64,000 nucleotides of DNA, from the NCBI GenBank assembly GCA_965263295.1, contig OZ253665.1:172933-236932 (forward strand), written 5' to 3'. A program made the position numbers and the translations under genes. Source of the DNA: Spirochaetia bacterium (GTDB lineage Bacteria > Spirochaetota > Spirochaetia > SP-2023). A model generated the notes under the pieces. It made no database searches, was not told where the DNA came from, and saw only the letters and a program-made list of their open reading frames with translations. Each line of letters starts with the position of its first letter. Position 1 is the stretch's first letter. Shown one piece after another: positions 1 to 64,000 of this stretch.

Positions 1-1159
1 TTTCCAGCGAGTGCTGCCGCGCCAGGTCCTGCAGTTGGGTGCGCAGCCCCGCCGCCTCGGCGGCGGGACCATTATATTCGAGCTCTAGCCATATAGTTTC
101 CCGATCGGACTTCGCGTCGTCGGCTCGGTCCGGGGGGACTGAGGGCGTTGAGTATGCGGCAGATCGCGACGCCCGCAGCATGGCTTGTTGCAGTTCTGTG
201 GCATCGCCACTAAATTTTTCGAGGCGCTGCCACAACGGCACCGGTAATGCTTCGACCTGTTTGTCTCGACCCTCAAATTGTAAGCGCAGCACTACTTTTT
301 TTGCGCTTTCCCCGAAGCCAAAGGCCAGTGGTGAACCGCAGTAGCGCAGTTCCTGCTCGGAGTGGGCGGCTTTGAGCTTTTGCGCTTGATGAATGTGGCC
401 GAGGGCGATGTAGTCAAAACGGCTGGGAAATAATGAGCCGGGAAAGTGGCCCAGCGAGCCGATGTAGAGTTCGCGCACGCCATCGTTTTCGATGGTGCTG
501 GCACCACTGGCAAAAAGGTGCCCCATGGCCAGCAAAGGAATTTCACCCGCCGGCGCGCGCGCCGGGGCATGTATGCGCAAAAAACGCTCGGCCTCGGCAG
601 CCAGGGCCTGGTAATACATGGCAACGCCGCGCTGTAATTTTTGTTCCTTGTCCTGTGTGCTTTCGGCCCAGCTGCTGCTGCGCAGATAACTGTCTTGCAG
701 ATAGGGTAGGGCGGCGACGAGGGCCTGCAGTGTGCCGGTGTCGTCGTAAATTGGCAGCAGTTCGGGTGGAAATTCGGCATTTTCGTCGGGGCTTGTGCCG
801 GCCTGTAAACTTTGGACTTTGCCTTGGAGCAGTCCGCTGGGCCTGCCGATTACATGGACGCGCAAAGTCTTGAGCAGGGCCTTGGGTGCTTCGAGAAACA
901 TGGCGGAATCGTGGTTGCCAGCGCAAACAACGATCTCGCAGAATCTGGAGGCCCGGTGCAAGAATCTGTAGTAGAGTTCCTGGGCCCAGAGTGGGGGAGT
1001 ATTGGTGTCGAAGATGTCACCGGCAATCAACAATAGATCACAAGTGCCTAGTTGCCCTAGCATCCAGTCGAGAAAAAGGCGAAATTCACGTTCGCGACTT
1101 TTGTGATACAGCCGTTTCCCTAAATGCCAGTCGGAACTGTGTAAAACTTCAAACGGCAT
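1..1159 (-). CDS. sbcD: Exonuclease SbcCD nuclease subunit SbcD (Mre11-type metallophosphoesterase); C-terminus runs off the window
   Basis: Absent from the ORF track because no stop lies inside the window. The reverse complement from the ATG at 1159 reads MPFEVLHSSDWHLGKRLYHKSREREF...LLLIAGDIFD...VVCAGNHDS...ALGHIH. It stays open for 386 codons down to position 2. These are the canonical SbcD/Mre11 phosphoesterase motifs. Confidence 0.85.
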   Translation of the reverse strand, partial: MPFEVLHSSDWHLGKRLYHKSREREFRLFLDWMLGQLGTCDLLLIAGDIFDTNTPPLWAQELYYRFLHRASRFCEIVVCAGNHDSAMFLEAPKALLKTLRVHVIGRPSGLLQGKVQSLQAGTSPDENAEFPPELLPIYDDTGTLQALVAALPYLQDSYLRSSSWAESTQDKEQKLQRGVAMYYQALAAEAERFLRIHAPARAPAGEIPLLAMGHLFASGASTIENDGVRELYIGSLGHFPGSLFPSRFDYIALGHIHQAQKLKAAHSEQELRYCGSPLAFGFGESAKKVVLRLQFEGRDKQVEALPVPLWQRLEKFSGDATELQQAMLRASRSAAYSTPSVPPDRADDAKSDRETIWLELEYNGPAAEAAGLRTQLQDLARQHSLE

Positions 1160-1280
1160 GATTTTCCCTGCACATCGACGGATAAAATTGTTGCGAAAGC
1201 ATTCTAGCGGGATTGTGCGAGCTGTGCAAAGTTTAGCGTTTACATTGCCCAGGTTGCCCCGTTAGAATGAGCAGTGCAAT

Positions 1281-2273
1281 ATGGCAGAACAAAATACCCG
1301 GCAAGATATCCGACCAAACATCCAACAGAATATCCAGGCCAACTGGGACAGGCTGGCCTTCCCCTGGACGGACATCAACCCCTGTAGTCCCAAATCGCTA
1401 AACATCGTGTTGGAACGTCTGGAGGCGGCGCCGCGCAAGCGCTGGGGCCAGAACTTCTTGATTGACTTGACTGCACAGCAGCGCATTGTGCGGGCGGCAG
1501 GCATTCAAGCTAGCGATCGAGTTTGGGAGATCGGCCCCGGTTTGGGGGCCCTCACCCAGCATTTGTGGCGCCGCAGTCGCAGCTTGACTTTATTTGAGAT
1601 TGACCCTGTGTTGCTGGATTTTTATGCCAGTCGCTTGGGAGTTGACTGGGGAGTTGACTTGGGATCTGGCCGGGATGGGACAGCGGAAGCCTCGCGAGCA
1701 AAACTTTGTTGCCAGCTGGTCGCCGGCGATGTTCTACAGACCTGGCCTACGGTTTGGCAACGATGGGGGGAATGCCCGCAAGTTGCAATGGGTAATTTGC
1801 CGTATAACTCAGTCAGTTCGCTTCTGAGTGCGTTTGCCCGGCACTTGGAATTCCGGCCGCGTTGCATGGTGTTTACGGTGCAGAAAGAAATGGCAGAACG
1901 CTTGACGGCCAAGGAGCGCAGTAAACCTTATTCTTCGTTTAGTGTGCTGTTACAGAGCCAGTTCCACGTCGAATGTTTGTTTGACTTGCCGCCACGGCTT
2001 TTTTATCCGCGGCCCAACGTAACTTCGACCACGATTCGACTTTTGCCGCGCAAACACGGTCTGAAGGCAACGCAGCTGCGCGAATTGGAGCGTTTTACGC
2101 GAGCTATTTTCAGTCAGCGGCGCAAGACTTTGGCCAACAATATTAAATCCAGCGCTTTTCAGGCTCGCTTTGGGGAGCTTGAGCCCAAGTTGGCAGGTTT
2201 AGGGATTCAATACAGTCAACGCGCTGAAGAGATCTCCATAGATCAGTTTCTAGACTTGGCAAGCTTGCTCTAA
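1281..2273 (+). CDS. rsmA: 16S rRNA (adenine1518/1519-N6)-dimethyltransferase RsmA/KsgA
   Basis: KRWGQNFLID followed by the SAM motif VWEIGPGLGALT, and NLPYN. The region ahead of the GQNFL motif is longer than usual, about 50 aa. Confidence 0.9.
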   Translation: MAEQNTRQDIRPNIQQNIQANWDRLAFPWTDINPCSPKSLNIVLERLEAAPRKRWGQNFLIDLTAQQRIVRAAGIQASDRVWEIGPGLGALTQHLWRRSRSLTLFEIDPVLLDFYASRLGVDWGVDLGSGRDGTAEASRAKLCCQLVAGDVLQTWPTVWQRWGECPQVAMGNLPYNSVSSLLSAFARHLEFRPRCMVFTVQKEMAERLTAKERSKPYSSFSVLLQSQFHVECLFDLPPRLFYPRPNVTSTTIRLLPRKHGLKATQLRELERFTRAIFSQRRKTLANNIKSSAFQARFGELEPKLAGLGIQYSQRAEEISIDQFLDLASLL

Positions 2274-2350
2274 GCCCCCACAAGTGAAACTTTGAAAATT
2301 TCTTATCGCCCTCGATGCCGTTGAAACCAGTGAAACCAGGTGACGCAAAT

Positions 2351-3508
2351 TCAGCGTGAGTCTAGCTCTTGCAGTTCACTTTGGTACTTTTGTTCCAGTT
2401 CGTATATCAAATCATGGGCACGCCGGGCCAATTGGGCGGCAGGGCTTGGCGTTTTATGGGGGTTGTCTTGCAACTCAGATGGGTAGGGAGGGCTCAGCAA
2501 GCGACGCCAGCTTCGCGCTCCTGGCAGCTTGTGCCATATTTTCTGTAGCGGCCATATTTGGGTGGCGGTACTTTGCGTGCTGGGGTATGTTTCTAGGTAG
2601 TCGGCATAAAGGCCGACTAATTCTGAGCGGCAAGTCACTCCTGTGTCGCCACTTGAATTTGTCAGGTTGCTGTGCGAGAGCATTTGCCGCCGGATGCCGA
2701 ACAGTTCCCAAGTGTCTTCATACGTGACGCGGCCCAACATGACTCCGTCGACCTGAGGCCAAACGGCGGCAATTTGTTCATAAATTTTCAAGCCGCCATT
2801 CAAGTCGACGGCTAAGTGGCCAGAGGCACCGGCAGAACTAAAGTCGCGGCGCAAGGCGAATACCATCGGATAGTCAAGTGGGGGGATTTCGCGGTTTTGC
2901 TTGGGGTCAAGTCCGTCCAGTATGGCGATGCGGGCGTGGGCGATCAGACGGTCACATTGAGGGGCAACTTTTTCAATGAATGTGTACAAGTCTCGCTGGC
3001 TGGTCAGATTTATGTCGCGGCTTTTTTGTTCAATTCCCAGGCGGTGTTTAAGAGTAACAATGGGCTGTGGCTGCTGGGCAAATAGGTGCGTTGTATCGTC
3101 GACGGCTTGTCGCATGGCAGCCAGGATTTCGGCCACCAGAGGTGCATCATTCATCAAGATGGCCCCTATGTTGCGGTTTTGTACCCGGTCGCTCGGACAA
3201 CCGACATTCAGATTGTATTCGGCAAAGCTAAGAGCTTGTTGACTGCCGTACTCGCGAGCTATGCGGACAGCCTGGTAAGCCTCCCGCGGGCAGTGTGTGC
3301 CTAGTTGCAAGGCTACAGGATGTTCTGTTGGATGTAGGGCCAAAAAGCGTTCAACTTCTCCGTGGATAATGGCTCCAGAGCTAATCATTTCGGTGTATAA
3401 CCACAGTTCGGGAAATAGTTGCCGCAGCAGGTAGCGGAAGCGGGGTTCTGTCTTGTCGATCATAGGGGCCAGAGAAATACGCTGACTCAGGCGCTCTAAC
3501 TTGGTCAT
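2351..3508 (-). CDS. dusA: tRNA-dihydrouridine synthase, DusA-like
   Basis: SLAPMIDKTEPRFRYLLRQL...LYTEMISSGAIIHG...ALQLG...NLNVGCPSDRVQN matches the DusA pattern. Confidence 0.8.
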   Translation of the reverse strand: MTKLERLSQRISLAPMIDKTEPRFRYLLRQLFPELWLYTEMISSGAIIHGEVERFLALHPTEHPVALQLGTHCPREAYQAVRIAREYGSQQALSFAEYNLNVGCPSDRVQNRNIGAILMNDAPLVAEILAAMRQAVDDTTHLFAQQPQPIVTLKHRLGIEQKSRDINLTSQRDLYTFIEKVAPQCDRLIAHARIAILDGLDPKQNREIPPLDYPMVFALRRDFSSAGASGHLAVDLNGGLKIYEQIAAVWPQVDGVMLGRVTYEDTWELFGIRRQMLSHSNLTNSSGDTGVTCRSELVGLYADYLETYPSTQSTATQIWPLQKIWHKLPGARSWRRLLSPPYPSELQDNPHKTPSPAAQLARRAHDLIYELEQKYQSELQELDSR

Positions 3509-4506
3509 TGTAGAGGAGAATTAAATTTATTGTGGCCATGTTGGCGAAAAGGATTGTCTGGCCGCAGCGCTTCTTCACGCAGTTTTTGGTATACCGGTTC
3601 AGCTTCTTGGTGCAGTTCTGCCAGCTCTTGCATGATTGCGTTGCAAACAGTGTCTTTAATCAACTTCTTGTCGGCGGTCTTGGGGTCGGTATCTAACTGG
3701 TGGCGAGCAATGACTCCATCGCGAAATTGACGCCCCCGGACGATGGCGCCGGCAGTTATTATGACCACATTCTCTTCCACTTTGTCGTTTTCCATATTCT
3801 CATCGGGTGAGGGGATTAGGCAGAAACCATTGAGTCCCACAAACAAGACATTTTGAAACACTTTCAGGTAGCTTTCGGCTTCGCGCACGGCGCGCTTGCT
3901 GTCTGGGTTCCATGGCCGGTAACGCGTGCCTGTAGGGAATACCAAGATTATACGGCCTTGGTATTTGCGCTTGGTCATTTCGCCGATGGCGGCGTGATTC
4001 ATCGGCGTGGAAACCTCGCGTACCCGGCGCCTCTCTTCTTCATCCTCAATTTGATCAATATGGCGGCTGGGGTAGATCGTTATAGTGGAATAGGCAGAAG
4101 ACAATACAGGGGTAGCCCGATTCCCTGAAGTCAGTTTATAAGCTTGAATTGGGAGCAAGGCATCGGCGGCTTCTTTGCCCAGGCCGGGGTGACGCTCGAA
4201 AAAACGTAGCAGGGCTGGGAAGTCAAAGTTGCTGTAGTGCTCCATCATAATCAGGCAGGACTCGCCGCGTTGGCAGCGCCGCCACATTTCGACAAATTGC
4301 TCTGCGTTTCGCAGGCCAGAGCCGGGCAGCATCAGGCGGTCAGCCATGTCGCAAATAATTTTGCGGTAAAAAGGAATGCCCGGACTATAGACATTGTCCG
4401 GTGTAATTTCTGGGATTTCAATATCTGGATTGGACATAATTTCATGGATGACTGGAGCAAAAAACTCCATAAATGTAATGCCTTCCCGTAGTTCCACAAA
4501 TTTCAT
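3505..4506 (-). CDS. Phospholipid/glycerol acyltransferase family protein (PlsC-like)
   Basis: H(X4)D acyltransferase motif in MMEHYSNFDFPAL, plus FPTGTR (the FPEGTR-like block). Its stop overlaps the dusA start by 4 nt. Confidence 0.55.
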   Translation of the reverse strand: MKFVELREGITFMEFFAPVIHEIMSNPDIEIPEITPDNVYSPGIPFYRKIICDMADRLMLPGSGLRNAEQFVEMWRRCQRGESCLIMMEHYSNFDFPALLRFFERHPGLGKEAADALLPIQAYKLTSGNRATPVLSSAYSTITIYPSRHIDQIEDEEERRRVREVSTPMNHAAIGEMTKRKYQGRIILVFPTGTRYRPWNPDSKRAVREAESYLKVFQNVLFVGLNGFCLIPSPDENMENDKVEENVVIITAGAIVRGRQFRDGVIARHQLDTDPKTADKKLIKDTVCNAIMQELAELHQEAEPVYQKLREEALRPDNPFRQHGHNKFNSPLQ

Positions 4507-4733
4507 ATCCTATGCCTTTCAAAGTACTTTGTAAGTATTAATTATTTTATTCGCATATTTTATATCAGCGCAAGGTTTTGTCTCCGAGCATTATAAAAGC
4601 TTTATCTCAAGTTGTCACTATCTAGGGGGCTACTACAATTTTGTAAATATCTTTAAATTATACAGACGCAGAAATCTTATACTTTTTTATAGCATAGTGG
4701 CAGTTTTATAAACTGTAATAGGAGCTGAATCCA

Positions 4734-5156
4734 ATGTCTGAAATAGAATGTAAGCGCGGGGTAAGAAAAACGGGAGAGCCATATCGCGTCATGGTAGTAG
4801 ATGACTCCGTATTTATACAAAAACAGATGAGTATGATGCTGACCTCTGAGGGCTTTGAGGTGTTTGCCAAGGCTAATAATGGCGAGGAAGCGTTGGCCAT
4901 ATATCAGAATAATAAGGATAAAATAGACTTGGTCACGATGGATATCACGATGCCCAAGATGGATGGAATTACGGCGTTGGGCAAGCTGATTGAGTTTGAT
5001 CCCAAGGTCATTGTCATTATGGTGAGTGCTTTGGGCAAGGAAGATTTGGTCAAAAAATCCTTGCTGTTAGGGGCAAAAAATTATGTAGTCAAGCCGTTAA
5101 GCCGGGATAAGGTGATCGGCCGCATCGCTTCTCTTGTTGAACATATCGAAGTTTGA
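4734..5156 (+). CDS. Single-domain response regulator (CheY-like receiver)
   Basis: RVMVVDDS...DLVTMDITMPKMDG...VIMVSALG...GAKNYVVKP gives the receiver-domain acidic pocket, T/S and K positions. Confidence 0.8.
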   Translation: MSEIECKRGVRKTGEPYRVMVVDDSVFIQKQMSMMLTSEGFEVFAKANNGEEALAIYQNNKDKIDLVTMDITMPKMDGITALGKLIEFDPKVIVIMVSALGKEDLVKKSLLLGAKNYVVKPLSRDKVIGRIASLVEHIEV

Positions 5157-5172
5157 GGAAGCTTGTTTTTTG

Positions 5173-5790
5173 CTAACGATAGAGCACAGCTTGCATTACT
5201 CTAGCGGCCTCTTCGTCACCGACTAAGCGTTTTATCAAGCGTTCAGCCAGCAAGTGGGCGCTGCCCACGCCGCTGGCCGTGATGATTCGGCCATCTTCGA
5301 CGAGTGGAGAATTTTGTCTTGTCGCATTTAGTTCTGCTGATACTACGGCCTCAGCTCCAGGGTAACAGGTATATTTAAGTCCTCGGAGCAAGCCACTGGC
5401 ATTGCCCAGCACATGGGCAGGTGCGGCGCAGATTGCGGCTAGATAGCGAGAGTCAGGCTCTAATTTTTGCTTGTATTCGCACAAGAAGTTGATGAGTTGG
5501 GTATTTTCGGCTAAGTGTTTACTGCCTGGCATACCGCCCGGTAAAAAGACGGCATCCACGGCCAATTTTTGGTCTTGATACTCTTGCAGAAAGTCTGGCA
5601 GGGTAATATGGGCGCGTAATTGCAACTGGTGAGAGCCTGTAATTAGCAAAGGATCCGCGGAGTCGCAAGAAGCGGTGTGCACGGCGACTAGAGTTATTTG
5701 GATTCCAGCTCGACAGCAAAGATCATATGGAAGACTGAATTCTACTTCTTCTAAGCCATCGGCTAGCATAATCACTAGATTTTTATTCAT
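5173..5790 (-). CDS. DJ-1/PfpI (ThiJ) family protein
   Basis: Nucleophile-elbow motif AAICAAPAHVLG, and VFLPGGMPG upstream of it. Confidence 0.8.
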   Translation of the reverse strand: MNKNLVIMLADGLEEVEFSLPYDLCCRAGIQITLVAVHTASCDSADPLLITGSHQLQLRAHITLPDFLQEYQDQKLAVDAVFLPGGMPGSKHLAENTQLINFLCEYKQKLEPDSRYLAAICAAPAHVLGNASGLLRGLKYTCYPGAEAVVSAELNATRQNSPLVEDGRIITASGVGSAHLLAERLIKRLVGDEEAARVMQAVLYR

Positions 5791-5816
5791 GGATGGGGAC
5801 CTCCTGGCTGTTAATA

Positions 5817-6056
5817 TTATCGGCGTTCTTTGATTAATTTTTGCAGATCCGATAAGTTTGAGCTGTTGGCTTTGCTTTGGGCGGCATGCCGCATGGCATC
5901 TTGAACTTGTTCGTAAATTTCTTTGCGAAAAATTTTCACAGTACTTGGTGCCCTGATGCCTAGGCGCACTTGATCTCCCTTAATTTCAGTGACACTGATT
6001 TCGATGGTGTCGCTGATAATGACACTCTGACCCTGGCGGCGTGAGAGTACAAGCAC
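5817..6056 (-). CDS. csrA: Carbon storage regulator CsrA
   Basis: MLVLSRRQGQSVIISDTIEISVTEIKGDQVRLGIRAPSTVKIFRKEIYEQV is the canonical CsrA sequence. Confidence 0.95.
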   Translation of the reverse strand: MLVLSRRQGQSVIISDTIEISVTEIKGDQVRLGIRAPSTVKIFRKEIYEQVQDAMRHAAQSKANSSNLSDLQKLIKERR

Positions 6057-6072
6057 GGAAAATAACCCTTGC

Positions 6073-6561
6073 CTAGTTGCTCTGTGGCGCAGCCGGTTCG
6101 GTCGCTCGGCTTAGGTTTGAGGACTGGCGCAGGTCGGCGAGCTTATGGCGTACAGACCAGCGTTCATCGCTGACAATAATTTGACGGCCCAGGTTCTGGG
6201 CTTTGTTGAGTATTATAGGACCTTGCAGATTCGCCGTAGAGGATTGGGAGTCCTGTTCATTCAAAGTGACGATAGAGAATATCAGCAGTTTGCTATCGGC
6301 CTTGTCAAAAATGCCAATGCTGGAAAAATCTTCATCAGAAGCTTGCTGGATGCCGTAATCCGACACCAGAAAATTGGGCGTCAGCAAGAGAAAGGCCAGG
6401 TCTTCGTCTTCTAAGGATTGTAGCCAATAAAAGGGAGGATAGGCCGAATCAATCAGGGCAAAGCTGCGCAATTCTTCGAAGGCATACAAGCCGTAGGGGA
6501 AGTGGAATATTTGGCGGGGGTCTATTTGGATTCTCCCCATGGCTTGAGTTTGTATTTCCAT
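6073..6561 (-). CDS. fliW: Flagellar assembly factor FliW
   Basis: IFHFPYGLYAFEELRSFALI...PFYWLQS...FLLLTP...NLQGPIILN. It sits directly upstream of csrA, as in the known fliW-csrA pairs. Confidence 0.85.
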   Translation of the reverse strand: MEIQTQAMGRIQIDPRQIFHFPYGLYAFEELRSFALIDSAYPPFYWLQSLEDEDLAFLLLTPNFLVSDYGIQQASDEDFSSIGIFDKADSKLLIFSIVTLNEQDSQSSTANLQGPIILNKAQNLGRQIIVSDERWSVRHKLADLRQSSNLSRATEPAAPQSN

Positions 6562-6579
6562 CGTTGGGAAAGTCCGATT

Positions 6580-7824
6580 CTAGCGCAAGAAATCCATCAG
6601 GCTGGTATTCATGGTGCGAGCTGCAGCCATATAGGCGGCCGTCTGGGAGTTTTGCAATTCTTTCAGTTCCATGATAGCCTGGCTGATGTCGATAGAACGT
6701 TCTTCTGTATCCATTGCGGTGTAATTGTATTGTTCCTCGCGCAACAAATTCCCGAGGTTCTCGGCGCGCTCCTGGCGCGCGCCGAAAGACGTACGGACTG
6801 AGCTGACGTTGGCAATACTGGCGTCAATGGCGGCCAGGTAACGACTGCCCACAGCTTCCGAATCGCCACTGAGCAAGGCGTCGCGCAGCCCAATCACTAC
6901 GTCAAAGATCGACGCTCCGCCTTGTTGGGCCTCGCCGTCAATGTTGTAAGGGGGGCGGTTATGCTCTGTAAGGCCAAGTCTTTGCAGGTTGTCTGTATCA
7001 TTGGCCTCTTGTAACCAAATTTGATGAGGCTCCGTGCTTTGCAAGACAATGCCGCGATTCATTGGCGAAATTTCTGCACGCACAGCGGCTCCACTCTCAT
7101 TGATTTTAGCTACGATACTGCGGGCGTTGTCACCCACTTCCAGGGGAATATGGATACCATCGATACTGAAGCTACTGGGCTGCTGTACGAAAAAGTTGTC
7201 GCTGTTGACATTGCTCGCAATACTTTGAGATTGGGCCCAGAAGAGTTTACTGCCGGGCACAGTGGCCTCAATGTACTTACCGTCTAGGACTTCCAGGGAG
7301 CGCGCCTGGTCATTGCCCGTGTAACGTACCTTAGCTATGGCATTTCTACCTAGCCCGGCAACGAAACCCTCTTCGCTGGCAAATGCGCTGACACTGGCTT
7401 CAGTGCCACCAAACAAGGCCGTGCCATATTCGTCGCGGGCATTGGCGACACTGAGCAAATCCTGCAACAATTCGTTGGCGACCAGGCCAATCTGCTGTAG
7501 ATCCGCTTTCGCATAGGTCCCACTAGCGCCTTGTACCGCCATGGTGCGCAGCTCCTGCAGATTGCTCATTGCCCGGTTCATCTGGCTTTCTGCAAGTTGA
7601 AAACGTTCGTTGACGTGGATAATCTGATCGCTGTATTTCTCTAGGCGGCTGAGTTGCGAAAGGTAGCGCGAAGCGCGAGTCGCGGCAATAGTGTTGTCGC
7701 CCAGCATATCATATTTTTGATTGCTGCCGATCTGATTCATCAACTTGTTGACTTTTTCGTCTTTTTGGCGGGCGTAGTGGCGAATGTCGTCGCTACTTTG
7801 ATATGTGCTGGTTCGGATATTCAT
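6580..7824 (-). CDS. flgL: Flagellar hook-associated protein 3 FlgL
   Basis: Flagellin-type N- and C-terminal helices (…NLQELRTMAVQGASGTY…; C-terminus …QTAAYMAAARTMNTSLMDFLR). Located just downstream of flgK. Confidence 0.85.
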   Translation of the reverse strand: MNIRTSTYQSSDDIRHYARQKDEKVNKLMNQIGSNQKYDMLGDNTIAATRASRYLSQLSRLEKYSDQIIHVNERFQLAESQMNRAMSNLQELRTMAVQGASGTYAKADLQQIGLVANELLQDLLSVANARDEYGTALFGGTEASVSAFASEEGFVAGLGRNAIAKVRYTGNDQARSLEVLDGKYIEATVPGSKLFWAQSQSIASNVNSDNFFVQQPSSFSIDGIHIPLEVGDNARSIVAKINESGAAVRAEISPMNRGIVLQSTEPHQIWLQEANDTDNLQRLGLTEHNRPPYNIDGEAQQGGASIFDVVIGLRDALLSGDSEAVGSRYLAAIDASIANVSSVRTSFGARQERAENLGNLLREEQYNYTAMDTEERSIDISQAIMELKELQNSQTAAYMAAARTMNTSLMDFLR

Positions 7825-7861
7825 AAAATCTACTCCTACGGCCTGTGGTGCCGGCCTAACT

Positions 7862-9823
7862 CTAGGCTCCTACTTGGTTGATCAAGACGTCCATCAGTTT
7901 GTCGAAGGTGGCGATAAATCGGGCCGCGGCATTATAACCGTGCTGAAACTTTATCATGTTGGTGAATTCTTCGTCTAGGTTGACCCCACTCACCTCTTTG
8001 CGCATATCTTCAAGTTCCTTTAACTCTTCGGTAAAAGTTGTGAGGAACAAACCGGCCTGATGTTCCTTGGCTCCGATTTCGGCAATGTTGCTGGCAAAAA
8101 AGTCACCCATGGTTTCGCGGCCACCGAACATAAGAGGCTGGTGAGCCAGTGCGGCAATTTCCAGGGCCACTTCATTGTTACCCAAGGGAGCACCCAAGGG
8201 AGCACTCAGGGGGCCGGACGGGGTAGCACTCAAGGGGTCGGGCTTGGCCGAGCTGATACTGGCTGGGTCTTTAAGGATCGCTTGATTGACTCGTATTGAA
8301 GCGGAAGGGTTGCGCTGCAGTTGGACCTGCCACTTGGCTCCCGGCTCGCCACCATTTTCGTCGTCCAAGCTGGCCTGACGCAGCAGCAAAGCCTGGTCGG
8401 GTTGGCTGGCATCAAATACGTTGCCCGGTTCTTGCGGGTTTTGACTTTGCATCAAGCCACTGTATTGGGTTAAAAAATATGAATTGTCGGCGATATAGGA
8501 CAGTGCAAATTCACCGATACTGCTCTGTGCCGTGGCGTGCAGCTGGAGTTTGCCGTCGCGATCTAAACGCGCCTTGACATCGGCGCCGGCCTGGTTTATG
8601 CGCTCAATTACGGCCTGCACGGTATCCGTGGCATTGTATGGCACAGCGACATTGCCGCCGGCGGCGCCCAGCGTCAGTTCGCCACTGATGCCTAAAACGT
8701 CAGTGTGGCTGAGCTTTTCTGTGCCGCTGATCTGGTAAAGGCGTGTTTGGTCAAAGGCGCCATCGCCATTACTATCGTAATTACCCAGAGGATTGCCGGT
8801 TTCGCTGAAGACTTCAAAGAAGTTTTGTGCGGTTTTACCGTTGAGCCCCACGCCAGAGCTGTGAATCTCGTTGACTTGGGCCACATAGGTCATGGTCAGT
8901 TCGTCGATTTGGCGAATCTCTTGAGCCAGATCTTTGTCGCGAAGGTCTAGCAAAGCTTTGAGTGAGCCGCCTGTGAGTTGCACGGGCTCAAGCTCTACTT
9001 GGGTATTGCCACTAGTCCTGGGCCAGACCACTTGAAAGTAGCCGCCGTTGTCGGAGCTGGCCAGGAGCTGGAAGTTTTGAACGTCTGCGCCCTGAACTAG
9101 GCGGAAACCGCCGACATGAACCTGATATTCGTCGGCATCGCGCATATCGGAACTGATGTCAATATACTGAGAAAGTTTCTGAACCAGAGAATCGCGCCGG
9201 TCGAGCAAATCATTGGGCTGGTCGCCGACCGCCAAAGAGCGCTGTATCTGTTTATTTAAGCTTCCAATGTTATTGACGAGATCATTGACTTCTTTAACCT
9301 GGATGCGGACTTCGTCATTAATCTGATTGCGCAGTCCGTTAAGGCGCTCAAAGCGCAGGTTTATGTGGTCTGCCAGGCTTTGACCGCGGTAGGCAATTTG
9401 CTGGCGTGCGTCCAAATTCGCCGGGTCAGTCGAGAGGTTTTGCCAAGATTCCCAGAATTGATCAACTATCTTGCGGATTGAATTGCCATCGTTTTCGTGG
9501 TAGAGTTTGTCGATCTGTCCCAAATATTGGCTGCGGACTTGCCAATGGGAAGTTTTTTCTTGAGATTGCAAGATCTGCCTGTCGATAAAAAAATCGCGCA
9601 CGCGCTCAATACGGGTTATCGCTACGCCTGTGCCCATCTGTCCGGCTCGCTCGGGCCGGCTCAGATCGGGGGCAGATAGGGCTTCAGTCGGGCTCATGCG
9701 CACGCGCTGGCGACTGTAGCCTTCGGTCGAAGAATTGCTAATATTGTGCGCTACGGTACTCAGCGCGCTCTGATGGCCCATCAGGCCGCGCTTGCCTGTC
9801 TCTAATTGCCCAAATGTGCTCAT
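7862..9823 (-). CDS. flgK: Flagellar hook-associated protein 1 FlgK
   Basis: N-terminus MSTFGQLETGKRGLMGHQSALSTVAHNISNSSTEGYSRQRV and C-terminus VNLDEEFTNMIKFQHGYNAAARFI. An SD (AGGAG) precedes the ATG. Confidence 0.9.
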   Translation of the reverse strand: MSTFGQLETGKRGLMGHQSALSTVAHNISNSSTEGYSRQRVRMSPTEALSAPDLSRPERAGQMGTGVAITRIERVRDFFIDRQILQSQEKTSHWQVRSQYLGQIDKLYHENDGNSIRKIVDQFWESWQNLSTDPANLDARQQIAYRGQSLADHINLRFERLNGLRNQINDEVRIQVKEVNDLVNNIGSLNKQIQRSLAVGDQPNDLLDRRDSLVQKLSQYIDISSDMRDADEYQVHVGGFRLVQGADVQNFQLLASSDNGGYFQVVWPRTSGNTQVELEPVQLTGGSLKALLDLRDKDLAQEIRQIDELTMTYVAQVNEIHSSGVGLNGKTAQNFFEVFSETGNPLGNYDSNGDGAFDQTRLYQISGTEKLSHTDVLGISGELTLGAAGGNVAVPYNATDTVQAVIERINQAGADVKARLDRDGKLQLHATAQSSIGEFALSYIADNSYFLTQYSGLMQSQNPQEPGNVFDASQPDQALLLRQASLDDENGGEPGAKWQVQLQRNPSASIRVNQAILKDPASISSAKPDPLSATPSGPLSAPLGAPLGNNEVALEIAALAHQPLMFGGRETMGDFFASNIAEIGAKEHQAGLFLTTFTEELKELEDMRKEVSGVNLDEEFTNMIKFQHGYNAAARFIATFDKLMDVLINQVGA

Positions 9824-9853
9824 TTTAACTCCTGGAACTCCCGCTGACTGTCT

Positions 9854-9898
9854 GCTCGGCTAAGCCTCGGCATGAAAATCTCGCTCGGCTAAGCCTCG
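9854..9898. repeat. 16-nt direct repeat GCTCGGCTAAGCCTCG x2 (9854-9869 and 9883-9898)
   Basis: Exact copies read from the sequence. One overlaps the stop of the flgN-like ORF and the other lies in the flgK 5' leader. Confidence 0.85.
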
Positions 9899-10428
9899 CT
9901 ATTGAAAATTCTTGCTGGCGCTGCCACTTGCGGTTGATACGAGCTACCTGCCCGGCCATAGACCTGGCCGCGATCCAGCTCGTCGTCTTTTAGGGCAGAG
10001 AGAAACCCTTGAATCATTTCTTGCTTTTCCTGACTGTAGTGCTGCAGCACCTGTAATTCACTTTGACGCCGCACCAAGCTGTCGCGCAGCTCTTGCCATA
10101 TCTGACGTATACGTGGCCGTTGCTCGCTGGGCAAGAGGGGAAGGAGCTCGCTAATTCTTAACAGTTGCGGTGTTTCTTGCTGAGCTTGTCGTTCAGCCTG
10201 GAGCCGCTTCTGTAACTGAGTTCGCAGTTCAAGAATTTGCTTGCTGATGCGGCTTTGTTCGCGAGCCAAAAACTCCATGCGTTCGAGATCCCGATTCAAC
10301 AATGACCAGGTCTTGTCTTTGATCGCATCGCGCATTTCCTGATATAAAGTTGCCTGATCGCCAGTCAATTCAAGCAACTTGGAAAAGTACTGGCAAAGTT
10401 GTTCGCAATATTCTGCTAAGTTGGGCAT
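9889..10428 (-). CDS. Putative flagellar export chaperone (FlgN/YvyG-like)
   Basis: All-helical, Q/E/L-rich protein directly upstream of flgK, the same position as yvyG/flgN in Bacillus-type operons. I prefer the ATG at 10428 (preceded by GGAAGGA) over the track start at 10467. The family assignment rests on context and composition only. Confidence 0.45.
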   Translation of the reverse strand: MPNLAEYCEQLCQYFSKLLELTGDQATLYQEMRDAIKDKTWSLLNRDLERMEFLAREQSRISKQILELRTQLQKRLQAERQAQQETPQLLRISELLPLLPSEQRPRIRQIWQELRDSLVRRQSELQVLQHYSQEKQEMIQGFLSALKDDELDRGQVYGRAGSSYQPQVAAPARIFNSEA

Positions 10429-10773
10429 GGGATCCTTCCTGTATTGCGTTGAAATACTCCCTCTCACAGCGGGCCTCTCTCTCGTCTATACGTCATTTCT
10501 GGGCATCGCCGGCTTAACCAGCTGGCTGAAAAAGCCCGACATTGCTGAAGCTTTGCTGCAGGGTCGACGGAGGACAAGACCGCGAGACTCTTTAGTTTGT
10601 CGGTTATTTTTCCCGTTCCATGAGTAAAAAAATATGAGTAAAAAATCTGCGTGAGAAAATCTATTTGCCCCGGATCTTAGGAAGACCGGCATTGTGCTTG
10701 CGGGACAAGAAGTTCTGCAATATTATGAACACCCGTTTTACTGTCCATAGAAAATAAACCAATCCAGAGAGAT

Positions 10774-11394
10774 TTGATGATTAAAAGTTTTAAAGCATTG
10801 TTGTTTTTGGCTGTACTGTTGTTGCCCAGCGCTTGCCTGAGCTTAAAAATTGCCGTGCACCTACCCGACGAAAAAGGGGAGAGTGGCAATCTTGAACTGG
10901 AGTATCGCTTTAGCGAAAGCCTGCAAAATATTTCAAATTACCCCGCTCCGCGAGACGACATGGCACCGTTACCGCTCCCGTTATGGGAGTGGGATTTTCG
11001 CGCCATCGCGGCCCAAAGCCCGACGATTCAGCTGCTGAATTACGCATTTCAGCCGGCAAAAAATGCGGATGAAACGGGCTTGGTGCGGGCTGAGCTCAGT
11101 TTTGCCAGCGAGGATGACCTGCACTTACTTTTGGGTCCTGAGATCCAGTGGCGGGGCAAGCGATTTTCCTGGCGGCTTTCGGCAGCCAGCGTTGAGCGTA
11201 GCGATGCCAGTTGGCCACAGTTGGACGGAGATTTAAGTTCGAAAGAGACAAACTTGCTTGAGGAATTCTTCGCTGGGCAGACACTGAAATGTTCTGTTGA
11301 TGGTGGCGACATTGTCCAGAGGCAAATTCAAGAGTTGGCTTTGGCGGATTTCTTGACGGGGAAGCGGGATATTGAGATTCAATCTGCCAATTAG
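10774..11394 (+). CDS. Putative lipoprotein, unknown function
   Basis: N-terminal signal MMIKSFKALLFLAVLLLPSAC with a lipobox-like LPSAC. No recognisable domain. Confidence 0.5.
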   Translation: MMIKSFKALLFLAVLLLPSACLSLKIAVHLPDEKGESGNLELEYRFSESLQNISNYPAPRDDMAPLPLPLWEWDFRAIAAQSPTIQLLNYAFQPAKNADETGLVRAELSFASEDDLHLLLGPEIQWRGKRFSWRLSAASVERSDASWPQLDGDLSSKETNLLEEFFAGQTLKCSVDGGDIVQRQIQELALADFLTGKRDIEIQSAN

Positions 11395-11442
11395 GGATGC
11401 GGGGATATAAGCAGAAATGTAAAAATATGAGAGGGCATAGCA

Positions 11443-11886
11443 ATGGCTGTAATAATGTGTAGTGGTTTTGCTGAAGAATTGTATTCGACTGTTCAAACTG
11501 CAGGGAACATCGACCGCAATACGGCAATTGTCACCCTGAAAAAGGGCGACTTGCCTTTGAAATTGAACGATATTGCTGAGCGTGGTGTCAGCCTGCAAAG
11601 CTCCGGTGCCGAAGGGAAAATCCTTGAAACTGGGCGTTATGTGATTTTTAACGGCAGTCGCAGCGCCCTGGAGGGCGTAATGAAGGGCTTTAGGACGGCA
11701 TACCGACCCGGCGCGGGCTCTGTGATTTTTGCTGTGTTGACGGATACGGCAAAGACCTGGACTTTGCAATACTACCTGGACGAGCTGTCGCGGGAACACG
11801 CAGAAATGCTCAAGTACCGCGCACGGGGGCAGATGGCGGCTGTGATGCAACGTGAAGGCAAGGCAGGCAAAACTCCGTCTAATTGA
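11443..11886 (+). CDS. Hypothetical protein (147 aa)
   Basis: The composition looks protein-like, while the 205-aa antisense ORF is Cys/His/Arg-rich junk. No motif recognised. Confidence 0.4.
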   Translation: MAVIMCSGFAEELYSTVQTAGNIDRNTAIVTLKKGDLPLKLNDIAERGVSLQSSGAEGKILETGRYVIFNGSRSALEGVMKGFRTAYRPGAGSVIFAVLTDTAKTWTLQYYLDELSREHAEMLKYRARGQMAAVMQREGKAGKTPSN

Positions 11887-11971
11887 TCCGACTCAGGCAA
11901 CTGCGTGTGTGAGTGACTAACTCAATTGGCAAGCGGCTCAAAGAAAAGCCTTATGTTTTTTGTGGGGCCAC

Positions 11972-13135
11972 TTAGGAACGACCACGCAGCAGTGCGGCGG
12001 TATTACTGTCAAAGGTAGAAAGATTAAGATTACCCTGTTCCTGTAAATTTTTGATCTTGTCATTCTCATTCTCAAAATCGTATACGAAGGCTGAAATTAA
12101 ATTGCGATCGTGATAATCAATTTTCTCAATACAATTTTGGAGAATGACGGCATCGATCTCTGTGTTACGCAATTGAGCGTATCCCATGATTTTACAGATA
12201 AATTCAATGGTTTGATTGTCGTATGGGTTTAGATAGCTCACACTAATGAAAGAATTCTTGGGAAATTTAATATGGGACAACACGCCACAACCGGTCATTG
12301 ATATATCACATAGCAAGGCATTTATACTGTCGCCATTGACTCTAAAGGAATTGCCATCTGTACGCAGAGGCACAACTGAGGCAGCAGTCTGTAACTTCTT
12401 ACGGTTGTAACGCCGAGCGCCCAGAATGATCTCTGGTTTTTTGCCGTGGTCCATGACGAGAAGTTTCTTGCGTTTCCGGTCGCTAATATAGCCTCGTACC
12501 CGGCTGGGATATATGGCTCTATCACCATCTTTTACCAGTTCAATTTTGACCTCATTGCCCCGCGGCAAACTACTTGGGTGTCCATTTAACAGTTTTACTT
12601 CAAAGAAGGCTCTGTGGTGGGAAATTAACTTACCGACAAAACGATCCTTCTGGGTTTGATCTTTGTTTAAGACATTAAGGTAAAAACGTGAGCCTTCGGG
12701 AATTTTATGGGTATTCTTAGGAAAGATATTTTTGTGCAGAAAATTTTCCAGCTTTTGTGCCACACTGAATATATAGAAGCGGGCCAGCTCGACATCGCAC
12801 AGGAAGTTCTCAGGTTGGGTGTAAGTTGCGCGATATATCTGACGCATGATATTTTGCCCAAATCGGTAGTCATAGAATATTTCTAGAGATTGAGGGATTT
12901 GCGTACTGCGAAAGTAGTCTTGCAGAAATATTCGTTCGTCTTGAGTGAACTCTGCGGCCTCAGATAGTTCTTTGAACTTTTTAGGAGAAAACCTTAACCT
13001 CACTAAGTATTTTTTTTGCCATAAATTGAAATAACGGCTCAAAATGATGATAATTGCAGCTACCCCCAGGCAGACGACTACAATTAAAAATGCGACCGCG
13101 CTGTTATTGGGTTGTATTGTAGGCAGTACATGCAT
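11972..13135 (-). CDS. Membrane-anchored PilZ-domain protein (c-di-GMP receptor, possibly YcgR-like)
   Basis: One N-terminal TM helix (AFLIVVVCLGVAAIIIILS). PilZ motifs RRYNR (RxxxR) and, about 30 aa later, DISMTG (DxSxxG). Confidence 0.7.
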   Translation of the reverse strand: MHVLPTIQPNNSAVAFLIVVVCLGVAAIIIILSRYFNLWQKKYLVRLRFSPKKFKELSEAAEFTQDERIFLQDYFRSTQIPQSLEIFYDYRFGQNIMRQIYRATYTQPENFLCDVELARFYIFSVAQKLENFLHKNIFPKNTHKIPEGSRFYLNVLNKDQTQKDRFVGKLISHHRAFFEVKLLNGHPSSLPRGNEVKIELVKDGDRAIYPSRVRGYISDRKRKKLLVMDHGKKPEIILGARRYNRKKLQTAASVVPLRTDGNSFRVNGDSINALLCDISMTGCGVLSHIKFPKNSFISVSYLNPYDNQTIEFICKIMGYAQLRNTEIDAVILQNCIEKIDYHDRNLISAFVYDFENENDKIKNLQEQGNLNLSTFDSNTAALLRGRS

Positions 13136-13234
13136 GTCTTATGTCCCTTTTGCGAGGCAGTCCCTCAGGATTGAGTCCTTTGATTATATTAATTAATGTT
13201 AATTCTCCCAAGACAGTATTTCAAAACAATATTT

Positions 13235-14377
13235 TTAGTTTAATTGTTCGATAATCCGTTGTAGCAGAGGGATAATTTCATATTCGATTAAGTCGCCGAA
13301 AGTCACAGTATCAATTGTTTCAATTGCTTGGCTCAGCTCCTTAAGGAAAGGTCCTAGTTGGGTAAAAAGCTTTTTAATTTGGTAATTGTATTGTAATTCT
13401 TGTTGTTGTAATAGCTGCTCCAGCAAGAGAGATAACTCTGATACATGGTAAAGAATGTCTTGAACTTGGCCATTTTGTAATTGAGTGAACGACTCTTCCA
13501 GCTGTTGGATTTTATGTATGAGTTGGTCGCGGAGTTCGCCAACGTTTATATCACTTAAAGTAGTTGCCTGGGCTATCTCTACTTTAAGCTGCGGATTGCT
13601 TACTGTTTCCAATGGTTTTTCTGGCTCTTGGTTTGGGCGAGAGAGCCATGCCTCATAGCCATTGTGCAGATTTTTTATCAGAGATGAAATACCCTGAAAG
13701 GTTGTCAGCATGCGTTCTTTTTTATCGTATATGGCATCCTTGTGCCACTGTTTCACTGCTTCTGTGTTGTACTGGCTGTTCTGAAAGTATTGCCATTGTT
13801 CCAAGCTATCTTTTAACTCGGTGATTAAGGGGTTCTCATCGGTGCCGCTATCGTTCTTTTCTGTGTGTTGTGGACCATCTTCGCGCCAAAGGCTGGACTC
13901 CACTTGCGTTACAATGCGCTGCAGCAGTTCTACCAGAGCTCCGCTGTCACTGAAAAAATCTTGCAAGAAAATAAACTGTTGATTCTCAAAAGCTGACCGT
14001 GCTAGCTGAAAAAAATCACCAAGAGTTTTTAAGGATTCTAGCACGGTATTTTCGCTTTCAGATATGACGCACTTGTGCGCTTGGCTCAGCTCCAGTTGTT
14101 TGTATGCTTGCATTGGAGTACTGTATATTTCAAGTTTTTCGATCTGCTTTAATTCTTGTTGAAATAAATCAAAGTCCCACTCGCCGTCAGGTTGATCTTG
14201 TAGAGTATAATATTTCCCATCCAAAATAAACTCTTTTAGGCAGTGAGAATCGGACTCCAACCAATTCACAATGTCACGTAGCACTTCTGCCAAGAGCTCT
14301 TCGTTTTCGAGTTTCACCTCAAGTTCTTCACCATTTAATAAAATCTGCATGTTATACCTCATGGATTTCAGAGCCAA
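13235..14377 (-). CDS. Hypothetical acidic Q/E/L-rich protein (380 aa)
   Basis: Long ORF co-directional with the flanking c-di-GMP genes. The N-terminus MQILLNGEELEV...ILDGKYY looks beta-grasp-like by eye. The rest is predicted helical. No known motif. Confidence 0.5.
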   Translation of the reverse strand: MALKSMRYNMQILLNGEELEVKLENEELLAEVLRDIVNWLESDSHCLKEFILDGKYYTLQDQPDGEWDFDLFQQELKQIEKLEIYSTPMQAYKQLELSQAHKCVISESENTVLESLKTLGDFFQLARSAFENQQFIFLQDFFSDSGALVELLQRIVTQVESSLWREDGPQHTEKNDSGTDENPLITELKDSLEQWQYFQNSQYNTEAVKQWHKDAIYDKKERMLTTFQGISSLIKNLHNGYEAWLSRPNQEPEKPLETVSNPQLKVEIAQATTLSDINVGELRDQLIHKIQQLEESFTQLQNGQVQDILYHVSELSLLLEQLLQQQELQYNYQIKKLFTQLGPFLKELSQAIETIDTVTFGDLIEYEIIPLLQRIIEQLN

Positions 14378-14549
14378 GCTCGTTCGCTCGCCAGGCGCTC
14401 TGGGGCTTATCGGTTTGGAGAGCCTGCCGTCAATCTTTGTTTTGTCTACACTGCTTATATTTTAGGATGATTCTAACAATAGGTGGCGGCGTCTGCGGGC
14501 AGGTAAGGAATCTGTGACTTGCGCGGAACAGAATGCAAAAACGGCTCCA

Positions 14550-14879
14550 CTAGGATAAGAGCTCCTCTATTTCTTTTAATGCTTCAGCTCTTTCTTTGAT
14601 CCCTGTTTTTTTAATTGCTTTGCGGATAATTGTGTCTATTTTTTCGGGAGGAAAAGAAGCCTTGATTTCTTCAATTAATTCTAATATTTCTACACTGTGG
14701 TTGATATTGTAAATTCTAGTGTTGTCATGAAAAAATAAGTCTTCCAGTTGGTCTATGTACTCGCCAACTGTACGCGACATGCCACTTACTTCTTTTGATG
14801 CCTTACGCTCTAGGACTTCTTCTTTTTTTCTTGCCCGTTTGGCTTCTCGGTCGCGGCGTTCCAACTCTGTCCTTTTCAT
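14550..14879 (-). CDS. Hypothetical small charged protein (109 aa)
   Basis: Lies 45 nt downstream of the HD-GYP gene on the same strand. K/E/R-rich N-terminus. No motif. Confidence 0.4.
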   Translation of the reverse strand: MKRTELERRDREAKRARKKEEVLERKASKEVSGMSRTVGEYIDQLEDLFFHDNTRIYNINHSVEILELIEEIKASFPPEKIDTIIRKAIKKTGIKERAEALKEIEELLS

Positions 14880-14923
14880 TATTTACCTCTTAAATTTTGA
14901 CTATTAAACCAGCATTGTCTCAT

Positions 14924-16186
14924 TCAGTCGTCTTTGTAGTGATTCTGAATTTGCTCAATAATAGGATAAATTTCAAAGAATATTTCAACAAGTTCTGGAT
15001 CAAACTTTGAGCCTTTTGACTTACGAATTTCTTCGGCCACATCCTCTTTTGACCAGGAATCTTTATAGACCCGGACCGAAGACAAAGCATCAAAAACATC
15101 AGAGATAGCTACGATTCTGGCCTCAATGGGGATTTCTTCTCCTCTAAGCCCGGCATTTTTACCATTTCCATCTAATGCCAGAGGCTCCCAGGTTTCCTCG
15201 TTGACGTGGCCGGGATAACCTGTTCCGTCCCAGTTTTCGTGGTGCCGCAAAGCTATATTGCGCGAGACTACGTCTAGTTCCGATTCTTTATTGCGAAATA
15301 GTTCGGCACCGATAATTGTATGCCCTTGCATGACGCGGAATTCTTCTATTGTAAAACGTGCGGGTTTCTTGAGTATCATGTCGGAGATGCCAACCTTCCC
15401 CACATCGTGAAGCATGGCAGCCATACGCAGGCTGTCACAGTAACGCAGAATCTGGGCGGGGCTCAAACCCCTACGTTTCGCCCAGGCTTTATATATTTCC
15501 ACTGAAAAAGTTCCCACGCGGTTGACATGAGCTCCCGTCTCCTTAGGGTCGCGCAGACTGGCCATCCGGATCATACGCATTAAAATAGCGCGTGTCATCT
15601 TGGCCCGTTGTAAGGCTACCGTGGCTACGGCGGCATAATGTCCCAGAAAAGCCTCATCTTCTTTCTGAAAAGGGACTACTCTAGCACTTTCATCTTGTGC
15701 ATTAAGTAACTGTAATACTCCAAGCACTTCTTTTTGATTGGTGATTAGCGGAAAAGAAATACTAGATTTGGTGTGATAGCCAGTTTCTTCGTCGAAGCGA
15801 CTACTAAAACTGTAAGGAGCACGCGGATCAATCTGGTACATATCTTCAATTCTTACCATTCTACCTTGGCCGGCAACGTAACCGGAAATCGTGCTGTCAT
15901 CAATATCCAGTTTAATATTCAGGTATTTGGGACGATCATTTTCGGGCTTATTCTTATCCAGAGTATCGTTCTGAGCACTGCGAATGCAGAGATGTCTGTC
16001 TTCTATTGTATATATTGATCCAGCGTCAGCTTTGACGGCTTTGCGGGCTTCATAGAGAATTTGGTCGAGAAGCAACTCTACGTCCTGAGTCTGATTGAGT
16101 TTCTGGTCAATTTCAAGAATAAAGTTCAACTTTTCATCTATAGTCATTTGATTCTTACCATCCTCTTCTGACAAAATTGGTTCCAA
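14924..16186 (-). CDS. GAF domain + HD-GYP domain c-di-GMP phosphodiesterase
   Basis: AAMLHDVGKVG (HD) and HHENWDGTGYPG (GYP). The N-terminal ~170 aa look GAF-like (…AGSIYTIED…VLGVLQLLN). Confidence 0.85.
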   Translation of the reverse strand: MEPILSEEDGKNQMTIDEKLNFILEIDQKLNQTQDVELLLDQILYEARKAVKADAGSIYTIEDRHLCIRSAQNDTLDKNKPENDRPKYLNIKLDIDDSTISGYVAGQGRMVRIEDMYQIDPRAPYSFSSRFDEETGYHTKSSISFPLITNQKEVLGVLQLLNAQDESARVVPFQKEDEAFLGHYAAVATVALQRAKMTRAILMRMIRMASLRDPKETGAHVNRVGTFSVEIYKAWAKRRGLSPAQILRYCDSLRMAAMLHDVGKVGISDMILKKPARFTIEEFRVMQGHTIIGAELFRNKESELDVVSRNIALRHHENWDGTGYPGHVNEETWEPLALDGNGKNAGLRGEEIPIEARIVAISDVFDALSSVRVYKDSWSKEDVAEEIRKSKGSKFDPELVEIFFEIYPIIEQIQNHYKDD

Positions 16187-16974
16187 CTTGTATTTTTAAT
16201 AATGTTCATACAAAGCCTTCTGTATTTCTTAGTTCCAGTAACTTGGGAAACTACGAAACCATTCTGCGATGCAGTTTATGCTACCCAGGAGTTAATTCCT
16301 GGTAATTGCAGTGTGCACATCTTAACATATTAGATTTATAGTTTGCACTAAAAATGGATTTTATTTGACTTGACAGATGTTTTCAAGAATGGATTTTATC
16401 TATATAGGGCCTGATTGTTATCGAGACAAAAATTAGTTGGACACTGTTTGACGATATGACATACTCGTAGAGTATGGTTAAAAAGTAGTTATGTCAAATT
16501 TTCATATTCACTTAGAATGAGCCATATTTATCTAGAATAATGACTTGTTGGTGAGTAAATCTCAAATATGATACATAGGTCAAGTTAATTTTGTATTTTA
16601 AAAATTTTATATCTTTTTTCATTTGATATTATGATTATTATCTCGATATTACTTCAATTCTGATTACTGCCTGTTAAAACAGCTTTTATTTTCATCCAAG
16701 ATTCACAGATATAATTAATACAAGTGTAAATTTTACATTCTTCTAAATTTTATTTATTACTTTATTTTTATATCGGCAAGGTATTGCACTAAATAGCTTT
16801 TTTGTATTTGTTTAAAACTAGATATATTACATGAAGTAAATTTCTTATTTTTTAGGAAAATCTTGTAATACTTTTGGCACCATAATATAATGAGTTTTAA
16901 ATAGTTATAAAATTTGTATTTGTTCTGGAATGAATATCCAGCTTAAAAATATGTAAACTTTGGAGGTATAACTT
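16187..16974. other. ~780-bp AT-rich ORF-free intergenic region
   Basis: The supplied track has no ORF of 60 aa or more here in any frame. The region is visibly AT-rich. Short direct repeats: AATGGATTTTAT at 16353-16364 and 16388-16399; TAGAAT(G/A)A at 16513 and 16533. Confidence 0.8.
16863..16891 (+). promoter_or_regulatory. Sigma70-like promoter candidate for the 16975 gene
   Basis: TTGTAA, a 17-nt spacer, then TATAAT (16886-16891). A GGAGG SD sits 7 nt before the ATG at 16975. Confidence 0.35.
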
Positions 16975-17538
16975 ATGAACGTGCGAGTTTATAAAAAACT
17001 TTATAGAAAGCTACTGGAACGCGAGCATATCGGCAGATTGCCTGAAACCATTTTTGTTGATGTTCGCAATTATATCTCAGCATATGCGGAAAAAAATGGT
17101 CGGGTAGCGACGACAGGTCGCTTGCGCAACGGTAAGCAAGCTTTTGCGGCTTGGCTGATCCGCTATCACAGAGAGCGCGTTCGCAAACCCAGTGAAGCAA
17201 CCCTCGGTTATATGCAGCTTCTGGGAATCCTGTTTCTGTATGTTTGGTATGTAGAGGCCAGGGAAGGGATTGAGGATGATTTCCTGGTGGAAGAGGCTTT
17301 GAAAGAGTTCAACCGCAATCGAGAGTATCGCCGCACTTTTGAATTACCGCAGCCGCCCAAACGCAGGGGACGGCCCCCTCTCTCGGCACCTCTGTCGCGG
17401 CGTATGACAAGGAGTAGAAAGGTTGCGGGCAAAAAAACGCCAAATATAAAGCCTAAAACTCGTGTGGCGGCCAATAAGGTTAAGACTCAAAAGGCTGCGG
17501 CAAAAAATATAGCCCCAAAGACAAATCAGCGCGGCTAG
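16975..17538 (+). CDS. Hypothetical basic protein with an AT-hook-like motif and a K/R-rich tail
   Basis: PKRRGRPP (nt 17359-17379) resembles the AT-hook core R-G-R-P. The C-terminal 50 aa are K/R/A/T-rich, like a histone tail. Strong SD. Confidence 0.5.
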   Translation: MNVRVYKKLYRKLLEREHIGRLPETIFVDVRNYISAYAEKNGRVATTGRLRNGKQAFAAWLIRYHRERVRKPSEATLGYMQLLGILFLYVWYVEAREGIEDDFLVEEALKEFNRNREYRRTFELPQPPKRRGRPPLSAPLSRRMTRSRKVAGKKTPNIKPKTRVAANKVKTQKAAAKNIAPKTNQRG

Positions 17539-17681
17539 GTTGACTGTGGAAACTCACCTTGACAGTACTTTTCAAATCTTGTACAAGTTGCTTGATGTCG
17601 CGTTGTTTTATGTCAAAGGCTAGAGCCGTTGGACCTGCCTCCAGTTCTTTAATTTAAGGACTTGGGGGCTTTTTTTTGTAG

Positions 17682-19457
17682 TTGGCTCTCGCCCTATCTG
17701 TTTTTGTTACGGAAGACCTGGTTCGCGTACGTACAGAAACGAGGGAAATTATAGTGGTGGATTGTGAAAAGTGTAATAAATTTAATACCTGGTTTCAGAA
17801 AAGTCTTGCGGTGATAGCCGACTGTAACTTTGAGGAAAGAAAGTATCTGTTTCAGCAAAGCCGGATACTGAAAGAGGCGATGCAAAAGCAGGATGAAGAA
17901 TTGTTGGATGATTTTCGCATTAATGATTTGAATTTTGGTATTTATGAGATTTTCCTGGAAGACAGTACGCGTACTAAAGAGTCTTTTCGCAATGCGGCCA
18001 GATTTTTAAGGGTAAGTGTCACGGATCTGGTCAGCAGTGCTTCGTCATTAAATAAGTCCGAAAGCTTTCGCGATACATTTCATACTCTAATTGGCTATGG
18101 CAATCAGATTTTTATTGTGCGCAGCAAGCAAGAAGGGCTTTGCCGTTGGTTGGCTAAAAGTAGTCGAGAGTTTTGCAAGCGGATGAATATTTCTGATATA
18201 CCGTCCTTTGTCAACGGAGGGGATGGGGCCCATGAGCACCCGACGCAGGAACTTTATGATGACTTTACTTTTTTGGAAGAATCAAATTGGAGCTATAAAC
18301 GGATCCATATCGCTTTAATCGGAGATCTATTGCATGGCAGGACGGTACATTCCAAGGCTAATGGTTTACAAATCTTTGATGATGTTCAAATCGACTTGAT
18401 TGCGCCTGCCGAAATGGGACTGCCGCAGAACTATTACCAGGACATGCTGCAAAATGGTTTTCGCGTGCGTATATTTGCGAGTTTGGACGAGTATCTCGCG
18501 CAAAAGCATGTGGCGCCGATGTGGTATTTTACTCGTCTGCAACTGGAGCGCATGGACGAGACAATATTGCGTCGTGAACAAGAGTTGAGACGCAGTGTGA
18601 CTCTGCGCGCGCAACATCTGTCCATTTTAGAGGGGCTTAAGCTGGAAAAGAACAAACTGGAAAGAGCGAGTGAAGAAGATAATCAAACAGAGAATATCGG
18701 GCCGGCCGGCGGCATCCGGTTTTTTCACCCGATGCCCCGGCACAAAAAGTTTCCCGTGATACCGCCGTTTTTTGACAATACAGAATATAATGGCTGGGAA
18801 CGTCAAAGTGCCAATGGCTTGATTGTGCGCATCACGCTGTTGGCCCTGATCGCCGGGCGTCGCCCGGCTCCCGCGGGCTTGCTACCGCAGCCCGAAGAAG
18901 AGCAAGGTCCGCCCAAACTGTACGAAGAGCTCCCCATACAGCAATCCAGTAAGTCCAAGGTCTACTCTGAGGGTTTGCGTCCAATTCAGAATGGTGTGGT
19001 GATAGATCATATTCTGCGCGGCAGCTCTCCGCAGGAGATACGCCGCCACATGCGGCGTATCTCCGAACTGATGAAACTGGATCACTATCGCGGCGGCCAG
19101 TGGGTCGGTGCTAGCCATAAAACTGAATTTGAACTGCGGGAGCCGGTTTACAAAGGGCTGATTTTTATTCCAGATGCGCAACCGTTTAGCCCAGAACAGT
19201 TGCGAAAGCTTGCCGCGATTGCCCCCCACATTACGATTAATTATATTCAAAATAGTCAGGTTCAGAGCAAGTACCGCCTACTCCAACCTCCGCGAATTTA
19301 TGGTTTTGCGGAGATGAGCTGTCGCAACCGGAACTGCATTTCGCATAAGTCCCATTGCGAGGGGGTGGACCCGGAGTTTGAGCGCAATAATAGCGGTGAT
19401 TTTGTTTGTATTTATTGCCACAGTAGTCACAGTTTTCAGGAGGTTTGGAATGTCTAG
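17682..19457 (+). CDS. pyrBI: Fused aspartate carbamoyltransferase catalytic + regulatory chain (PyrB-PyrI)
   Basis: Catalytic motifs EDSTRTKESF, HEHPTQEL, HGRTVHS and FFHPMPR. Regulatory-chain motifs follow: IQNGVVIDHI and the zinc cluster CRNRNCISH...FVCIYCHS. The start is uncertain: the track uses TTG at 17682, and an in-frame GTG at 17751/17754 has a better SD (GAGGGA). Confidence 0.85.
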   Translation: MALALSVFVTEDLVRVRTETREIIVVDCEKCNKFNTWFQKSLAVIADCNFEERKYLFQQSRILKEAMQKQDEELLDDFRINDLNFGIYEIFLEDSTRTKESFRNAARFLRVSVTDLVSSASSLNKSESFRDTFHTLIGYGNQIFIVRSKQEGLCRWLAKSSREFCKRMNISDIPSFVNGGDGAHEHPTQELYDDFTFLEESNWSYKRIHIALIGDLLHGRTVHSKANGLQIFDDVQIDLIAPAEMGLPQNYYQDMLQNGFRVRIFASLDEYLAQKHVAPMWYFTRLQLERMDETILRREQELRRSVTLRAQHLSILEGLKLEKNKLERASEEDNQTENIGPAGGIRFFHPMPRHKKFPVIPPFFDNTEYNGWERQSANGLIVRITLLALIAGRRPAPAGLLPQPEEEQGPPKLYEELPIQQSSKSKVYSEGLRPIQNGVVIDHILRGSSPQEIRRHMRRISELMKLDHYRGGQWVGASHKTEFELREPVYKGLIFIPDAQPFSPEQLRKLAAIAPHITINYIQNSQVQSKYRLLQPPRIYGFAEMSCRNRNCISHKSHCEGVDPEFERNNSGDFVCIYCHSSHSFQEVWNV

Positions 19458-20151
19458 GCTGGCCGCGATCCGCGACGAATTGTTTGCCATCAGCCTGGAG
19501 TTGGGCGCAATCAAGCTGGATATGAATTTCCCGTTTCGATGGTCTTCAGGTTATATGATGCCAATTTATAACGATAGCCGTTTATTGCTTTCGCTCCCCG
19601 GTGCGCGCCGTTTGATTGCCGAAGGTTTGGAGCTTTTGTTGCGCGGGCAAACTTGTGCCGATGTGGCCAATATTGCCGGCGTCGCGACGGGTGGAATAGC
19701 CCATGCCGTTTTGCTGGCAGAACGCTTACAGTTGCCCGTGCAATATGTGCGCTCCAGTGCCAAGGCTCACGGATCTTTGCGGCAGGTTGAATGCTTGCCC
19801 CATGGACAATATGGGGGACAATATGGGGGACAACATGGCGGACAGAATGACGGCCAGTCTGTCGCGCTTATTGAGGATGTGATTTCTACAGGCGAGAGTT
19901 TATTGCGCGCAGTGGAGGCTGTGCGCCAGATTGGGGCCAATGTGACGGCATGCTTTGCGATTTACAGTTATGACTTTCTCAAAGTGCAACAAGCCTTTGC
20001 TGCCGCAGCTCTGCCGTATGGGTCGCTACTCAGTTTTGCGCAGTTGCTCAACTATGTCGGGCAGCGCCAGCTGTTTCGTGCGGAGCAACTGGCGCAGTTG
20101 CGCGAGTGGCACGCTGATCCTTTCGTGCTTCGGGCACCGCAGGCTCGGTGA
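19450..20151 (+). CDS. pyrE: Orotate phosphoribosyltransferase PyrE
   Basis: MSRLAAIRDELFAISLELGAIKLD..FRWSSGYMMPIYND and the PRPP motif VALIEDVISTGES. The ATG at 19450 overlaps the pyrBI stop by 8 nt. Confidence 0.85.
   Translation: MSRLAAIRDELFAISLELGAIKLDMNFPFRWSSGYMMPIYNDSRLLLSLPGARRLIAEGLELLLRGQTCADVANIAGVATGGIAHAVLLAERLQLPVQYVRSSAKAHGSLRQVECLPHGQYGGQYGGQHGGQNDGQSVALIEDVISTGESLLRAVEAVRQIGANVTACFAIYSYDFLKVQQAFAAAALPYGSLLSFAQLLNYVGQRQLFRAEQLAQLREWHADPFVLRAPQAR
19804..19851 (+). repeat. In-frame degenerate 12-nt tandem repeat (GGACAATATGGG x4), encoding GQYG GQYG GQHG GQND in PyrE
   Basis: Read directly from the DNA and from the translation LPHGQYGGQYGGQHGGQNDGQS. Confidence 0.85.
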
Positions 20152-21215
20152 CGGGTATCGTTTTGCCGGGGCGAAGTTATATAGATATCCTGCGACAGAG
20201 TTACTCCCAGGCAGGTAACAACGTCTGTTTGGGCATTGATCCACAGTGGCAAACCCTGCCTCCAGAACATCGCAGGACTTTGCGGGGGCGGGCTCCCGAC
20301 TGTCATGCCGTGCAGGAATTTTTGCAGATTTCTTTGCAGAGCTTGTGTGAGCAGGGGCTAAGCCCAGGGGCCTTTAAACCGAATTTAGGCTATTTCCAGG
20401 TCTTGGACCGCCCGCTTTGGGCGCTGCAAGATGATTGTAGGTTGCGTAGCCTGGCGTTTGAGGGGAGTCGGCTGTTAGCTTGGTTGTTGCACTACCTGAG
20501 CGAGAATTTTCCAGGGATTCCCGTTATTCTAGACTTTAAAAAAGGTGATATCGCTCGCTCCTCCGCTAATTATGCAGAGGAAGGTTTCCTCATATGGCGC
20601 TGTGATGCCCTGACTGTCAACCCGTATATGGGTGCGGATTCGATGATGCCTTTTGGTCGCGAGCTGGAAAGCCATTTGAGAAATAATAACCCAGAGGCTT
20701 TGGAGGATTCTGAGAGTTTGTCCTGTGGACTAGCGCTAGCCCGAGGCAATGGCGGGGTCTATAGTTTGTTGCGTACTTCCAACCCTGGCCGTCGCGATTT
20801 GCAAGATTTGCGATTAGATGTTGGTGGGCCCGCTGACTGTGCGGCAGGGGACACGGGACAACGCTTATATCATAATCTGGCGGCAACTTTGCTGCGTTGG
20901 CGCAGTAAGCTGGATATCCCAGGTCTGGGAGCTGTGGTGGGGGCGACTTCACTTAAAGAGCTACGCGATTTGGCCATATTTTTTAGTTTGGAAGATTTCC
21001 CTTTGTTGATACCTGGCGTGGGTAAGCAGGGGGGAGACTTTCACGAGGTAAAACAATGCCTGCGCGATGCGGGCTACCCACTGGAATTGGCTCGCATCAA
21101 TGTATCCAGTGGCCTGTTACAGAGTTGGCTGACCAAGGATGCCCCCAAGGATGGCTCTAAGGCTCCAGCCGATTGGCACAAGTTAATTGGCGAGAATTTG
21201 TCTAAACTGCTGTAG
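20148..21215 (+). CDS. pyrF: Orotidine 5'-phosphate decarboxylase, type 2 (long form)
   Basis: VCLGIDPQ, ILDFKKGDIARS, TVNPYMG. The GTG start overlaps the pyrE stop (GTGA). Confidence 0.8.
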   Translation: MTGIVLPGRSYIDILRQSYSQAGNNVCLGIDPQWQTLPPEHRRTLRGRAPDCHAVQEFLQISLQSLCEQGLSPGAFKPNLGYFQVLDRPLWALQDDCRLRSLAFEGSRLLAWLLHYLSENFPGIPVILDFKKGDIARSSANYAEEGFLIWRCDALTVNPYMGADSMMPFGRELESHLRNNNPEALEDSESLSCGLALARGNGGVYSLLRTSNPGRRDLQDLRLDVGGPADCAAGDTGQRLYHNLAATLLRWRSKLDIPGLGAVVGATSLKELRDLAIFFSLEDFPLLIPGVGKQGGDFHEVKQCLRDAGYPLELARINVSSGLLQSWLTKDAPKDGSKAPADWHKLIGENLSKLL

Positions 21216-21295
21216 CTCCATCAAGGTTTGACATCGGTGATCCTTCAGGTGGGTTTGCCCGGTATATTAGCATTTATGATAGAACGTTAGCGTTC

Positions 21296-21979
21296 CTAAA
21301 ATCCTTGTATCGTAACCTGGCGCAGATGGAATTTTTGTTCTAGGCTCAGGCGTTGGGCTAACAGATCCTCTAGTTGCAAGTAGTCTGCCCACAGGAGGAA
21401 GGATACACAGAGCAAAATACCAATTGGTTCACTGTGGATTCGGTATTTGCGCAGTATGCTTTGGAAAGGGATTTCTGGTTTAAAATCACGGTCATTCAAG
21501 CTGGGGGGGGCTTTGACGTCCCAGCCCCGCCCCCAGGCATCCACCAGGTCCAGTCCTTTGGGTCCTCGCCGTACCTGTATGCCCATTACGCCAAACTTGG
21601 CCAGCTCCAGGCCGACCATGGCTTCAATCACGCTGGAAAAGGTCATGTGTAGCCCATGGTCCGGATCTTTGGCCAATTCGCGAAGATCTGTCAGAGTTAC
21701 CTTATATTTGCGACTGATTCTAGGCAACAATTGGCCAGACCGGAATTCTTGTTTATATCGGTTATAGTCTAGGGTGCTAAAGTTTTTCAAGTCTTTTTTG
21801 CGGTCTGCTAGATCAAAAAGTCGCGTCTTTGCCATAATGCCACGGTCCCCTGTTTGTCTGCTTAGTTGCGACCTAAAACCAAAAAAAAACTGATGTTTGC
21901 CACGTTGTTTTCGGACGAGTAAGATTATTCTCCAGTCAAACTCAATAAGGAAATTCAAGTCGTGGTGCTCCATATTCAA
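21296..21979 (-). CDS. Hypothetical protein with a possible PD-(D/E)xK nuclease-like core
   Basis: …SVIEAMVGLELA…KGLDLVDAWGRGWDVKAP… fits an E…D…(D/E)xK spacing by eye. The ORF contains a C8 run (21493-21500) and a T9 run (21871-21879) on its coding strand. The true start could be MAKTRLF. Confidence 0.35.
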   Translation of the reverse strand: MNMEHHDLNFLIEFDWRIILLVRKQRGKHQFFFGFRSQLSRQTGDRGIMAKTRLFDLADRKKDLKNFSTLDYNRYKQEFRSGQLLPRISRKYKVTLTDLRELAKDPDHGLHMTFSSVIEAMVGLELAKFGVMGIQVRRGPKGLDLVDAWGRGWDVKAPPSLNDRDFKPEIPFQSILRKYRIHSEPIGILLCVSFLLWADYLQLEDLLAQRLSLEQKFHLRQVTIQGF

Positions 21980-22069
21980 TGGGATATATCTGATTAATCA
22001 GGCTTGCGGTGTGCCATGCGATTCAATGCAAAGAAAGCTTTGGCTCAAGCCTCTGCCATATTGTCTGGT

Positions 22070-23440
22070 TCATATTGTCTGCGGTGTCGAGTCCTCTGGT
22101 TTTTTCTCTCGTTCATCGACACCGTTTGGTTGAAAACGCAGCCGCACGATCCGTTTGCCGTCACTTTCTACAACATGATAGTTGCCTTCAGGTCGTCTGA
22201 TAGTTTCGTTCTGTTCGGGAATATATCCCAATTCGTTGCAGATATAGCCGGACATCGTGGCGAGGCGCGGTGAATTTTCCTCTTCCTGCAGCTCAATATG
22301 AAAAAACTCCTCAAATTGTTGGATACCGAGCGTGCCAGGGAAAACAAAAGTATCCGCTTCTTGCTGGATTACCAGAATCGCGGCCTCGTCTTGTTCATCT
22401 TCGTCGTAGAGTTTGCCAAATACGGTTTCTAATACGTCTTCCTGGCTGACTACTCCTGTCAGGCCGCCGTATTCGTCAAAAACGATCACCATATTGTTGT
22501 CGTTGTTTTTAAAGTAAAAAAACAGGTCTGAGACTCGCATACTATCCGGTAGAAAAGCCACGGGTTTCATAAGTTGCAAGACTGTTGTCGTTTCAAAGTC
22601 TTGCGGCCAATCATTTTGCTTTTTATTTGAGTCGAGGTGTTTGTCATGCCTTGTAAAAGGACTGGTGTGATACATGCAGAATTTTTGCACGTCGCTCATG
22701 TATAACAGGCCAATAATATTTTCCGGGTTGTCGCGATAAACCGGGATGCGGCTGTATGAATATTCAGCCATGGCGGCATAGCTGTCTGTTATTCTGGCTC
22801 CGCTGTCCAGTGAAAATACATCTTTGCGGTGAGTCATGATTTGTCGGGCGGTTTTGTCATTTAAGTCCAGCACATTGCCGATGAAGTCGCGTTCATACTG
22901 GTTGATATAGCCGCTTGTGTGGGCCAGATCGACCATATGTTCCAGCGACTCCTCTAGGTTCTCGCCGTTTGGGACGCGCCTGAGTATAGGGAAGAATAGC
23001 CGGGTGAGCTGCAGTGTCAGACTCAGTAATGGCGTAAACATGATATAGAAAAAACTCACCGGCCAGACGACAGCAATTGCAATTTGACGTTTAAAAATCA
23101 GGGCGATCTGTTTGGGGGCTATTTCACAAAAGATGATGATAAACAGTGTCAGGAAAAAGGTACTCAGGGCGATAAAAAAACCGCCGAGATACAAGCTGGT
23201 CATGTAGGCGACAATGGCAGACAAACTGATGTTGGCGACGTTGTTGCCGATTAACAGGGAAGCGATCAGGCGTTCGGGTTGCTGCAGCAGACGTTCTATT
23301 TTTTCGCCGTGAAGATGCTGTTCCTTGATAGCCCTGATGTCTACCTGGCTTAAGGCGGTCATAGCGGTTTCCGCGGCCGAAAAAAAGGCCCCCAAGCAGA
23401 AAAGTAGCAAAATGATAATGCAGGTGATAAGCAGAGTCAT
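22070..23440 (-). CDS. CNNM/HlyC/CorC-family transporter (DUF21 + CBS pair + CorC_HlyC)
   Basis: Four N-terminal TM helices. CBS region RQIMTHRKDVFSL…RIPVYRDNPENIIGLLYMSDV. C-terminus …ATMSGYICNELGYIPEQNE…VVESDGKRIVRLRF. Confidence 0.9.
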   Translation of the reverse strand: MTLLITCIIILLLFCLGAFFSAAETAMTALSQVDIRAIKEQHLHGEKIERLLQQPERLIASLLIGNNVANISLSAIVAYMTSLYLGGFFIALSTFFLTLFIIIFCEIAPKQIALIFKRQIAIAVVWPVSFFYIMFTPLLSLTLQLTRLFFPILRRVPNGENLEESLEHMVDLAHTSGYINQYERDFIGNVLDLNDKTARQIMTHRKDVFSLDSGARITDSYAAMAEYSYSRIPVYRDNPENIIGLLYMSDVQKFCMYHTSPFTRHDKHLDSNKKQNDWPQDFETTTVLQLMKPVAFLPDSMRVSDLFFYFKNNDNNMVIVFDEYGGLTGVVSQEDVLETVFGKLYDEDEQDEAAILVIQQEADTFVFPGTLGIQQFEEFFHIELQEEENSPRLATMSGYICNELGYIPEQNETIRRPEGNYHVVESDGKRIVRLRFQPNGVDEREKKPEDSTPQTI

Positions 23441-23526
23441 GGCAGCATTGCAGGGAGCTTTAAGCAGGCGGAGAAATGTGCCGCTCCCGGCGGGATGGCG
23501 CAGCGGGAGCCAGGTGGGCTGCAGGA

Positions 23527-24855
23527 TCAGTCTTCTTCATTTGACTCATCGGTTTGTTCTGCTTTGAGAAGTGGGCGGCCGTCGGCTCCCACTTTAATTT
23601 CTCCCGCTTTCAGTAGAGCCCATTTGGTCAGGACGGGAGCTATGACTTCAAAGAAAATGCTGGTGGCAGTCACGATGACCAGAAGCTGCTGACCCATGGC
23701 TACGGCATCTTTTCCCAAGGGGCGGAACTTTTCGATTAGAATCATGGCTAGACCGAGTCCGACACCGACCTGAGACAAAAGCCCTGCCCAGGAGTAACGA
23801 CGTATAGTGTGGGGCAGTCTGGCGAGACTGGCACCAGTGCTGGCACCCAAAAATTTCCCCAATGTGCGGCAAATAATGTAAACCAGGCCCGCCAAACCGA
23901 TGGTCGGGACCAGGAGAACATCTAATTGAGCGCCGGCGAATACGAAGAACAGCACAAAGACAACGGGCATCAGCGTTTCCATGGAGCGCAAAAGCTTAGC
24001 TGCCTGGAGTGAACTAATTTGATTGATTATTACTGCACCCATAACCATATTCGACAGGATAAGAGAATATTCGAGCAGAAAACTGATGCCTTCAACCAAA
24101 AACATCATGCCCAATATCCACAGCAGCAGCATATGGCCTTCGTCTACTCTGCGTGTCAGCAGGCGATACAAAAAGCCGAGCGACATGCCAATTACTAAGG
24201 CCAGGCCAACTTCCATCAGGGGATCAAAGACCAAGTTGTGCAGCATGGAACTGTGCGCACTAGCATCGACATTGTAGCCGTTGCTCTGGGCATAGAGTGT
24301 CGCGGCCAGAGTGCTGGCAAAACTAAAAATCACAATGCTGACGGCATCGTCGAAGCCGGTGATGGCAAAGATGGCACTGGTCAAAGGCCCGCGGGCCTTG
24401 AATTCGCTGGCGATGGCCAAGGCACTGGTTGGCGCACTGGCGGCACCCACAGCGCCGGCGGCCAGGCCGAACGGCAGACTGCCGCTTACTGCCCACATGC
24501 CGGCGGCGACCAATAGAAAAGTCAAAAAACATTCACATATAATCAAAAGGCCTATGCCGGCGCCTAAACTGCGAATGGTCACCATCTTGAACTCCAGCCC
24601 CAGGCTCAGGGCGACAAACCCCAGGGCCAGGTTGGAAAGAAAAGACAGCGCAGCGATATCTTCGGTGTTGATGAAGTTGAAGCCCGACACGCCGAGTAGA
24701 ACTCCCGCGACTAAGAGACCGACAATGGAGGGCAGCCGCATTTTTTCGAACAGAATGGCAAAGAGGCGTCCGAAGACGATAAGAACCCCCAGGGTGAGGA
24801 GTACCGGTAATTTGAGCTCTTCCATCCATTGCTGATAGGCTTCAAACGATTGCAT
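23527..24855 (-). CDS. Cation:proton antiporter (Na+/H+ exchanger / Kef-type membrane domain, no RCK domain)
   Basis: Polytopic protein with LPSIVGLLVAGVLLG near the N-terminus and about 11-12 hydrophobic segments. Confidence 0.8.
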   Translation of the reverse strand: MQSFEAYQQWMEELKLPVLLTLGVLIVFGRLFAILFEKMRLPSIVGLLVAGVLLGVSGFNFINTEDIAALSFLSNLALGFVALSLGLEFKMVTIRSLGAGIGLLIICECFLTFLLVAAGMWAVSGSLPFGLAAGAVGAASAPTSALAIASEFKARGPLTSAIFAITGFDDAVSIVIFSFASTLAATLYAQSNGYNVDASAHSSMLHNLVFDPLMEVGLALVIGMSLGFLYRLLTRRVDEGHMLLLWILGMMFLVEGISFLLEYSLILSNMVMGAVIINQISSLQAAKLLRSMETLMPVVFVLFFVFAGAQLDVLLVPTIGLAGLVYIICRTLGKFLGASTGASLARLPHTIRRYSWAGLLSQVGVGLGLAMILIEKFRPLGKDAVAMGQQLLVIVTATSIFFEVIAPVLTKWALLKAGEIKVGADGRPLLKAEQTDESNEED

Positions 24856-24904
24856 GATTCCTCATTCACCTTTCGCCATAAGTGTTGTTTTGGAGCAATT
24901 TATG

Positions 24905-25777
24905 TCAATAATCCAGGCCGCCGAGCACGCCTTGAACGGGCTGATGGAAAACGAGTATCCCCGGTTGTTTTTCTATCTTTCGGTCAATCCGGCGGATTGT
25001 TTCGTAGACGGAATTGAGCTCGGTGCTGGGGATGAGGGCCTCAATACAACGGAAAAATTTGTTCATCTTTTTATTATTTAAAATATAAGCATACAAAGGC
25101 ATGCGTTGCAAAAACTCGGCGATGTTGTGCCCTTCAATGACAGTCACGGCGCCGCCAGAGGCCCGCACGGCCTCTTCGAGCAGGGGGACAAAGAATTTCT
25201 CTTTCTGTACTAGGACGCTCAAGAGGCTGTATTCTGAATCAGGTCCCGGCCGTTCTGCCGCCGGCGCGGGAGCTGGGCTGCTCGCCCGCTCTTCTGTATC
25301 CAGGAAACGGACAGAAAATATGCGGCCTAGAATTTGCATGCCTTCCCGCTTATCCGCGCAATTGAGCAAGGCTTGCACTTCTTCTGTCTTTTGCAGGCCA
25401 GAGGCAAGTGAGGCCAGAATCTGTACATGCTGGTGGCGTTCGGCTGCCGGGCCGACGATGGCAATGATAAAGTTACAGGGGACAGAGTCAAAGGCGCCAA
25501 AGTCGATGCCGCGTGCGAGGGTCAGTATGATGATGGCAAAGCCTTCGGCTCTCTTTAAGCCACAGTGTGGCGCGGCAATACCCCCGCCTAAACCCGTAGA
25601 GCCTTGGGTCTCGCGTTCTCGTAGAGACTGCAAGATGTCGGCGCACTTGCACTTGGAAAGTCGGGGGCTGTGGCTGAGCTGTTCTGCCAGGAACCTGAGC
25701 ACCTCGTCCTTGTCGTTAAATGTTTTTTGCAAGTTCACACAGTCTGCCTGGATCAAGTCCAACCAATCCACAGCCAT
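24905..25777 (-). CDS. PTS EIIA type-2 (PtsN-like) domain protein with an extra C-terminal ~105-aa domain
   Basis: ERETQGSTGLGGGIAAPHC is the EIIA-2 active-site His region. A Pro/Ala linker (SSPAPAPAAERPGP) follows, then a domain with an alternating beta-alpha pattern. Confidence 0.7.
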   Translation of the reverse strand: MAVDWLDLIQADCVNLQKTFNDKDEVLRFLAEQLSHSPRLSKCKCADILQSLRERETQGSTGLGGGIAAPHCGLKRAEGFAIIILTLARGIDFGAFDSVPCNFIIAIVGPAAERHQHVQILASLASGLQKTEEVQALLNCADKREGMQILGRIFSVRFLDTEERASSPAPAPAAERPGPDSEYSLLSVLVQKEKFFVPLLEEAVRASGGAVTVIEGHNIAEFLQRMPLYAYILNNKKMNKFFRCIEALIPSTELNSVYETIRRIDRKIEKQPGILVFHQPVQGVLGGLDY

Positions 25778-25871
25778 AGTAGGGACCTCCGCAATGTTTT
25801 AACTTTTTGCAGCTTAGCTGATATGCATGGAATATACAATAGCGGCTTTCATCTTTATGGCAATAAAGGGT

Positions 25872-27653
25872 TTATTTCTGTCTCAGGATTGGAATGGACA
25901 GTAGGCGGCAGAGCGCGAAAAAAGAGCCCAGCAGTAGCAGGCCGTGGGCAGCTAGGATGCCAAAGTTGCGCAGCGAACCGCCACTGTGCCACCACCAGAC
26001 TGGGCGGTCTGGGCCGTTGGACGGGACTTGATTGGACAGCCTGAGACTGGACCACATCTCGGTGAAATAAGCTGGCGCTGCCGGGGCAGGACTGAACGCC
26101 CCCAAGAAAAATTGTTCGCTGAAGCGTAACGCAGTGTCGAGAAAAAATAGCATTGTACAAATGAACAGTAGTTTAGGCAGGAGGTGACGGATAAAGCATG
26201 CCCAGCGTGTCCAGCTGAGCAGGGCGCGGCTGTGCCGCGCGGTGACAATGTAAGCATAGATCGTGACTGGCAGGTAGCTGAGAGTATTCGCGACCGGCAG
26301 GGCAATGACTCCCAGGTTCCAGCTTTTTATTAGATAAAAGGACAACGGAATATCAATTAAAGCTACGAGTAGTGTCTGCAGTAGCGGCTGATTTTTATGG
26401 GATTGAGCATAAAGATATTGTTGCAGGAGGCGGAAGATGGCAATGGGCAGGGAGCCGAGAGCGTAATAACGTAGCACCTCAGCGGTCAGCCGGCTGTTTT
26501 CCAGAGTGAAAGCTCCGCGCTGGAAGGCCACGGCAACCAGTGCTTCGCTCATACAGATCAATACCAGGGTCGCGGGCAGTAGCAGGATGCAGAGCTGTTT
26601 CAAACCGTAGCGCAGGACCTGGCCGGCTTTGTCGTCTTTGCTCGCAGACTCTTGGCTCATCTGCGGCAGGCAGACTTTAGCGATGGAAGCATAGATAAGT
26701 CCCTGGGGCAGCTGAAAAAAAATCAGGGCATTGGTCAAGGCAGAAACGCTCCCGCTTTGCGCTTGCGAAGCCAGATAATTGGCAATGAATTGCATCAAGG
26801 CCAGGATGCTGGTACTAAACCATAGCGGCAACCAGATTCTTCGGATGCGGCGAATGGCCGGGTCGCGCAGGCGAAAGTCTGGCAATAGAGAATAACCGCC
26901 GTTTAGTACCGGAGGGAGGAGGAAGGCCAGTTGCAGGATGATGCCTCCGAGCATGCCCAGAACCACTGCAAAACTGGCGTAGTGACTTTGCAGGGTTACG
27001 GTGACGGCAATTACGGCCACGGATGAAAGCTGGGGCGTAAATGAACTCAAAGTGAAGCGTTGCTGACTGGAAAGCAGCGCGCCGAGCAATACACTTTGGC
27101 TCAAGAGGAACACGTAAGGGCTGACGTAGTACAACATTTGGGCCGCGAGCTGGCTCTGTGCCGCGCGGGGAAAATCGCTTAGTATCGCGATAATCTGCCG
27201 CGGAAAGATCACGAGCGTGAGGCAGAGTGGAAATATGATGCACCATTGAATCGCCAAGAGCTTGCGCCAAATCGCTTTGGGCCGCTTTAGGCTGGGGTCA
27301 TTTGCGCGACTGCGCACCAGCTCTGGAACCAGGGCCGTTTCTAGCGAACCTTCTGCGGCCAAGCGGCGCAGCAGCATGGGGACGGCCTGGATGAAGTTTA
27401 GGACGTCGGCTTTTTCGCCGGCGCCGAAGTAAAAGGCTATGACAGCGTTGCGCAAAAAGCCGAAAACGCGCGAACTGAAAGTGCCCAGCATGACTTGCAA
27501 AATCGAACGGCTGCGGCTGAACCCTTTTGTAGTCGGGGTCTCGCGCGCTTTGCATGTGCGGGGGGGGAGAGGGTCTTTTAAAGGATATTTGGGAGGGGCT
27601 TGAGAAGGGGCCGCGGAATTTCTGGAGGCGGAACGAGGGATTTGAAAACTCAT
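25872..27653 (-). CDS. murJ: Lipid II flippase MurJ (MviN)
   Basis: SSRVFGFLRNAVIAFYFGAGEKADVLNFIQAVPMLLRRLAAEGSLETALVPEL, then about 14 hydrophobic segments. The start is uncertain: the ~50-aa N-terminal extension contains a C8 run. Confidence 0.85.
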   Translation of the reverse strand: MSFQIPRSASRNSAAPSQAPPKYPLKDPLPPRTCKARETPTTKGFSRSRSILQVMLGTFSSRVFGFLRNAVIAFYFGAGEKADVLNFIQAVPMLLRRLAAEGSLETALVPELVRSRANDPSLKRPKAIWRKLLAIQWCIIFPLCLTLVIFPRQIIAILSDFPRAAQSQLAAQMLYYVSPYVFLLSQSVLLGALLSSQQRFTLSSFTPQLSSVAVIAVTVTLQSHYASFAVVLGMLGGIILQLAFLLPPVLNGGYSLLPDFRLRDPAIRRIRRIWLPLWFSTSILALMQFIANYLASQAQSGSVSALTNALIFFQLPQGLIYASIAKVCLPQMSQESASKDDKAGQVLRYGLKQLCILLLPATLVLICMSEALVAVAFQRGAFTLENSRLTAEVLRYYALGSLPIAIFRLLQQYLYAQSHKNQPLLQTLLVALIDIPLSFYLIKSWNLGVIALPVANTLSYLPVTIYAYIVTARHSRALLSWTRWACFIRHLLPKLLFICTMLFFLDTALRFSEQFFLGAFSPAPAAPAYFTEMWSSLRLSNQVPSNGPDRPVWWWHSGGSLRNFGILAAHGLLLLGSFFALCRLLSIPILRQK

Positions 27654-27812
27654 GTGTCTGAAAACGTCTTAAAATACCTTAAAATGTCTTGGTTGTAGGG
27701 AAAATTTCGTCTTTAGGCAAGTAGCGATGGCTTGAAAAAAGAGTGAAAACGGGTAAAGTGATCAGTTATTTGCGCATGCAGAGCGAATGTAAAAATATTC
27801 AGATTTAAGGAA

Positions 27813-29738
27813 GTGAGAATTGTGCGGAAGTTCAGATATGGAAGTGGCCTAATATTTATTTTGTTTTTGTTGACTCTGGCAAGGCTGCCGGCTCAGAACA
27901 CCCAAAGTGCTCCAAGTGCTCCAAGTGCCCAAAGTAATTTGGGTAATTTGGGTAATTTGGGTAATTTGGGTAATTTGGGCGTGGACGTCGACGATCCGGT
28001 TTACCAACTCTTGGATTCAGCTTCGATGAAAGGTTATATTACGGACTTGTCGCACTACCGCCCCTACAGCGGCCATCAGGTCTATGCTTATCTGGAGCAG
28101 ATTAGTCGCTCTCCCCGGCTGGATGCCGCCGAGCGCAAAGTTATCGAACGAGAGTTGAAGCGCTTCCGCCGCATTCTGACACTGGCAGAGCCGGACAAAA
28201 AGTTTATTGATTTTTTGCAAGACGCCGCGGTGCCGCTTTCCCTTGATGAAAACCTGCCCCTGGCCCTGCGTCTGGAGTTTGACCTGAAGAATCGTATTGA
28301 TTTTATCACGCAGGATCCATATTTGTTCAATGTCATGCGCATGTACCTTGAAGGTAATATTACGCCGCATTTCTCGTATCAGGCCATGGCGGGGACCGGC
28401 ATCACCCAGATAAAAACCTCGTCTTTTGCGCCCTATGAATACATCATGGAAACCGATGGGCATGCCATTTCGTCGGGCAACATTCAGGCGGGAGAAGTAT
28501 CTTTTGAAGGTGAGGAGCCGTCATTGGCCCTGCAGGTGGGCGGCAAGCTGGCCGCGTCGTTTTTTGACGATCGGGTGCGCAGCGGTTTTGGCTATATGAA
28601 GCGCAATATGGGCATTGCGAACACCAGTCTGATTTATTCGGGGCATGCCAGTCCGCTGCTGGGCTGGGACTTGTCCATACGGCCTTTCAAATGGGCGGGG
28701 CTGAACTTTATGGTCGGCGGCCTGACGGGCGTCGATGAGGATATTTCGACCGCAAAGTCCATGTTTACGGCACAGCAGTTCGAATTTTTTATCACGCAGT
28801 ATTTGTATGTCGGCGTGACCATGGGCTCGGTGTGGATTAAGCGCCTAGAGCCCTATTACATGATGCCGTTTATGCCGGTCGCCTTCGGTCAGTCCTTGCT
28901 GGGAGACTATGATAATTTGGCCATTCAGGGCACGGTAGCCCTCAAACTGCCGTATTTGACGCTCTATGGCGTCGGTTTCATGGATGAGGTGCAGCCTGCG
29001 GATGTCGCGAATCTGTTTTCCAGTCTGACCCAGCAGTTTGCCTTTCAGTTCGGTGCCCAGGTTTTGATTCCCCGGCTGCCGTTCACCACATTTCAGTTCC
29101 AGTACACCAAGATTGAGCCCTATGCGTACACGCATTATGCGCAGAAAGCTTTTCAGGGATCGAGAAGGGGCTACGGCACGATCAATATTTCGTGGATGAA
29201 CAATGGGGAAAACCTGGGCTACTACCTGCCGCCCAACTCGGATGAGTTTCTGTTCCAGATTGAAGGGCAGCCTTTGCCCGGCTGGCACTTTGCCCTGGGC
29301 TACAAGCACATCCGCCACGGCGACGGGGACCGCAGGCTTGGGCAGGTTGAGGGCCGCACGAATGCTGTGTTCGAGAATACCGTCGACAAGGTACAAATTG
29401 CCGATGAAGCAGCAAAGGATTCATTGAAGGATACCAAGACTGATGAAGGTAAACTGTACACGGGCATCTACGATCCTAAGTCTTATTTTGCCCGAAATAA
29501 AACACAGAGTGATGGTAAACGCCCGCCCAAGGATTTTCTCCACGATGGCGTGTATGAGTTTATCCATGTGGTGACGCTGGATTTGGCGTATCGCTTCCGC
29601 CGAATTCCGCTGCAGGCCGTTGCCCATTTTATGTTCTCGCACAACGATGGCCCTGTGCATAACGGATTTAAGGACGACGCGGAAATTCGCGTGGGTTTGG
29701 GCCTGGACCTACGTTTCTACGGCAAGTCTAGACGTTGA
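27813..29738 (+). CDS. Putative outer-membrane beta-barrel protein, possibly capsule-assembly Wzi family
   Basis: Signal peptide (LIFILFLLTLARLPAQN). DPVYQLLDSASMKGYITDLSHYRPYSGHQVYAYLEQI resembles the Wzi N-terminal helical bundle. Aromatic-rich alternating segments, and the C-terminal residues LDLRFYGKS suit a barrel. Confidence 0.5.
   Translation: MRIVRKFRYGSGLIFILFLLTLARLPAQNTQSAPSAPSAQSNLGNLGNLGNLGNLGVDVDDPVYQLLDSASMKGYITDLSHYRPYSGHQVYAYLEQISRSPRLDAAERKVIERELKRFRRILTLAEPDKKFIDFLQDAAVPLSLDENLPLALRLEFDLKNRIDFITQDPYLFNVMRMYLEGNITPHFSYQAMAGTGITQIKTSSFAPYEYIMETDGHAISSGNIQAGEVSFEGEEPSLALQVGGKLAASFFDDRVRSGFGYMKRNMGIANTSLIYSGHASPLLGWDLSIRPFKWAGLNFMVGGLTGVDEDISTAKSMFTAQQFEFFITQYLYVGVTMGSVWIKRLEPYYMMPFMPVAFGQSLLGDYDNLAIQGTVALKLPYLTLYGVGFMDEVQPADVANLFSSLTQQFAFQFGAQVLIPRLPFTTFQFQYTKIEPYAYTHYAQKAFQGSRRGYGTINISWMNNGENLGYYLPPNSDEFLFQIEGQPLPGWHFALGYKHIRHGDGDRRLGQVEGRTNAVFENTVDKVQIADEAAKDSLKDTKTDEGKLYTGIYDPKSYFARNKTQSDGKRPPKDFLHDGVYEFIHVVTLDLAYRFRRIPLQAVAHFMFSHNDGPVHNGFKDDAEIRVGLGLDLRFYGKSRR
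27903..27980 (+). repeat. In-frame 9-nt tandem repeats (AGTGCTCCA x2-3, then AATTTGGGT x5), encoding SAPSAPSAQ-SNLGNLGNLGNLGNLG
   Basis: Read directly. Located just after the signal peptide of the Wzi-like protein. Confidence 0.85.
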
Positions 29739-29809
29739 CTGGGTGTTTTCGCTAGTCTCTGAGCTTGTGCAGGACTCTGCTGAACTTAGCATTCTGAAAC
29801 GAATAGGGG

Positions 29810-30535
29810 TTGATTATGATACGATGGCTCAATGTTAGGCAGCCAGAACCCGAACGTTACTTTAAGTCGGACTTCTTGGAACGTTTTACCTTTTTCCGCC
29901 TGAGCACGGTTTGGATGATTTGGTTGCCGATCATTTTGCTCTCGTTGTTTGGCAGCTTTTATAGCGCCGGCAAAATTTCTACTGAGGCTGCAGGCGGGCA
30001 CTTTTTTTTGCTGGTTTTGGGCGTCCTGTTCTGGCTTGCACTGGGGGTACTGCGTTGGACATTGATGGAATACTTTTTGCACCGTTTCCCCTTCCATTAC
30101 GACGGGGGCAGCGAATTTTGGCGCAAGATATCATGGTACATACATGGCATTCATCACAAGCAAGCTATGTTGAGTACGCGCCTGGTCATGCCGCCGCCTT
30201 TCAGTCTGAGTGTGGGCGTGCTCGTCGCTCTGCTCGACTGGTCGCTGATGGGTTTGATCTTTAAACTCAGCTGGGCTGGCCTCGCTCTGTATGCGGGGAC
30301 AGCGCTCGGCTATCTCGTTTACGATACGCTGCACTGGAGCATGCACTTTATCGATACGGATTGGCCTTGGTATCGTAAGTTACGCAGTCATCATATGCGT
30401 CATCATCGTTTTCCGCAAAAGCGTTTTGGCGTTTCCAACACACTTTGGGACCATGTATTTCGGACTTATCCCCAAACTCAGCAAGAAGAATCTAGACAAG
30501 AGGAATCTAAGCAAGAGGAACCGCCGGGAGCTTAA
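29810..30535 (+). CDS. Fatty acid hydroxylase / sterol desaturase superfamily membrane protein
   Basis: Histidine boxes HRFPFH, HGIHHK, HWSMH and HHMRHH, with 3-4 TM helices. Confidence 0.7.
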   Translation: MIMIRWLNVRQPEPERYFKSDFLERFTFFRLSTVWMIWLPIILLSLFGSFYSAGKISTEAAGGHFFLLVLGVLFWLALGVLRWTLMEYFLHRFPFHYDGGSEFWRKISWYIHGIHHKQAMLSTRLVMPPPFSLSVGVLVALLDWSLMGLIFKLSWAGLALYAGTALGYLVYDTLHWSMHFIDTDWPWYRKLRSHHMRHHRFPQKRFGVSNTLWDHVFRTYPQTQQEESRQEESKQEEPPGA

Positions 30536-30834
30536 AAAACTTTTAACGCAGTATCGGCGAGTACGAGCTTCCCGTATGTGGATTGAGAAGTAGGGTTTTC
30601 CGCGATCCGGCAATTAGAAATTCAGGTGGGGGGCTTGGCCAATCTGTAACAGAGGGTAAATTTCTGTTATATAAAATTATTTCAATTGCCAGTAGCTAGA
30701 TTGTGGGTTGAGCGGCTGGCAATGACTCTGCCACAAATGCCAATTTGATTTTGAGTGTGGCGTGCGGATTTACGGTTTCAGGAGCTGTAATGCTAGCGGG
30801 GATTGTTTGCTAATTATTGGGGAATTATTTGGAT

Positions 30835-32487
30835 ATGGGGAACAATAGAAAAGTCTATTTTATTTTTACCTCGCTCTTGGCTGCTTTGTCTATTGTTCAA
30901 TCTCCCAAAGGCCGTTTGTCTATTTTGAGGGCTCAGGAAAAAAAAACTCAAAGCGTAGATATGGCTCAATCGTTGGAGTTGCAGCTAAACTCCCGGTTCT
31001 GGCAGTTGCTAAGTCGGGAAGAATTGGAACCTCTGTCTGAGCTGAGGCGCGAGGGGAATAGTGTCCGGCGGGTTGTGTCGCTAGAGTTTTTGTACCCTGG
31101 ACTACAGACCGTCGACAGTGTCGATTCACGTAATCGTCAAGGTGAACTGTTGGAAGTGGAACTGCAGTCTCTGGAAGACAGTTACCTGGAACTGGCACGT
31201 GATGGCGCTTTAGTGTTAGTCCTGGCGGGGGAATTGCAGCGGGACCCTGAGCAGTTGAATGTGTATGGCGATCCCTGGCCTGAGGCCACATTGCGGCTAT
31301 GGCTGGAAGATGATTTTGAGCCGCCCTTTTTACTTGCTGAATTGGAAAATTATCAGCGTTTTAGCGCTGTGCAGATTGAAGTACAGGTTTTCAAAGATCT
31401 GCGGCAAACTGTTAGTCAAGTGCTTCACAGGAGTAAAGACCCTAGAAAAGTTTTGCCGGATATGATTCTCGCAGATGGGCAGACAATTGTAGACTTGCGC
31501 CATCTATTTGCGGACTTGACGACAAAGGAAAGAAGAGAAGAGGCTTCTTTGGCTTGTCTGGACTTGTTTTTCAGTAATAATCAGTTTTATGCTTCCCCTC
31601 TGGCCCTCGCGCGTTATAGCTTGATGTATAATCCTGAACTACTGGGTGCAGATTCCCTAGATGGGAATGGAAGCCAGGTCAAACTTTCCGAATTGTTTAG
31701 GCGCTTGGACTTTTTGAGTCAAGGGCGGGAGCCTGGCGCGTATAATCCATATTTTCTGGCTTTTGGTGATGATAGCATGCCTTTTGTCTTGCTTTTGTAT
31801 TCGTTCCTGAAGTCCGGTGATATTTCTGATTCGGCGCCTGACGCTGCCGGACTGCGCGCCGGGCTGCGATATCTGCGAAAACAGGGGCGCGAGGGCTTGC
31901 TGCGGCAGCTCGATTTTGCCGAAGAGCGCTTTGCCAAGGGTGATATTGCGGTTGTGATTGGACTTTCAAGCCACCTGCAGCATATTGTGAAGCTGACTAA
32001 TTCGCGACTAAAGGGCAAATCCCGTATCCAGGCTGCTGAGCTACCTTACAATGATCTGCAAGATAATGATACCCCCAGTTATGCGCGGGTTTGGAGTCTG
32101 GCTGTTTTGCGCAGTTCGTCGCAGCAGCCCCATGCCATGGGGCTGCGTCGCTATTTGTTGCGTGGTGCTGTCCAGAGCCAGTTTGACCTGGCATCTGGCA
32201 TATTGCCGACCAATACTTTGTATTATCCGTTTTACCAGCGCAGCGATTATTACGAACTACTACCTGAGGCGGAACTGCGCGACATTATGAATCCCGGGGA
32301 ACTTGGTGAGTTTGGGGCCAAACGTCGTCGCATGTATCGGGATATTGAAGGTTTGCAGCGCTGGTTCAACGACAGAATTGAGGTGCTACTGGATAGTGAA
32401 ATTAGCTTGTCGCAGCTTCTTGCAGATCTACGGCGGCAGTGGCAAAATGAAGTGTTACCTCGTCAAGAATTTGTATTTCTGCGCTGA
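30835..32487 (+). CDS. Secreted hypothetical protein; the C-terminal ~350 aa resemble a family-1 extracellular solute-binding fold
   Basis: Signal peptide MGNNRKVYFIFTSLLAALSIVQS. MalE-like blocks by eye (PDMILADGQTIVDL.., ASPLALARYSLMYNPELL, FAKGDIAVVIGLSSHL). No adjacent permease genes. The start could be TTG at 30817. Confidence 0.4.
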   Translation: MGNNRKVYFIFTSLLAALSIVQSPKGRLSILRAQEKKTQSVDMAQSLELQLNSRFWQLLSREELEPLSELRREGNSVRRVVSLEFLYPGLQTVDSVDSRNRQGELLEVELQSLEDSYLELARDGALVLVLAGELQRDPEQLNVYGDPWPEATLRLWLEDDFEPPFLLAELENYQRFSAVQIEVQVFKDLRQTVSQVLHRSKDPRKVLPDMILADGQTIVDLRHLFADLTTKERREEASLACLDLFFSNNQFYASPLALARYSLMYNPELLGADSLDGNGSQVKLSELFRRLDFLSQGREPGAYNPYFLAFGDDSMPFVLLLYSFLKSGDISDSAPDAAGLRAGLRYLRKQGREGLLRQLDFAEERFAKGDIAVVIGLSSHLQHIVKLTNSRLKGKSRIQAAELPYNDLQDNDTPSYARVWSLAVLRSSSQQPHAMGLRRYLLRGAVQSQFDLASGILPTNTLYYPFYQRSDYYELLPEAELRDIMNPGELGEFGAKRRRMYRDIEGLQRWFNDRIEVLLDSEISLSQLLADLRRQWQNEVLPRQEFVFLR

Positions 32488-32501
32488 AGTGGTGGCCAAT
32501 T

Positions 32502-34436
32502 GTGAAGAAATCAAAACAGAAAGATGATGTAGGGCTAAAACAAGCCCGAAGAGCAGGTAAAGCCGGGGCCCAGCAAATAAAAGAAGTACAAGAATTTGTT
32601 CCCTTTCGTTTCAAGGAGTTTGCGGGGATTAAGCCGCAACGGTATATCGCCACACTCTACGTTTTGATCGTGCTGCTCATGATTTACTTTCTGTTTCTGG
32701 ATAAGGGTTTGCGTGCGCCGCAAGTGCAGTTACAATTTTATAATCTCAGCGGTCCGGCCAGTCTATATGTCGATGGCCAGTTTTATCACAACTTGACGTT
32801 TTCGCCAGGTTATTTTGACTCGGTTAATAGCCATATATTATTGCCAGTGACCAATCAGGCCGCTGTTCGGGAACTGCGGGTTGTGCAGTCCGGTATGGAA
32901 GATTGGGTAGAACAGCCGACCTTGAGAGCGAATATTTGGAATAATCGTTGGCGACCTCGCCGCTACAATTTTGAATTGCAGTTGAAGCAAGCGCCTAGTT
33001 TTGCACCTGCACACCTCTGGCAAGAGGCTTGGCGGGCGTATTTGTATCGCGGTCTGGAAGGGCAGAAGAAAATGTCTTTTGATGCTTCGCACCCCTATCC
33101 CTGGGTTCTTTCCGAAGGCCTAAGGGCCGCTCTTTACAGCCGGACGGCCAACGATCAGTCCAGTTTTCCTCCCCACTGGTCGGCAGATTTACAGCGCGGC
33201 CTCGCGTCGACCACCAATGTTTATCAGTGGGGGGATTTGTTGAGTGCTAGTTGTTTGATCTATCAAATGGATATTAGTGCAGATCGACAAGTGACAGATT
33301 CCGCGACCAGGGTCGAGATATTGGGACCGCGTTCTTTGGCTTTGTTGGCTCGGAGCGCAGTAAAACGTTTGTGGCGTTTAGAACCGGGCCTGCAGAGCTT
33401 GCGTGAATCCTGGAAGCAAAGGACGGAAGAAATAAAGGAACAGGGTTTGCGCCTGAGCGAAAGGGATATAAAATTGCAGAGATTCTGGCAGCAAAACGAA
33501 GGAAATATATCAATAGAGTCTATAGAATATAGATTTAAAGATAGTTATGCCACAGACTTATTGGATCTAAGTGGTCTGCGTTTTGTTCGTTTGAATGGAC
33601 AAGGTTTGGCGGTACAACAGACGGAACTTAGCAATGCTGAATTTGCCCAATTTTGGTTTAGTGCGGCAGGCCAAAATTGGCGCGATATTGCCAGTGGCAG
33701 GCCGGAGAGCGAGGACGAGTTATCCCGTGGAGGTATCAGCGCTTTGGTGCTATACGCGCAAGACCGGGATAGTGGAACAGTTTGCCGGCCTTCGGGCTGG
33801 CAGGAATCTGATGGATTGGAAGATATCTTGCAAAATCCCTTGCTGCAGGGGCGACCTGTTCGTGGTATTAATTGGTCAGAAGCAGAGGCTTATGTACGAT
33901 GGAAGAATAAGCAGAATGACAATAATGCGGGATGGGAGTTTGCGTTGCCTAGCTTAGCTCAATTTCGCGCCATTGCTAAAGCACGATACCAGGCTGAAAG
34001 GGCAGGGCAAGAAACTTTTAGGAGAGCGGATACCGGTGTGAATTTTGTCGTTTCGCAAATGCCGCCGGCTTTTACAGAACAGACAGAGGATGCCTTGGGC
34101 CTGAAAGGGCTGGGCAATAGCTTGTGGGAATGGTTAAGAGTTGATTATTTGCCGCATCGCGTCGGTACCTCGGCAAATGGCAATAGTGAACTGGGCTACA
34201 AGGCTCTGGGCGGAGGCAGCTGGCTCAATGCCATATCCATTGATGATAGCACGCGTGACCTGTGGGCGGATGAGTTTTTGATCCAGGATAATGAATTGCC
34301 TGTAGCCAGTAGTTATGGCACCGTAGCCGGGCAGTTCTCGGCGATTTGTAGTCCATATACCGGCGTACGTTTGGTGGCTGTAAAACTTCCCGTGGATTTC
34401 CATGGATTGGGAAGGGAATTGGACGATGGCCGCTAA
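32502..34436 (+). CDS. Membrane-anchored protein with a C-terminal FGE-sulfatase (SUMF1/EgtB/PvdO-type) domain
   Basis: One TM helix (YIATLYVLIVLLMIYFLFL). A PEGA-like stretch (LSGPASLYVDGQFY). FGE-domain hallmarks RPVRGINWSEAEAYVRWKN, GNSLWEWL and ALGGGSW. Confidence 0.65.
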   Translation: MKKSKQKDDVGLKQARRAGKAGAQQIKEVQEFVPFRFKEFAGIKPQRYIATLYVLIVLLMIYFLFLDKGLRAPQVQLQFYNLSGPASLYVDGQFYHNLTFSPGYFDSVNSHILLPVTNQAAVRELRVVQSGMEDWVEQPTLRANIWNNRWRPRRYNFELQLKQAPSFAPAHLWQEAWRAYLYRGLEGQKKMSFDASHPYPWVLSEGLRAALYSRTANDQSSFPPHWSADLQRGLASTTNVYQWGDLLSASCLIYQMDISADRQVTDSATRVEILGPRSLALLARSAVKRLWRLEPGLQSLRESWKQRTEEIKEQGLRLSERDIKLQRFWQQNEGNISIESIEYRFKDSYATDLLDLSGLRFVRLNGQGLAVQQTELSNAEFAQFWFSAAGQNWRDIASGRPESEDELSRGGISALVLYAQDRDSGTVCRPSGWQESDGLEDILQNPLLQGRPVRGINWSEAEAYVRWKNKQNDNNAGWEFALPSLAQFRAIAKARYQAERAGQETFRRADTGVNFVVSQMPPAFTEQTEDALGLKGLGNSLWEWLRVDYLPHRVGTSANGNSELGYKALGGGSWLNAISIDDSTRDLWADEFLIQDNELPVASSYGTVAGQFSAICSPYTGVRLVAVKLPVDFHGLGRELDDGR

Positions 34437-34887
34437 AAAAAATCCCGGTATTATTGCTGATAACCGCAAGGCGCGCTTTGAATACAGTTTCGAAAGTGTC
34501 TTGGAGTGTGGTATAAAGCTTAAAGGTTCGGAAGTTAAGTCTTTACGAATAGGGCAAGTCGCTTTTAGGGATAGTTTTTGCAGCGTTGAAAACGGTGAGT
34601 TATGGTTACATAACCTGCACATTTCACCTTATAATTTCGCTTCGCATTTTAATCATCAGGCAGAACGCAAACGCAAACTGCTGGCCAATAAAAAGCAGAT
34701 TATTCAGTTACATCGTCGCGTTAAGGAAAAAGGGTTCTCGATAATCCCCACCAAAATCTATTTTAAAGATGCTTTGGTTAAGATTGAAGTCGCGCTGGCT
34801 AAGGGGAAAAAGCTTTATGATAAGCGCGAAATTATACGTAATCGAGATATACGGCGAGATGAAGGCCGCAAGCTGCGTATGAAATAA
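34426..34887 (+). CDS. smpB: SsrA-binding protein SmpB
   Basis: IADNRKARFEYSFESVLECGIKLKGSEVKSLR…LWLHNLHISPY…ERKRKLL…IPTKIYFKDALVKIEVALAKGKK. The ATG at 34426 overlaps the upstream stop by 11 nt. Confidence 0.9.
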   Translation: MAAKKNPGIIADNRKARFEYSFESVLECGIKLKGSEVKSLRIGQVAFRDSFCSVENGELWLHNLHISPYNFASHFNHQAERKRKLLANKKQIIQLHRRVKEKGFSIIPTKIYFKDALVKIEVALAKGKKLYDKREIIRNRDIRRDEGRKLRMK

Positions 34888-35045
34888 TACTTGGATTCGC
34901 GGTATGCGAAGTAAATAATGCGGTTTAAGCCTTGAAGAGCAAAAATCACTCCCGCATAATGGGGCCAAATGCCAGAGTAGCGATGGCTGGTAAATCGCGG
35001 GCCTAATCATTAGGCGAAATTAAGTCGGCTTTGCAGGTGTGGGTT

Positions 35046-37184
35046 ATGCGAAATCTATTTATTACACAAAAACAATATATTTTAGTTATTCTAATGTATA
35101 TTGTTTCGTTTGTGTTTACTCTGTTGCTCTTTGAATCGCCCATTGGCTATATCTGGGGTATGAAGGCGGTGCAAAAGTCAATCGGCATCATCTTGCCGAC
35201 GCTTGCATTTGTTTATTTAATATCTTTTGTTGTATCCATCTTAATTTTATCTTTTATTATTTATGTATTATTAGACAAACATATACGCAATTATAAGTTT
35301 ATTCTTAAAGGTAATGAGACAACTTTGACTATTGAGCAGAAGCGTCAAGGGCTCCACCGTATGAGATCAAATTCATTTATTGCCCTAATGTTAAGTCTAA
35401 CCCCTCTCTTAGCTTATCTTTGCCTGATTGACATTCGCGATACCGTTTCTATGCAAGCCTTAGGTCTTCTAAAGTTAAATTTGCTAATTATTAACTTGTT
35501 TATAGGCGCTATTGTGGGTATGCTATATGCTGATCTGGCCCAGATATTATACCGACCTTTACGCATCGCTATTCAGCTACCGCTACAGGGTAATGTGCGT
35601 TCAACCATGAGCGCTCTAGTTAGGATGGCTATCACCACATTATTTTCTTGTTCACTGATATTACTAATTTCACATTTGTATTTCGACATGGACCGCGAGA
35701 TAAATTCGCGTATTATTTCGTCTATTTCTATAAATGTATCTGATAGTTATGCTACTTCAAATTTTAATCAAGAAGTAAAGAGTATTTTTGAGGGATTAGC
35801 TCTTGAGTACCCCCTGTCTTTAAATTTAGTTTGGGATGACATAGATTTCTCTGAGCATTTTTCGCATATTCAGAAAAGTATTGGAAACCAAGAGATAGAT
35901 GAGTATTATAGTTTTAATAGATTATTCAAGATACTATATATTATAATTTTCTTGTTGAGCTTGAATTCTTTGAGTTGGTTAAATATTTATTTAATTTGCC
36001 GGCAGTTTAAGATTCGTATTGATAATATTTTTCATCGTTTGCAGAGCTTGCTTAGGGGAGAAGAAAGTTTTGCGGGGACAGTATCTTTGACAGCTTTTGA
36101 TGAAATAGGTTACTTTGCCGGCTATTTGAATTTATTGACAATGACAAGTCAAAAGATTTCATATGATGTTAAGCTAGAAGGGAAAAACCTACTTGATTCT
36201 CTTGATGCCCAGGAACTTAATGTATCTAAATTAAGTAATATCGTTCAGGGGCTAGAGCAAGACATTGTCAAAATCAATGATAGTGTGGATAAAGAGGAAG
36301 AAGAGCATCAAATTATGGATGGAGGGCTGCATAATGTGCGTTCTATTATCCTAAAAGTAAATGGATTGCTGAATAACCAACGTAAGTATGTCGATATAAT
36401 TGCTAATCAAGTAAATAGTTTTGCCTCTCTGGTAGGCAATGTGAATCAAATTACCGAGAAAGCAGACCGAGAAGCTGGAGTCTTGGCAATGTCTGTGGGC
36501 CGGGGCGAAGAGGCGGTGCAAAGTTCAATTCTCGGAATGAAAGAGATTGCTAAAGCTTCAAAGGCCATTGAAAACATTGTTGGTGCAATTACCAAGATTG
36601 CGGCCCAGACCAGCCTTTTATCCATGAATGCGGCCATTGAGGCAGCACACGCGGGTGAACACGGTAGCGGTTTTGCGGTGCTGGCTCAGGAAGTGCGTAG
36701 TCTTTCTGAAAGTACTACGGCTCAAAGTCGGGCCATTCGCGAACAGATTGAACTTCTGATTACTGGCGTTCAATCAGGTCTGAGTATTTCGGAAAATACA
36801 ACAAGGATCCTCAGTGAGATTACGGAATCAATTGAGCGGAATAATGTATTTGTTAAAAGCATTACTAATGCAATGACTGAACAGCATCAAGGATCGCGAG
36901 ATATCGTACAGTTAATTGAATCTTCGGTCAGCAGGGGAGCTAGAATCCGCATCCTTACAGACTTACAAATTCGTAAGAGCCAGGATGTTATCAACTCTAT
37001 GGCCGACTTCTTGCAAATTAGTAGGTCAATTGTTGTTCTCAGTCAAGAATCATCTGATTCTATTCAGAGTATTTCCCAGTATGTGGATGCAATCGGAAGT
37101 TCAATTGAGAGTAACAAGGGAATATCCGAAAAAATCTTGGCTGATGTTGCAGATATTGATAATGCGAAGACTGATATTTATTGA
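35046..37184 (+). CDS. Methyl-accepting chemotaxis protein with a multi-TM N-terminal region
   Basis: Signalling hairpin AAQTSLLSMNAAIEAAHAGEHGSGFAVLAQEVRSLSEST. About 6 hydrophobic helices in the first ~330 aa. Visibly AT-rich. The start is uncertain (TTG 35031 or ATG 35046). Confidence 0.85.
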   Translation: MRNLFITQKQYILVILMYIVSFVFTLLLFESPIGYIWGMKAVQKSIGIILPTLAFVYLISFVVSILILSFIIYVLLDKHIRNYKFILKGNETTLTIEQKRQGLHRMRSNSFIALMLSLTPLLAYLCLIDIRDTVSMQALGLLKLNLLIINLFIGAIVGMLYADLAQILYRPLRIAIQLPLQGNVRSTMSALVRMAITTLFSCSLILLISHLYFDMDREINSRIISSISINVSDSYATSNFNQEVKSIFEGLALEYPLSLNLVWDDIDFSEHFSHIQKSIGNQEIDEYYSFNRLFKILYIIIFLLSLNSLSWLNIYLICRQFKIRIDNIFHRLQSLLRGEESFAGTVSLTAFDEIGYFAGYLNLLTMTSQKISYDVKLEGKNLLDSLDAQELNVSKLSNIVQGLEQDIVKINDSVDKEEEEHQIMDGGLHNVRSIILKVNGLLNNQRKYVDIIANQVNSFASLVGNVNQITEKADREAGVLAMSVGRGEEAVQSSILGMKEIAKASKAIENIVGAITKIAAQTSLLSMNAAIEAAHAGEHGSGFAVLAQEVRSLSESTTAQSRAIREQIELLITGVQSGLSISENTTRILSEITESIERNNVFVKSITNAMTEQHQGSRDIVQLIESSVSRGARIRILTDLQIRKSQDVINSMADFLQISRSIVVLSQESSDSIQSISQYVDAIGSSIESNKGISEKILADVADIDNAKTDIY

Positions 37185-37220
37185 AATCTAATATGAGAAA
37201 TGATATAGAGAGATTTATTT

Positions 37221-39350
37221 ATGCAGAATCAAAATAAAAATATTATAAATCATAGCTTTTTGAGTTTAAATAGACGTAGATTTACCCTTAGCCTGTTGAC
37301 ATATTTCTGGATAATAATTCTCGGGTATCTCATGACACAAGGGATTATTCAGTATTATATCATTTTAGGGGTTTGGGGACACAATGACATTATAACTTTC
37401 ATGTCCAGTTTTCTGTTTCATAATATAATTTTTGCTCTTATATTTGGTATAATTCAAAGCATTTATATTTTTTTCATTTGGGACAGACCAGAAAGGTTTA
37501 TTGCTGAGCTTGAGAAAAATAATCATGAGAATTTGGACGTAACCAGACCTTTGTTTGATTGCCTGTATAACAGGCAAAAAATTCTGCCATATGTGTTTCT
37601 GAGCTTTGGTTTTTGTCATTCCGTAGCGATTATGACGGACTGGATGCACAGTTCGTTTATTGGAGATATAGATTTATGGGTAGTCCGTATTAATTCGTTA
37701 TTAATGAACTTAAGTTTGTCCTTTATTGCTTGTCGTCTGTTTAATCTTGCAGCAATTCGCTTGTGTGGTAATTGGGTCCGGAAATTTGAGATCACCTTGA
37801 TGGGTGATCACAAGCCGTACAACACAAATTATGATTTTCTGATTACTAGTATCAGTATGGGAGTCTTCTGTATTTTTCTTTCTCTCTATGTATATAATCT
37901 TACTTCATTCCAGGGAGATTTTTTAATTGAAAGATTTTTTAACATATTGAATCTTTTACAAATTAAAGACATTTACCCAGATAATTATTTAATTGTTAGT
38001 ATTATGAAGCATGAAATGGCGCAACAGGCAATTTCGATGGTCGGTGTTAATCCGTATATGACACTCAATGAGGTGGAAAGTCTTTCTGTTTTTCGCGGTC
38101 TGTCTTTAGATCTGGTAAGTTTATTTATCGTTATATTCTACATAATTTCTATTTTTATAATGCATTTCTGGATAAATGTTGACTCAGTCCAGCGTGTCAT
38201 CCGCTACCTTTCTGGTTACCTCCGTGGAGTTCTGCAAGGGATCACCAGTCTTAAAGATTCTATGCCTTTAATACGTTTTGACTCAGTGGGTTATATGATG
38301 GGGTACCTGAATCTATTATTCCAGCATATTTATAGGATGATTATGAATCTGATGGATTCCATCGTTCAGCTGGCTGAAATTTCAGAAAAGTCGACTACTG
38401 ATGCGGATAATGGTATGAATGAAGTATATAATGTAACTCACAGTTTTGCTTCAGTAAACCTTAAGGCAGACTTACAGCTGCAGTCTATTCGCGGTATTCG
38501 CGAAGCTTTTAACGATTTGCGCCAGATTATTAAGTCCATTGATAATGAAGTCAGTATCCAGAAAGAACAATTGGAAACAGCCAAAGCAACTGTTTCTGGA
38601 GTGAAGACAGCTATCGTGGAGATGGAGCAATCTAGTAAGAATGTGGCAAAGCTGTTTGAAAAGCTGAATAATTTGGCAGGTAGTGGATTGGAAGTCGTAC
38701 AAAATGCTTATTCAGTCGTGTCTGATATTTCTCAGACTTCATATAATGTTCGCGATATTGTGAATTCTATCGAAAAGCTTTCAGGACAGACAGGACTTTT
38801 GGCGATGAGTGCATCCATTGAATCAGCTCACGCAGGGAGTCACGGCCTTGGCTTTTCTGTGGTAGCTCAGTCTGTGCGTAAACTTTCAGATGATTCGGGA
38901 ACACAGAGTAAGGCGATTCGGGCTCAAATTGAAGAAATGGTACAGAAGGTTGAAGTAGAAGTATTACTTTCACGGCATGTTAGCCGGTCTTTTCAGTCAA
39001 TCGCCAATAGTACTCAGAATTCGGCGAATTTGTTTCACCATATCTATAACTCAATTGATGAGCAAAACAAGCAATCTGCAACCATCAATGCGGAGATTGA
39101 AGATCTACTGGCAACTACCCAAGAAATTTTGAACTTTACTCACGAGCAAGTGCAAATACTTGATGAGTTGACTCAAACGACTGTCCAAATGGAACAGGAT
39201 ATCCTCAATATTAGCAAGTCGAGTCAATGGCAATCCAACATGAGCGAAGAAATTATCTCTTTGTTTGAGAGTCTTAATAACCATGTCGTGTTGAATATTG
39301 AGCGTGTGCATTCCATTAATGAAAAAATTAAACGCTTCAAACTGGATTAG
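37221..39350 (+). CDS. Methyl-accepting chemotaxis protein paralog, divergent signalling tip
   Basis: SGQTGLLAMSASIESAHAGSHGLGFSVVAQSVRKLSDDS. Same overall architecture as the upstream gene. Confidence 0.8.
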   Translation: MQNQNKNIINHSFLSLNRRRFTLSLLTYFWIIILGYLMTQGIIQYYIILGVWGHNDIITFMSSFLFHNIIFALIFGIIQSIYIFFIWDRPERFIAELEKNNHENLDVTRPLFDCLYNRQKILPYVFLSFGFCHSVAIMTDWMHSSFIGDIDLWVVRINSLLMNLSLSFIACRLFNLAAIRLCGNWVRKFEITLMGDHKPYNTNYDFLITSISMGVFCIFLSLYVYNLTSFQGDFLIERFFNILNLLQIKDIYPDNYLIVSIMKHEMAQQAISMVGVNPYMTLNEVESLSVFRGLSLDLVSLFIVIFYIISIFIMHFWINVDSVQRVIRYLSGYLRGVLQGITSLKDSMPLIRFDSVGYMMGYLNLLFQHIYRMIMNLMDSIVQLAEISEKSTTDADNGMNEVYNVTHSFASVNLKADLQLQSIRGIREAFNDLRQIIKSIDNEVSIQKEQLETAKATVSGVKTAIVEMEQSSKNVAKLFEKLNNLAGSGLEVVQNAYSVVSDISQTSYNVRDIVNSIEKLSGQTGLLAMSASIESAHAGSHGLGFSVVAQSVRKLSDDSGTQSKAIRAQIEEMVQKVEVEVLLSRHVSRSFQSIANSTQNSANLFHHIYNSIDEQNKQSATINAEIEDLLATTQEILNFTHEQVQILDELTQTTVQMEQDILNISKSSQWQSNMSEEIISLFESLNNHVVLNIERVHSINEKIKRFKLD

Positions 39351-39378
39351 TTAAAAGGTCTACAAAGGGATATTGCAG

Positions 39379-39858
39379 ATGGCGACGGAGCATCAGCGGC
39401 CTAGCTGGGATGACTACTTTTTTGAAGTTTGTCAGGCCATAGCCAAACGCGCCACTTGTGACCGCGGACGAAGTGGTTGTGTCATTGTCAAGGACAAGCA
39501 GATTCTGGCGACAGGTTATGTGGGGGCACCTGCCGGGCTGCCTCACTGTGATGAAGTGGGGCATCTACTTAAGCAGGTGACACATGAAGATGGCAGTGTC
39601 AGTTCACATTGTATGCGCACTGTGCATGCCGAACAAAATGCAATTTGCCAGGCAGCCAAGTTCGGTGTGGCGCTGAATGGCGCAACTTTGTACTGCAGTA
39701 TGACGCCTTGTCGCAGTTGTGCCATGATGATTATTAATATAGGTATTTGCCGCGTCGTGGCGGACAAGCGCTACCAGCGCGGGCGGGAAACCGAGCAGAT
39801 GTTTGCCGAAGCTGGGGTTGAGTTATATTATCGCAGCGATGAAGAAATGCTTTATTGA
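39379..39858 (+). CDS. Deoxycytidylate (dCMP) deaminase / ComEB-type
   Basis: PSWDDYFFEVCQAIAKRATC, VHAEQNAI, TPCRSCAMMI. ATG at 39379 with AAAGGGA 8 nt upstream. Confidence 0.85.
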   Translation: MATEHQRPSWDDYFFEVCQAIAKRATCDRGRSGCVIVKDKQILATGYVGAPAGLPHCDEVGHLLKQVTHEDGSVSSHCMRTVHAEQNAICQAAKFGVALNGATLYCSMTPCRSCAMMIINIGICRVVADKRYQRGRETEQMFAEAGVELYYRSDEEMLY

Positions 39859-40107
39859 ATCGTTAAATTATCAATTTGTCACGAGGTGAAATTTTTGTCC
39901 GCAAGTTTTAATTTTTGGCTGTTCTAAATAAAAATAAAAATCCAAAGGAATGACATTTGACATCAGCGTTGTTGACGGTGGCTTTGCTCTCAATTGATAA
40001 GCTGCGGGCTCCTTTTAGCGATTTCAGTGGTCTTTTCGTATTGATTTTGCAGCCATAATGCTTTGTGCATTTTTAGCCGAGCTTAGTATTTTGGGATTAT
40101 AAAATAT

Positions 40108-40968
40108 ATGGCAGCTAAACGAGGCAAAGGCCAAAGTAAGATACATGGGCCACGGCGGCAGAGAAATCGTGATTTATCGACGCCTTCTACACAAGTGTAT
40201 GAACGTGAAACCACAAAATGTGAAATTGGGCATGAATCACCTGAGATATTGCAACAGAGTATACCTGTCGTTGAAAAGGTAGAGCGCGCGCGAGGAACTA
40301 CGTTGTACATGGTAGCCACTCCGCTAGGTAATTTGCGTGATATTACTCTGCGAGCTCTAGATATTCTGGCTTCGGTGGATGTCATTGTCTGTGAGAGCCT
40401 GAATCGAGCTAAGAAATTGTTGCGTGCGTACCGCATTCAGCCTGCACAGCTACTGGTTTGTCAGGCCGGGAATGAAGAAGCCAGTGCGACAGGTCTAATA
40501 AAGCTAATGCAGCGGGGGACTAGTATTGCCTATATCTGTGATGCCGGTACACCAGGGCTTAATGATCCCGGTATGAGACTGGTCGCCGCTGCTCGCTCTG
40601 AAGGTTTTGCCGTGGAGGCTTTACCTGGGCCCTCGGCTCTGACTATGATTGCGAGTTTGGCTTCGGCCTCTTGTAAGCCTTTGAGCTTTATTGGCTTTCT
40701 CAGTCCAAAAAGTGGACGGCGCCGACGCGAGCTAAAATTTTGGCTAGAGCAGGGCCACAGTTTTGTTTTCTATGAGTCTCCGTTTCGCATTATATCCACA
40801 TTGGAGGAATTAGCTCAACTAGCGCCCGAAAGGGAAATTGGCATGGGGCGCGAAATGACAAAAAAAAACGCACAGTTTTTATGGGGAACATCCGATTATA
40901 TATTATGCCAGTTGAATTCTATGTCAACTGTTTGTGGTGAGTTTACCTTGCTGGTTGCCGCGGGGTGA
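40108..40968 (+). CDS. rsmI: 16S rRNA (cytidine1402-2'-O)-methyltransferase RsmI
   Basis: TLYMVATPLGNLRDITLRALDILASVDVIVCE, DAGTPGLNDPG, FYESPFR. The track start adds a ~65-aa basic extension. An in-frame TTG at 40303, preceded by GAGGA, would give a canonical N-terminus. Confidence 0.85.
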   Translation: MAAKRGKGQSKIHGPRRQRNRDLSTPSTQVYERETTKCEIGHESPEILQQSIPVVEKVERARGTTLYMVATPLGNLRDITLRALDILASVDVIVCESLNRAKKLLRAYRIQPAQLLVCQAGNEEASATGLIKLMQRGTSIAYICDAGTPGLNDPGMRLVAAARSEGFAVEALPGPSALTMIASLASASCKPLSFIGFLSPKSGRRRRELKFWLEQGHSFVFYESPFRIISTLEELAQLAPEREIGMGREMTKKNAQFLWGTSDYILCQLNSMSTVCGEFTLLVAAG

Positions 40969-41040
40969 AATCTTTACTTGGCATCCTTGAGTTAGAGAGG
41001 TTCAAGTCTCAGGTAATTTTCATTCGCAGGAGTTAATAAT

Positions 41041-41328
41041 ATGCCTATTGATAAAATTGGCTCCACAGAGAACTACGCTATTGTCAGACGGAATTACGTC
41101 AAGCCAAGATTGCAGCAGCATCCTGTGGGGCAAGATACTATCAGCCTGACTAAGGCTGCACAACACAATGCGGATATGCTGCGAGTCCGTGACTTGGCTC
41201 TGTCTGCCCCCGATACACGTTCCGAAAAAATTGTCGAAATGCAGGGTAAATTGCAGGACCCTGCTTATCCCGATCAGGCAATTATTGTCAAATTGGCCGA
41301 TCGTTTAATTGATCAATGGCATGCGTAA
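41041..41328 (+). CDS. flgM: Anti-sigma-28 factor FlgM (putative)
   Basis: 95 aa with DTISLTKAAQ…, and a C-terminus EKIVEMQGKLQDPAYPDQAIIVKLADRLI that resembles the FlgM sigma-28-binding helices. Good SD (AGGAG). Confidence 0.65.
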   Translation: MPIDKIGSTENYAIVRRNYVKPRLQQHPVGQDTISLTKAAQHNADMLRVRDLALSAPDTRSEKIVEMQGKLQDPAYPDQAIIVKLADRLIDQWHA

Positions 41329-41435
41329 CAATTTATGGTGCCATAAGCAGCAGAATTTCCGTGCCGATTATGAGCTCTAGGCTTGCTATACAGCGACAAG
41401 GGTTTACCTGCCTCTTTTAGAAAAAGTCGAGATAG

Positions 41436-42302
41436 TTGATTCCGGCTTTTAAATTTGCCCGTCTTAGTTGCCAGCGCCAGGTATATTGGCTGCTGCAGAG
41501 TCTTGATGAAATACAAGAAATGCCGAATGCCGATCGGATGGCAATATATGATTCACATTTGCGAGGGCTCATACCTGAACAGCGGCGTTTAAGTCTGGCG
41601 TTAGAGGCCCAGTGGATGCACTGGTCAAAAGGGATTGAAGTTTCTCAGGCTCAAAAGGTTCAGAAGGCTCGTCGTGAACTGGAAGAGCTTTTAAAGCAAC
41701 TCTGCGGTGCCGAACCCAGTGACTGGGATATTGCCGTGAAGGATTTTGGAGGCTTTCCGGCGAAAGTAAGCGCGGATTACACGATGGGCTTGGAATCTTA
41801 CCTAGGGCTCTACCTTGATCGAGTGCGCTCGCCTTTTAATATCGGTTCAATATTTCGAAGTGCGGCCGCATTTGGGGTCAGTGAAGTCTGTTTGCACAAT
41901 CACTGCCCGGATCTTTGGCACCCGCGTGCGCAGCGCACGGCGATGGGAGCTGTCGAACTCGTCCCGGCGAGGCGTTGCGATTGGCCTGCAGACGAGGTCC
42001 ACTTGAGCGAATTGCCCTGGGTCGCTTTGGAAACCCCGGATTTGGTTTGCGAATATCTTGGTATTGGAGCCACCACAACCCAATTGGATCAATTTTGCTT
42101 CCCAACAAATGGTGGCCTTTTGTTGGTGGGGGAGGAGGAACGTGGTCTGCGGCCTGAGCTCTTGTCATATTGTGCCCGCAAAGAAAACCGCCGGCGCGGT
42201 GGCGGTCTCCTTTTTATCCCCATGCCTGGCCGCAAGAAGAGTTTGAACCTCGGCGTGGCGGCTGCCATAGCCCTCCAGCGTTGGGCTGAAGTCTTGACTT
42301 GA
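41436..42302 (+). CDS. SpoU/TrmH-family RNA 2'-O-methyltransferase
   Basis: SPFNIGSIFRSAAAFGVSEVCL, LLLVGEEERGL, SLNLGVAAAIALQRW. The start is ambiguous (TTG 41436 or ATG 41520). Confidence 0.75.
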   Translation: MIPAFKFARLSCQRQVYWLLQSLDEIQEMPNADRMAIYDSHLRGLIPEQRRLSLALEAQWMHWSKGIEVSQAQKVQKARRELEELLKQLCGAEPSDWDIAVKDFGGFPAKVSADYTMGLESYLGLYLDRVRSPFNIGSIFRSAAAFGVSEVCLHNHCPDLWHPRAQRTAMGAVELVPARRCDWPADEVHLSELPWVALETPDLVCEYLGIGATTTQLDQFCFPTNGGLLLVGEEERGLRPELLSYCARKENRRRGGGLLFIPMPGRKKSLNLGVAAAIALQRWAEVLT

Positions 42303-42308
42303 GCCATT

Positions 42309-42341
42309 GCTTGACTTGGGCTTGACTTGAGCTTGATTTGA
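42309..42341. repeat. 11-nt tandem repeat x3 (GCTTGACTTGG / GCTTGACTTGA / GCTTGATTTGA)
   Basis: Read directly. Lies in the convergent intergenic gap between the SpoU-family gene and proA. Confidence 0.85.
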
Positions 42342-42375
42342 TAATCGTGCCTGCCAGAGAAGGCGGCGTAGCCGT

Positions 42376-43668
42376 TCAATCGCGTATTTGTCCTCGGCCC
42401 AACCCAAACCACTTGGCACAGGTGAGGGCTGTCAATCCCATGGGGCCACGAGCGTGCAGCTTCTGTGTGCTGATGCCCACTTCGGCGCCCAGACCAAATT
42501 GGCCACCGTCGGAAAAACCGCTGGCCATGTTAACGAATACCGAGGCGGCATCGACCTCGTGACAGAATATTTCGGCGTTTTGCTGGTTTTCGGTGACGAT
42601 AACTTCGGTATGGCGCGAACCATAGTGTTCAATGTGCTCAATGGCTTCATGTAGATCGCGCACAATTCTGATACACAACTGCGCGGACAGGAACTCTTGG
42701 CCGTAACTGTCCGGCGTGGCACTTTGGAGTAGCTCGGCAGGGTAGACGAGCTGCAGGGCGGCCAGGCTCTCTTCGTCGCAATGGAGGCGAACCTTCGCCG
42801 GCGCGAGTTCTGCCACGAGAGAACTGAGCTGAGGCAGTAGGGATTGGTGCACGAGCAGGCAGTCTAAAGCGTTGCAAACGCTGGGCCTGCGCATTTTGGA
42901 GTTGTAGATCAAGGCCGTGGCAATTGGGATGCGGGCACTGTCATCACAAAACAAATGCACTACCCCGGCTCCGGTTTCTATGAGCGGGATTTGACTGTTT
43001 TCGCGTACAAAGCGGATGAGCCCGGCACTGCCGCGCGGTATGCACAAGTCTATGTACTGACGTTGCTCTAAGAGTTGGACCAGCTCTTCGCGCGAGGTCC
43101 CTAGCAGATTGGCCCAGTTGGGGCTGAGACCCTGGGCCTGGAGCTCTTTACGGATAATTCCCACGAGGCAGGAGTTACTGGCCCAGGCTTCTTTGCCCCC
43201 TTTGAGCAGCAGTATGTTGCCAGTGCGCAAAGCCAAAGCGAATAAGTCGATAGTGACGTTGGGACGCGACTCGTAGATGACCAGTATCAGCCCAATGGGT
43301 ACGCGGCGCTGAACGATTTCGGCGCCGTTGGGCATTGAGTAGCGGTAGAGTTCCTGGCCGACAGGGCCGGGCAGCGTCGCCACTCTGTCGAGGTCATTGG
43401 CAACGCCTTGCAGGCGGTCTTCATTGAGCAGGAGGCGGTCGTATATCGGGTTTTGTAATGGATCTTTTAATGGGTCTTGTAGTGGTTCTTGAGCTTGCAG
43501 TTTAGCTAGGTCCTGTCGATTGGCAAGCAATATTTGTTCTTGTGTCTTGGCCTCGCGCAAGCGCGCGGCCAGTTGCCGCAGCAGCTCGCTGCTGCGTTCT
43601 AGGGCCAGGGAATTTTCGCGGCGCCAAATTTGTTTGAGTTGCCGCTGTAATTGATCTGCAGATATCAT
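42376..43668 (-). CDS. proA: Gamma-glutamyl phosphate reductase ProA
   Basis: …VFVNMASGFSDGGQFGLGAEVGISTQKLHARGPMGL, and catalytic Cys context CNALDCLLVH. I prefer the internal ATG at 43668 (431 aa) to the 500-aa track ORF. Confidence 0.9.
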   Translation of the reverse strand: MISADQLQRQLKQIWRRENSLALERSSELLRQLAARLREAKTQEQILLANRQDLAKLQAQEPLQDPLKDPLQNPIYDRLLLNEDRLQGVANDLDRVATLPGPVGQELYRYSMPNGAEIVQRRVPIGLILVIYESRPNVTIDLFALALRTGNILLLKGGKEAWASNSCLVGIIRKELQAQGLSPNWANLLGTSREELVQLLEQRQYIDLCIPRGSAGLIRFVRENSQIPLIETGAGVVHLFCDDSARIPIATALIYNSKMRRPSVCNALDCLLVHQSLLPQLSSLVAELAPAKVRLHCDEESLAALQLVYPAELLQSATPDSYGQEFLSAQLCIRIVRDLHEAIEHIEHYGSRHTEVIVTENQQNAEIFCHEVDAASVFVNMASGFSDGGQFGLGAEVGISTQKLHARGPMGLTALTCAKWFGLGRGQIRD

Positions 43669-43946
43669 CGTTTTCCCCTGGGATTTTTCGAAACCTGTTC
43701 GGCATCCGTTTGCAAGTCGCTCTCCGTTTGTAAGGTACTCACCCTGATTTTCCCCTAACTTGTAGACTGAATCAACTGAGGCAAACATTTGGTGCGTGTA
43801 TACCAGACGGGGCTCTAAGCAAATTCGAGTATGACGAAATGTCAATTGAATGGAAACTAGGTCTTTGAAAAACTTCATTCCATTGGTTAAGAGCCGTTCG
43901 TTGAAGGCATCACGGCTAGCGGCTGTAAAAAGCCAAGTGGTGGCCC

Positions 43947-45716
43947 TTAGTTTTCGGTCTTCAAACTTTCGTAGAGTTGGAAATACTTGCCACCCTGCGC
44001 CAGTAATTCTTTGTGGTTGCCTTCTTCAATGATGCGGCCGTGGGCCATGACAAATATGCGGTCGGCATTGCGCACGGTAGAAAGGCGGTGGGCAATGACA
44101 ATGCTGGTGCGCCCTGTCAGCACGGCTTCTACGGCCTGCTGGAGCAATGCCTCGGTCTTGGTGTCAATGCTTGATGTGGCCTCATCTAAAATTAAGACGA
44201 GGGGATTGTAGAGCAGAATGCGCGCAAAGGCGATTAGCTGGCGTTGGCCTAGCGACAGATTCACTCCGCGTTCGCCGATTACTGTATCATAAGCTTGGGG
44301 CTGCCTTTGAATAAACTCGTGGGCGTGAACCATTTTGGCTGCCGCCAGTACTTCGTCATCGCTGGCATCCAGACGGCCGTAGCGGATATTCTCACGGATG
44401 CTGCTGTTGAACAAAAAACTATCCTGCATCATCACGCCGACTTTGTGCCGCAGGTCACTTAGATCCAAGCCTGTGATATCTTCGCCATCGAGCCGGATGT
44501 GGCCTCTTTGAATGTCGTAAAAACGTGTCAGTAAATTAATGATGGTTGTCTTGCCGGCTCCGGTCTCGCCGACAATGGCAACTCGCTCGCCGGGGCGCAG
44601 GCTAAAGCTTAGGTCTTTTAGCACTTTAATACCCGGTTTGTAGCTGAATTCGACATCTTGAAACTGAATCTTGCCTTTGGGTTCTTTTAGGTAGCGCGGT
44701 TTTGCCGGGTTTTGCACGTCGATGGGGCGATCCAGGATATCAAAAACCCGTTCAGCCGCAGAGATTGCCTGCATGACTTGGCTGTAATATTGGCTCATCG
44801 CGATGATCGGTTCGTTGAACATCCAGGCGTACTGTACAAAAGTTACCAGGCCGCCGATGCTTATTAGCCCGAGCTTCAGCTGCTCAAAGCCGTAAATATA
44901 GGTGATCAGGATAGCTGTACCATTGAGCAGCAAGACCAGCGGTAAAACTATGTTGTTGGCCAAAGTGGCCCGCATCCACAGTCGGACACTGCTGTGCAAG
45001 TTGTGTTGCATGAGCTCAATATTGTCATCCTCGCGCAAATAGGACTGGTTGACTTTAATACCAGAAATGTTTTCCTGTAAAAAAGCGTTGACCACGGAAT
45101 TTTTTTGTTGTACCGCTTGCCAGCGTTCGTGGATGGTGGAGCGCAGCAGGGCGATAATTATGCTGATAAATGGAGAAGCAGCCAGAACGATCAGGCTTAA
45201 CTTAAGGTTTATTGAAATCAGAATGGCAAAGATCAGCACGATGCGCAGCAGGTCGATGATTAGGTTGACAAAGCCGTGCTTGAGGACCTGCTGCAGTTGG
45301 TCGGTGTTGTAAACAATGCGTACCATCACTTTGCTACTGGGCATCTGATCGTAGAATGAAAAGGACAGTCGTTGGGCGTGTTCAAAAGCTTGCTGGCGGA
45401 GTTTTTCGATGATCTGATTGCCGGCGCCAACCATGAGCTTAAGGCGGTAACGCACGCAAAGGCCATTAAAGATTACCAGCAAAGCATAAATGGCCCCTGT
45501 GCCGAAGACCCGAGGTATATTTTTGTTGGGCACAAAGTCGTCGATTAGCAATTTGGTCAGGTAAGGGCCCGCAAGTATGGCCAAGGCGCCCAACACCATC
45601 AGTAACAGGGCTAGAGAGATCGTGCCCTTATGTTCCTTGAGCAATCCGATCAGGCGCCACAGAGTCTGGACGCTCAACTCTATATCGTCTTCGTTCTCAA
45701 TTTGGTTCCCAGTCAT
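43947..45716 (-). CDS. ABC exporter, fused permease/ATPase (half-transporter B)
   Basis: Six TM helices, Walker A GETGAGKTT, signature LSLGQRQ, Walker B LILDEATS. Confidence 0.9.
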   Translation of the reverse strand: MTGNQIENEDDIELSVQTLWRLIGLLKEHKGTISLALLLMVLGALAILAGPYLTKLLIDDFVPNKNIPRVFGTGAIYALLVIFNGLCVRYRLKLMVGAGNQIIEKLRQQAFEHAQRLSFSFYDQMPSSKVMVRIVYNTDQLQQVLKHGFVNLIIDLLRIVLIFAILISINLKLSLIVLAASPFISIIIALLRSTIHERWQAVQQKNSVVNAFLQENISGIKVNQSYLREDDNIELMQHNLHSSVRLWMRATLANNIVLPLVLLLNGTAILITYIYGFEQLKLGLISIGGLVTFVQYAWMFNEPIIAMSQYYSQVMQAISAAERVFDILDRPIDVQNPAKPRYLKEPKGKIQFQDVEFSYKPGIKVLKDLSFSLRPGERVAIVGETGAGKTTIINLLTRFYDIQRGHIRLDGEDITGLDLSDLRHKVGVMMQDSFLFNSSIRENIRYGRLDASDDEVLAAAKMVHAHEFIQRQPQAYDTVIGERGVNLSLGQRQLIAFARILLYNPLVLILDEATSSIDTKTEALLQQAVEAVLTGRTSIVIAHRLSTVRNADRIFVMAHGRIIEEGNHKELLAQGGKYFQLYESLKTEN

Positions 45717-45717
45717 T

Positions 45718-47583
45718 TTATTCTACCTTGTGCACTTGCTGCTCGTTGAAAACTTGGGCATATTCTCCGCCCAATTTGAGTAGTTCGGCGTGCTTGCCGC
45801 GTTCAATGATGCGGCCTGCTTTCAATACGATGATCTGGTCACAATTCATCACTGAGCTGATACGGTGGGCAATGATAATGCGCGTGTGGTGTGAGTCGAT
45901 CATCTCCAGTTGTCGCTGGATTTCCTGTTCCGTTTCCATGTCGACGGCTGAGGTCGTGTCGTCCAGGATCAGAATGGGCGCCTCTTTTACTAGGGCCCGC
46001 GCCAGCGCCGTTCGCTGACGCTGACCACCTGAGAGCCCAATGCCGCGTTCGCCGACGACTGTCTGGTAACCTTGCTGCAGGGCGCCGATAAAACCGTGGG
46101 CCGCGCTGCGTTGTGCTGAACGGATGACTTTTTCCTGCGATATTGAGGCTTCATTGAAACTGATATTAAAAGCTAGGGTCTCCGAGAAAAGGAAGGGTTC
46201 CTGCATCACGTAGGATATTTGGGCCCGCAAGGTGCGCAGATCCCATTGCCGCAGATCCACGCCGTCCAGCCTGATCTCGCCGCTGTCTGGGTCGGCAAAG
46301 CGACAAAGCAGGTCGGCTAGCGTAGTTTTGCCGGCACCAGTCTCTCCAACTATGCCCAGACTTTGTCCGGCGGGAACTTTGAAGCTGATGCTTTGCAATA
46401 CGATCTGATTATTGGCTGCGCCTTTGTTTGCCGCTGGACTGCCGGCCTGTTGGCCCCAGGTCACATCGCGAAACTCTAGTTCGCCTCGGCCCAGTGGGAA
46501 CTTGGAAAAACTTTGTCGCTTTTGTTCATCGGGTCTTTGTTCATCGGGTCTTTGTTCATCGGGCCTTTGTTCATCAGGTCTTTGGGTTTTCGGTATATAG
46601 GGATGCTCCGGACTACAGATATGCAGCGGTGCATCGAGGATAGCAAATAAGCGTTCCGACGAGACGCGAGCAAAATTTACGGTATTGACGAGGTCTCCGA
46701 GCTGACGCATGGGCATGACGAGCATCCAGGTATAACTGGTAAACTGTACCCAAGTCCCCAGACTGAAATCTCCGCGGATAGCCATATAGCCGCCGACTGT
46801 CAGAGCTAGAATATTACTGAAAGAGCCGAGTACTTCAAGTATTGGCATGTATTTGGTCCAGAGGGCAACAGAGCGCTGACGGCCTTCGGTCAACTTGTGG
46901 TTTCTATGTTGGAAACGTTGAATTTCGCAGTCCTGACTCATGAAGTTTTGAATGACTCGTATCCCGTTCAGACTCTCTTGGGCAACGGCACTCAGCTTGG
47001 CGTAGGCTCTGCGGTTGTAGCGCTGCCGGACTTTGCCAATTTTTGCAAACCTGTGCGCAACCAGACCGATTACGGGTGAGATCGCGAGGCAGAGCAGAGT
47101 CAGGCGCCAATCCAGGTATAGCATGTATAAGCTCGCCAGAGGGAAGAAGATGATATTAAATATTATGGCCTTCATACCGTTAGATAGAAAATTTCGTACC
47201 TGTTCTATGTCACTGGTAGCACGAGACATTAGCTCGCCCACGGTATTGCGATGGTAAAAACTCATATCCAGCTTCTGCATGTGGGTAAATAGCTCAATCC
47301 GCAAGCGCTGGACTGTTTTTTGGCTGAACCATTCTGTGGACAAGTCGCGCAAATAAATGACTATAGCCAATGTAAAAAAGCTAGAGATCAGCACTAATAG
47401 TAGCCGGTAGAGTTGTTCCTGCCGCGCTTCGAGATCGGCCTGGCTTTTAAATACGGTGTCGATAATCTGGCCGGTAACCCAAGGGATGCTGATATTAGCT
47501 AATAGATCAAGGAATAGCATCACAACTACAAAAATCAAAAATCCCAGATAAGGTTTCATGAAAGGATAGAGACGTTTGAGCAT
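45718..47583 (-). CDS. ABC exporter, fused permease/ATPase (half-transporter A)
   Basis: Walker A GETGAGKTT, signature LSGGQRQ, Walker B LILDDTTS. Its stop is 1 nt from the downstream start (TAAaATG), suggesting a coupled heterodimer. Confidence 0.9.
   Translation of the reverse strand: MLKRLYPFMKPYLGFLIFVVVMLFLDLLANISIPWVTGQIIDTVFKSQADLEARQEQLYRLLLVLISSFFTLAIVIYLRDLSTEWFSQKTVQRLRIELFTHMQKLDMSFYHRNTVGELMSRATSDIEQVRNFLSNGMKAIIFNIIFFPLASLYMLYLDWRLTLLCLAISPVIGLVAHRFAKIGKVRQRYNRRAYAKLSAVAQESLNGIRVIQNFMSQDCEIQRFQHRNHKLTEGRQRSVALWTKYMPILEVLGSFSNILALTVGGYMAIRGDFSLGTWVQFTSYTWMLVMPMRQLGDLVNTVNFARVSSERLFAILDAPLHICSPEHPYIPKTQRPDEQRPDEQRPDEQRPDEQKRQSFSKFPLGRGELEFRDVTWGQQAGSPAANKGAANNQIVLQSISFKVPAGQSLGIVGETGAGKTTLADLLCRFADPDSGEIRLDGVDLRQWDLRTLRAQISYVMQEPFLFSETLAFNISFNEASISQEKVIRSAQRSAAHGFIGALQQGYQTVVGERGIGLSGGQRQRTALARALVKEAPILILDDTTSAVDMETEQEIQRQLEMIDSHHTRIIIAHRISSVMNCDQIIVLKAGRIIERGKHAELLKLGGEYAQVFNEQQVHKVE
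46522..46581 (-). repeat. In-frame 15-nt tandem repeat x4, encoding (RPDEQ)4 between the TMD and NBD of the ABC exporter
   Basis: Plus strand reads TTGTTCATCGGGTCT x4 with 1-2 substitutions. Translation: QRPDEQRPDEQRPDEQRPDEQK. Confidence 0.85.
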
Positions 47584-47821
47584 GAGCGACTCCCGCAGTT
47601 TTGGGTTAAAACTTTGAGATATAAAATTAGCCGTATCATAATTAATCGGCCAGAACTGGCTTGGAATGTATTGCGAATTAGGATTTTATGATAATTTAGG
47701 ATTTAACTAGTTACTGTGAATTAGAATGAGGTTACAAATACTTTTGCTGTGAAATTTGCTTAGAAAGTTTGAATCTGCAAATATAAACAATCCAGAAAAA
47801 ATTGAAATTATGGGTCATTCC

Positions 47822-47869
47822 CTTTTTTATCCCTGTAATTTATCCATAGATAAAACAGGGATAAAAAAG
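47822..47869. repeat. Long imperfect palindrome/hairpin (15-bp outer stem plus 6-bp inner stem)
   Basis: CTTTTTTATCCCTGT aa TTTATC cata GATAAA ACAGGGATAAAAAAG. It lies 10 nt beyond the rpsD stop, inside a ~300-bp AT-rich gap. Confidence 0.7.
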
Positions 47870-47878
47870 TTGTAAACT

Positions 47879-48499
47879 TTAACGCGAGTAATATTCAACG
47901 ATCATTTGTTCGTTGGCAATGCTTGGAATTTCTTCGCGAGTTGCTTCGCGTTTCATCTCGCATACTAATTCGTCGGCCTTTAGCTCCAGCCAGGCGGGAA
48001 CACTAGCGGAATTGTGGGCCATCGCTTCGCGCACGAGTTTGCGCGAGACATCGCTGTCCTTTACCGCAACCTTATCCCCTGCGCGCAGAGTCACCGAAGG
48101 AATGTTGACGCGGCGGCCGTTTACGTAAATGTGACCATGGCTAACGATCTGACGGGCTTGAGCGCGAGAGCTGCCCCAGGCGAGGCGATAGATAACGCTG
48201 TCAAGGCGGCTCTCCAACAAGATCAGAAAATTGTTACCCGTCAAACCTTGCTTGCGCTTTTTAGCGCGCTGAAATGTGTTGTAGAATTGCTTTTCGCTCA
48301 GACCGTAGCCGTAGCGCAGTTTCTGTTTTTCAATCAACTGGCGGCCATACTCCGAAACTTTCTTGCGCGAGCGTTCACCGCGACCCATGCCGGGTCCTTG
48401 GGGTTTCTTGCGCAAGAGGCGGTCATACTTGCGGTGACCGTAAACATTGGTGCCCAGACGGCGCACAATTTTACCACGAGCTTTGGTGTTTTGTGCCAT
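47879..48499 (-). CDS. rpsD: 30S ribosomal protein S4
   Basis: MAQNTKARGKIVRRLG…YGRQLIEKQKLRYGYGLSEKQF…LESRLDSVIYRLAWGSSRAQARQIVSHGHIYVNGRRVNIPS. ATG at 48499. Confidence 0.92.
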   Translation of the reverse strand: MAQNTKARGKIVRRLGTNVYGHRKYDRLLRKKPQGPGMGRGERSRKKVSEYGRQLIEKQKLRYGYGLSEKQFYNTFQRAKKRKQGLTGNNFLILLESRLDSVIYRLAWGSSRAQARQIVSHGHIYVNGRRVNIPSVTLRAGDKVAVKDSDVSRKLVREAMAHNSASVPAWLELKADELVCEMKREATREEIPSIANEQMIVEYYSR

Positions 48500-48659
48500 A
48501 GGATTGCATTCTCCTAGCAAATGTATTCCCGGCCCTTCTGAACTCCCACGAATTGCAAGGCAATTCGTGCATTCATACTGTTCAGGTCTATGGACCGACT
48601 GTGGGCAGCCGAAGGGACGAGTGGGGCCAAAATATAATTAAGTTCTTGTTTTTCGTCAA
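48500..48659 (-). promoter_or_regulatory. rpsD promoter (TTGACG-17-TATATT) plus a ~125-nt structured leader
   Basis: -35 at 48659-48654 and -10 at 48636-48631 (minus strand). The leader contains a perfect 10-bp hairpin CACGAATTGC-ctt-GCAATTCGTG (48547-48569), nested inside a CTGAAC…GTTCAG pairing. Confidence 0.4.
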
Positions 48660-48699
48660 GATACTGAACCTTCACCCCCACTGCCGTCAATACGCCTGC

Positions 48700-49131
48700 T
48701 CAATGGACTTTCAGATTATTGGGGCCAAAGCTTTCGGGCAGTAGCTGGCCCAGGTTGAAGCGGGCCCTGACTTTTTCTGGATTCGCTACCAGGACGTCCA
48801 GGCCCTCCGGGCCGGAAATTGTGGCAAATTCGCGCAGCTTTTGACGGCAACCGCCGCACGGAGTGCATAGGACTTCTCCCGCACCAACCAGCATTACGGC
48901 CTGAGCTTGGAGCTCTCCGCCCATTACCATGGCGGCCAGGGCCGCCGCTTCGGCACAGATCCCTTCGGGGTAGGCGGCATTTTCTATGTTGCAGCCAGAG
49001 TAGATTCGCCCGTTGCTTCCAAGTATTGCCGCGCCGACAGAAAATTGGGAATACGGAGCATAGGCCTTTTCAAATGCAGCTTTCGCCGCGCGGTGGAGTT
49101 TTGCAATTTCTTGTTCGCTTAGTTCTGCCAC
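48700..49131 (-). CDS. cdd: Cytidine deaminase
   Basis: YSQFSVGAAIL…NIENAAYPEGICAEAAAL…PCGGCRQKLREF. Confidence 0.9.
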   Translation of the reverse strand: MAELSEQEIAKLHRAAKAAFEKAYAPYSQFSVGAAILGSNGRIYSGCNIENAAYPEGICAEAAALAAMVMGGELQAQAVMLVGAGEVLCTPCGGCRQKLREFATISGPEGLDVLVANPEKVRARFNLGQLLPESFGPNNLKVH

Positions 49132-49147
49132 GGTTTTACTCCTCGGT

Positions 49148-51103
49148 TCAAATTACCACATTTACAGCCGCTTCAACGTGGCCAAAGGGTGCGCTAACTT
49201 GCACGCCTTGAATTGGCGCGCCTTGCCGTTTTAGTTTCTGCCAGGTCTCGCGGGCGATGGCCACGCCTTCGAGCAGCCCTTCTTCTTTGCCTTTGTGTCG
49301 CGCCATGCGTGCCATGATGTGCCGCGGAATTTCCACACCTGGGACCTCGTTGGCAAGGAATTCAGCGTTCTTGTAGCTGGCCAGTGGCCAGATGCCGACA
49401 ATGACGGGTATGGGGGACAGCCCGGCTTTGGCCAGTTCGCGCTCGCAGTTGTCGAGGCAACGCAACAGGACGTCGGTCGCAAAGACTGTTTGGGTGATGG
49501 CGAAGTCGGCGCCGCCAGCTACTTTGCGCACATAGCGTTCGACTTCAATTTTCAGGTTCAGTGCGCATGGGTTTAGGGCCACGCCAACGACATAAGAAAT
49601 GGACTTTTTCAGGGAGCTGGAGCCTATATCCCGACCGTGCTTTAGTTTTTGTAGGGCCTGAGTCAAGCCGATGGAATCGATATCGAAGACGCCGCTGCTA
49701 TTGGGATAGTCCCCAAGTTTTGGCGGGTCGCCGGTAACGGCGAGCAGGTTGCGCAAGCCGGAAGTATAGCTGCCCAGTAAGTCGGCCTGAATGCTGATTA
49801 AATTGCGGTCGCGGCAGGTATAGTGCAAAATAGTTTCAATGCCGACTTTCTGTTCAATTTCAATGGCACTCAGCAGTGGCGATATCCGCGCACTGGCACG
49901 CGGCCCGTCGGGAATGTTTATCGCGTCAATGCCGGCATCGTTGCACTGCCGCGCGTTGCGCAGCAGGCGGCCATAGGAGGGAGTCCGTGGTGGCAGCAGT
50001 TCGATAGAGCTGACGAGTTCGCCGGCAGCTAGTTTCGCACCCCAACGCGAACGCTCTGCCAAGGGAATCGGTTCTAGCATTTCTTCTCGGTTCAGCTGGC
50101 AGCTGGGCTGAATCTCAATATGTCGGCGGTCTAGCGAGCGCAGCAGCCGGGCGCAATCGGCGACGTGTTTCGGGCCAGTGCCACAGCAGCCGCCATAGGC
50201 GGCAACTCCGATCTGGCGGAAGCGCTTGCCATACAAAGTAAAATATTCTGGTGTAGTTAGATATATTGCACGTCCTCCGCTTTCCTGTGGGTAGCCGGCG
50301 TTGGGGCGCAGAATTAGAGGTTTGGGACAGTGCCCAATCTGCCGTTCGACAAAGTGAAAAAGCTGGGCGGGACCGAGCCCGCAATTAAGCATCAAGGCAC
50401 TGACGTCTTCGCATCTGCTGTATTGTCGCACAAAATCGGCAAAGGCATAACCGCAAGCGCTGATGCCCTGCTCGCCGATGGTCAAACCGAGAACCAGGGC
50501 CGGTTTGACGCCCGTAAGTTGGCTGTAAGCCCGGTATAGTGCCTTGAGTTCCTGGCCGTGGCTAAAGGTTTCGGCCAGGATCAGGTCGGCTGTTTGCTCG
50601 CCGCAGCACAAAGCTTGCAGTTGCTCGGTGAAGGCGGCCTCGACCTGGGCGGCCTGTTCGTCCTGCCAGATTTGGCTGGGCGTCAGGCAGGGGCCGACAG
50701 AAGCCGCCACTAGGTGGCGGCGCTCAGCATCCGTGGCAAACTCATCAGGGTATGCCGCACGCAGTTCGCTGAAAAGCAGGGCCAAACCCTCTCGGTTAAT
50801 TTTCAGGACATCGTTTTCCAGGCCGAAACTGGCTAGGCGAAAGCGGTTGGCACTGAAGGTATTGGCGGTCAGCACGTCGGCTCCGGCGGCTATGTAGCCA
50901 CGATGGACGCGGCGCACTAATTCGGGATTGCTGAGGTTCTGTCCTTCAAAGCTGTGGTTCAGCATGACACCTTCGGCATATAATTGGGTGCCGATGGCGC
51001 CGTCGAACAACAGGAATCCTTGCTGCAGCAAGGATTCCAAAAGGTGGCGCTTTCTGCCGATTTCTTTTCCTGAGTTTACTTTTTCGTCCAAAACTTTTTC
51101 CAA
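49148..51103 (-). CDS. Bifunctional homocysteine S-methyltransferase / 5,10-methylenetetrahydrofolate reductase (YitJ-like)
   Basis: N-terminal domain LLFDGAIGTQLYAEG…ANTFSAN…GGCCGTGPKH (Zn site). The C-terminal MTHFR-like domain has SIELLPPR, HYTCRDRN and VTGDPP. Confidence 0.85.
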   Translation of the reverse strand: MEKVLDEKVNSGKEIGRKRHLLESLLQQGFLLFDGAIGTQLYAEGVMLNHSFEGQNLSNPELVRRVHRGYIAAGADVLTANTFSANRFRLASFGLENDVLKINREGLALLFSELRAAYPDEFATDAERRHLVAASVGPCLTPSQIWQDEQAAQVEAAFTEQLQALCCGEQTADLILAETFSHGQELKALYRAYSQLTGVKPALVLGLTIGEQGISACGYAFADFVRQYSRCEDVSALMLNCGLGPAQLFHFVERQIGHCPKPLILRPNAGYPQESGGRAIYLTTPEYFTLYGKRFRQIGVAAYGGCCGTGPKHVADCARLLRSLDRRHIEIQPSCQLNREEMLEPIPLAERSRWGAKLAAGELVSSIELLPPRTPSYGRLLRNARQCNDAGIDAINIPDGPRASARISPLLSAIEIEQKVGIETILHYTCRDRNLISIQADLLGSYTSGLRNLLAVTGDPPKLGDYPNSSGVFDIDSIGLTQALQKLKHGRDIGSSSLKKSISYVVGVALNPCALNLKIEVERYVRKVAGGADFAITQTVFATDVLLRCLDNCERELAKAGLSPIPVIVGIWPLASYKNAEFLANEVPGVEIPRHIMARMARHKGKEEGLLEGVAIARETWQKLKRQGAPIQGVQVSAPFGHVEAAVNVVI

Positions 51104-51200
51104 CGGGCCGCAGTTTATTTGAGAGAAAATTGTACTTTAATTTCCGCGTTTGGTGAATATGGACGCAAAAACCCGAATCCGAAGCCTGGGTTGGCCGGCT

Positions 51201-51821
51201 TCAAAATCGGTAGCGGCTTTCCAGGGCGCGGGCCACACTCAGGCGGTCGGCATACTCAATATCTCCGCCGACGGGCAAGCCGGAAGCGATTCGACTGACC
51301 GCAATGGCTTCGCCGTCAACCTGGACATTGGCCAATAGTTGCCGGATGTAAATTGCGGTGGCATCGCCTTCGAGAGTGGGGTTGGTAGCCAGAATAATTT
51401 CGCGGAAGCCCTGTTGCTGGATTCGCCGCAGCAGGCGTGGGAGACCTAGCTGCTCTGGTCCGACGCCGTCAATCGGAGAAAGCGTGCCGTGTAGCACCTG
51501 GTAATAGCCGGTAAAAGTTTGCGCAGCTTCGATAATGTAGAGATCTTGAATATTTTCGACGATGCAAAGCTTTTCCGGGTCGCGTTGGCTGTCGGTGCAA
51601 ATATTACAAAGCTTTTCCGTATCTGGGCTAGTCACTTGCACATAGTTGCCGCAGTTTGGGCAGTGCTGGATTTGGCGGTGTAAGTCCTGCAAGCTTTTGC
51701 CCAACTGTCTGGCCAGAGCCGGCTCGGAGTTGAGGATATGAAAGACGATGCGGGCCGCACTCTTGCGGCCGATGCCGGGCAAGCTGGAAAATTGGCGGAT
51801 CAACGGGTCAAGCGGATTCAC
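51201..51821 (-). CDS. recR: Recombination protein RecR
   Basis: LIRQFSSLPGIGRKSAARIVFHIL, Zn finger CPNCGNY…CNIC, Toprim region EIILATNPTLEGDATA. Confidence 0.95.
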   Translation of the reverse strand: MNPLDPLIRQFSSLPGIGRKSAARIVFHILNSEPALARQLGKSLQDLHRQIQHCPNCGNYVQVTSPDTEKLCNICTDSQRDPEKLCIVENIQDLYIIEAAQTFTGYYQVLHGTLSPIDGVGPEQLGLPRLLRRIQQQGFREIILATNPTLEGDATAIYIRQLLANVQVDGEAIAVSRIASGLPVGGDIEYADRLSVARALESRYRF

Positions 51822-51893
51822 AGTCTTCGTCGTGCATTGGGGGGTGGCGATTGCCTGCCCAAGTTAAAAGGGGCCACATTGGGGAAAAGGAGC

Positions 51894-52190
51894 CTACTGA
51901 TTGCCAAACATGCCCATCAGCGGATTGAACTGGGACTGGATCTTTTGCTTGATCTTGTTCTGGGCATCCGTGATTGCCGCGGCCACGAGTTGTTCCAACA
52001 TCTCAACGTCGCGTGGGTCCACGGCGACGGGGTCTATCTTCACGCCCTTGATCTCCATGGCGCCGTTAAACGTCACCTTGACGAGTTCGCCGCCAGCGGC
52101 GCCGGTGGCACTAAGGGTTTGCAATTGGTTCTGTAATTCGTTGATATTACTTTTTAAGTTGGCCTGCTGCATTAGCTCCAAAGGATTCAT
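51894..52190 (-). CDS. ybaB: Nucleoid-associated protein YbaB/EbfC
   Basis: GGELVKVTFNGAMEIKGVKIDPVAVDPRDVEMLEQLVAAAITDAQNKIKQ. Conserved dnaX-ybaB-recR order. Confidence 0.9.
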   Translation of the reverse strand: MNPLELMQQANLKSNINELQNQLQTLSATGAAGGELVKVTFNGAMEIKGVKIDPVAVDPRDVEMLEQLVAAAITDAQNKIKQKIQSQFNPLMGMFGNQ

Positions 52191-52264
52191 AAGTTACTCC
52201 TGCTTGTCCTAGGTTTTAAAAGGATTTAAAATAAGGTTTAAAGATTTTGCGCGAATAATCGTTT

Positions 52265-53076
52265 TTATTCTGTCTTTCTATCATCGGCGCTGTAATGGAC
52301 TTCTTTGACTTGGGCCAACAAGACTTTTTGCAGTTTTTGGATGTCGGCTGGCAGCTGAGAATAATCCTCAAGTTGCTGTTCGCGAATTATGCGCTGTGCC
52401 ATGGCCGGATGATTTTGCTTGCCTCGTGCTTGCATTTGACCGGTTTGATTGAGCGCAAGCATTTGAGTCTCTCGCTCGCCGGGGGTCGCCCGTGTCTGTC
52501 CCGCGGGGGCGGGGGGACTTGCCTCCGTCTCTGGGCGCCGATTGGGGGCAAAGGTGTTGGCGTTTGATTGGCCTTGTGGCTGCGGGCCTGGGGCTTTGTT
52601 TTGTCGCTCTGGCCCAAGAATGGACGCCTGGTTTGAGAAACTGAGTTTGATAATCGTGGCCAGTTCGGTTCCGATCAAGACTCTTTGGAAAAATCGTAGC
52701 AGCAGGCTATTGCTATTTTTGAGTTGTTCTTGCACCTGCGGGCTCCGCACTGTAATGCTGAGGTTTTGATTTTCGCTTTGCCAAGTCCAGCAGGCTTCCG
52801 TCAGAAACTTGGCCAACTGGGGTTGCTTGTTTTGCAAGGGCGTTATTACGGCCAGACGTAGTGCCTCGTCAACGTTAGAATTGGACGCCAAAGAAGAGGC
52901 GTGCCGAGCGGACTGCGGTTTTGGGGAATCTGTAGTAGAGACGGAGACAGCTTTTTCGGGCTCTGATCTGGAATTAAGGCGGGCTGTCAGAACCGGGGGG
53001 GATTGAAGAGTAAGCTGTGATTGTGCTGTTAATGAATTAGTTTCAGAGGCAGTCAGGCACTCAGAGTTTTTTTTTT
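52265..53076 (-). CDS. dnaX: DnaX tau-specific C-terminal region, open in the -1 frame relative to dnaX
   Basis: Hand translation of the -1 frame from the A10 run is stop-free and joins the 208-aa track ORF (52265..52891). The sequence …EALRLAVITPLQNKQPQLAKFLTEACWTWQSENQNLSITV…LLLRFFQRVLG.. looks like the DnaX C-terminal domain. Confidence 0.6.
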
Positions 53077-54279
53077 GATGGCGGCCACCTGGCTGCCATA
53101 AGAGGTATTGTAGTCCGGCAGCCCCTGCTGTAGTTGTGATGTCAATTCCTCTAAGCGTTGCAATTGGCGCGAACTTGAACTGTGGTAACTGAGCTGAGAC
53201 AACTCAAAGAGCAACAGCTCAAACTCAAAACTTTCGTTGATGGAATAACGAAGGTTGCGGTAGAGAATAAAGCAGCGTTCAAGTATATGGCATAGCTGTT
53301 CACGGTTCCAGCTCTGCAACGCTTTGTCGCTGTAATGACTGGCTGGGTAGGGCAGGAGCAGTAGCAATTGCTGTTCGCTCAAATCACTTTGCAGGAGTAA
53401 GAGGGCGCGCAGGTAATCGCAGAGGTCGACTAAGAGCTGCTCTAACGAAGTGCCGCTGTGTATGATATCCCCGTAAACTTGTAGGGCGGCCTGCAGGTTT
53501 AAGTCAATCAAATAGTCGCAGAGCTGGCCTAAGTTGTCGATGGCCGTCAGGCCCATTTTTTGCTGGATCAATTCCAGACTCAGGGGCTCGCCGGAGCAAA
53601 AAGAAATAACTTGGTCGAAAAGGGTGTAGGCGTCGCGCATGGAGCCTTTAGCCTCACGGGCCACCCACCTCAATGCTTCGTCGCGATATTCCAAGCCGAT
53701 TTCGAGACATGTAGCGACCAGGTTCTGCTGAATCAGCTCCAGCGGTATTAGGTGAAAATTGTAGTGCTGGCAGCGGCTACGCACTGTCAGTGGCACTTTG
53801 TGGATTTCCGTGGTAGCAAAAATAAAAACGATATATTCGGGAGGCTCTTCAATGGTCTTCAGTAAAGCGTTGAAGGCACTGTTGGAGAGCATGTGTACTT
53901 CATCAATGATGAAGATTTTGTAACGGCTACTGCTGGGTGCATACAAGACCTCATCTTTAATCTCGCGGATGTCGTCGACTCCAGTGTGGGAGGCTCCGTC
54001 AATTTCAATGACGTCCATGGCTTTGCCGCTGAGTATCTCCTTGCAGTTCGTGCACTGCCCGCACGGCGTGCTGGTCACGCCCGTCTCACAGTTTAGAGCA
54101 CGGGCCAAGATACGCGCGGTGGAAGTTTTCCCTACCCCGCGTGGCCCCGAAAATAAATATGCATGGGCGATTCGGCCCCCGTTGATGGCGTTGTGCAAAG
54201 TTTGTTGAACAAAAGTCTGCCCACAAAGCTGCTCTAGATTCTGTGGCCGGCGACGGGTCGCGGTTACTTGGTATTCCAT
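53053..54279 (-). CDS. dnaX: DNA polymerase III subunit gamma/tau DnaX, 0-frame product (408 aa, gamma-length)
   Basis: RRRPQNLEQLCGQTFVQQTL…AHAYLFSGPRGVGKTSTARILARALNCE…CGQCTNC…IFIIDEVHMLS…SRCQ. The ORF ends 12 nt after an A10 run. Confidence 0.9.
   Translation of the reverse strand: MEYQVTATRRRPQNLEQLCGQTFVQQTLHNAINGGRIAHAYLFSGPRGVGKTSTARILARALNCETGVTSTPCGQCTNCKEILSGKAMDVIEIDGASHTGVDDIREIKDEVLYAPSSSRYKIFIIDEVHMLSNSAFNALLKTIEEPPEYIVFIFATTEIHKVPLTVRSRCQHYNFHLIPLELIQQNLVATCLEIGLEYRDEALRWVAREAKGSMRDAYTLFDQVISFCSGEPLSLELIQQKMGLTAIDNLGQLCDYLIDLNLQAALQVYGDIIHSGTSLEQLLVDLCDYLRALLLLQSDLSEQQLLLLLPYPASHYSDKALQSWNREQLCHILERCFILYRNLRYSINESFEFELLLFELSQLSYHSSSSRQLQRLEELTSQLQQGLPDYNTSYGSQVAAIKKKTLSA
53067..53076 (-). 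other. A10 homopolymer (T10 on the + strand): candidate slippery or transcriptional-slippage site in dnaX
   Basis: Counted directly. The 0 frame reads ATC AAA AAA AAA ACT CTG AGT GCC TGA. Confidence 0.6.
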
Positions 54280-54447
54280 GGATTGTAGAAGATTCTAGCA
54301 GAAAGCTGCCCCCGAGGGAATAGACAAGAGAGGCTAGTGCTTGCCCAATGCTGTCCAGATCGTTTGATGATTTTTTTACTTTTTTGCCATTCAGAATCTG
54401 GGCAAATTACAAGGCTCCAGACGGTTTGGCAATTTGGCAGTATATAC

Positions 54448-54476
54448 TTGACTAGATTCTCACAATTTATATAGTA
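54448..54476 (+). promoter_or_regulatory. Sigma70-like promoter candidate for rimP-nusA-infB
   Basis: TTGACT (54448-54453), a 16/17-nt spacer, then TATAGT/ATAGTA. Confidence 0.4.
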
Positions 54477-54499
54477 TATACAGAAATTTTCTGGTATAT

Positions 54500-54524
54500 G
54501 TCTTTCAGAAGAGTCCCAAGCGGC
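54500..54524 (+). terminator. Leader intrinsic-terminator-like hairpin followed by T8
   Basis: AGAGTC-ccaagc-GGCTCT (6 bp including one G-U) followed by TTTTTTTT. About 25 nt downstream of the putative -10 and about 120 nt upstream of the rimP ATG. Confidence 0.45.
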
Positions 54525-54540
54525 TCTTTTTTTTGTATCA

Positions 54541-54572
54541 TCAGGAACTGCCTGCTGTGGTGGCTAAGCAGA
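54541..54572 (+). terminator. Second leader hairpin with a U-rich tail
   Basis: CTGCT-gtggtggcta-AGCAG followed by AGTTTTTATTTT. Confidence 0.3.
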
Positions 54573-54642
54573 GTTTTTATTTTACTGTTTTACAGCTTTG
54601 TAAATGATTATTTGGCGTTTTCTATAGGAGAAACGGTACCCG

Positions 54643-55131
54643 ATGAGGCTAAAAGAGACGACGACTACGGAAGTACAAGAACGGCTTCTCACGCGTTTAG
54701 AGCTGTTGTTCGGCAAGGATGCCTATCAAATCGTAGAGTTGAATTATGCCATGCTGAAACATCGAGCGCAGTTTAGGGTTGTATTGTTTCATCCCGCTGG
54801 AGTCAGTTTGGATACTTGTGCGGAATTACATCGGGTTATCAGTGTAGAAATTGATCGTTTGCAGGCTTCAGGATTAAAAATATCGGATAATAATGATTAT
54901 AGTTTAGAGTTGTCGTCGCCGGGTCTAGGGCGCCAGTTGCGCAGCCGCCGCGAATTTCAGGTGTTTCGTGGCCAAGTCGTGCGCTGTATGTCAGCGGATT
55001 GCTGGTATAGCGGTGTGCTGCTGGGCCTGAGTGGAACGGCCGCGGCCGACTTGGAGTTGAGCATGGAGGTAGATGCCGAAGTTCTGCGTTTGCCGTTGGA
55101 GCAGGTACAGAAAGTAGAATTGGACTCGTGA
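54643..55131 (+). CDS. rimP: Ribosome maturation factor RimP
   Basis: …LELSSPGLGRQLRSRREFQVFRGQVV…, located directly upstream of nusA. Confidence 0.85.
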   Translation: MRLKETTTTEVQERLLTRLELLFGKDAYQIVELNYAMLKHRAQFRVVLFHPAGVSLDTCAELHRVISVEIDRLQASGLKISDNNDYSLELSSPGLGRQLRSRREFQVFRGQVVRCMSADCWYSGVLLGLSGTAAADLELSMEVDAEVLRLPLEQVQKVELDS

Positions 55132-55316
55132 GTGTTTAATGTTACAGAAATTGAGCTTTGTTAAGTTATTGGCTTGAGGTCCCTGCATATGTTGACAAGT
55201 GCAAAATGATTGCGTGCAAAAATATGTTCAAAATGTTATTTTAATGGATTTTAGAGTTTGTCGCCGTTTGTATTTTGCGCTCGGCGCATTGGGAAATGAA
55301 TAAATGAGGAGCTAGT

Positions 55317-56741
55317 ATGAATGACTTTTTAGAAAATGTTCGCTTGATTCAGCAAGAAAAAAATATTTCAGAAGAACTCGTGCTGAGAAATATTGAGAAT
55401 TCTTTGAAAGCCGCATACAAAAAGCGCTTTGGCACTGAAGAAAATGCCGTGGTGCAGTTCCATGACGATTACGCGGGCGTGTCGCTCTATGCCCAAAAAC
55501 GCATTGTCGCCGATGAAGAACTTGAGGACCCTGTGCTGGAGGTGGCTCTTTCTGAAGCTCAGGAACACAATGGTGAGGCGGAGATCGGCGATGAGTTGTT
55601 GTTTGAGATGGATTTAAAAAATGACTTTGGCCGCGGTGCCGTTTATAACGCCAAACAGCGCAGTCGTCAAGGTTTGCGCGAAATACAGAAAGATACATTG
55701 TATTCTGAGTTTAAGGACAAGTTGGGCGAGTTGATCATTGGTTATAACCAGCGAGAACGCAATGGCAATGTCCATATCAGTTTGGGGAAGACCGAAGGTG
55801 TATTGCCTAAACGTTTACAGTCTCCGCGCGAGATATATCGTCCGGGTGACCGCATTAAGGTTCTGATTGAGGATGTGCGCCGCCACAGCCAAGGGCTGCA
55901 AATCATCTTGTCGCGTAGCAGCCCTGAATTAGTACGCAAATTGTTTGAAATTGAAGTCTCCGAAATTTATGATGGTACGGTAGATATTTACAAAGTCGTG
56001 CGCGAAGCGGGGTTCCGCGCCAAAATGGCCGTGTACTCTTATCGCGACGATGTTGACCCCGTGGGGGCTTGTGTCGGCGTTAAAGGGGCCCGCATTCAGA
56101 ATGTGATTCGCGAACTGGAGGGCGAGAAAATAGATATTTTGCGCTACGACAGTAATCCGGTGATGTTTATTAAAAACGCTCTGGCGCCAGCTCAAGTTGA
56201 ACAAGTTCACATTGTAAGTAATCGCCGGAAGGCGGTACTGGCTGTCGTGCCTGATGAGCAGCTGTCTCTGGCCATCGGCAAGCAAGGTGTCAACATTCGC
56301 TTGGCTAGTCGCTTGGTGGGATGGAGTATCGACGTAAAAACTCAAGAACAGTTTGCTGAAATGGATATAGAGCCAGAGAATGACGATTACCCAGTTGAAT
56401 TGTTCAATGATTTTGAGCCGGTCCAGAGTCTGGCCGAGCTTGAAGATATGAACGAAGAAATTCTGAGTGTGCTGGAGGCTAAAGGTGTCACTGGCATTGA
56501 GCATTTGCAGGGCCTGTCTTTGAGTGATGTCGAAGTCATGTTGCATGAAGAGACGCCCGAAATTGTGGAGGCTGTCCAGGGAATCATCGATATTAATGCG
56601 GACGCTATTGATGCCTATGTGGCCGCGCCAGAAACTGAGCAGATTGTACTCTATCAGTGCCCAGAATGTGGCCACGAAATTGACGTGAGCATGACGGAGT
56701 GTCCCAATTGTCACGTCGGACTAAGTTTTGAGGAAGAGTGA
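55317..56741 (+). CDS. nusA: Transcription termination/antitermination factor NusA, with a C-terminal 4-Cys zinc-ribbon-like tail
   Basis: IENSLKAAYKKRFG; S1 domain region; KH regions ACVGVKGARIQNVIRELEGEKIDI and LAIGKQGVNIRLASRLVGWSIDV. C-terminus YQCPECGHEIDVSMTECPNCHVGL. Confidence 0.9.
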   Translation: MNDFLENVRLIQQEKNISEELVLRNIENSLKAAYKKRFGTEENAVVQFHDDYAGVSLYAQKRIVADEELEDPVLEVALSEAQEHNGEAEIGDELLFEMDLKNDFGRGAVYNAKQRSRQGLREIQKDTLYSEFKDKLGELIIGYNQRERNGNVHISLGKTEGVLPKRLQSPREIYRPGDRIKVLIEDVRRHSQGLQIILSRSSPELVRKLFEIEVSEIYDGTVDIYKVVREAGFRAKMAVYSYRDDVDPVGACVGVKGARIQNVIRELEGEKIDILRYDSNPVMFIKNALAPAQVEQVHIVSNRRKAVLAVVPDEQLSLAIGKQGVNIRLASRLVGWSIDVKTQEQFAEMDIEPENDDYPVELFNDFEPVQSLAELEDMNEEILSVLEAKGVTGIEHLQGLSLSDVEVMLHEETPEIVEAVQGIIDINADAIDAYVAAPETEQIVLYQCPECGHEIDVSMTECPNCHVGLSFEEE

Positions 56742-56848
56742 AAAAGTAAACAGGTAGCCTGTCAAAATTGCTATGCCTAAACAGTTGGCAATTGGAGCCG
56801 GATAAGAACAGAGAAAACGAAAAGCGAAGGACAAATCGGAAGGTAAAC

Positions 56849-59458
56849 ATGGCAGAAGAAAACAAGAAAGTCGCAAAAAAAACTGGCCCTACTCTTGTCA
56901 AGAAAAAGCATGCGCCGACAGCTAGAAATCCTCATGAAATTGCTGGTGACGCCGCGAAGAAAAAAGTGGTGCGCAAAGTAGTTCGCAAGGTCGCGCTCAA
57001 GAAGAACGCTGTACAAGCATCTACGGAAATACTTGATTCACAGAGTGATGAATTTGCAAATAACGGGCGACCCGGTCCTTCGCTAAAGTCTGCCAGCCCT
57101 GAAAGTGCAAAGAATTCAGGGTCGGCGGCGGGTAGGCCCCTTGCGACTCAGCCACACCGCTTTAAAGACCGAGGCCAATCTCAAGGCCAATCCCGAAGTC
57201 AATCTCAAGGTCAATCTCAAGGCCAAGGGGTGCGCGCAAAGTCGGCATCGGGAGAGCGTAAGGTCGCCGACAGGGAACGCCGCTTAAGTCCTGAGCAGCT
57301 CGGACGCCTGCGCGAGGCACGCCGCAAGGCGCAGCCCTCCGTCCAGTTTGAGATTGTTCGTCTGCCGCGCAAGCGTACAGCGGGCGAGCGAAGTCCGGGT
57401 CGCGGTCGGGGGACGAATCAGGGCGGCGCCCAAGGTGGCCGCGGGATGGGGCCAGGGCGTGGCCCGCGGCCGGGCCAGAGCGGCAATCCGAGAGCCAATG
57501 GCCTTAATAGTCCAGTCGCTGCCGCAACTATCGCCAATGCCCCAGCTCCGGCTTCAAACTCCAGAGGAGGTGTCCGAGGCGATAGCCGGCGTAGCGGCAA
57601 AGAGCGAGAGAAACAGGATCGCCGGCGTGAGGATTTGGAACATTTTGCCAACCAGGTTAGAAAGAAAAAGTCCTACACTGATGCGGACGTAGTGCCAAAA
57701 GAGATTTCGATTATGGAATCGATTACGGTTTCTGAACTGGCGCGGAAAATGAACCTTAAAGCTTCGGACATTATCGGTAAATTGATGTTGCGTGGTACAA
57801 TGGCCAGTATTAATCAGGCTATTGATTCGGAGACAGCGAGCAGTGTGGCTTCCAGTTTTCACTGTAAGGTCAACGTTGTTTCGCTTTACGAGGAGACCCT
57901 GATTGAATCGGAGGACGTGGACGAGGCGGACTACGTAAAGCGCCCGCCAGTCATCACCATTATGGGGCACGTCGACCATGGCAAGACGACTCTGCTCGAC
58001 GCGCTGCGCGAGTCCGATGTGGCCCACGGCGAACATGGTGGAATTACTCAGCATATTGGTGCCTACCAGGTTCGTTTGCCAGGCAGTGATGCGACCATTA
58101 CTTTTCTCGACACGCCGGGTCACTCGGCTTTTTCGATGATGCGCGCCCGCGGCGCCCAAGTTACAGACTTGATTGTTTTGATCGTCGCTGCCGATGACGG
58201 CGTGATGCCACAAACAGTCGAGGCCATCCACCACGCTAAAGAGGCCAAGGTTCCCGTCGTGGTGGCGATTACCAAGTCTGACTTGGCGACAGCTAATCCG
58301 GACCGCATTAAACAGCAGCTTTCCGAGCACGATTTGATGCCCGCAGACTGGGGGGGCCAGACTTCCTACATTGAAGTTTCAGCCTTTACCAAGCAGGGTT
58401 TGCCCGATTTATTGGAAACAATTGTGCTTGAAACTGAGATTTTGGAATTGAAATCTCCGCTCAAGGGGCGTGCTGAGGGGAAAGTCATTGAGGCCCGCAT
58501 CGATCAAGGGCGCGGTATCGTTGCGACAGTACTGATTGAGCGCGGTACCTTGCGGGTCGGCGACACCTATGTGGCCGGTGTTTATTCGGGCAAAGTACGC
58601 GCCATGTTCAATGAGCACGGGGATCGTTTGCAAGAGGCGACCCCCTCCACTCCTGTGGAGATTATTGGCCTTTCGGGTGCCCCTCTTTCGGGCGACCCCT
58701 TCCAGGCCACGGACAACGAAAAGCTCGCCCGCCAATATGGCCAGAAGCGGCAGGAACTCAAGAAGCAGGAGGCCAGTCAGGGGGCCAAGTTGACTTTGGA
58801 TAACCTCTATGCCCAGATTCGCGACAATAGTGTTCAAGAGCTTAAAGTCATCATTAAGGGTGACGTGTACGGTTCTGTCGAAGCGGTGCAGCAGGCCTTG
58901 GAGAAACTGAGCACGGATGAAATCCGTTTGAGTTGCATTCACGCCGCTGCCGGCGCTATTATCGAGAGCGATGTGACGCTCGCTTCGGCTTCTAATGCGA
59001 TTATTATTGGCTTTCATGTGCGTCCGACGGTTAAGGCCCAGGCGCTGGCGGAACAGGAGAAGGTCGATATTCGCAAATATGGTATTATTTATGACGTTGT
59101 GGACAATATTCGAACGGCGATGGAAGGTATGCTGTCGCCCGAAAAGCAGGAGCATGTCATCGGCGAGGTGGAAGTGCGTACAACTTTCCGCAACTCACAG
59201 ATCGGAACTATTGCCGGTTGTATGGTCGTCAAGGGCTCCGTAATTCGCAAGAGTCAGATTCGCGTTTTCAGGGACGATGTCGAAATCCATTTTGGGCAGC
59301 TCGGCAGTTTGAAGCGCTTTAAAGACGATGCGCGGGAAGTTCGCGAAGGCTTTGAGTGTGGCATTACTTTGGCAAATTTCAGCGATATTCAAGAAGGCGA
59401 TCGCTTTGAAATTATTGAAGAGCGAGAAGTGGCCAAAAGGCTGAAGGTATCGGAATAA
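56849..59458 (+). CDS. infB: Translation initiation factor IF-2
   Basis: G domain [17 protein letters not shown]…DTPGH…TKSD. The low-complexity N-terminus includes [22 protein letters not shown] at 56849 is preferred to the track start at 56768. Confidence 0.95.
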
Positions 59459-59461
59459 GGG

Positions 59462-59857
59462 ATGAATAAACTGCGTCGCTCCAAGCTGGAAAGTCTGATT
59501 TTACAGTTGTTGGGTAAATTGATCAGCACACAGGAAATCAAGGACCACCGGGTGGGTAGCGATGTCGGCATAAGTTCGGTAAAGGTTAGTAATGACGGGG
59601 CTTACGCTGATGTCTATGTCTCCTCGTTTAAAAGTGCTGAACAGAGTGTAAAAGGTGCTGAGGGTCTGAATTCTGCGGCAGGTTTTGTCCGCCGCAAGCT
59701 AGCCCCAGTGCTTCACTTGCGCAAGATCCCTAATTTTCGTTTCCATGCCGACCATAGTCTTCGCCTGCAGATGGCTGTGCAGGAGCGCCTGCAGGGCTTG
59801 GAGGGGACAGCTGGAGACGCGGGCTCCAAGCTTGGGACTAGTATTGAGGATAGCTAG
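59462..59857 (+). CDS. rbfA: Ribosome-binding factor A
   Basis: RRSKLESLILQLLGKLI…ISSVKVSNDGAYADVYVS…LRKIPNFRF. Conserved position after infB. Confidence 0.85.
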   Translation: MNKLRRSKLESLILQLLGKLISTQEIKDHRVGSDVGISSVKVSNDGAYADVYVSSFKSAEQSVKGAEGLNSAAGFVRRKLAPVLHLRKIPNFRFHADHSLRLQMAVQERLQGLEGTAGDAGSKLGTSIEDS

Positions 59858-59905
59858 GCCAAGCGATAAGCATAGTGCCTACTAGCAACGGGTTATTGTT
59901 GCGAG

Positions 59906-60910
59906 ATGTCGGAGTCAAACAAAAGATCCATGTCAGGTAACGTATATTACCTGTATAAAGAGAGCGGAGATACTTCATTTGAGGCCATCCGCAAATTGCA
60001 AAGAGACCTCGGTTTGCGCAAGGTAGGTCATTGCGGCACTTTGGACAAGTTTGCCCAAGGCTTGCTAATAGTTCTGAGTGATGGCGCGACTAAGCTTGCC
60101 GGAGCGATTACCGGCCTGGATAAAACTTATATTGCCGAAATTGAGTTTGGCCGCGAGACCGATACACTTGATCCAGGTGGGCGAACATTGCGCGAAGCGG
60201 ATGTGCCCAGTGAGGCCCGTATTCTCGCGGAGCTGGACGCCTGGTGTAGCGAATTGCGTCTGAGCCATGGCCTGATTTGGCAGCGGCCCCCCGCTTTTTC
60301 CGCCATACACAGCAATGGTGTGCGTCTATATCAAAAAGCCTTGGCGGGAGAAGACCTGAGTCAAATCCCAGCCCGCCAGGTCCAGCTATATTCTTGTCGA
60401 TTTATAGCGTGGCAAACCCCCGTATTGAAGGTTGCATTGCATTGTTCTAAAGGTTTTTACGTGCGTTCTTTCGCACGCGATCTGGCGTTGCGCTGTTCAT
60501 CTGCAGGGCACCTGCAAAGCTTGTTGCGTACTTCCATTGGCAGCATTTCTGTCCGCGATGCCCAAACTCTAAGCACAGGAGTTGCAGCTCGGAGCATTGT
60601 AAGTCTGCTGGACGAATTGGATGGCCAGCTCCCGATCCGAATCTTGAGGACGGGACGGGATTTGTATGCCAATGGAGAGATTGCCGCAGAAGACTGGCAG
60701 CTGTTGCGGCACGGCGGGATTCCGTCGGAAGTCTTTTCTGCGGCGCGCAAATATTCGGCAACTCCAGCTTGTGATCTTGAGGGTGATGATTGCTACCAAT
60801 TTGCGCTGATACATCGGGGGCAAATCCTGGGCTTGTTTCGTTATCAGATGCAGCGGCAGGAAAATGGAACCCGCAATCCCATTTTGAAATTTTGGCATAA
60901 TTTTTGCTGA
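59906..60910 (+). CDS. truB: tRNA pseudouridine(55) synthase TruB
   Basis: KVGHCGTLDKFAQGLLIVL (catalytic Asp motif GHxGTLD), ATKL, YIAEIEFG. Conserved position after rbfA. Confidence 0.85.
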   Translation: MSESNKRSMSGNVYYLYKESGDTSFEAIRKLQRDLGLRKVGHCGTLDKFAQGLLIVLSDGATKLAGAITGLDKTYIAEIEFGRETDTLDPGGRTLREADVPSEARILAELDAWCSELRLSHGLIWQRPPAFSAIHSNGVRLYQKALAGEDLSQIPARQVQLYSCRFIAWQTPVLKVALHCSKGFYVRSFARDLALRCSSAGHLQSLLRTSIGSISVRDAQTLSTGVAARSIVSLLDELDGQLPIRILRTGRDLYANGEIAAEDWQLLRHGGIPSEVFSAARKYSATPACDLEGDDCYQFALIHRGQILGLFRYQMQRQENGTRNPILKFWHNFC

Positions 60911-61102
60911 AAATAATCTTACAGTTCTCATCAATTTCTGATCTCATTGCGTAATCGGCTCGTCAACCCTAGCCCACTGCTGAACGACATGTCAATTTTT
61001 CGATGTGTCTAGAATATCTTGTCTTGCTTGACAATTATGATGTTAGAAATTATTATCATTTTTTATTCGCTAGAACAAATTTATATTTAATAAGGACTAT
61101 TT

Positions 61103-62050
61103 ATGAAAATATTGCCTATTTTCTTACTGTTTTTCCTCAGCTGCCTCGACCTTGCGGCCGCCCCCTCCCGTACGCTTGTACTCTGTGGCCCCGTTTTTGC
61201 CTGTATTTCTCATCCTTTTGCCCGCATGATTGAAATGCAGGCCCTGCAAGATGTGGCCGAAAATGTCGAACTCAGAGCCTGGAAAAGCGCCGACCAGATG
61301 CGAGCCATGGTCAGAGAGGGTGACTGTGACTTTGTCGCGGTTCCTTCCAATGTCGCAGCCACCTTGTACAATAAAGGCGTCAACATACATTTGTTAAATA
61401 TCTCTGTATGGGGTATTTTGGACCTAGTTACAAGAGATAAAAACCTTCGGCGCCTAGAAGACTTTCGCGGCAAGGAGATTCTGGTGCCGATGCGCGGGGA
61501 GATGCCAGACATTGTCCTGCGCACCCTGCTCAGGCAAAAGGGTCTGAGACCGCAGAAAGATATAAAGCTGGCTTACACCAATACTGCTATTCTGCAGATA
61601 TTCCTCACAGGGCGTTACGACAATGTTTTACTCCCTGAGCCCTTGACTACAATGGTTATGCAAAAGTCTAAGTCCGCTCTGTTTCGAAGCGTCGACCTGG
61701 AGGAGGTCTATGGCAAGGTATTTTCCAAAGAGGCGCAGATGCCGCAAGCGGGGATAGCATTCGTGGGTAACCAGGACCCCCACGTTGTCGAGCGCGTCGC
61801 AGAAGAATACGACAAAGCGGTGATTTGGTACAAGAACTACCCCCAGGAGGCCGGTGCCCTGGCGGCGAAATATTTTCCGATGGTTGAGGCGGCAGCTGTC
61901 ACGGAATCGCTTGCGCACATCCGTTTCCAGAGTGTGGCGGCGGCCGACGCCAGAGAAGAGTTGGAATTCTTCTTTGGAATTCTGCAACAGGCTGACCCTA
62001 AAATGATTGGTGGTAGACTCCCGGAGACAGATTTTTACCGTAAACCATGA
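61103..62050 (+). CDS. ABC transporter substrate-binding protein (NitT/TauT / NMT1-ThiY-like)
   Basis: Signal peptide MKILPIFLLFFLSCLDLAAA. The family is inferred mainly from the cognate permease and ATPase downstream. Confidence 0.65.
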   Translation: MKILPIFLLFFLSCLDLAAAPSRTLVLCGPVFACISHPFARMIEMQALQDVAENVELRAWKSADQMRAMVREGDCDFVAVPSNVAATLYNKGVNIHLLNISVWGILDLVTRDKNLRRLEDFRGKEILVPMRGEMPDIVLRTLLRQKGLRPQKDIKLAYTNTAILQIFLTGRYDNVLLPEPLTTMVMQKSKSALFRSVDLEEVYGKVFSKEAQMPQAGIAFVGNQDPHVVERVAEEYDKAVIWYKNYPQEAGALAAKYFPMVEAAAVTESLAHIRFQSVAAADAREELEFFFGILQQADPKMIGGRLPETDFYRKP

Positions 62051-62832
62051 AACTTCTTTGGAGCATTTTTAAAGGGATCCCAGCTTATCTGTGGAGCGGA
62101 TGGAGCTCTGTGGCGTCAATTCTACTTTTCTTTGCCCTTTGGGATGCCACGGCCTCTTACTATGCCAGTGACCTGATCTTGCCATCGCCACAAACGACTT
62201 TGCTGACTCTGCGAGATCTGCTTGAGCAAGAGGCGACAATACAAGATTTGTTCATCACGATCAAACGAGTTTTGCTGGGTTTTGCCGTCTCTTTTGCCTT
62301 GGGTTCTTGCCTGGGGCTGCTCGCCGGGCTTTCTGTAACGGCCTCTTTGATCAGCCGTCCTCTGGTGACTTTTTTTATCGGAATACCTCCGATCACTTGG
62401 CTTGTGTTAGGCATGATCTGGTTTGGTGTGGGAGACGGGACCGTAACCTTTACCGTGATTGTCGTCAGTATTCCGTTAATTTTTGTGGCGGCATTTCAGG
62501 CGACCTCGACTCTTGAAGGCAAGCTCAAGGAAATGGCCGACAGTTTTCACCTGCCCTTCGGAATGAAATTGAGAGAAATTTATGTTCCACATATTTTTTC
62601 TTATGTATTTCCATCGTGGATTTATGCACTAAATACAAGTTGGAAGCTGGTTGTGATGGTGGAGTTGCTCTCTACCAGTGAAGGTTTGGGGGCCACCCTA
62701 GCTATCGCCAGAGCTCAATTAGACACTGCGGTGACAATGGCTCTGATCCTCTTGCTGATATGTATTATGCTAGTCGTGGAATACGGTATCTTACAGCCTA
62801 TCAAGCAGGAGGTGGAGGCATGGCGAGACTAG
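62047..62832 (+). CDS. ABC transporter permease (NitT/TauT family)
   Basis: Six hydrophobic segments. Its start overlaps the SBP stop (ATGA). Confidence 0.75.
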   Translation: MKLLWSIFKGIPAYLWSGWSSVASILLFFALWDATASYYASDLILPSPQTTLLTLRDLLEQEATIQDLFITIKRVLLGFAVSFALGSCLGLLAGLSVTASLISRPLVTFFIGIPPITWLVLGMIWFGVGDGTVTFTVIVVSIPLIFVAAFQATSTLEGKLKEMADSFHLPFGMKLREIYVPHIFSYVFPSWIYALNTSWKLVVMVELLSTSEGLGATLAIARAQLDTAVTMALILLLICIMLVVEYGILQPIKQEVEAWRD

Positions 62833-63548
62833 CTGCAAAAAACTTGAGTTTTTCGTTTGGCTTGCAAAGCATTTTGAAGGAAATCAGTTTTGAGCTGGGC
62901 CAAGGTGAAGTGCTATCTGTTTTGGGGCCCAGCGGAGTGGGAAAGACTACCTTGCTGCATCTTTGCGCCGGCCTTTTGCAAACCGATGACGGGGAGTTGG
63001 AAAATTCCTTTGCTCATTCCGCTTTTGCCTTTCAGGATCCCAGATTGCTGCCGTGGAAGAATGCGATGGACAATATCGCTCTGGTCTTAAGGGCTCGTGG
63101 ATTCAATCGTAGGAACGCCGCCATAAAAACGGCGCAAATTGCCCTGGATTTTGGCCTGGATGCCGGCGCTTTGCGGAAATTTCCCAAAGAACTGAGTGGG
63201 GGCATGCGGCAGCGAGTCTCTTTTGCCAGATCTCTGGTCGTACAGCCAGAGCTTTTGTTCCTGGATGAGCCTTTTTCCGCTCTGGATGTAGGCCTTAAAA
63301 AAGAGTTACAGATTCAGTTGATTCGCCATGTGGATGAAAACCGCCTCACTGTGTTTTTTATCACTCACGACCTGATGGAAGCCGTCGCACTCAGTGACCG
63401 CATTTTGCTGCTGGCTGCGGCTCCGGGCCGGATTGTCAGCACCTTATCCATTGCCACTCCGCGGTCGCAGCGAAATGATGCATTTGTCCATCGAGAGACT
63501 GCGGATATGCTTACCAATCCCGCCATTCGCCAGACCTTTGGAATCTGA
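62820..63548 (+). CDS. ABC transporter ATP-binding protein
   Basis: Walker A GPSGVGKTT, signature LSGGMRQR, Walker B LLFLDEPFSALD. ATG at 62820 overlaps the permease stop. Confidence 0.9.
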   Translation: MARLAAKNLSFSFGLQSILKEISFELGQGEVLSVLGPSGVGKTTLLHLCAGLLQTDDGELENSFAHSAFAFQDPRLLPWKNAMDNIALVLRARGFNRRNAAIKTAQIALDFGLDAGALRKFPKELSGGMRQRVSFARSLVVQPELLFLDEPFSALDVGLKKELQIQLIRHVDENRLTVFFITHDLMEAVALSDRILLLAAAPGRIVSTLSIATPRSQRNDAFVHRETADMLTNPAIRQTFGI

Positions 63549-63604
63549 CTTTGAAATTTAACACTTTGGAATTTAATTTTTATGGATTTTCACCCCAAAC
63601 CCAG

Positions 63605-64000
63605 ATGAGAACAGATACCAATCCCCGTCATCTCCAGTCCGCTGATTTTGCCGATTTCGCCCGTAGATTCTTTCCCGTTCTGGGACTCTTTTATATGGCG
63701 CTCGTGATGCTTCTGTTCGTTTTCTATGGGCGCAAAATCTGCTTGTCTGTCATTACCTGTGAGGAGCGGATGCAGTGGTATCAATACGAGTTGCTCTTTG
63801 GCATGGGAAGCTGCGCCATGATTGTATTTTTTTCACAGGCTTCTGGACACCGCACCGGCGCGCCATGTATGTTCGGCACAAGGCGTCTCATTTTACTGAG
63901 CGGCCTCTGGCTACTTGGGCGCTTCAATCATTTGACCCTAAACCTTTGGGGTATCTGGAGCACCGCCCTCCTTGATCTGACTTTTTCAGCAGTGGCCCTG
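63605..64000 (+). CDS. NnrS-family-like membrane protein, N-terminal part (runs off the window)
   Basis: Not in the track because there is no stop. ATG at 63605 is open for 132 codons. WYQYELLFGMGSCAMIVFF…HRTG…LILLSGLWLLGRF resembles the NnrS block W.HE.LFG…GF..TA..WTG…LWL.GR. Confidence 0.45.
   Translation, partial: MRTDTNPRHLQSADFADFARRFFPVLGLFYMALVMLLFVFYGRKICLSVITCEERMQWYQYELLFGMGSCAMIVFFSQASGHRTGAPCMFGTRRLILLSGLWLLGRFNHLTLNLWGIWSTALLDLTFSAVAL

Follow-up and report, generated by a model that had tools for sequence, protein, structure and literature searches.

The tau subunit is an essential organiser of the bacterial replisome and must covalently join the clamp-loader body to the part that binds polymerase and helicase. 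In Escherichia coli, dnaX is decoded with a -1 programmed ribosomal frameshift at the heptamer A_AAA_AAG, which is accompanied by a 5' Shine-Dalgarno-like element and a 3' stem-loop. For the dnaX gene of Thermus thermophilus, transcriptional slippage on a run of nine A has been shown experimentally (Larsen et al. 2000, PNAS 97:1683, as cited in PMC1088944). Genes consisting of two ORFs with an A10 run, in which tau can only be obtained by recoding, were reported by Antonov et al. (2013, NAR 41:6514, PMC3711429) from Chlorobi, Bacteroidetes and Verrucomicrobia, among them those of Chlorobium tepidum, C. luteolum, Flavobacterium johnsoniae, Cytophaga hutchinsonii and Coraliomargarita akajimensis. 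Transcriptional realignment was proposed as their mechanism, and Figure S3 of that study comprises nine A10 species, none of which is a spirochaete (PMC3711429). Such reversed two-ORF dnaX genes are also discussed in the review by Atkins et al. (2016, PMC5009743). Frameshifts within poly(A) tracts of dnaX are furthermore rescued by transcriptional slippage in the endosymbionts Blochmannia vafer and B. floridanus (PMC3017870), and in Shigella mxiE slippage yields the longer product (PMC1088944).

The dnaX gene studied here lies in a 64-kb window, i.e. the whole stretch of spirochaete DNA that was analysed, and shares several features with the genes described by Antonov et al. It exhibits A10 at the gamma/tau junction, where that class has a poly-A run of about 7-10, a 0-frame gamma stop shortly behind the run and the tau part in the -1 frame; recoding is needed for tau and is unmarked in the genome annotation. 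Motif and frameshift position are conserved, here in eight species of the Candidatus Haliotispira clade and three more distant spirochaetes. Unlike the earlier examples, the gene belongs to the phylum Spirochaetota; the stop is located four codons past the run, and there are close relatives with both polarities and one +1 case. The layout has thus been known in other bacteria since 2013 and is here extended to Spirochaetota, by which the two-ORF class gains another phylum, while the split gene reveals no new principle. A preliminary description of this DNA had noted that the polarity is inverted relative to E. coli and Thermus, which is correct; this inverted polarity has a precedent in the genes of 2013 (PMC3711429).

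Re-reading of the sequence gave the same 0-frame ORF as before (53053 to 54279, minus strand), encoding a gamma-length DnaX of 408 amino acids with AAA+ module, lid and a probable domain III, and the C-terminus ...AAIKKKTLSA*. Its clear clamp-loader motifs were also found by Pfam (PF13177, 1.4e-46; PF00004, 3.7e-13; PF22608, 8.8e-11) and by NCBIfam, where TIGR02397 (dnaX_nterm) matched with 419.8 bits at a cut-off of 250. PF12169, the domain III forming the oligomerisation collar, reached 22.4 bits, slightly under its gathering score of 24.4, and is included in the precomputed Pfam list of the relatives' DnaX. The ORF covers the profile NF005173 only over positions 1-383 of 568. Downstream of dnaX reside ybaB (51894 to 52190, minus strand), whose counterpart in L002 carries the Pfam domain YbaB_DNA_bd, and recR (51201 to 51821, minus strand), whose L002 counterpart carries RecR domains. 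The usual DnaX neighbourhood dnaX-ybaB-recR is present, and the cluster is conserved. The corresponding 411-aa product of Ca. Haliotispira prima bears the NCBI label 'gamma/tau'.

At the junction the coding strand reads ATC AAA AAA AAA ACT CTG AGT GCC TGA with exactly ten A (53067 to 53076, minus strand, T10 on the plus strand), the run having the codon phase AAA AAA AAA A. As noted earlier, the 0-frame stop TGA (53053 to 53055, minus strand), which terminates gamma, follows 12 nt or four codons after the run. There is a second stop on which the preliminary description was silent, namely CTC TGA in the +1 frame (53061 to 53063, minus strand) directly 3' of the run; it would terminate the translation of mRNAs that lack one A or carry two extra, giving a second gamma ending with ...KKKL*. 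By itself the run is statistically unremarkable, with five A9 matches in the window versus 3.9 expected; its significance is due to its position and conservation. It is nevertheless the sole A/T run of at least ten within the 64 kb, and since the lysine codons of the window are 59% AAA and 41% AAG, a pure A run is not expected from three lysines alone. Apart from dnaX, no ORF of the window is truly broken at a homopolymer. A second case seemed to lie at the A8 run 34435-34442 and was rejected, as a 644-aa gene and an SmpB-like gene (identified by eye) merely overlap there in the ordinary manner.

The -1 frame is open from stop to stop over 52265 to 53203. Read from 53074 it gives KKNSECLTASETNSLTAQSQLTLQSPPVLTARLNSRSEPEKAVSVSTTDSPKPQSARHASSLASNSNVDEALRLAV..., identical to the earlier translation by hand, and it merges without a stop with the 208-aa ORF at 52265 to 52891, as had been claimed. 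The tau-specific region proper (52265 to 53068, minus strand) comprises 267 amino acids plus the stop (N SECL...KTE*). Its fusion to the 0-frame product, at residue 404, needs one nucleotide more, two fewer or a -1 ribosomal shift. The predicted fused product has 671 amino acids, when derived from an mRNA with A11 or by the -1 shift, or 670 amino acids in case of A8, consistent with the earlier estimate of about 670. Its junction peptide would be IKKKNSECLTASETN, and IKKNSECL... in the A8 version. BLASTP revealed that the -1 product is colinear with residues 396-689 of P0006 (702 aa, E 1e-28) and residues 483-693 of P0007 (696 aa, E 1e-31), both of which are single-ORF DnaX proteins of close relatives. 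Because it is colinear from KKNS onward with the C-terminal third of these proteins, we concluded that the -1 frame encodes the tau-specific region, as the preliminary description had proposed.

The alignment of related genes suggested there was carried out with clade loci obtained by exact-protein look-ups, and disclosed that both the A run and the three-frame layout are conserved. In a second, independent assembly of the same species the run is likewise A10 and tau lies in the -1 frame, as is the case for L001, L086 and the complete genome of Ca. Haliotispira prima (CP123443.1), while L087 has A9 and tau in the -1 frame. In L088 the run is A10 and tau is in the +1 frame. Two species possess tau in frame and hence the Thermus polarity, L084 with A8 and L085 with A10 in another phase. 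All seven other clade species thus keep a run of A8-A10 at the junction, five of them with a split gene, so that dnaX is split in six out of eight species including this one. In the eight-species alignment the run is the sole invariant element of an otherwise unalignable linker. Three more distant spirochaetes, L089 (A12), L090 (A11) and L091 (A12), harbor a 0-frame stop directly behind the run and encode tau in the -1 frame. Altogether, tau occupies this frame in nine out of ten split loci.

In the clade, both non-tau frames retain their stops despite exchanges between TGA, TAG and TAA. The 0-frame stop is matched by a stop at the equivalent site in L001 (TGA), L083 (TAG), L084 (TAG, corresponding frame) and L087 (TAA), and the +1-frame stop is kept as CTT TGA in L001, CTC TGA in L083 and L087, CTC TAA in L084 and TTC TGA in L085. 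By chance, a double stop of this kind is expected with a probability of 0.033 per position. These stop codons overlap the tau-frame codons NS[EDK]CL, and part of their conservation could stem from the tau protein sequence.

Homopolymer indels are the commonest consensus error of long reads, and the split might be an artefact in which a true run of A11 or A8, making dnaX one ordinary ORF, has been miscalled in the assembly. Judging from the names of their contigs, several loci apparently come from long-read metagenome assemblies covered 4-22x; moreover, two clade members are in frame, and the frame state varies even inside 90%-identity protein clusters (P0038 versus P0126). Against this explanation, A10 is present in both independent assemblies of the species, the split recurs in six of eight clade species, one of them represented by a complete NCBI genome, and split forms are likewise found among Logan, JGI and NCBI records. 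The off-frame stops are retained in both frames through compensating exchanges of one stop codon for another, the window holds no second gene broken in this way, and the same A10 two-ORF layout was detected in 2013 among complete prokaryotic genomes (PMC3711429). From these comparisons, an assembly error appears very unlikely as the cause of the split. Of the two causes favored in the preliminary description, slippage thus stood, while the homopolymer error lost ground because of the second assembly and the relatives.

Gene callers list the downstream part as an ORF of its own, with 156, 326 or 269 amino acids, as would be expected if the gene were truly split or decaying, with a separate C-terminal protein made from an internal start or a C-terminal pseudogene remnant. 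The called starts, however, vary between species and lie at non-homologous positions, and the -1 frame is open back into the run at every split locus. The residues right after the run are conserved as NSECL, NSDCL, NSKCL or NSESL, their translation being certain in the fused L084, and a reading frame of 160-346 codons has been upheld in eight species. Since tau also needs the covalent link between the clamp-loader body and the part binding polymerase and helicase, a split or decaying gene is scarcely credible. The comparative data instead support the earlier claim that tau can be obtained only by recoding at the A run.

This recoding could be mainly ribosomal, i.e. a -1 programmed frameshift on A_AAA_AAA in a uniform A10 mRNA by tandem re-pairing of tRNA-Lys. 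With E. coli dnaX the locus shares the gene, a junction after domain III, two products and a lysine-codon slippery sequence of the same phase; the heptamer A_AAA_AAA, followed by ACT, lies in the correct phase. Exactly a -1 change is needed at nine out of ten split loci, and L089 even possesses A_AAA_AAG with the 0-frame stop immediately after it, the classical arrangement. In the review of 2016, reversed dnaX genes are treated as candidates for ribosomal frameshifting (PMC5009743). The stimulatory elements of E. coli, however, were not recovered. Downstream of the run, where the preliminary description had likewise seen no convincing stem-loop, the RNA folds no better than shuffled sequences (z +1.05 in the window, at least -0.8 in seven loci). 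A scan of the whole 64-kb window with the Rfam gathering thresholds gave nothing, including no DnaX frameshift element, and the eight-species junction alignment contains no conserved 5' Shine-Dalgarno-like element or other upstream motif. An upstream hairpin (GGGGCUGCC...GGCAGCC, then GGUGG..CCAUC adjoining the run) was rejected, as it is unconserved and its z value against shuffles is only -0.12. Unlike in E. coli, there is no A_AAA_AAG at the locus itself and the long product is the shifted one; in E. coli A_AAA_AAA is far less shift-prone than A_AAA_AAG (PMC5009743). Runs of 9-12 A are longer than a heptamer shift requires, the conserved +1-frame stop would be roleless if only the frames 0 and -1 were used, and L088 requires a +1 change. 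A mainly ribosomal origin of tau is for these reasons rather unlikely, although some of the tau may additionally arise by a -1 ribosomal shift on A_AAA_AAA.

We therefore favor, with a probability of roughly 70%, the view that dnaX is functional and contains a programmed site of recoding, on which mainly the RNA polymerase slips. Sequence and comparison show that the frame encoded in the DNA yields gamma only and that the tau part lies in the -1 frame; the mechanism, transcriptional or ribosomal, is inferred. The polymerase would slip on the T10 template and produce mRNAs differing in their number of A. Those with A11 or A8, and also A14, would set tau in frame and yield the protein of about 671 amino acids, whereas A10 and A13 mRNAs would give gamma with the end KKKTLSA, and A9 and A12 mRNAs gamma with the end KKKL. 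Both subunits would thus be made from one gene in the fashion of Thermus thermophilus, the genomic frame being set to gamma. Like Thermus dnaX, the gene has an A run of at least nine at the junction and stops soon after it in both non-tau frames; each mRNA length class leads to tau or gamma, and ribosomal stimulators are not needed. Unlike in Thermus, where the DNA frame corresponds to tau and slippage gives gamma, the DNA frame here corresponds to gamma, and slippage would be obligatory for tau. As in Blochmannia dnaX and Shigella mxiE, the full-length product would rely on slippage of the RNA polymerase at a homopolymer. The Blochmannia site, read as tolerated erosion, is located inside the tau-only region, whereas the site described here is exactly at the gamma/tau boundary, conserved across the clade and matched by stops in both other frames. 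If the site is indeed recoded, an essential protein is obtainable only via a programmed decoding error and has been missed by standard annotation; recognising the site would correct the annotation of this clade and of many other spirochaete genomes whose DnaX is of gamma length and terminates in a K run. The related genomes with both polarities provide material to test transcriptional slippage against ribosomal frameshifting.

As slippage would supply mRNAs for each of the three frames, a change in run length can switch the frame encoded in the genome from one relative to another. As a tentative extension, we consider it possible that a poly-A slip site at the gamma/tau junction is ancestral in Spirochaetia and works with such efficiency that the frame encoded in the genome hardly matters to selection; the polarity would then flip often, even between strains with DnaX proteins of over 90% identity (P0038 versus P0126). 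In that case, about a fifth of the sampled lineages could make an essential replication protein solely through slippage of their RNA polymerase, the predominance of the -1 polarity would be due to a tendency of the spirochaete enzyme to insert one additional A, and the group would constitute a natural series to measure how slippage spectra translate into subunit stoichiometry. About 24 of the best 120 DnaX homologues are gamma-length with a terminal K run. A contig scan with the DnaX alignment, which listed mostly distant bacteria and no member of the Haliotispira clade, showed among its listed matches the spirochaete loci L003-L008, L010 and L015 to have a single-ORF dnaX with no junction run of at least nine except in Leptospira. 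The DnaX of Spirochaeta cellobiosiphila (P0012) has 392 amino acids and the C-terminus QKKK.

As a free-standing protein the tau-specific region gave only two matches among 5.8 billion sequences, and searches of the -1 product against Pfam and NCBIfam gave no significant match. In the database records consulted, the tau-specific ORF has no Pfam domain registered. In a profile-profile comparison the C-terminus of the clade resembled the tau C-termini of other spirochaetes weakly (hhalign probability 22%), and a profile of the latter matched among PDB sequences only DnaA domain I (E 0.025). An AlphaFold2 model, built with an alignment of four sequences and good for residues 60-150 of the -1 product only, predicts a folded domain of the order alpha-alpha-beta-beta-alpha-alpha-beta (pLDDT about 90; 52616 to 52888, minus strand), which contains the block CWTW...NSLLLRFFQ...KLSF. 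Its best Foldseek matches, weak ones with a TM score of about 0.63-0.68 of the target and E values of about 0.02-0.09, were the DciA DUF721 domain and DnaA domain I; domain V of E. coli tau was absent from the top 50. The extreme C-terminus (52286 to 52378, minus strand), predicted to form a helix at residues 240-260, is conserved in the clade alignment with the motif DYSQLPxDxQxLQKVLLAQVKEV.

The 0-frame ORF of dnaX in the window (minus strand, 54279..53053) encodes a 408-aa product with a clear DnaX N-terminal module, comprising PF13177 (1.4e-46), an AAA domain and the DnaX lid. The NCBIfam model TIGR02397 gave 419.8 bits (cut-off 250), and the match to the best full-length model, NF005173, was confined to profile positions 1-383 of 568. 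At the gamma/tau junction, which reads ...GCC ATC AAA AAA AAA ACT CTG AGT GCC TGA, lies a run of exactly ten A (A10; minus strand, 53076..53067) in codon phase 0. The +1 frame is stopped directly after the run (CTC TGA). According to the preliminary description, the -1 frame, translated by hand from inside the run, merges with a 208-aa ORF. The translation computed from 53074 (KKNSECLTASETN...) was identical; it is stop-free to 52265 and includes this ORF, giving a predicted fusion of gamma and the tau-specific part of 671 aa. Just 59% of the lysine codons in the window are AAA, and at any given position in the window genes, stops occur in both off-frames within two and five codons with a probability of 0.033.

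When 5.8 billion proteins were searched with the -1 product alone, just two homologues emerged: a protein of the same species and another with 38% identity. Pfam and NCBIfam gave no match. With the N-terminal 408 aa as query, the gene was placed in a spirochaete clade to which Candidatus Haliotispira prima (82% identity) also belongs, and two close relatives were found with a single-ORF DnaX of 702 aa (P0006) and 696 aa (P0007). The -1 product is colinear with the C-terminal third of both, aligning to residues 396-689 of P0006 (E 1e-28, beginning at a common KKNS) and 483-693 of P0007 (E 1e-31). An alignment of the tau-specific region from eight species disclosed two conserved blocks, PQLAxFLxxACWTW...NSLLLRFFQ...KLSF and, C-terminally, DYSQLPxDLQILQKVLLAQVKEV, with low-complexity linkers between them. 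For the first block, AlphaFold2 confidently predicted an alpha-alpha-beta-beta-alpha-alpha-beta domain (pLDDT about 90, shallow alignment), whose closest structural matches were DciA and DnaA domain I (TM about 0.65 of the target, weak E values). Domain V of tau probably belongs to this fold class, and the tau C-termini of other spirochaetes, compared as a profile, touched DnaA domain I as well. We therefore conclude that the -1 frame encodes the tau-specific part of DnaX.

Junction DNA was read in 12 loci. The window and L002 (same species, other sample) share ATC A10 CTCTGAGTGCCTGA with tau in the -1 frame. This frame was also found in L001 (ACC A10 CTTTGATCGCCTGA), L083 (Ca. H. prima CP123443.1, 3.25 Mb; GAC A10 CTCTGATTGCCTAG), L086 (A10) and L087 (G A9 CTCTGAATCCCTAA), all of the Haliotispira clade, and in the more distant spirochaetes L089 (A12), L090 (Oceanispirochaeta sp., A11) and L091 (A12). 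In the latter three, the 0-frame stop lies directly 3' of the run, and the -1 frame ends with the usual spirochaete tau tail ...VELVRSIFRGTII. The clade members L084 (GAC A8 CTCTAAGTGCTTAG) and L085 (GCG A10 TTCTGA..., run in phase 1) have tau in frame 0. Thus, in the relatives, to which the preliminary description had pointed as a check, a run of 8-12 A is kept by every species and the two-frame split by most loci. The flanking linker is unalignable, and the run is the sole invariant element of the junction alignment. Stops in both non-tau frames are constant in position, their codons varying among TGA, TAG and TAA; one TGA-to-TAA swap replaces Glu/Asp non-conservatively by Lys in the tau frame. 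The earlier reading, that the -1 frame is tau and requires recoding at the run, is supported by the colinearity and by the conserved run and stops.

The clade member L088 (A10 at 1501-1510, Logan SRR26726388) is the only split locus with tau in the +1 frame, needing A9 or A12. Its 0 frame continues 18 codons beyond the run. This may reflect a genuine difference in polarity or a wrong run length in this short contig.

Among the best 120 DnaX homologues, 27 have at most 450 aa, about 24 of them with a K-run ending, and 32 of the 93 long forms contain KKK at the junction. Split forms are known from ENA long-read assemblies, Logan contigs, a JGI metagenome and NCBI genomes, and the 64-kb window contains no second gene interrupted at a homopolymer. 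Together with the conserved runs and swapped stops, this makes an assembly error in the window dnaX unlikely, its exclusion being a matter of reads alone; we regard the split as real. Two clusters at 90% identity unite different frame states. P0038 (397 aa; L091, 2679-2690) ends VKKKN*, while P0126 (at least 473 aa) continues as EEKKKKLKQPETPLSQAFD... into the tau region; P0023 and P0124 end PKKKK* and PKKKSKTS*, respectively. It follows that the length of the run is not constant among close strains or assemblies. The clade member P0009 (490 aa, Logan contig of 5.5 kb) extends about 45 codons beyond the K run (...AKKKTTVPVACWSRQKSPNIH...), its protein sequence lacking, in contrast to other members, the early 0-frame stop.

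We consider RNA-polymerase slippage the more likely main route to tau, because the runs exceed a shifty heptamer in length, the stop in the third frame is retained, polarity is +1 at one locus, and close relatives (P0038 versus P0126) differ in frame state. The polymerase would slip on the run, mRNAs with one extra A would give tau, and every other length class would give one of two gamma forms. Alternatively, tau could be made by a -1 ribosomal shift on A_AAA_AAA; exactly -1 is needed by nine of the ten split loci, and L089 offers A_AAA_AAG followed by a stop. Slippage and ribosomal shift could also act additively. As previously noted for the window, no convincing downstream stem-loop was seen: in seven loci the RNA 3' of the run folded no better than shuffles. 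Neither an Rfam frameshift element nor, in the junction alignment, a conserved upstream motif was found. Three further A9 runs lie inside long stop-to-stop ORFs of the window, near the 5' end of the minus-strand ORF 21296-21997 (21881-21889), in the N-terminal region of ORF 30817-32487 (30938-30946; protein ...AQEKKTQS...) and near the 3' end of ORF 40087-40968 (40860-40868). No ORF is broken by these runs; if RNA polymerase slips on A9-A10, the three genes would yield some frameshifted product too.

Unlike the E. coli cassette, the window site has neither AAG nor stimulators, and the shifted product is the long one. From Thermus thermophilus, where slippage on an A9 run in dnaX was shown by experiment (PMC1088944, summary), it differs solely in polarity. 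Antonov et al. (PMC3711429) described 17 two-ORF dnaX genes from 12 genera, and the review by Atkins et al. (PMC5009743) treats such reversed dnaX genes as candidates for ribosomal frameshifting. Nine of the 17 have A10 aligned to the Thermus site, including those of Chlorobium, Prosthecochloris, Pelodictyon, Flavobacterium, Cytophaga, Capnocytophaga and Coraliomargarita; spirochaetes are absent from this part of the 2013 list. With the class as portrayed there, the window dnaX agrees in every feature compared, and it is a new-phylum case of an already known kind of recoded gene. The main value lies in the correct annotation of tau in these spirochaete genomes; moreover, related genomes with both polarities are usable for mechanistic tests. 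In the genus reference genome CP123443.1, a 411-aa product is named 'DNA polymerase III subunit gamma/tau' by NCBI and the tau-specific part (L083, 4347-5156) is called as a gene of its own (269 aa) for which no Pfam domain is recorded; hence the recoding is unannotated there.

In the single-ORF dnaX of a Leptospira biflexa MAG (DYLV01000047.1), A9 occurs twice near the gamma/tau junction. The first run (3673-3681, GTA AAA AAA AAG) contains, in phase, the A_AAA_AAG heptamer also used by E. coli, and nine codons further the -1 frame meets a stop; at the second (3768-3776, GAA AAA AAA AGT AAA) a -1 shift leads to TAA at once. Judged by sequence, both are candidate gamma-producing sites.
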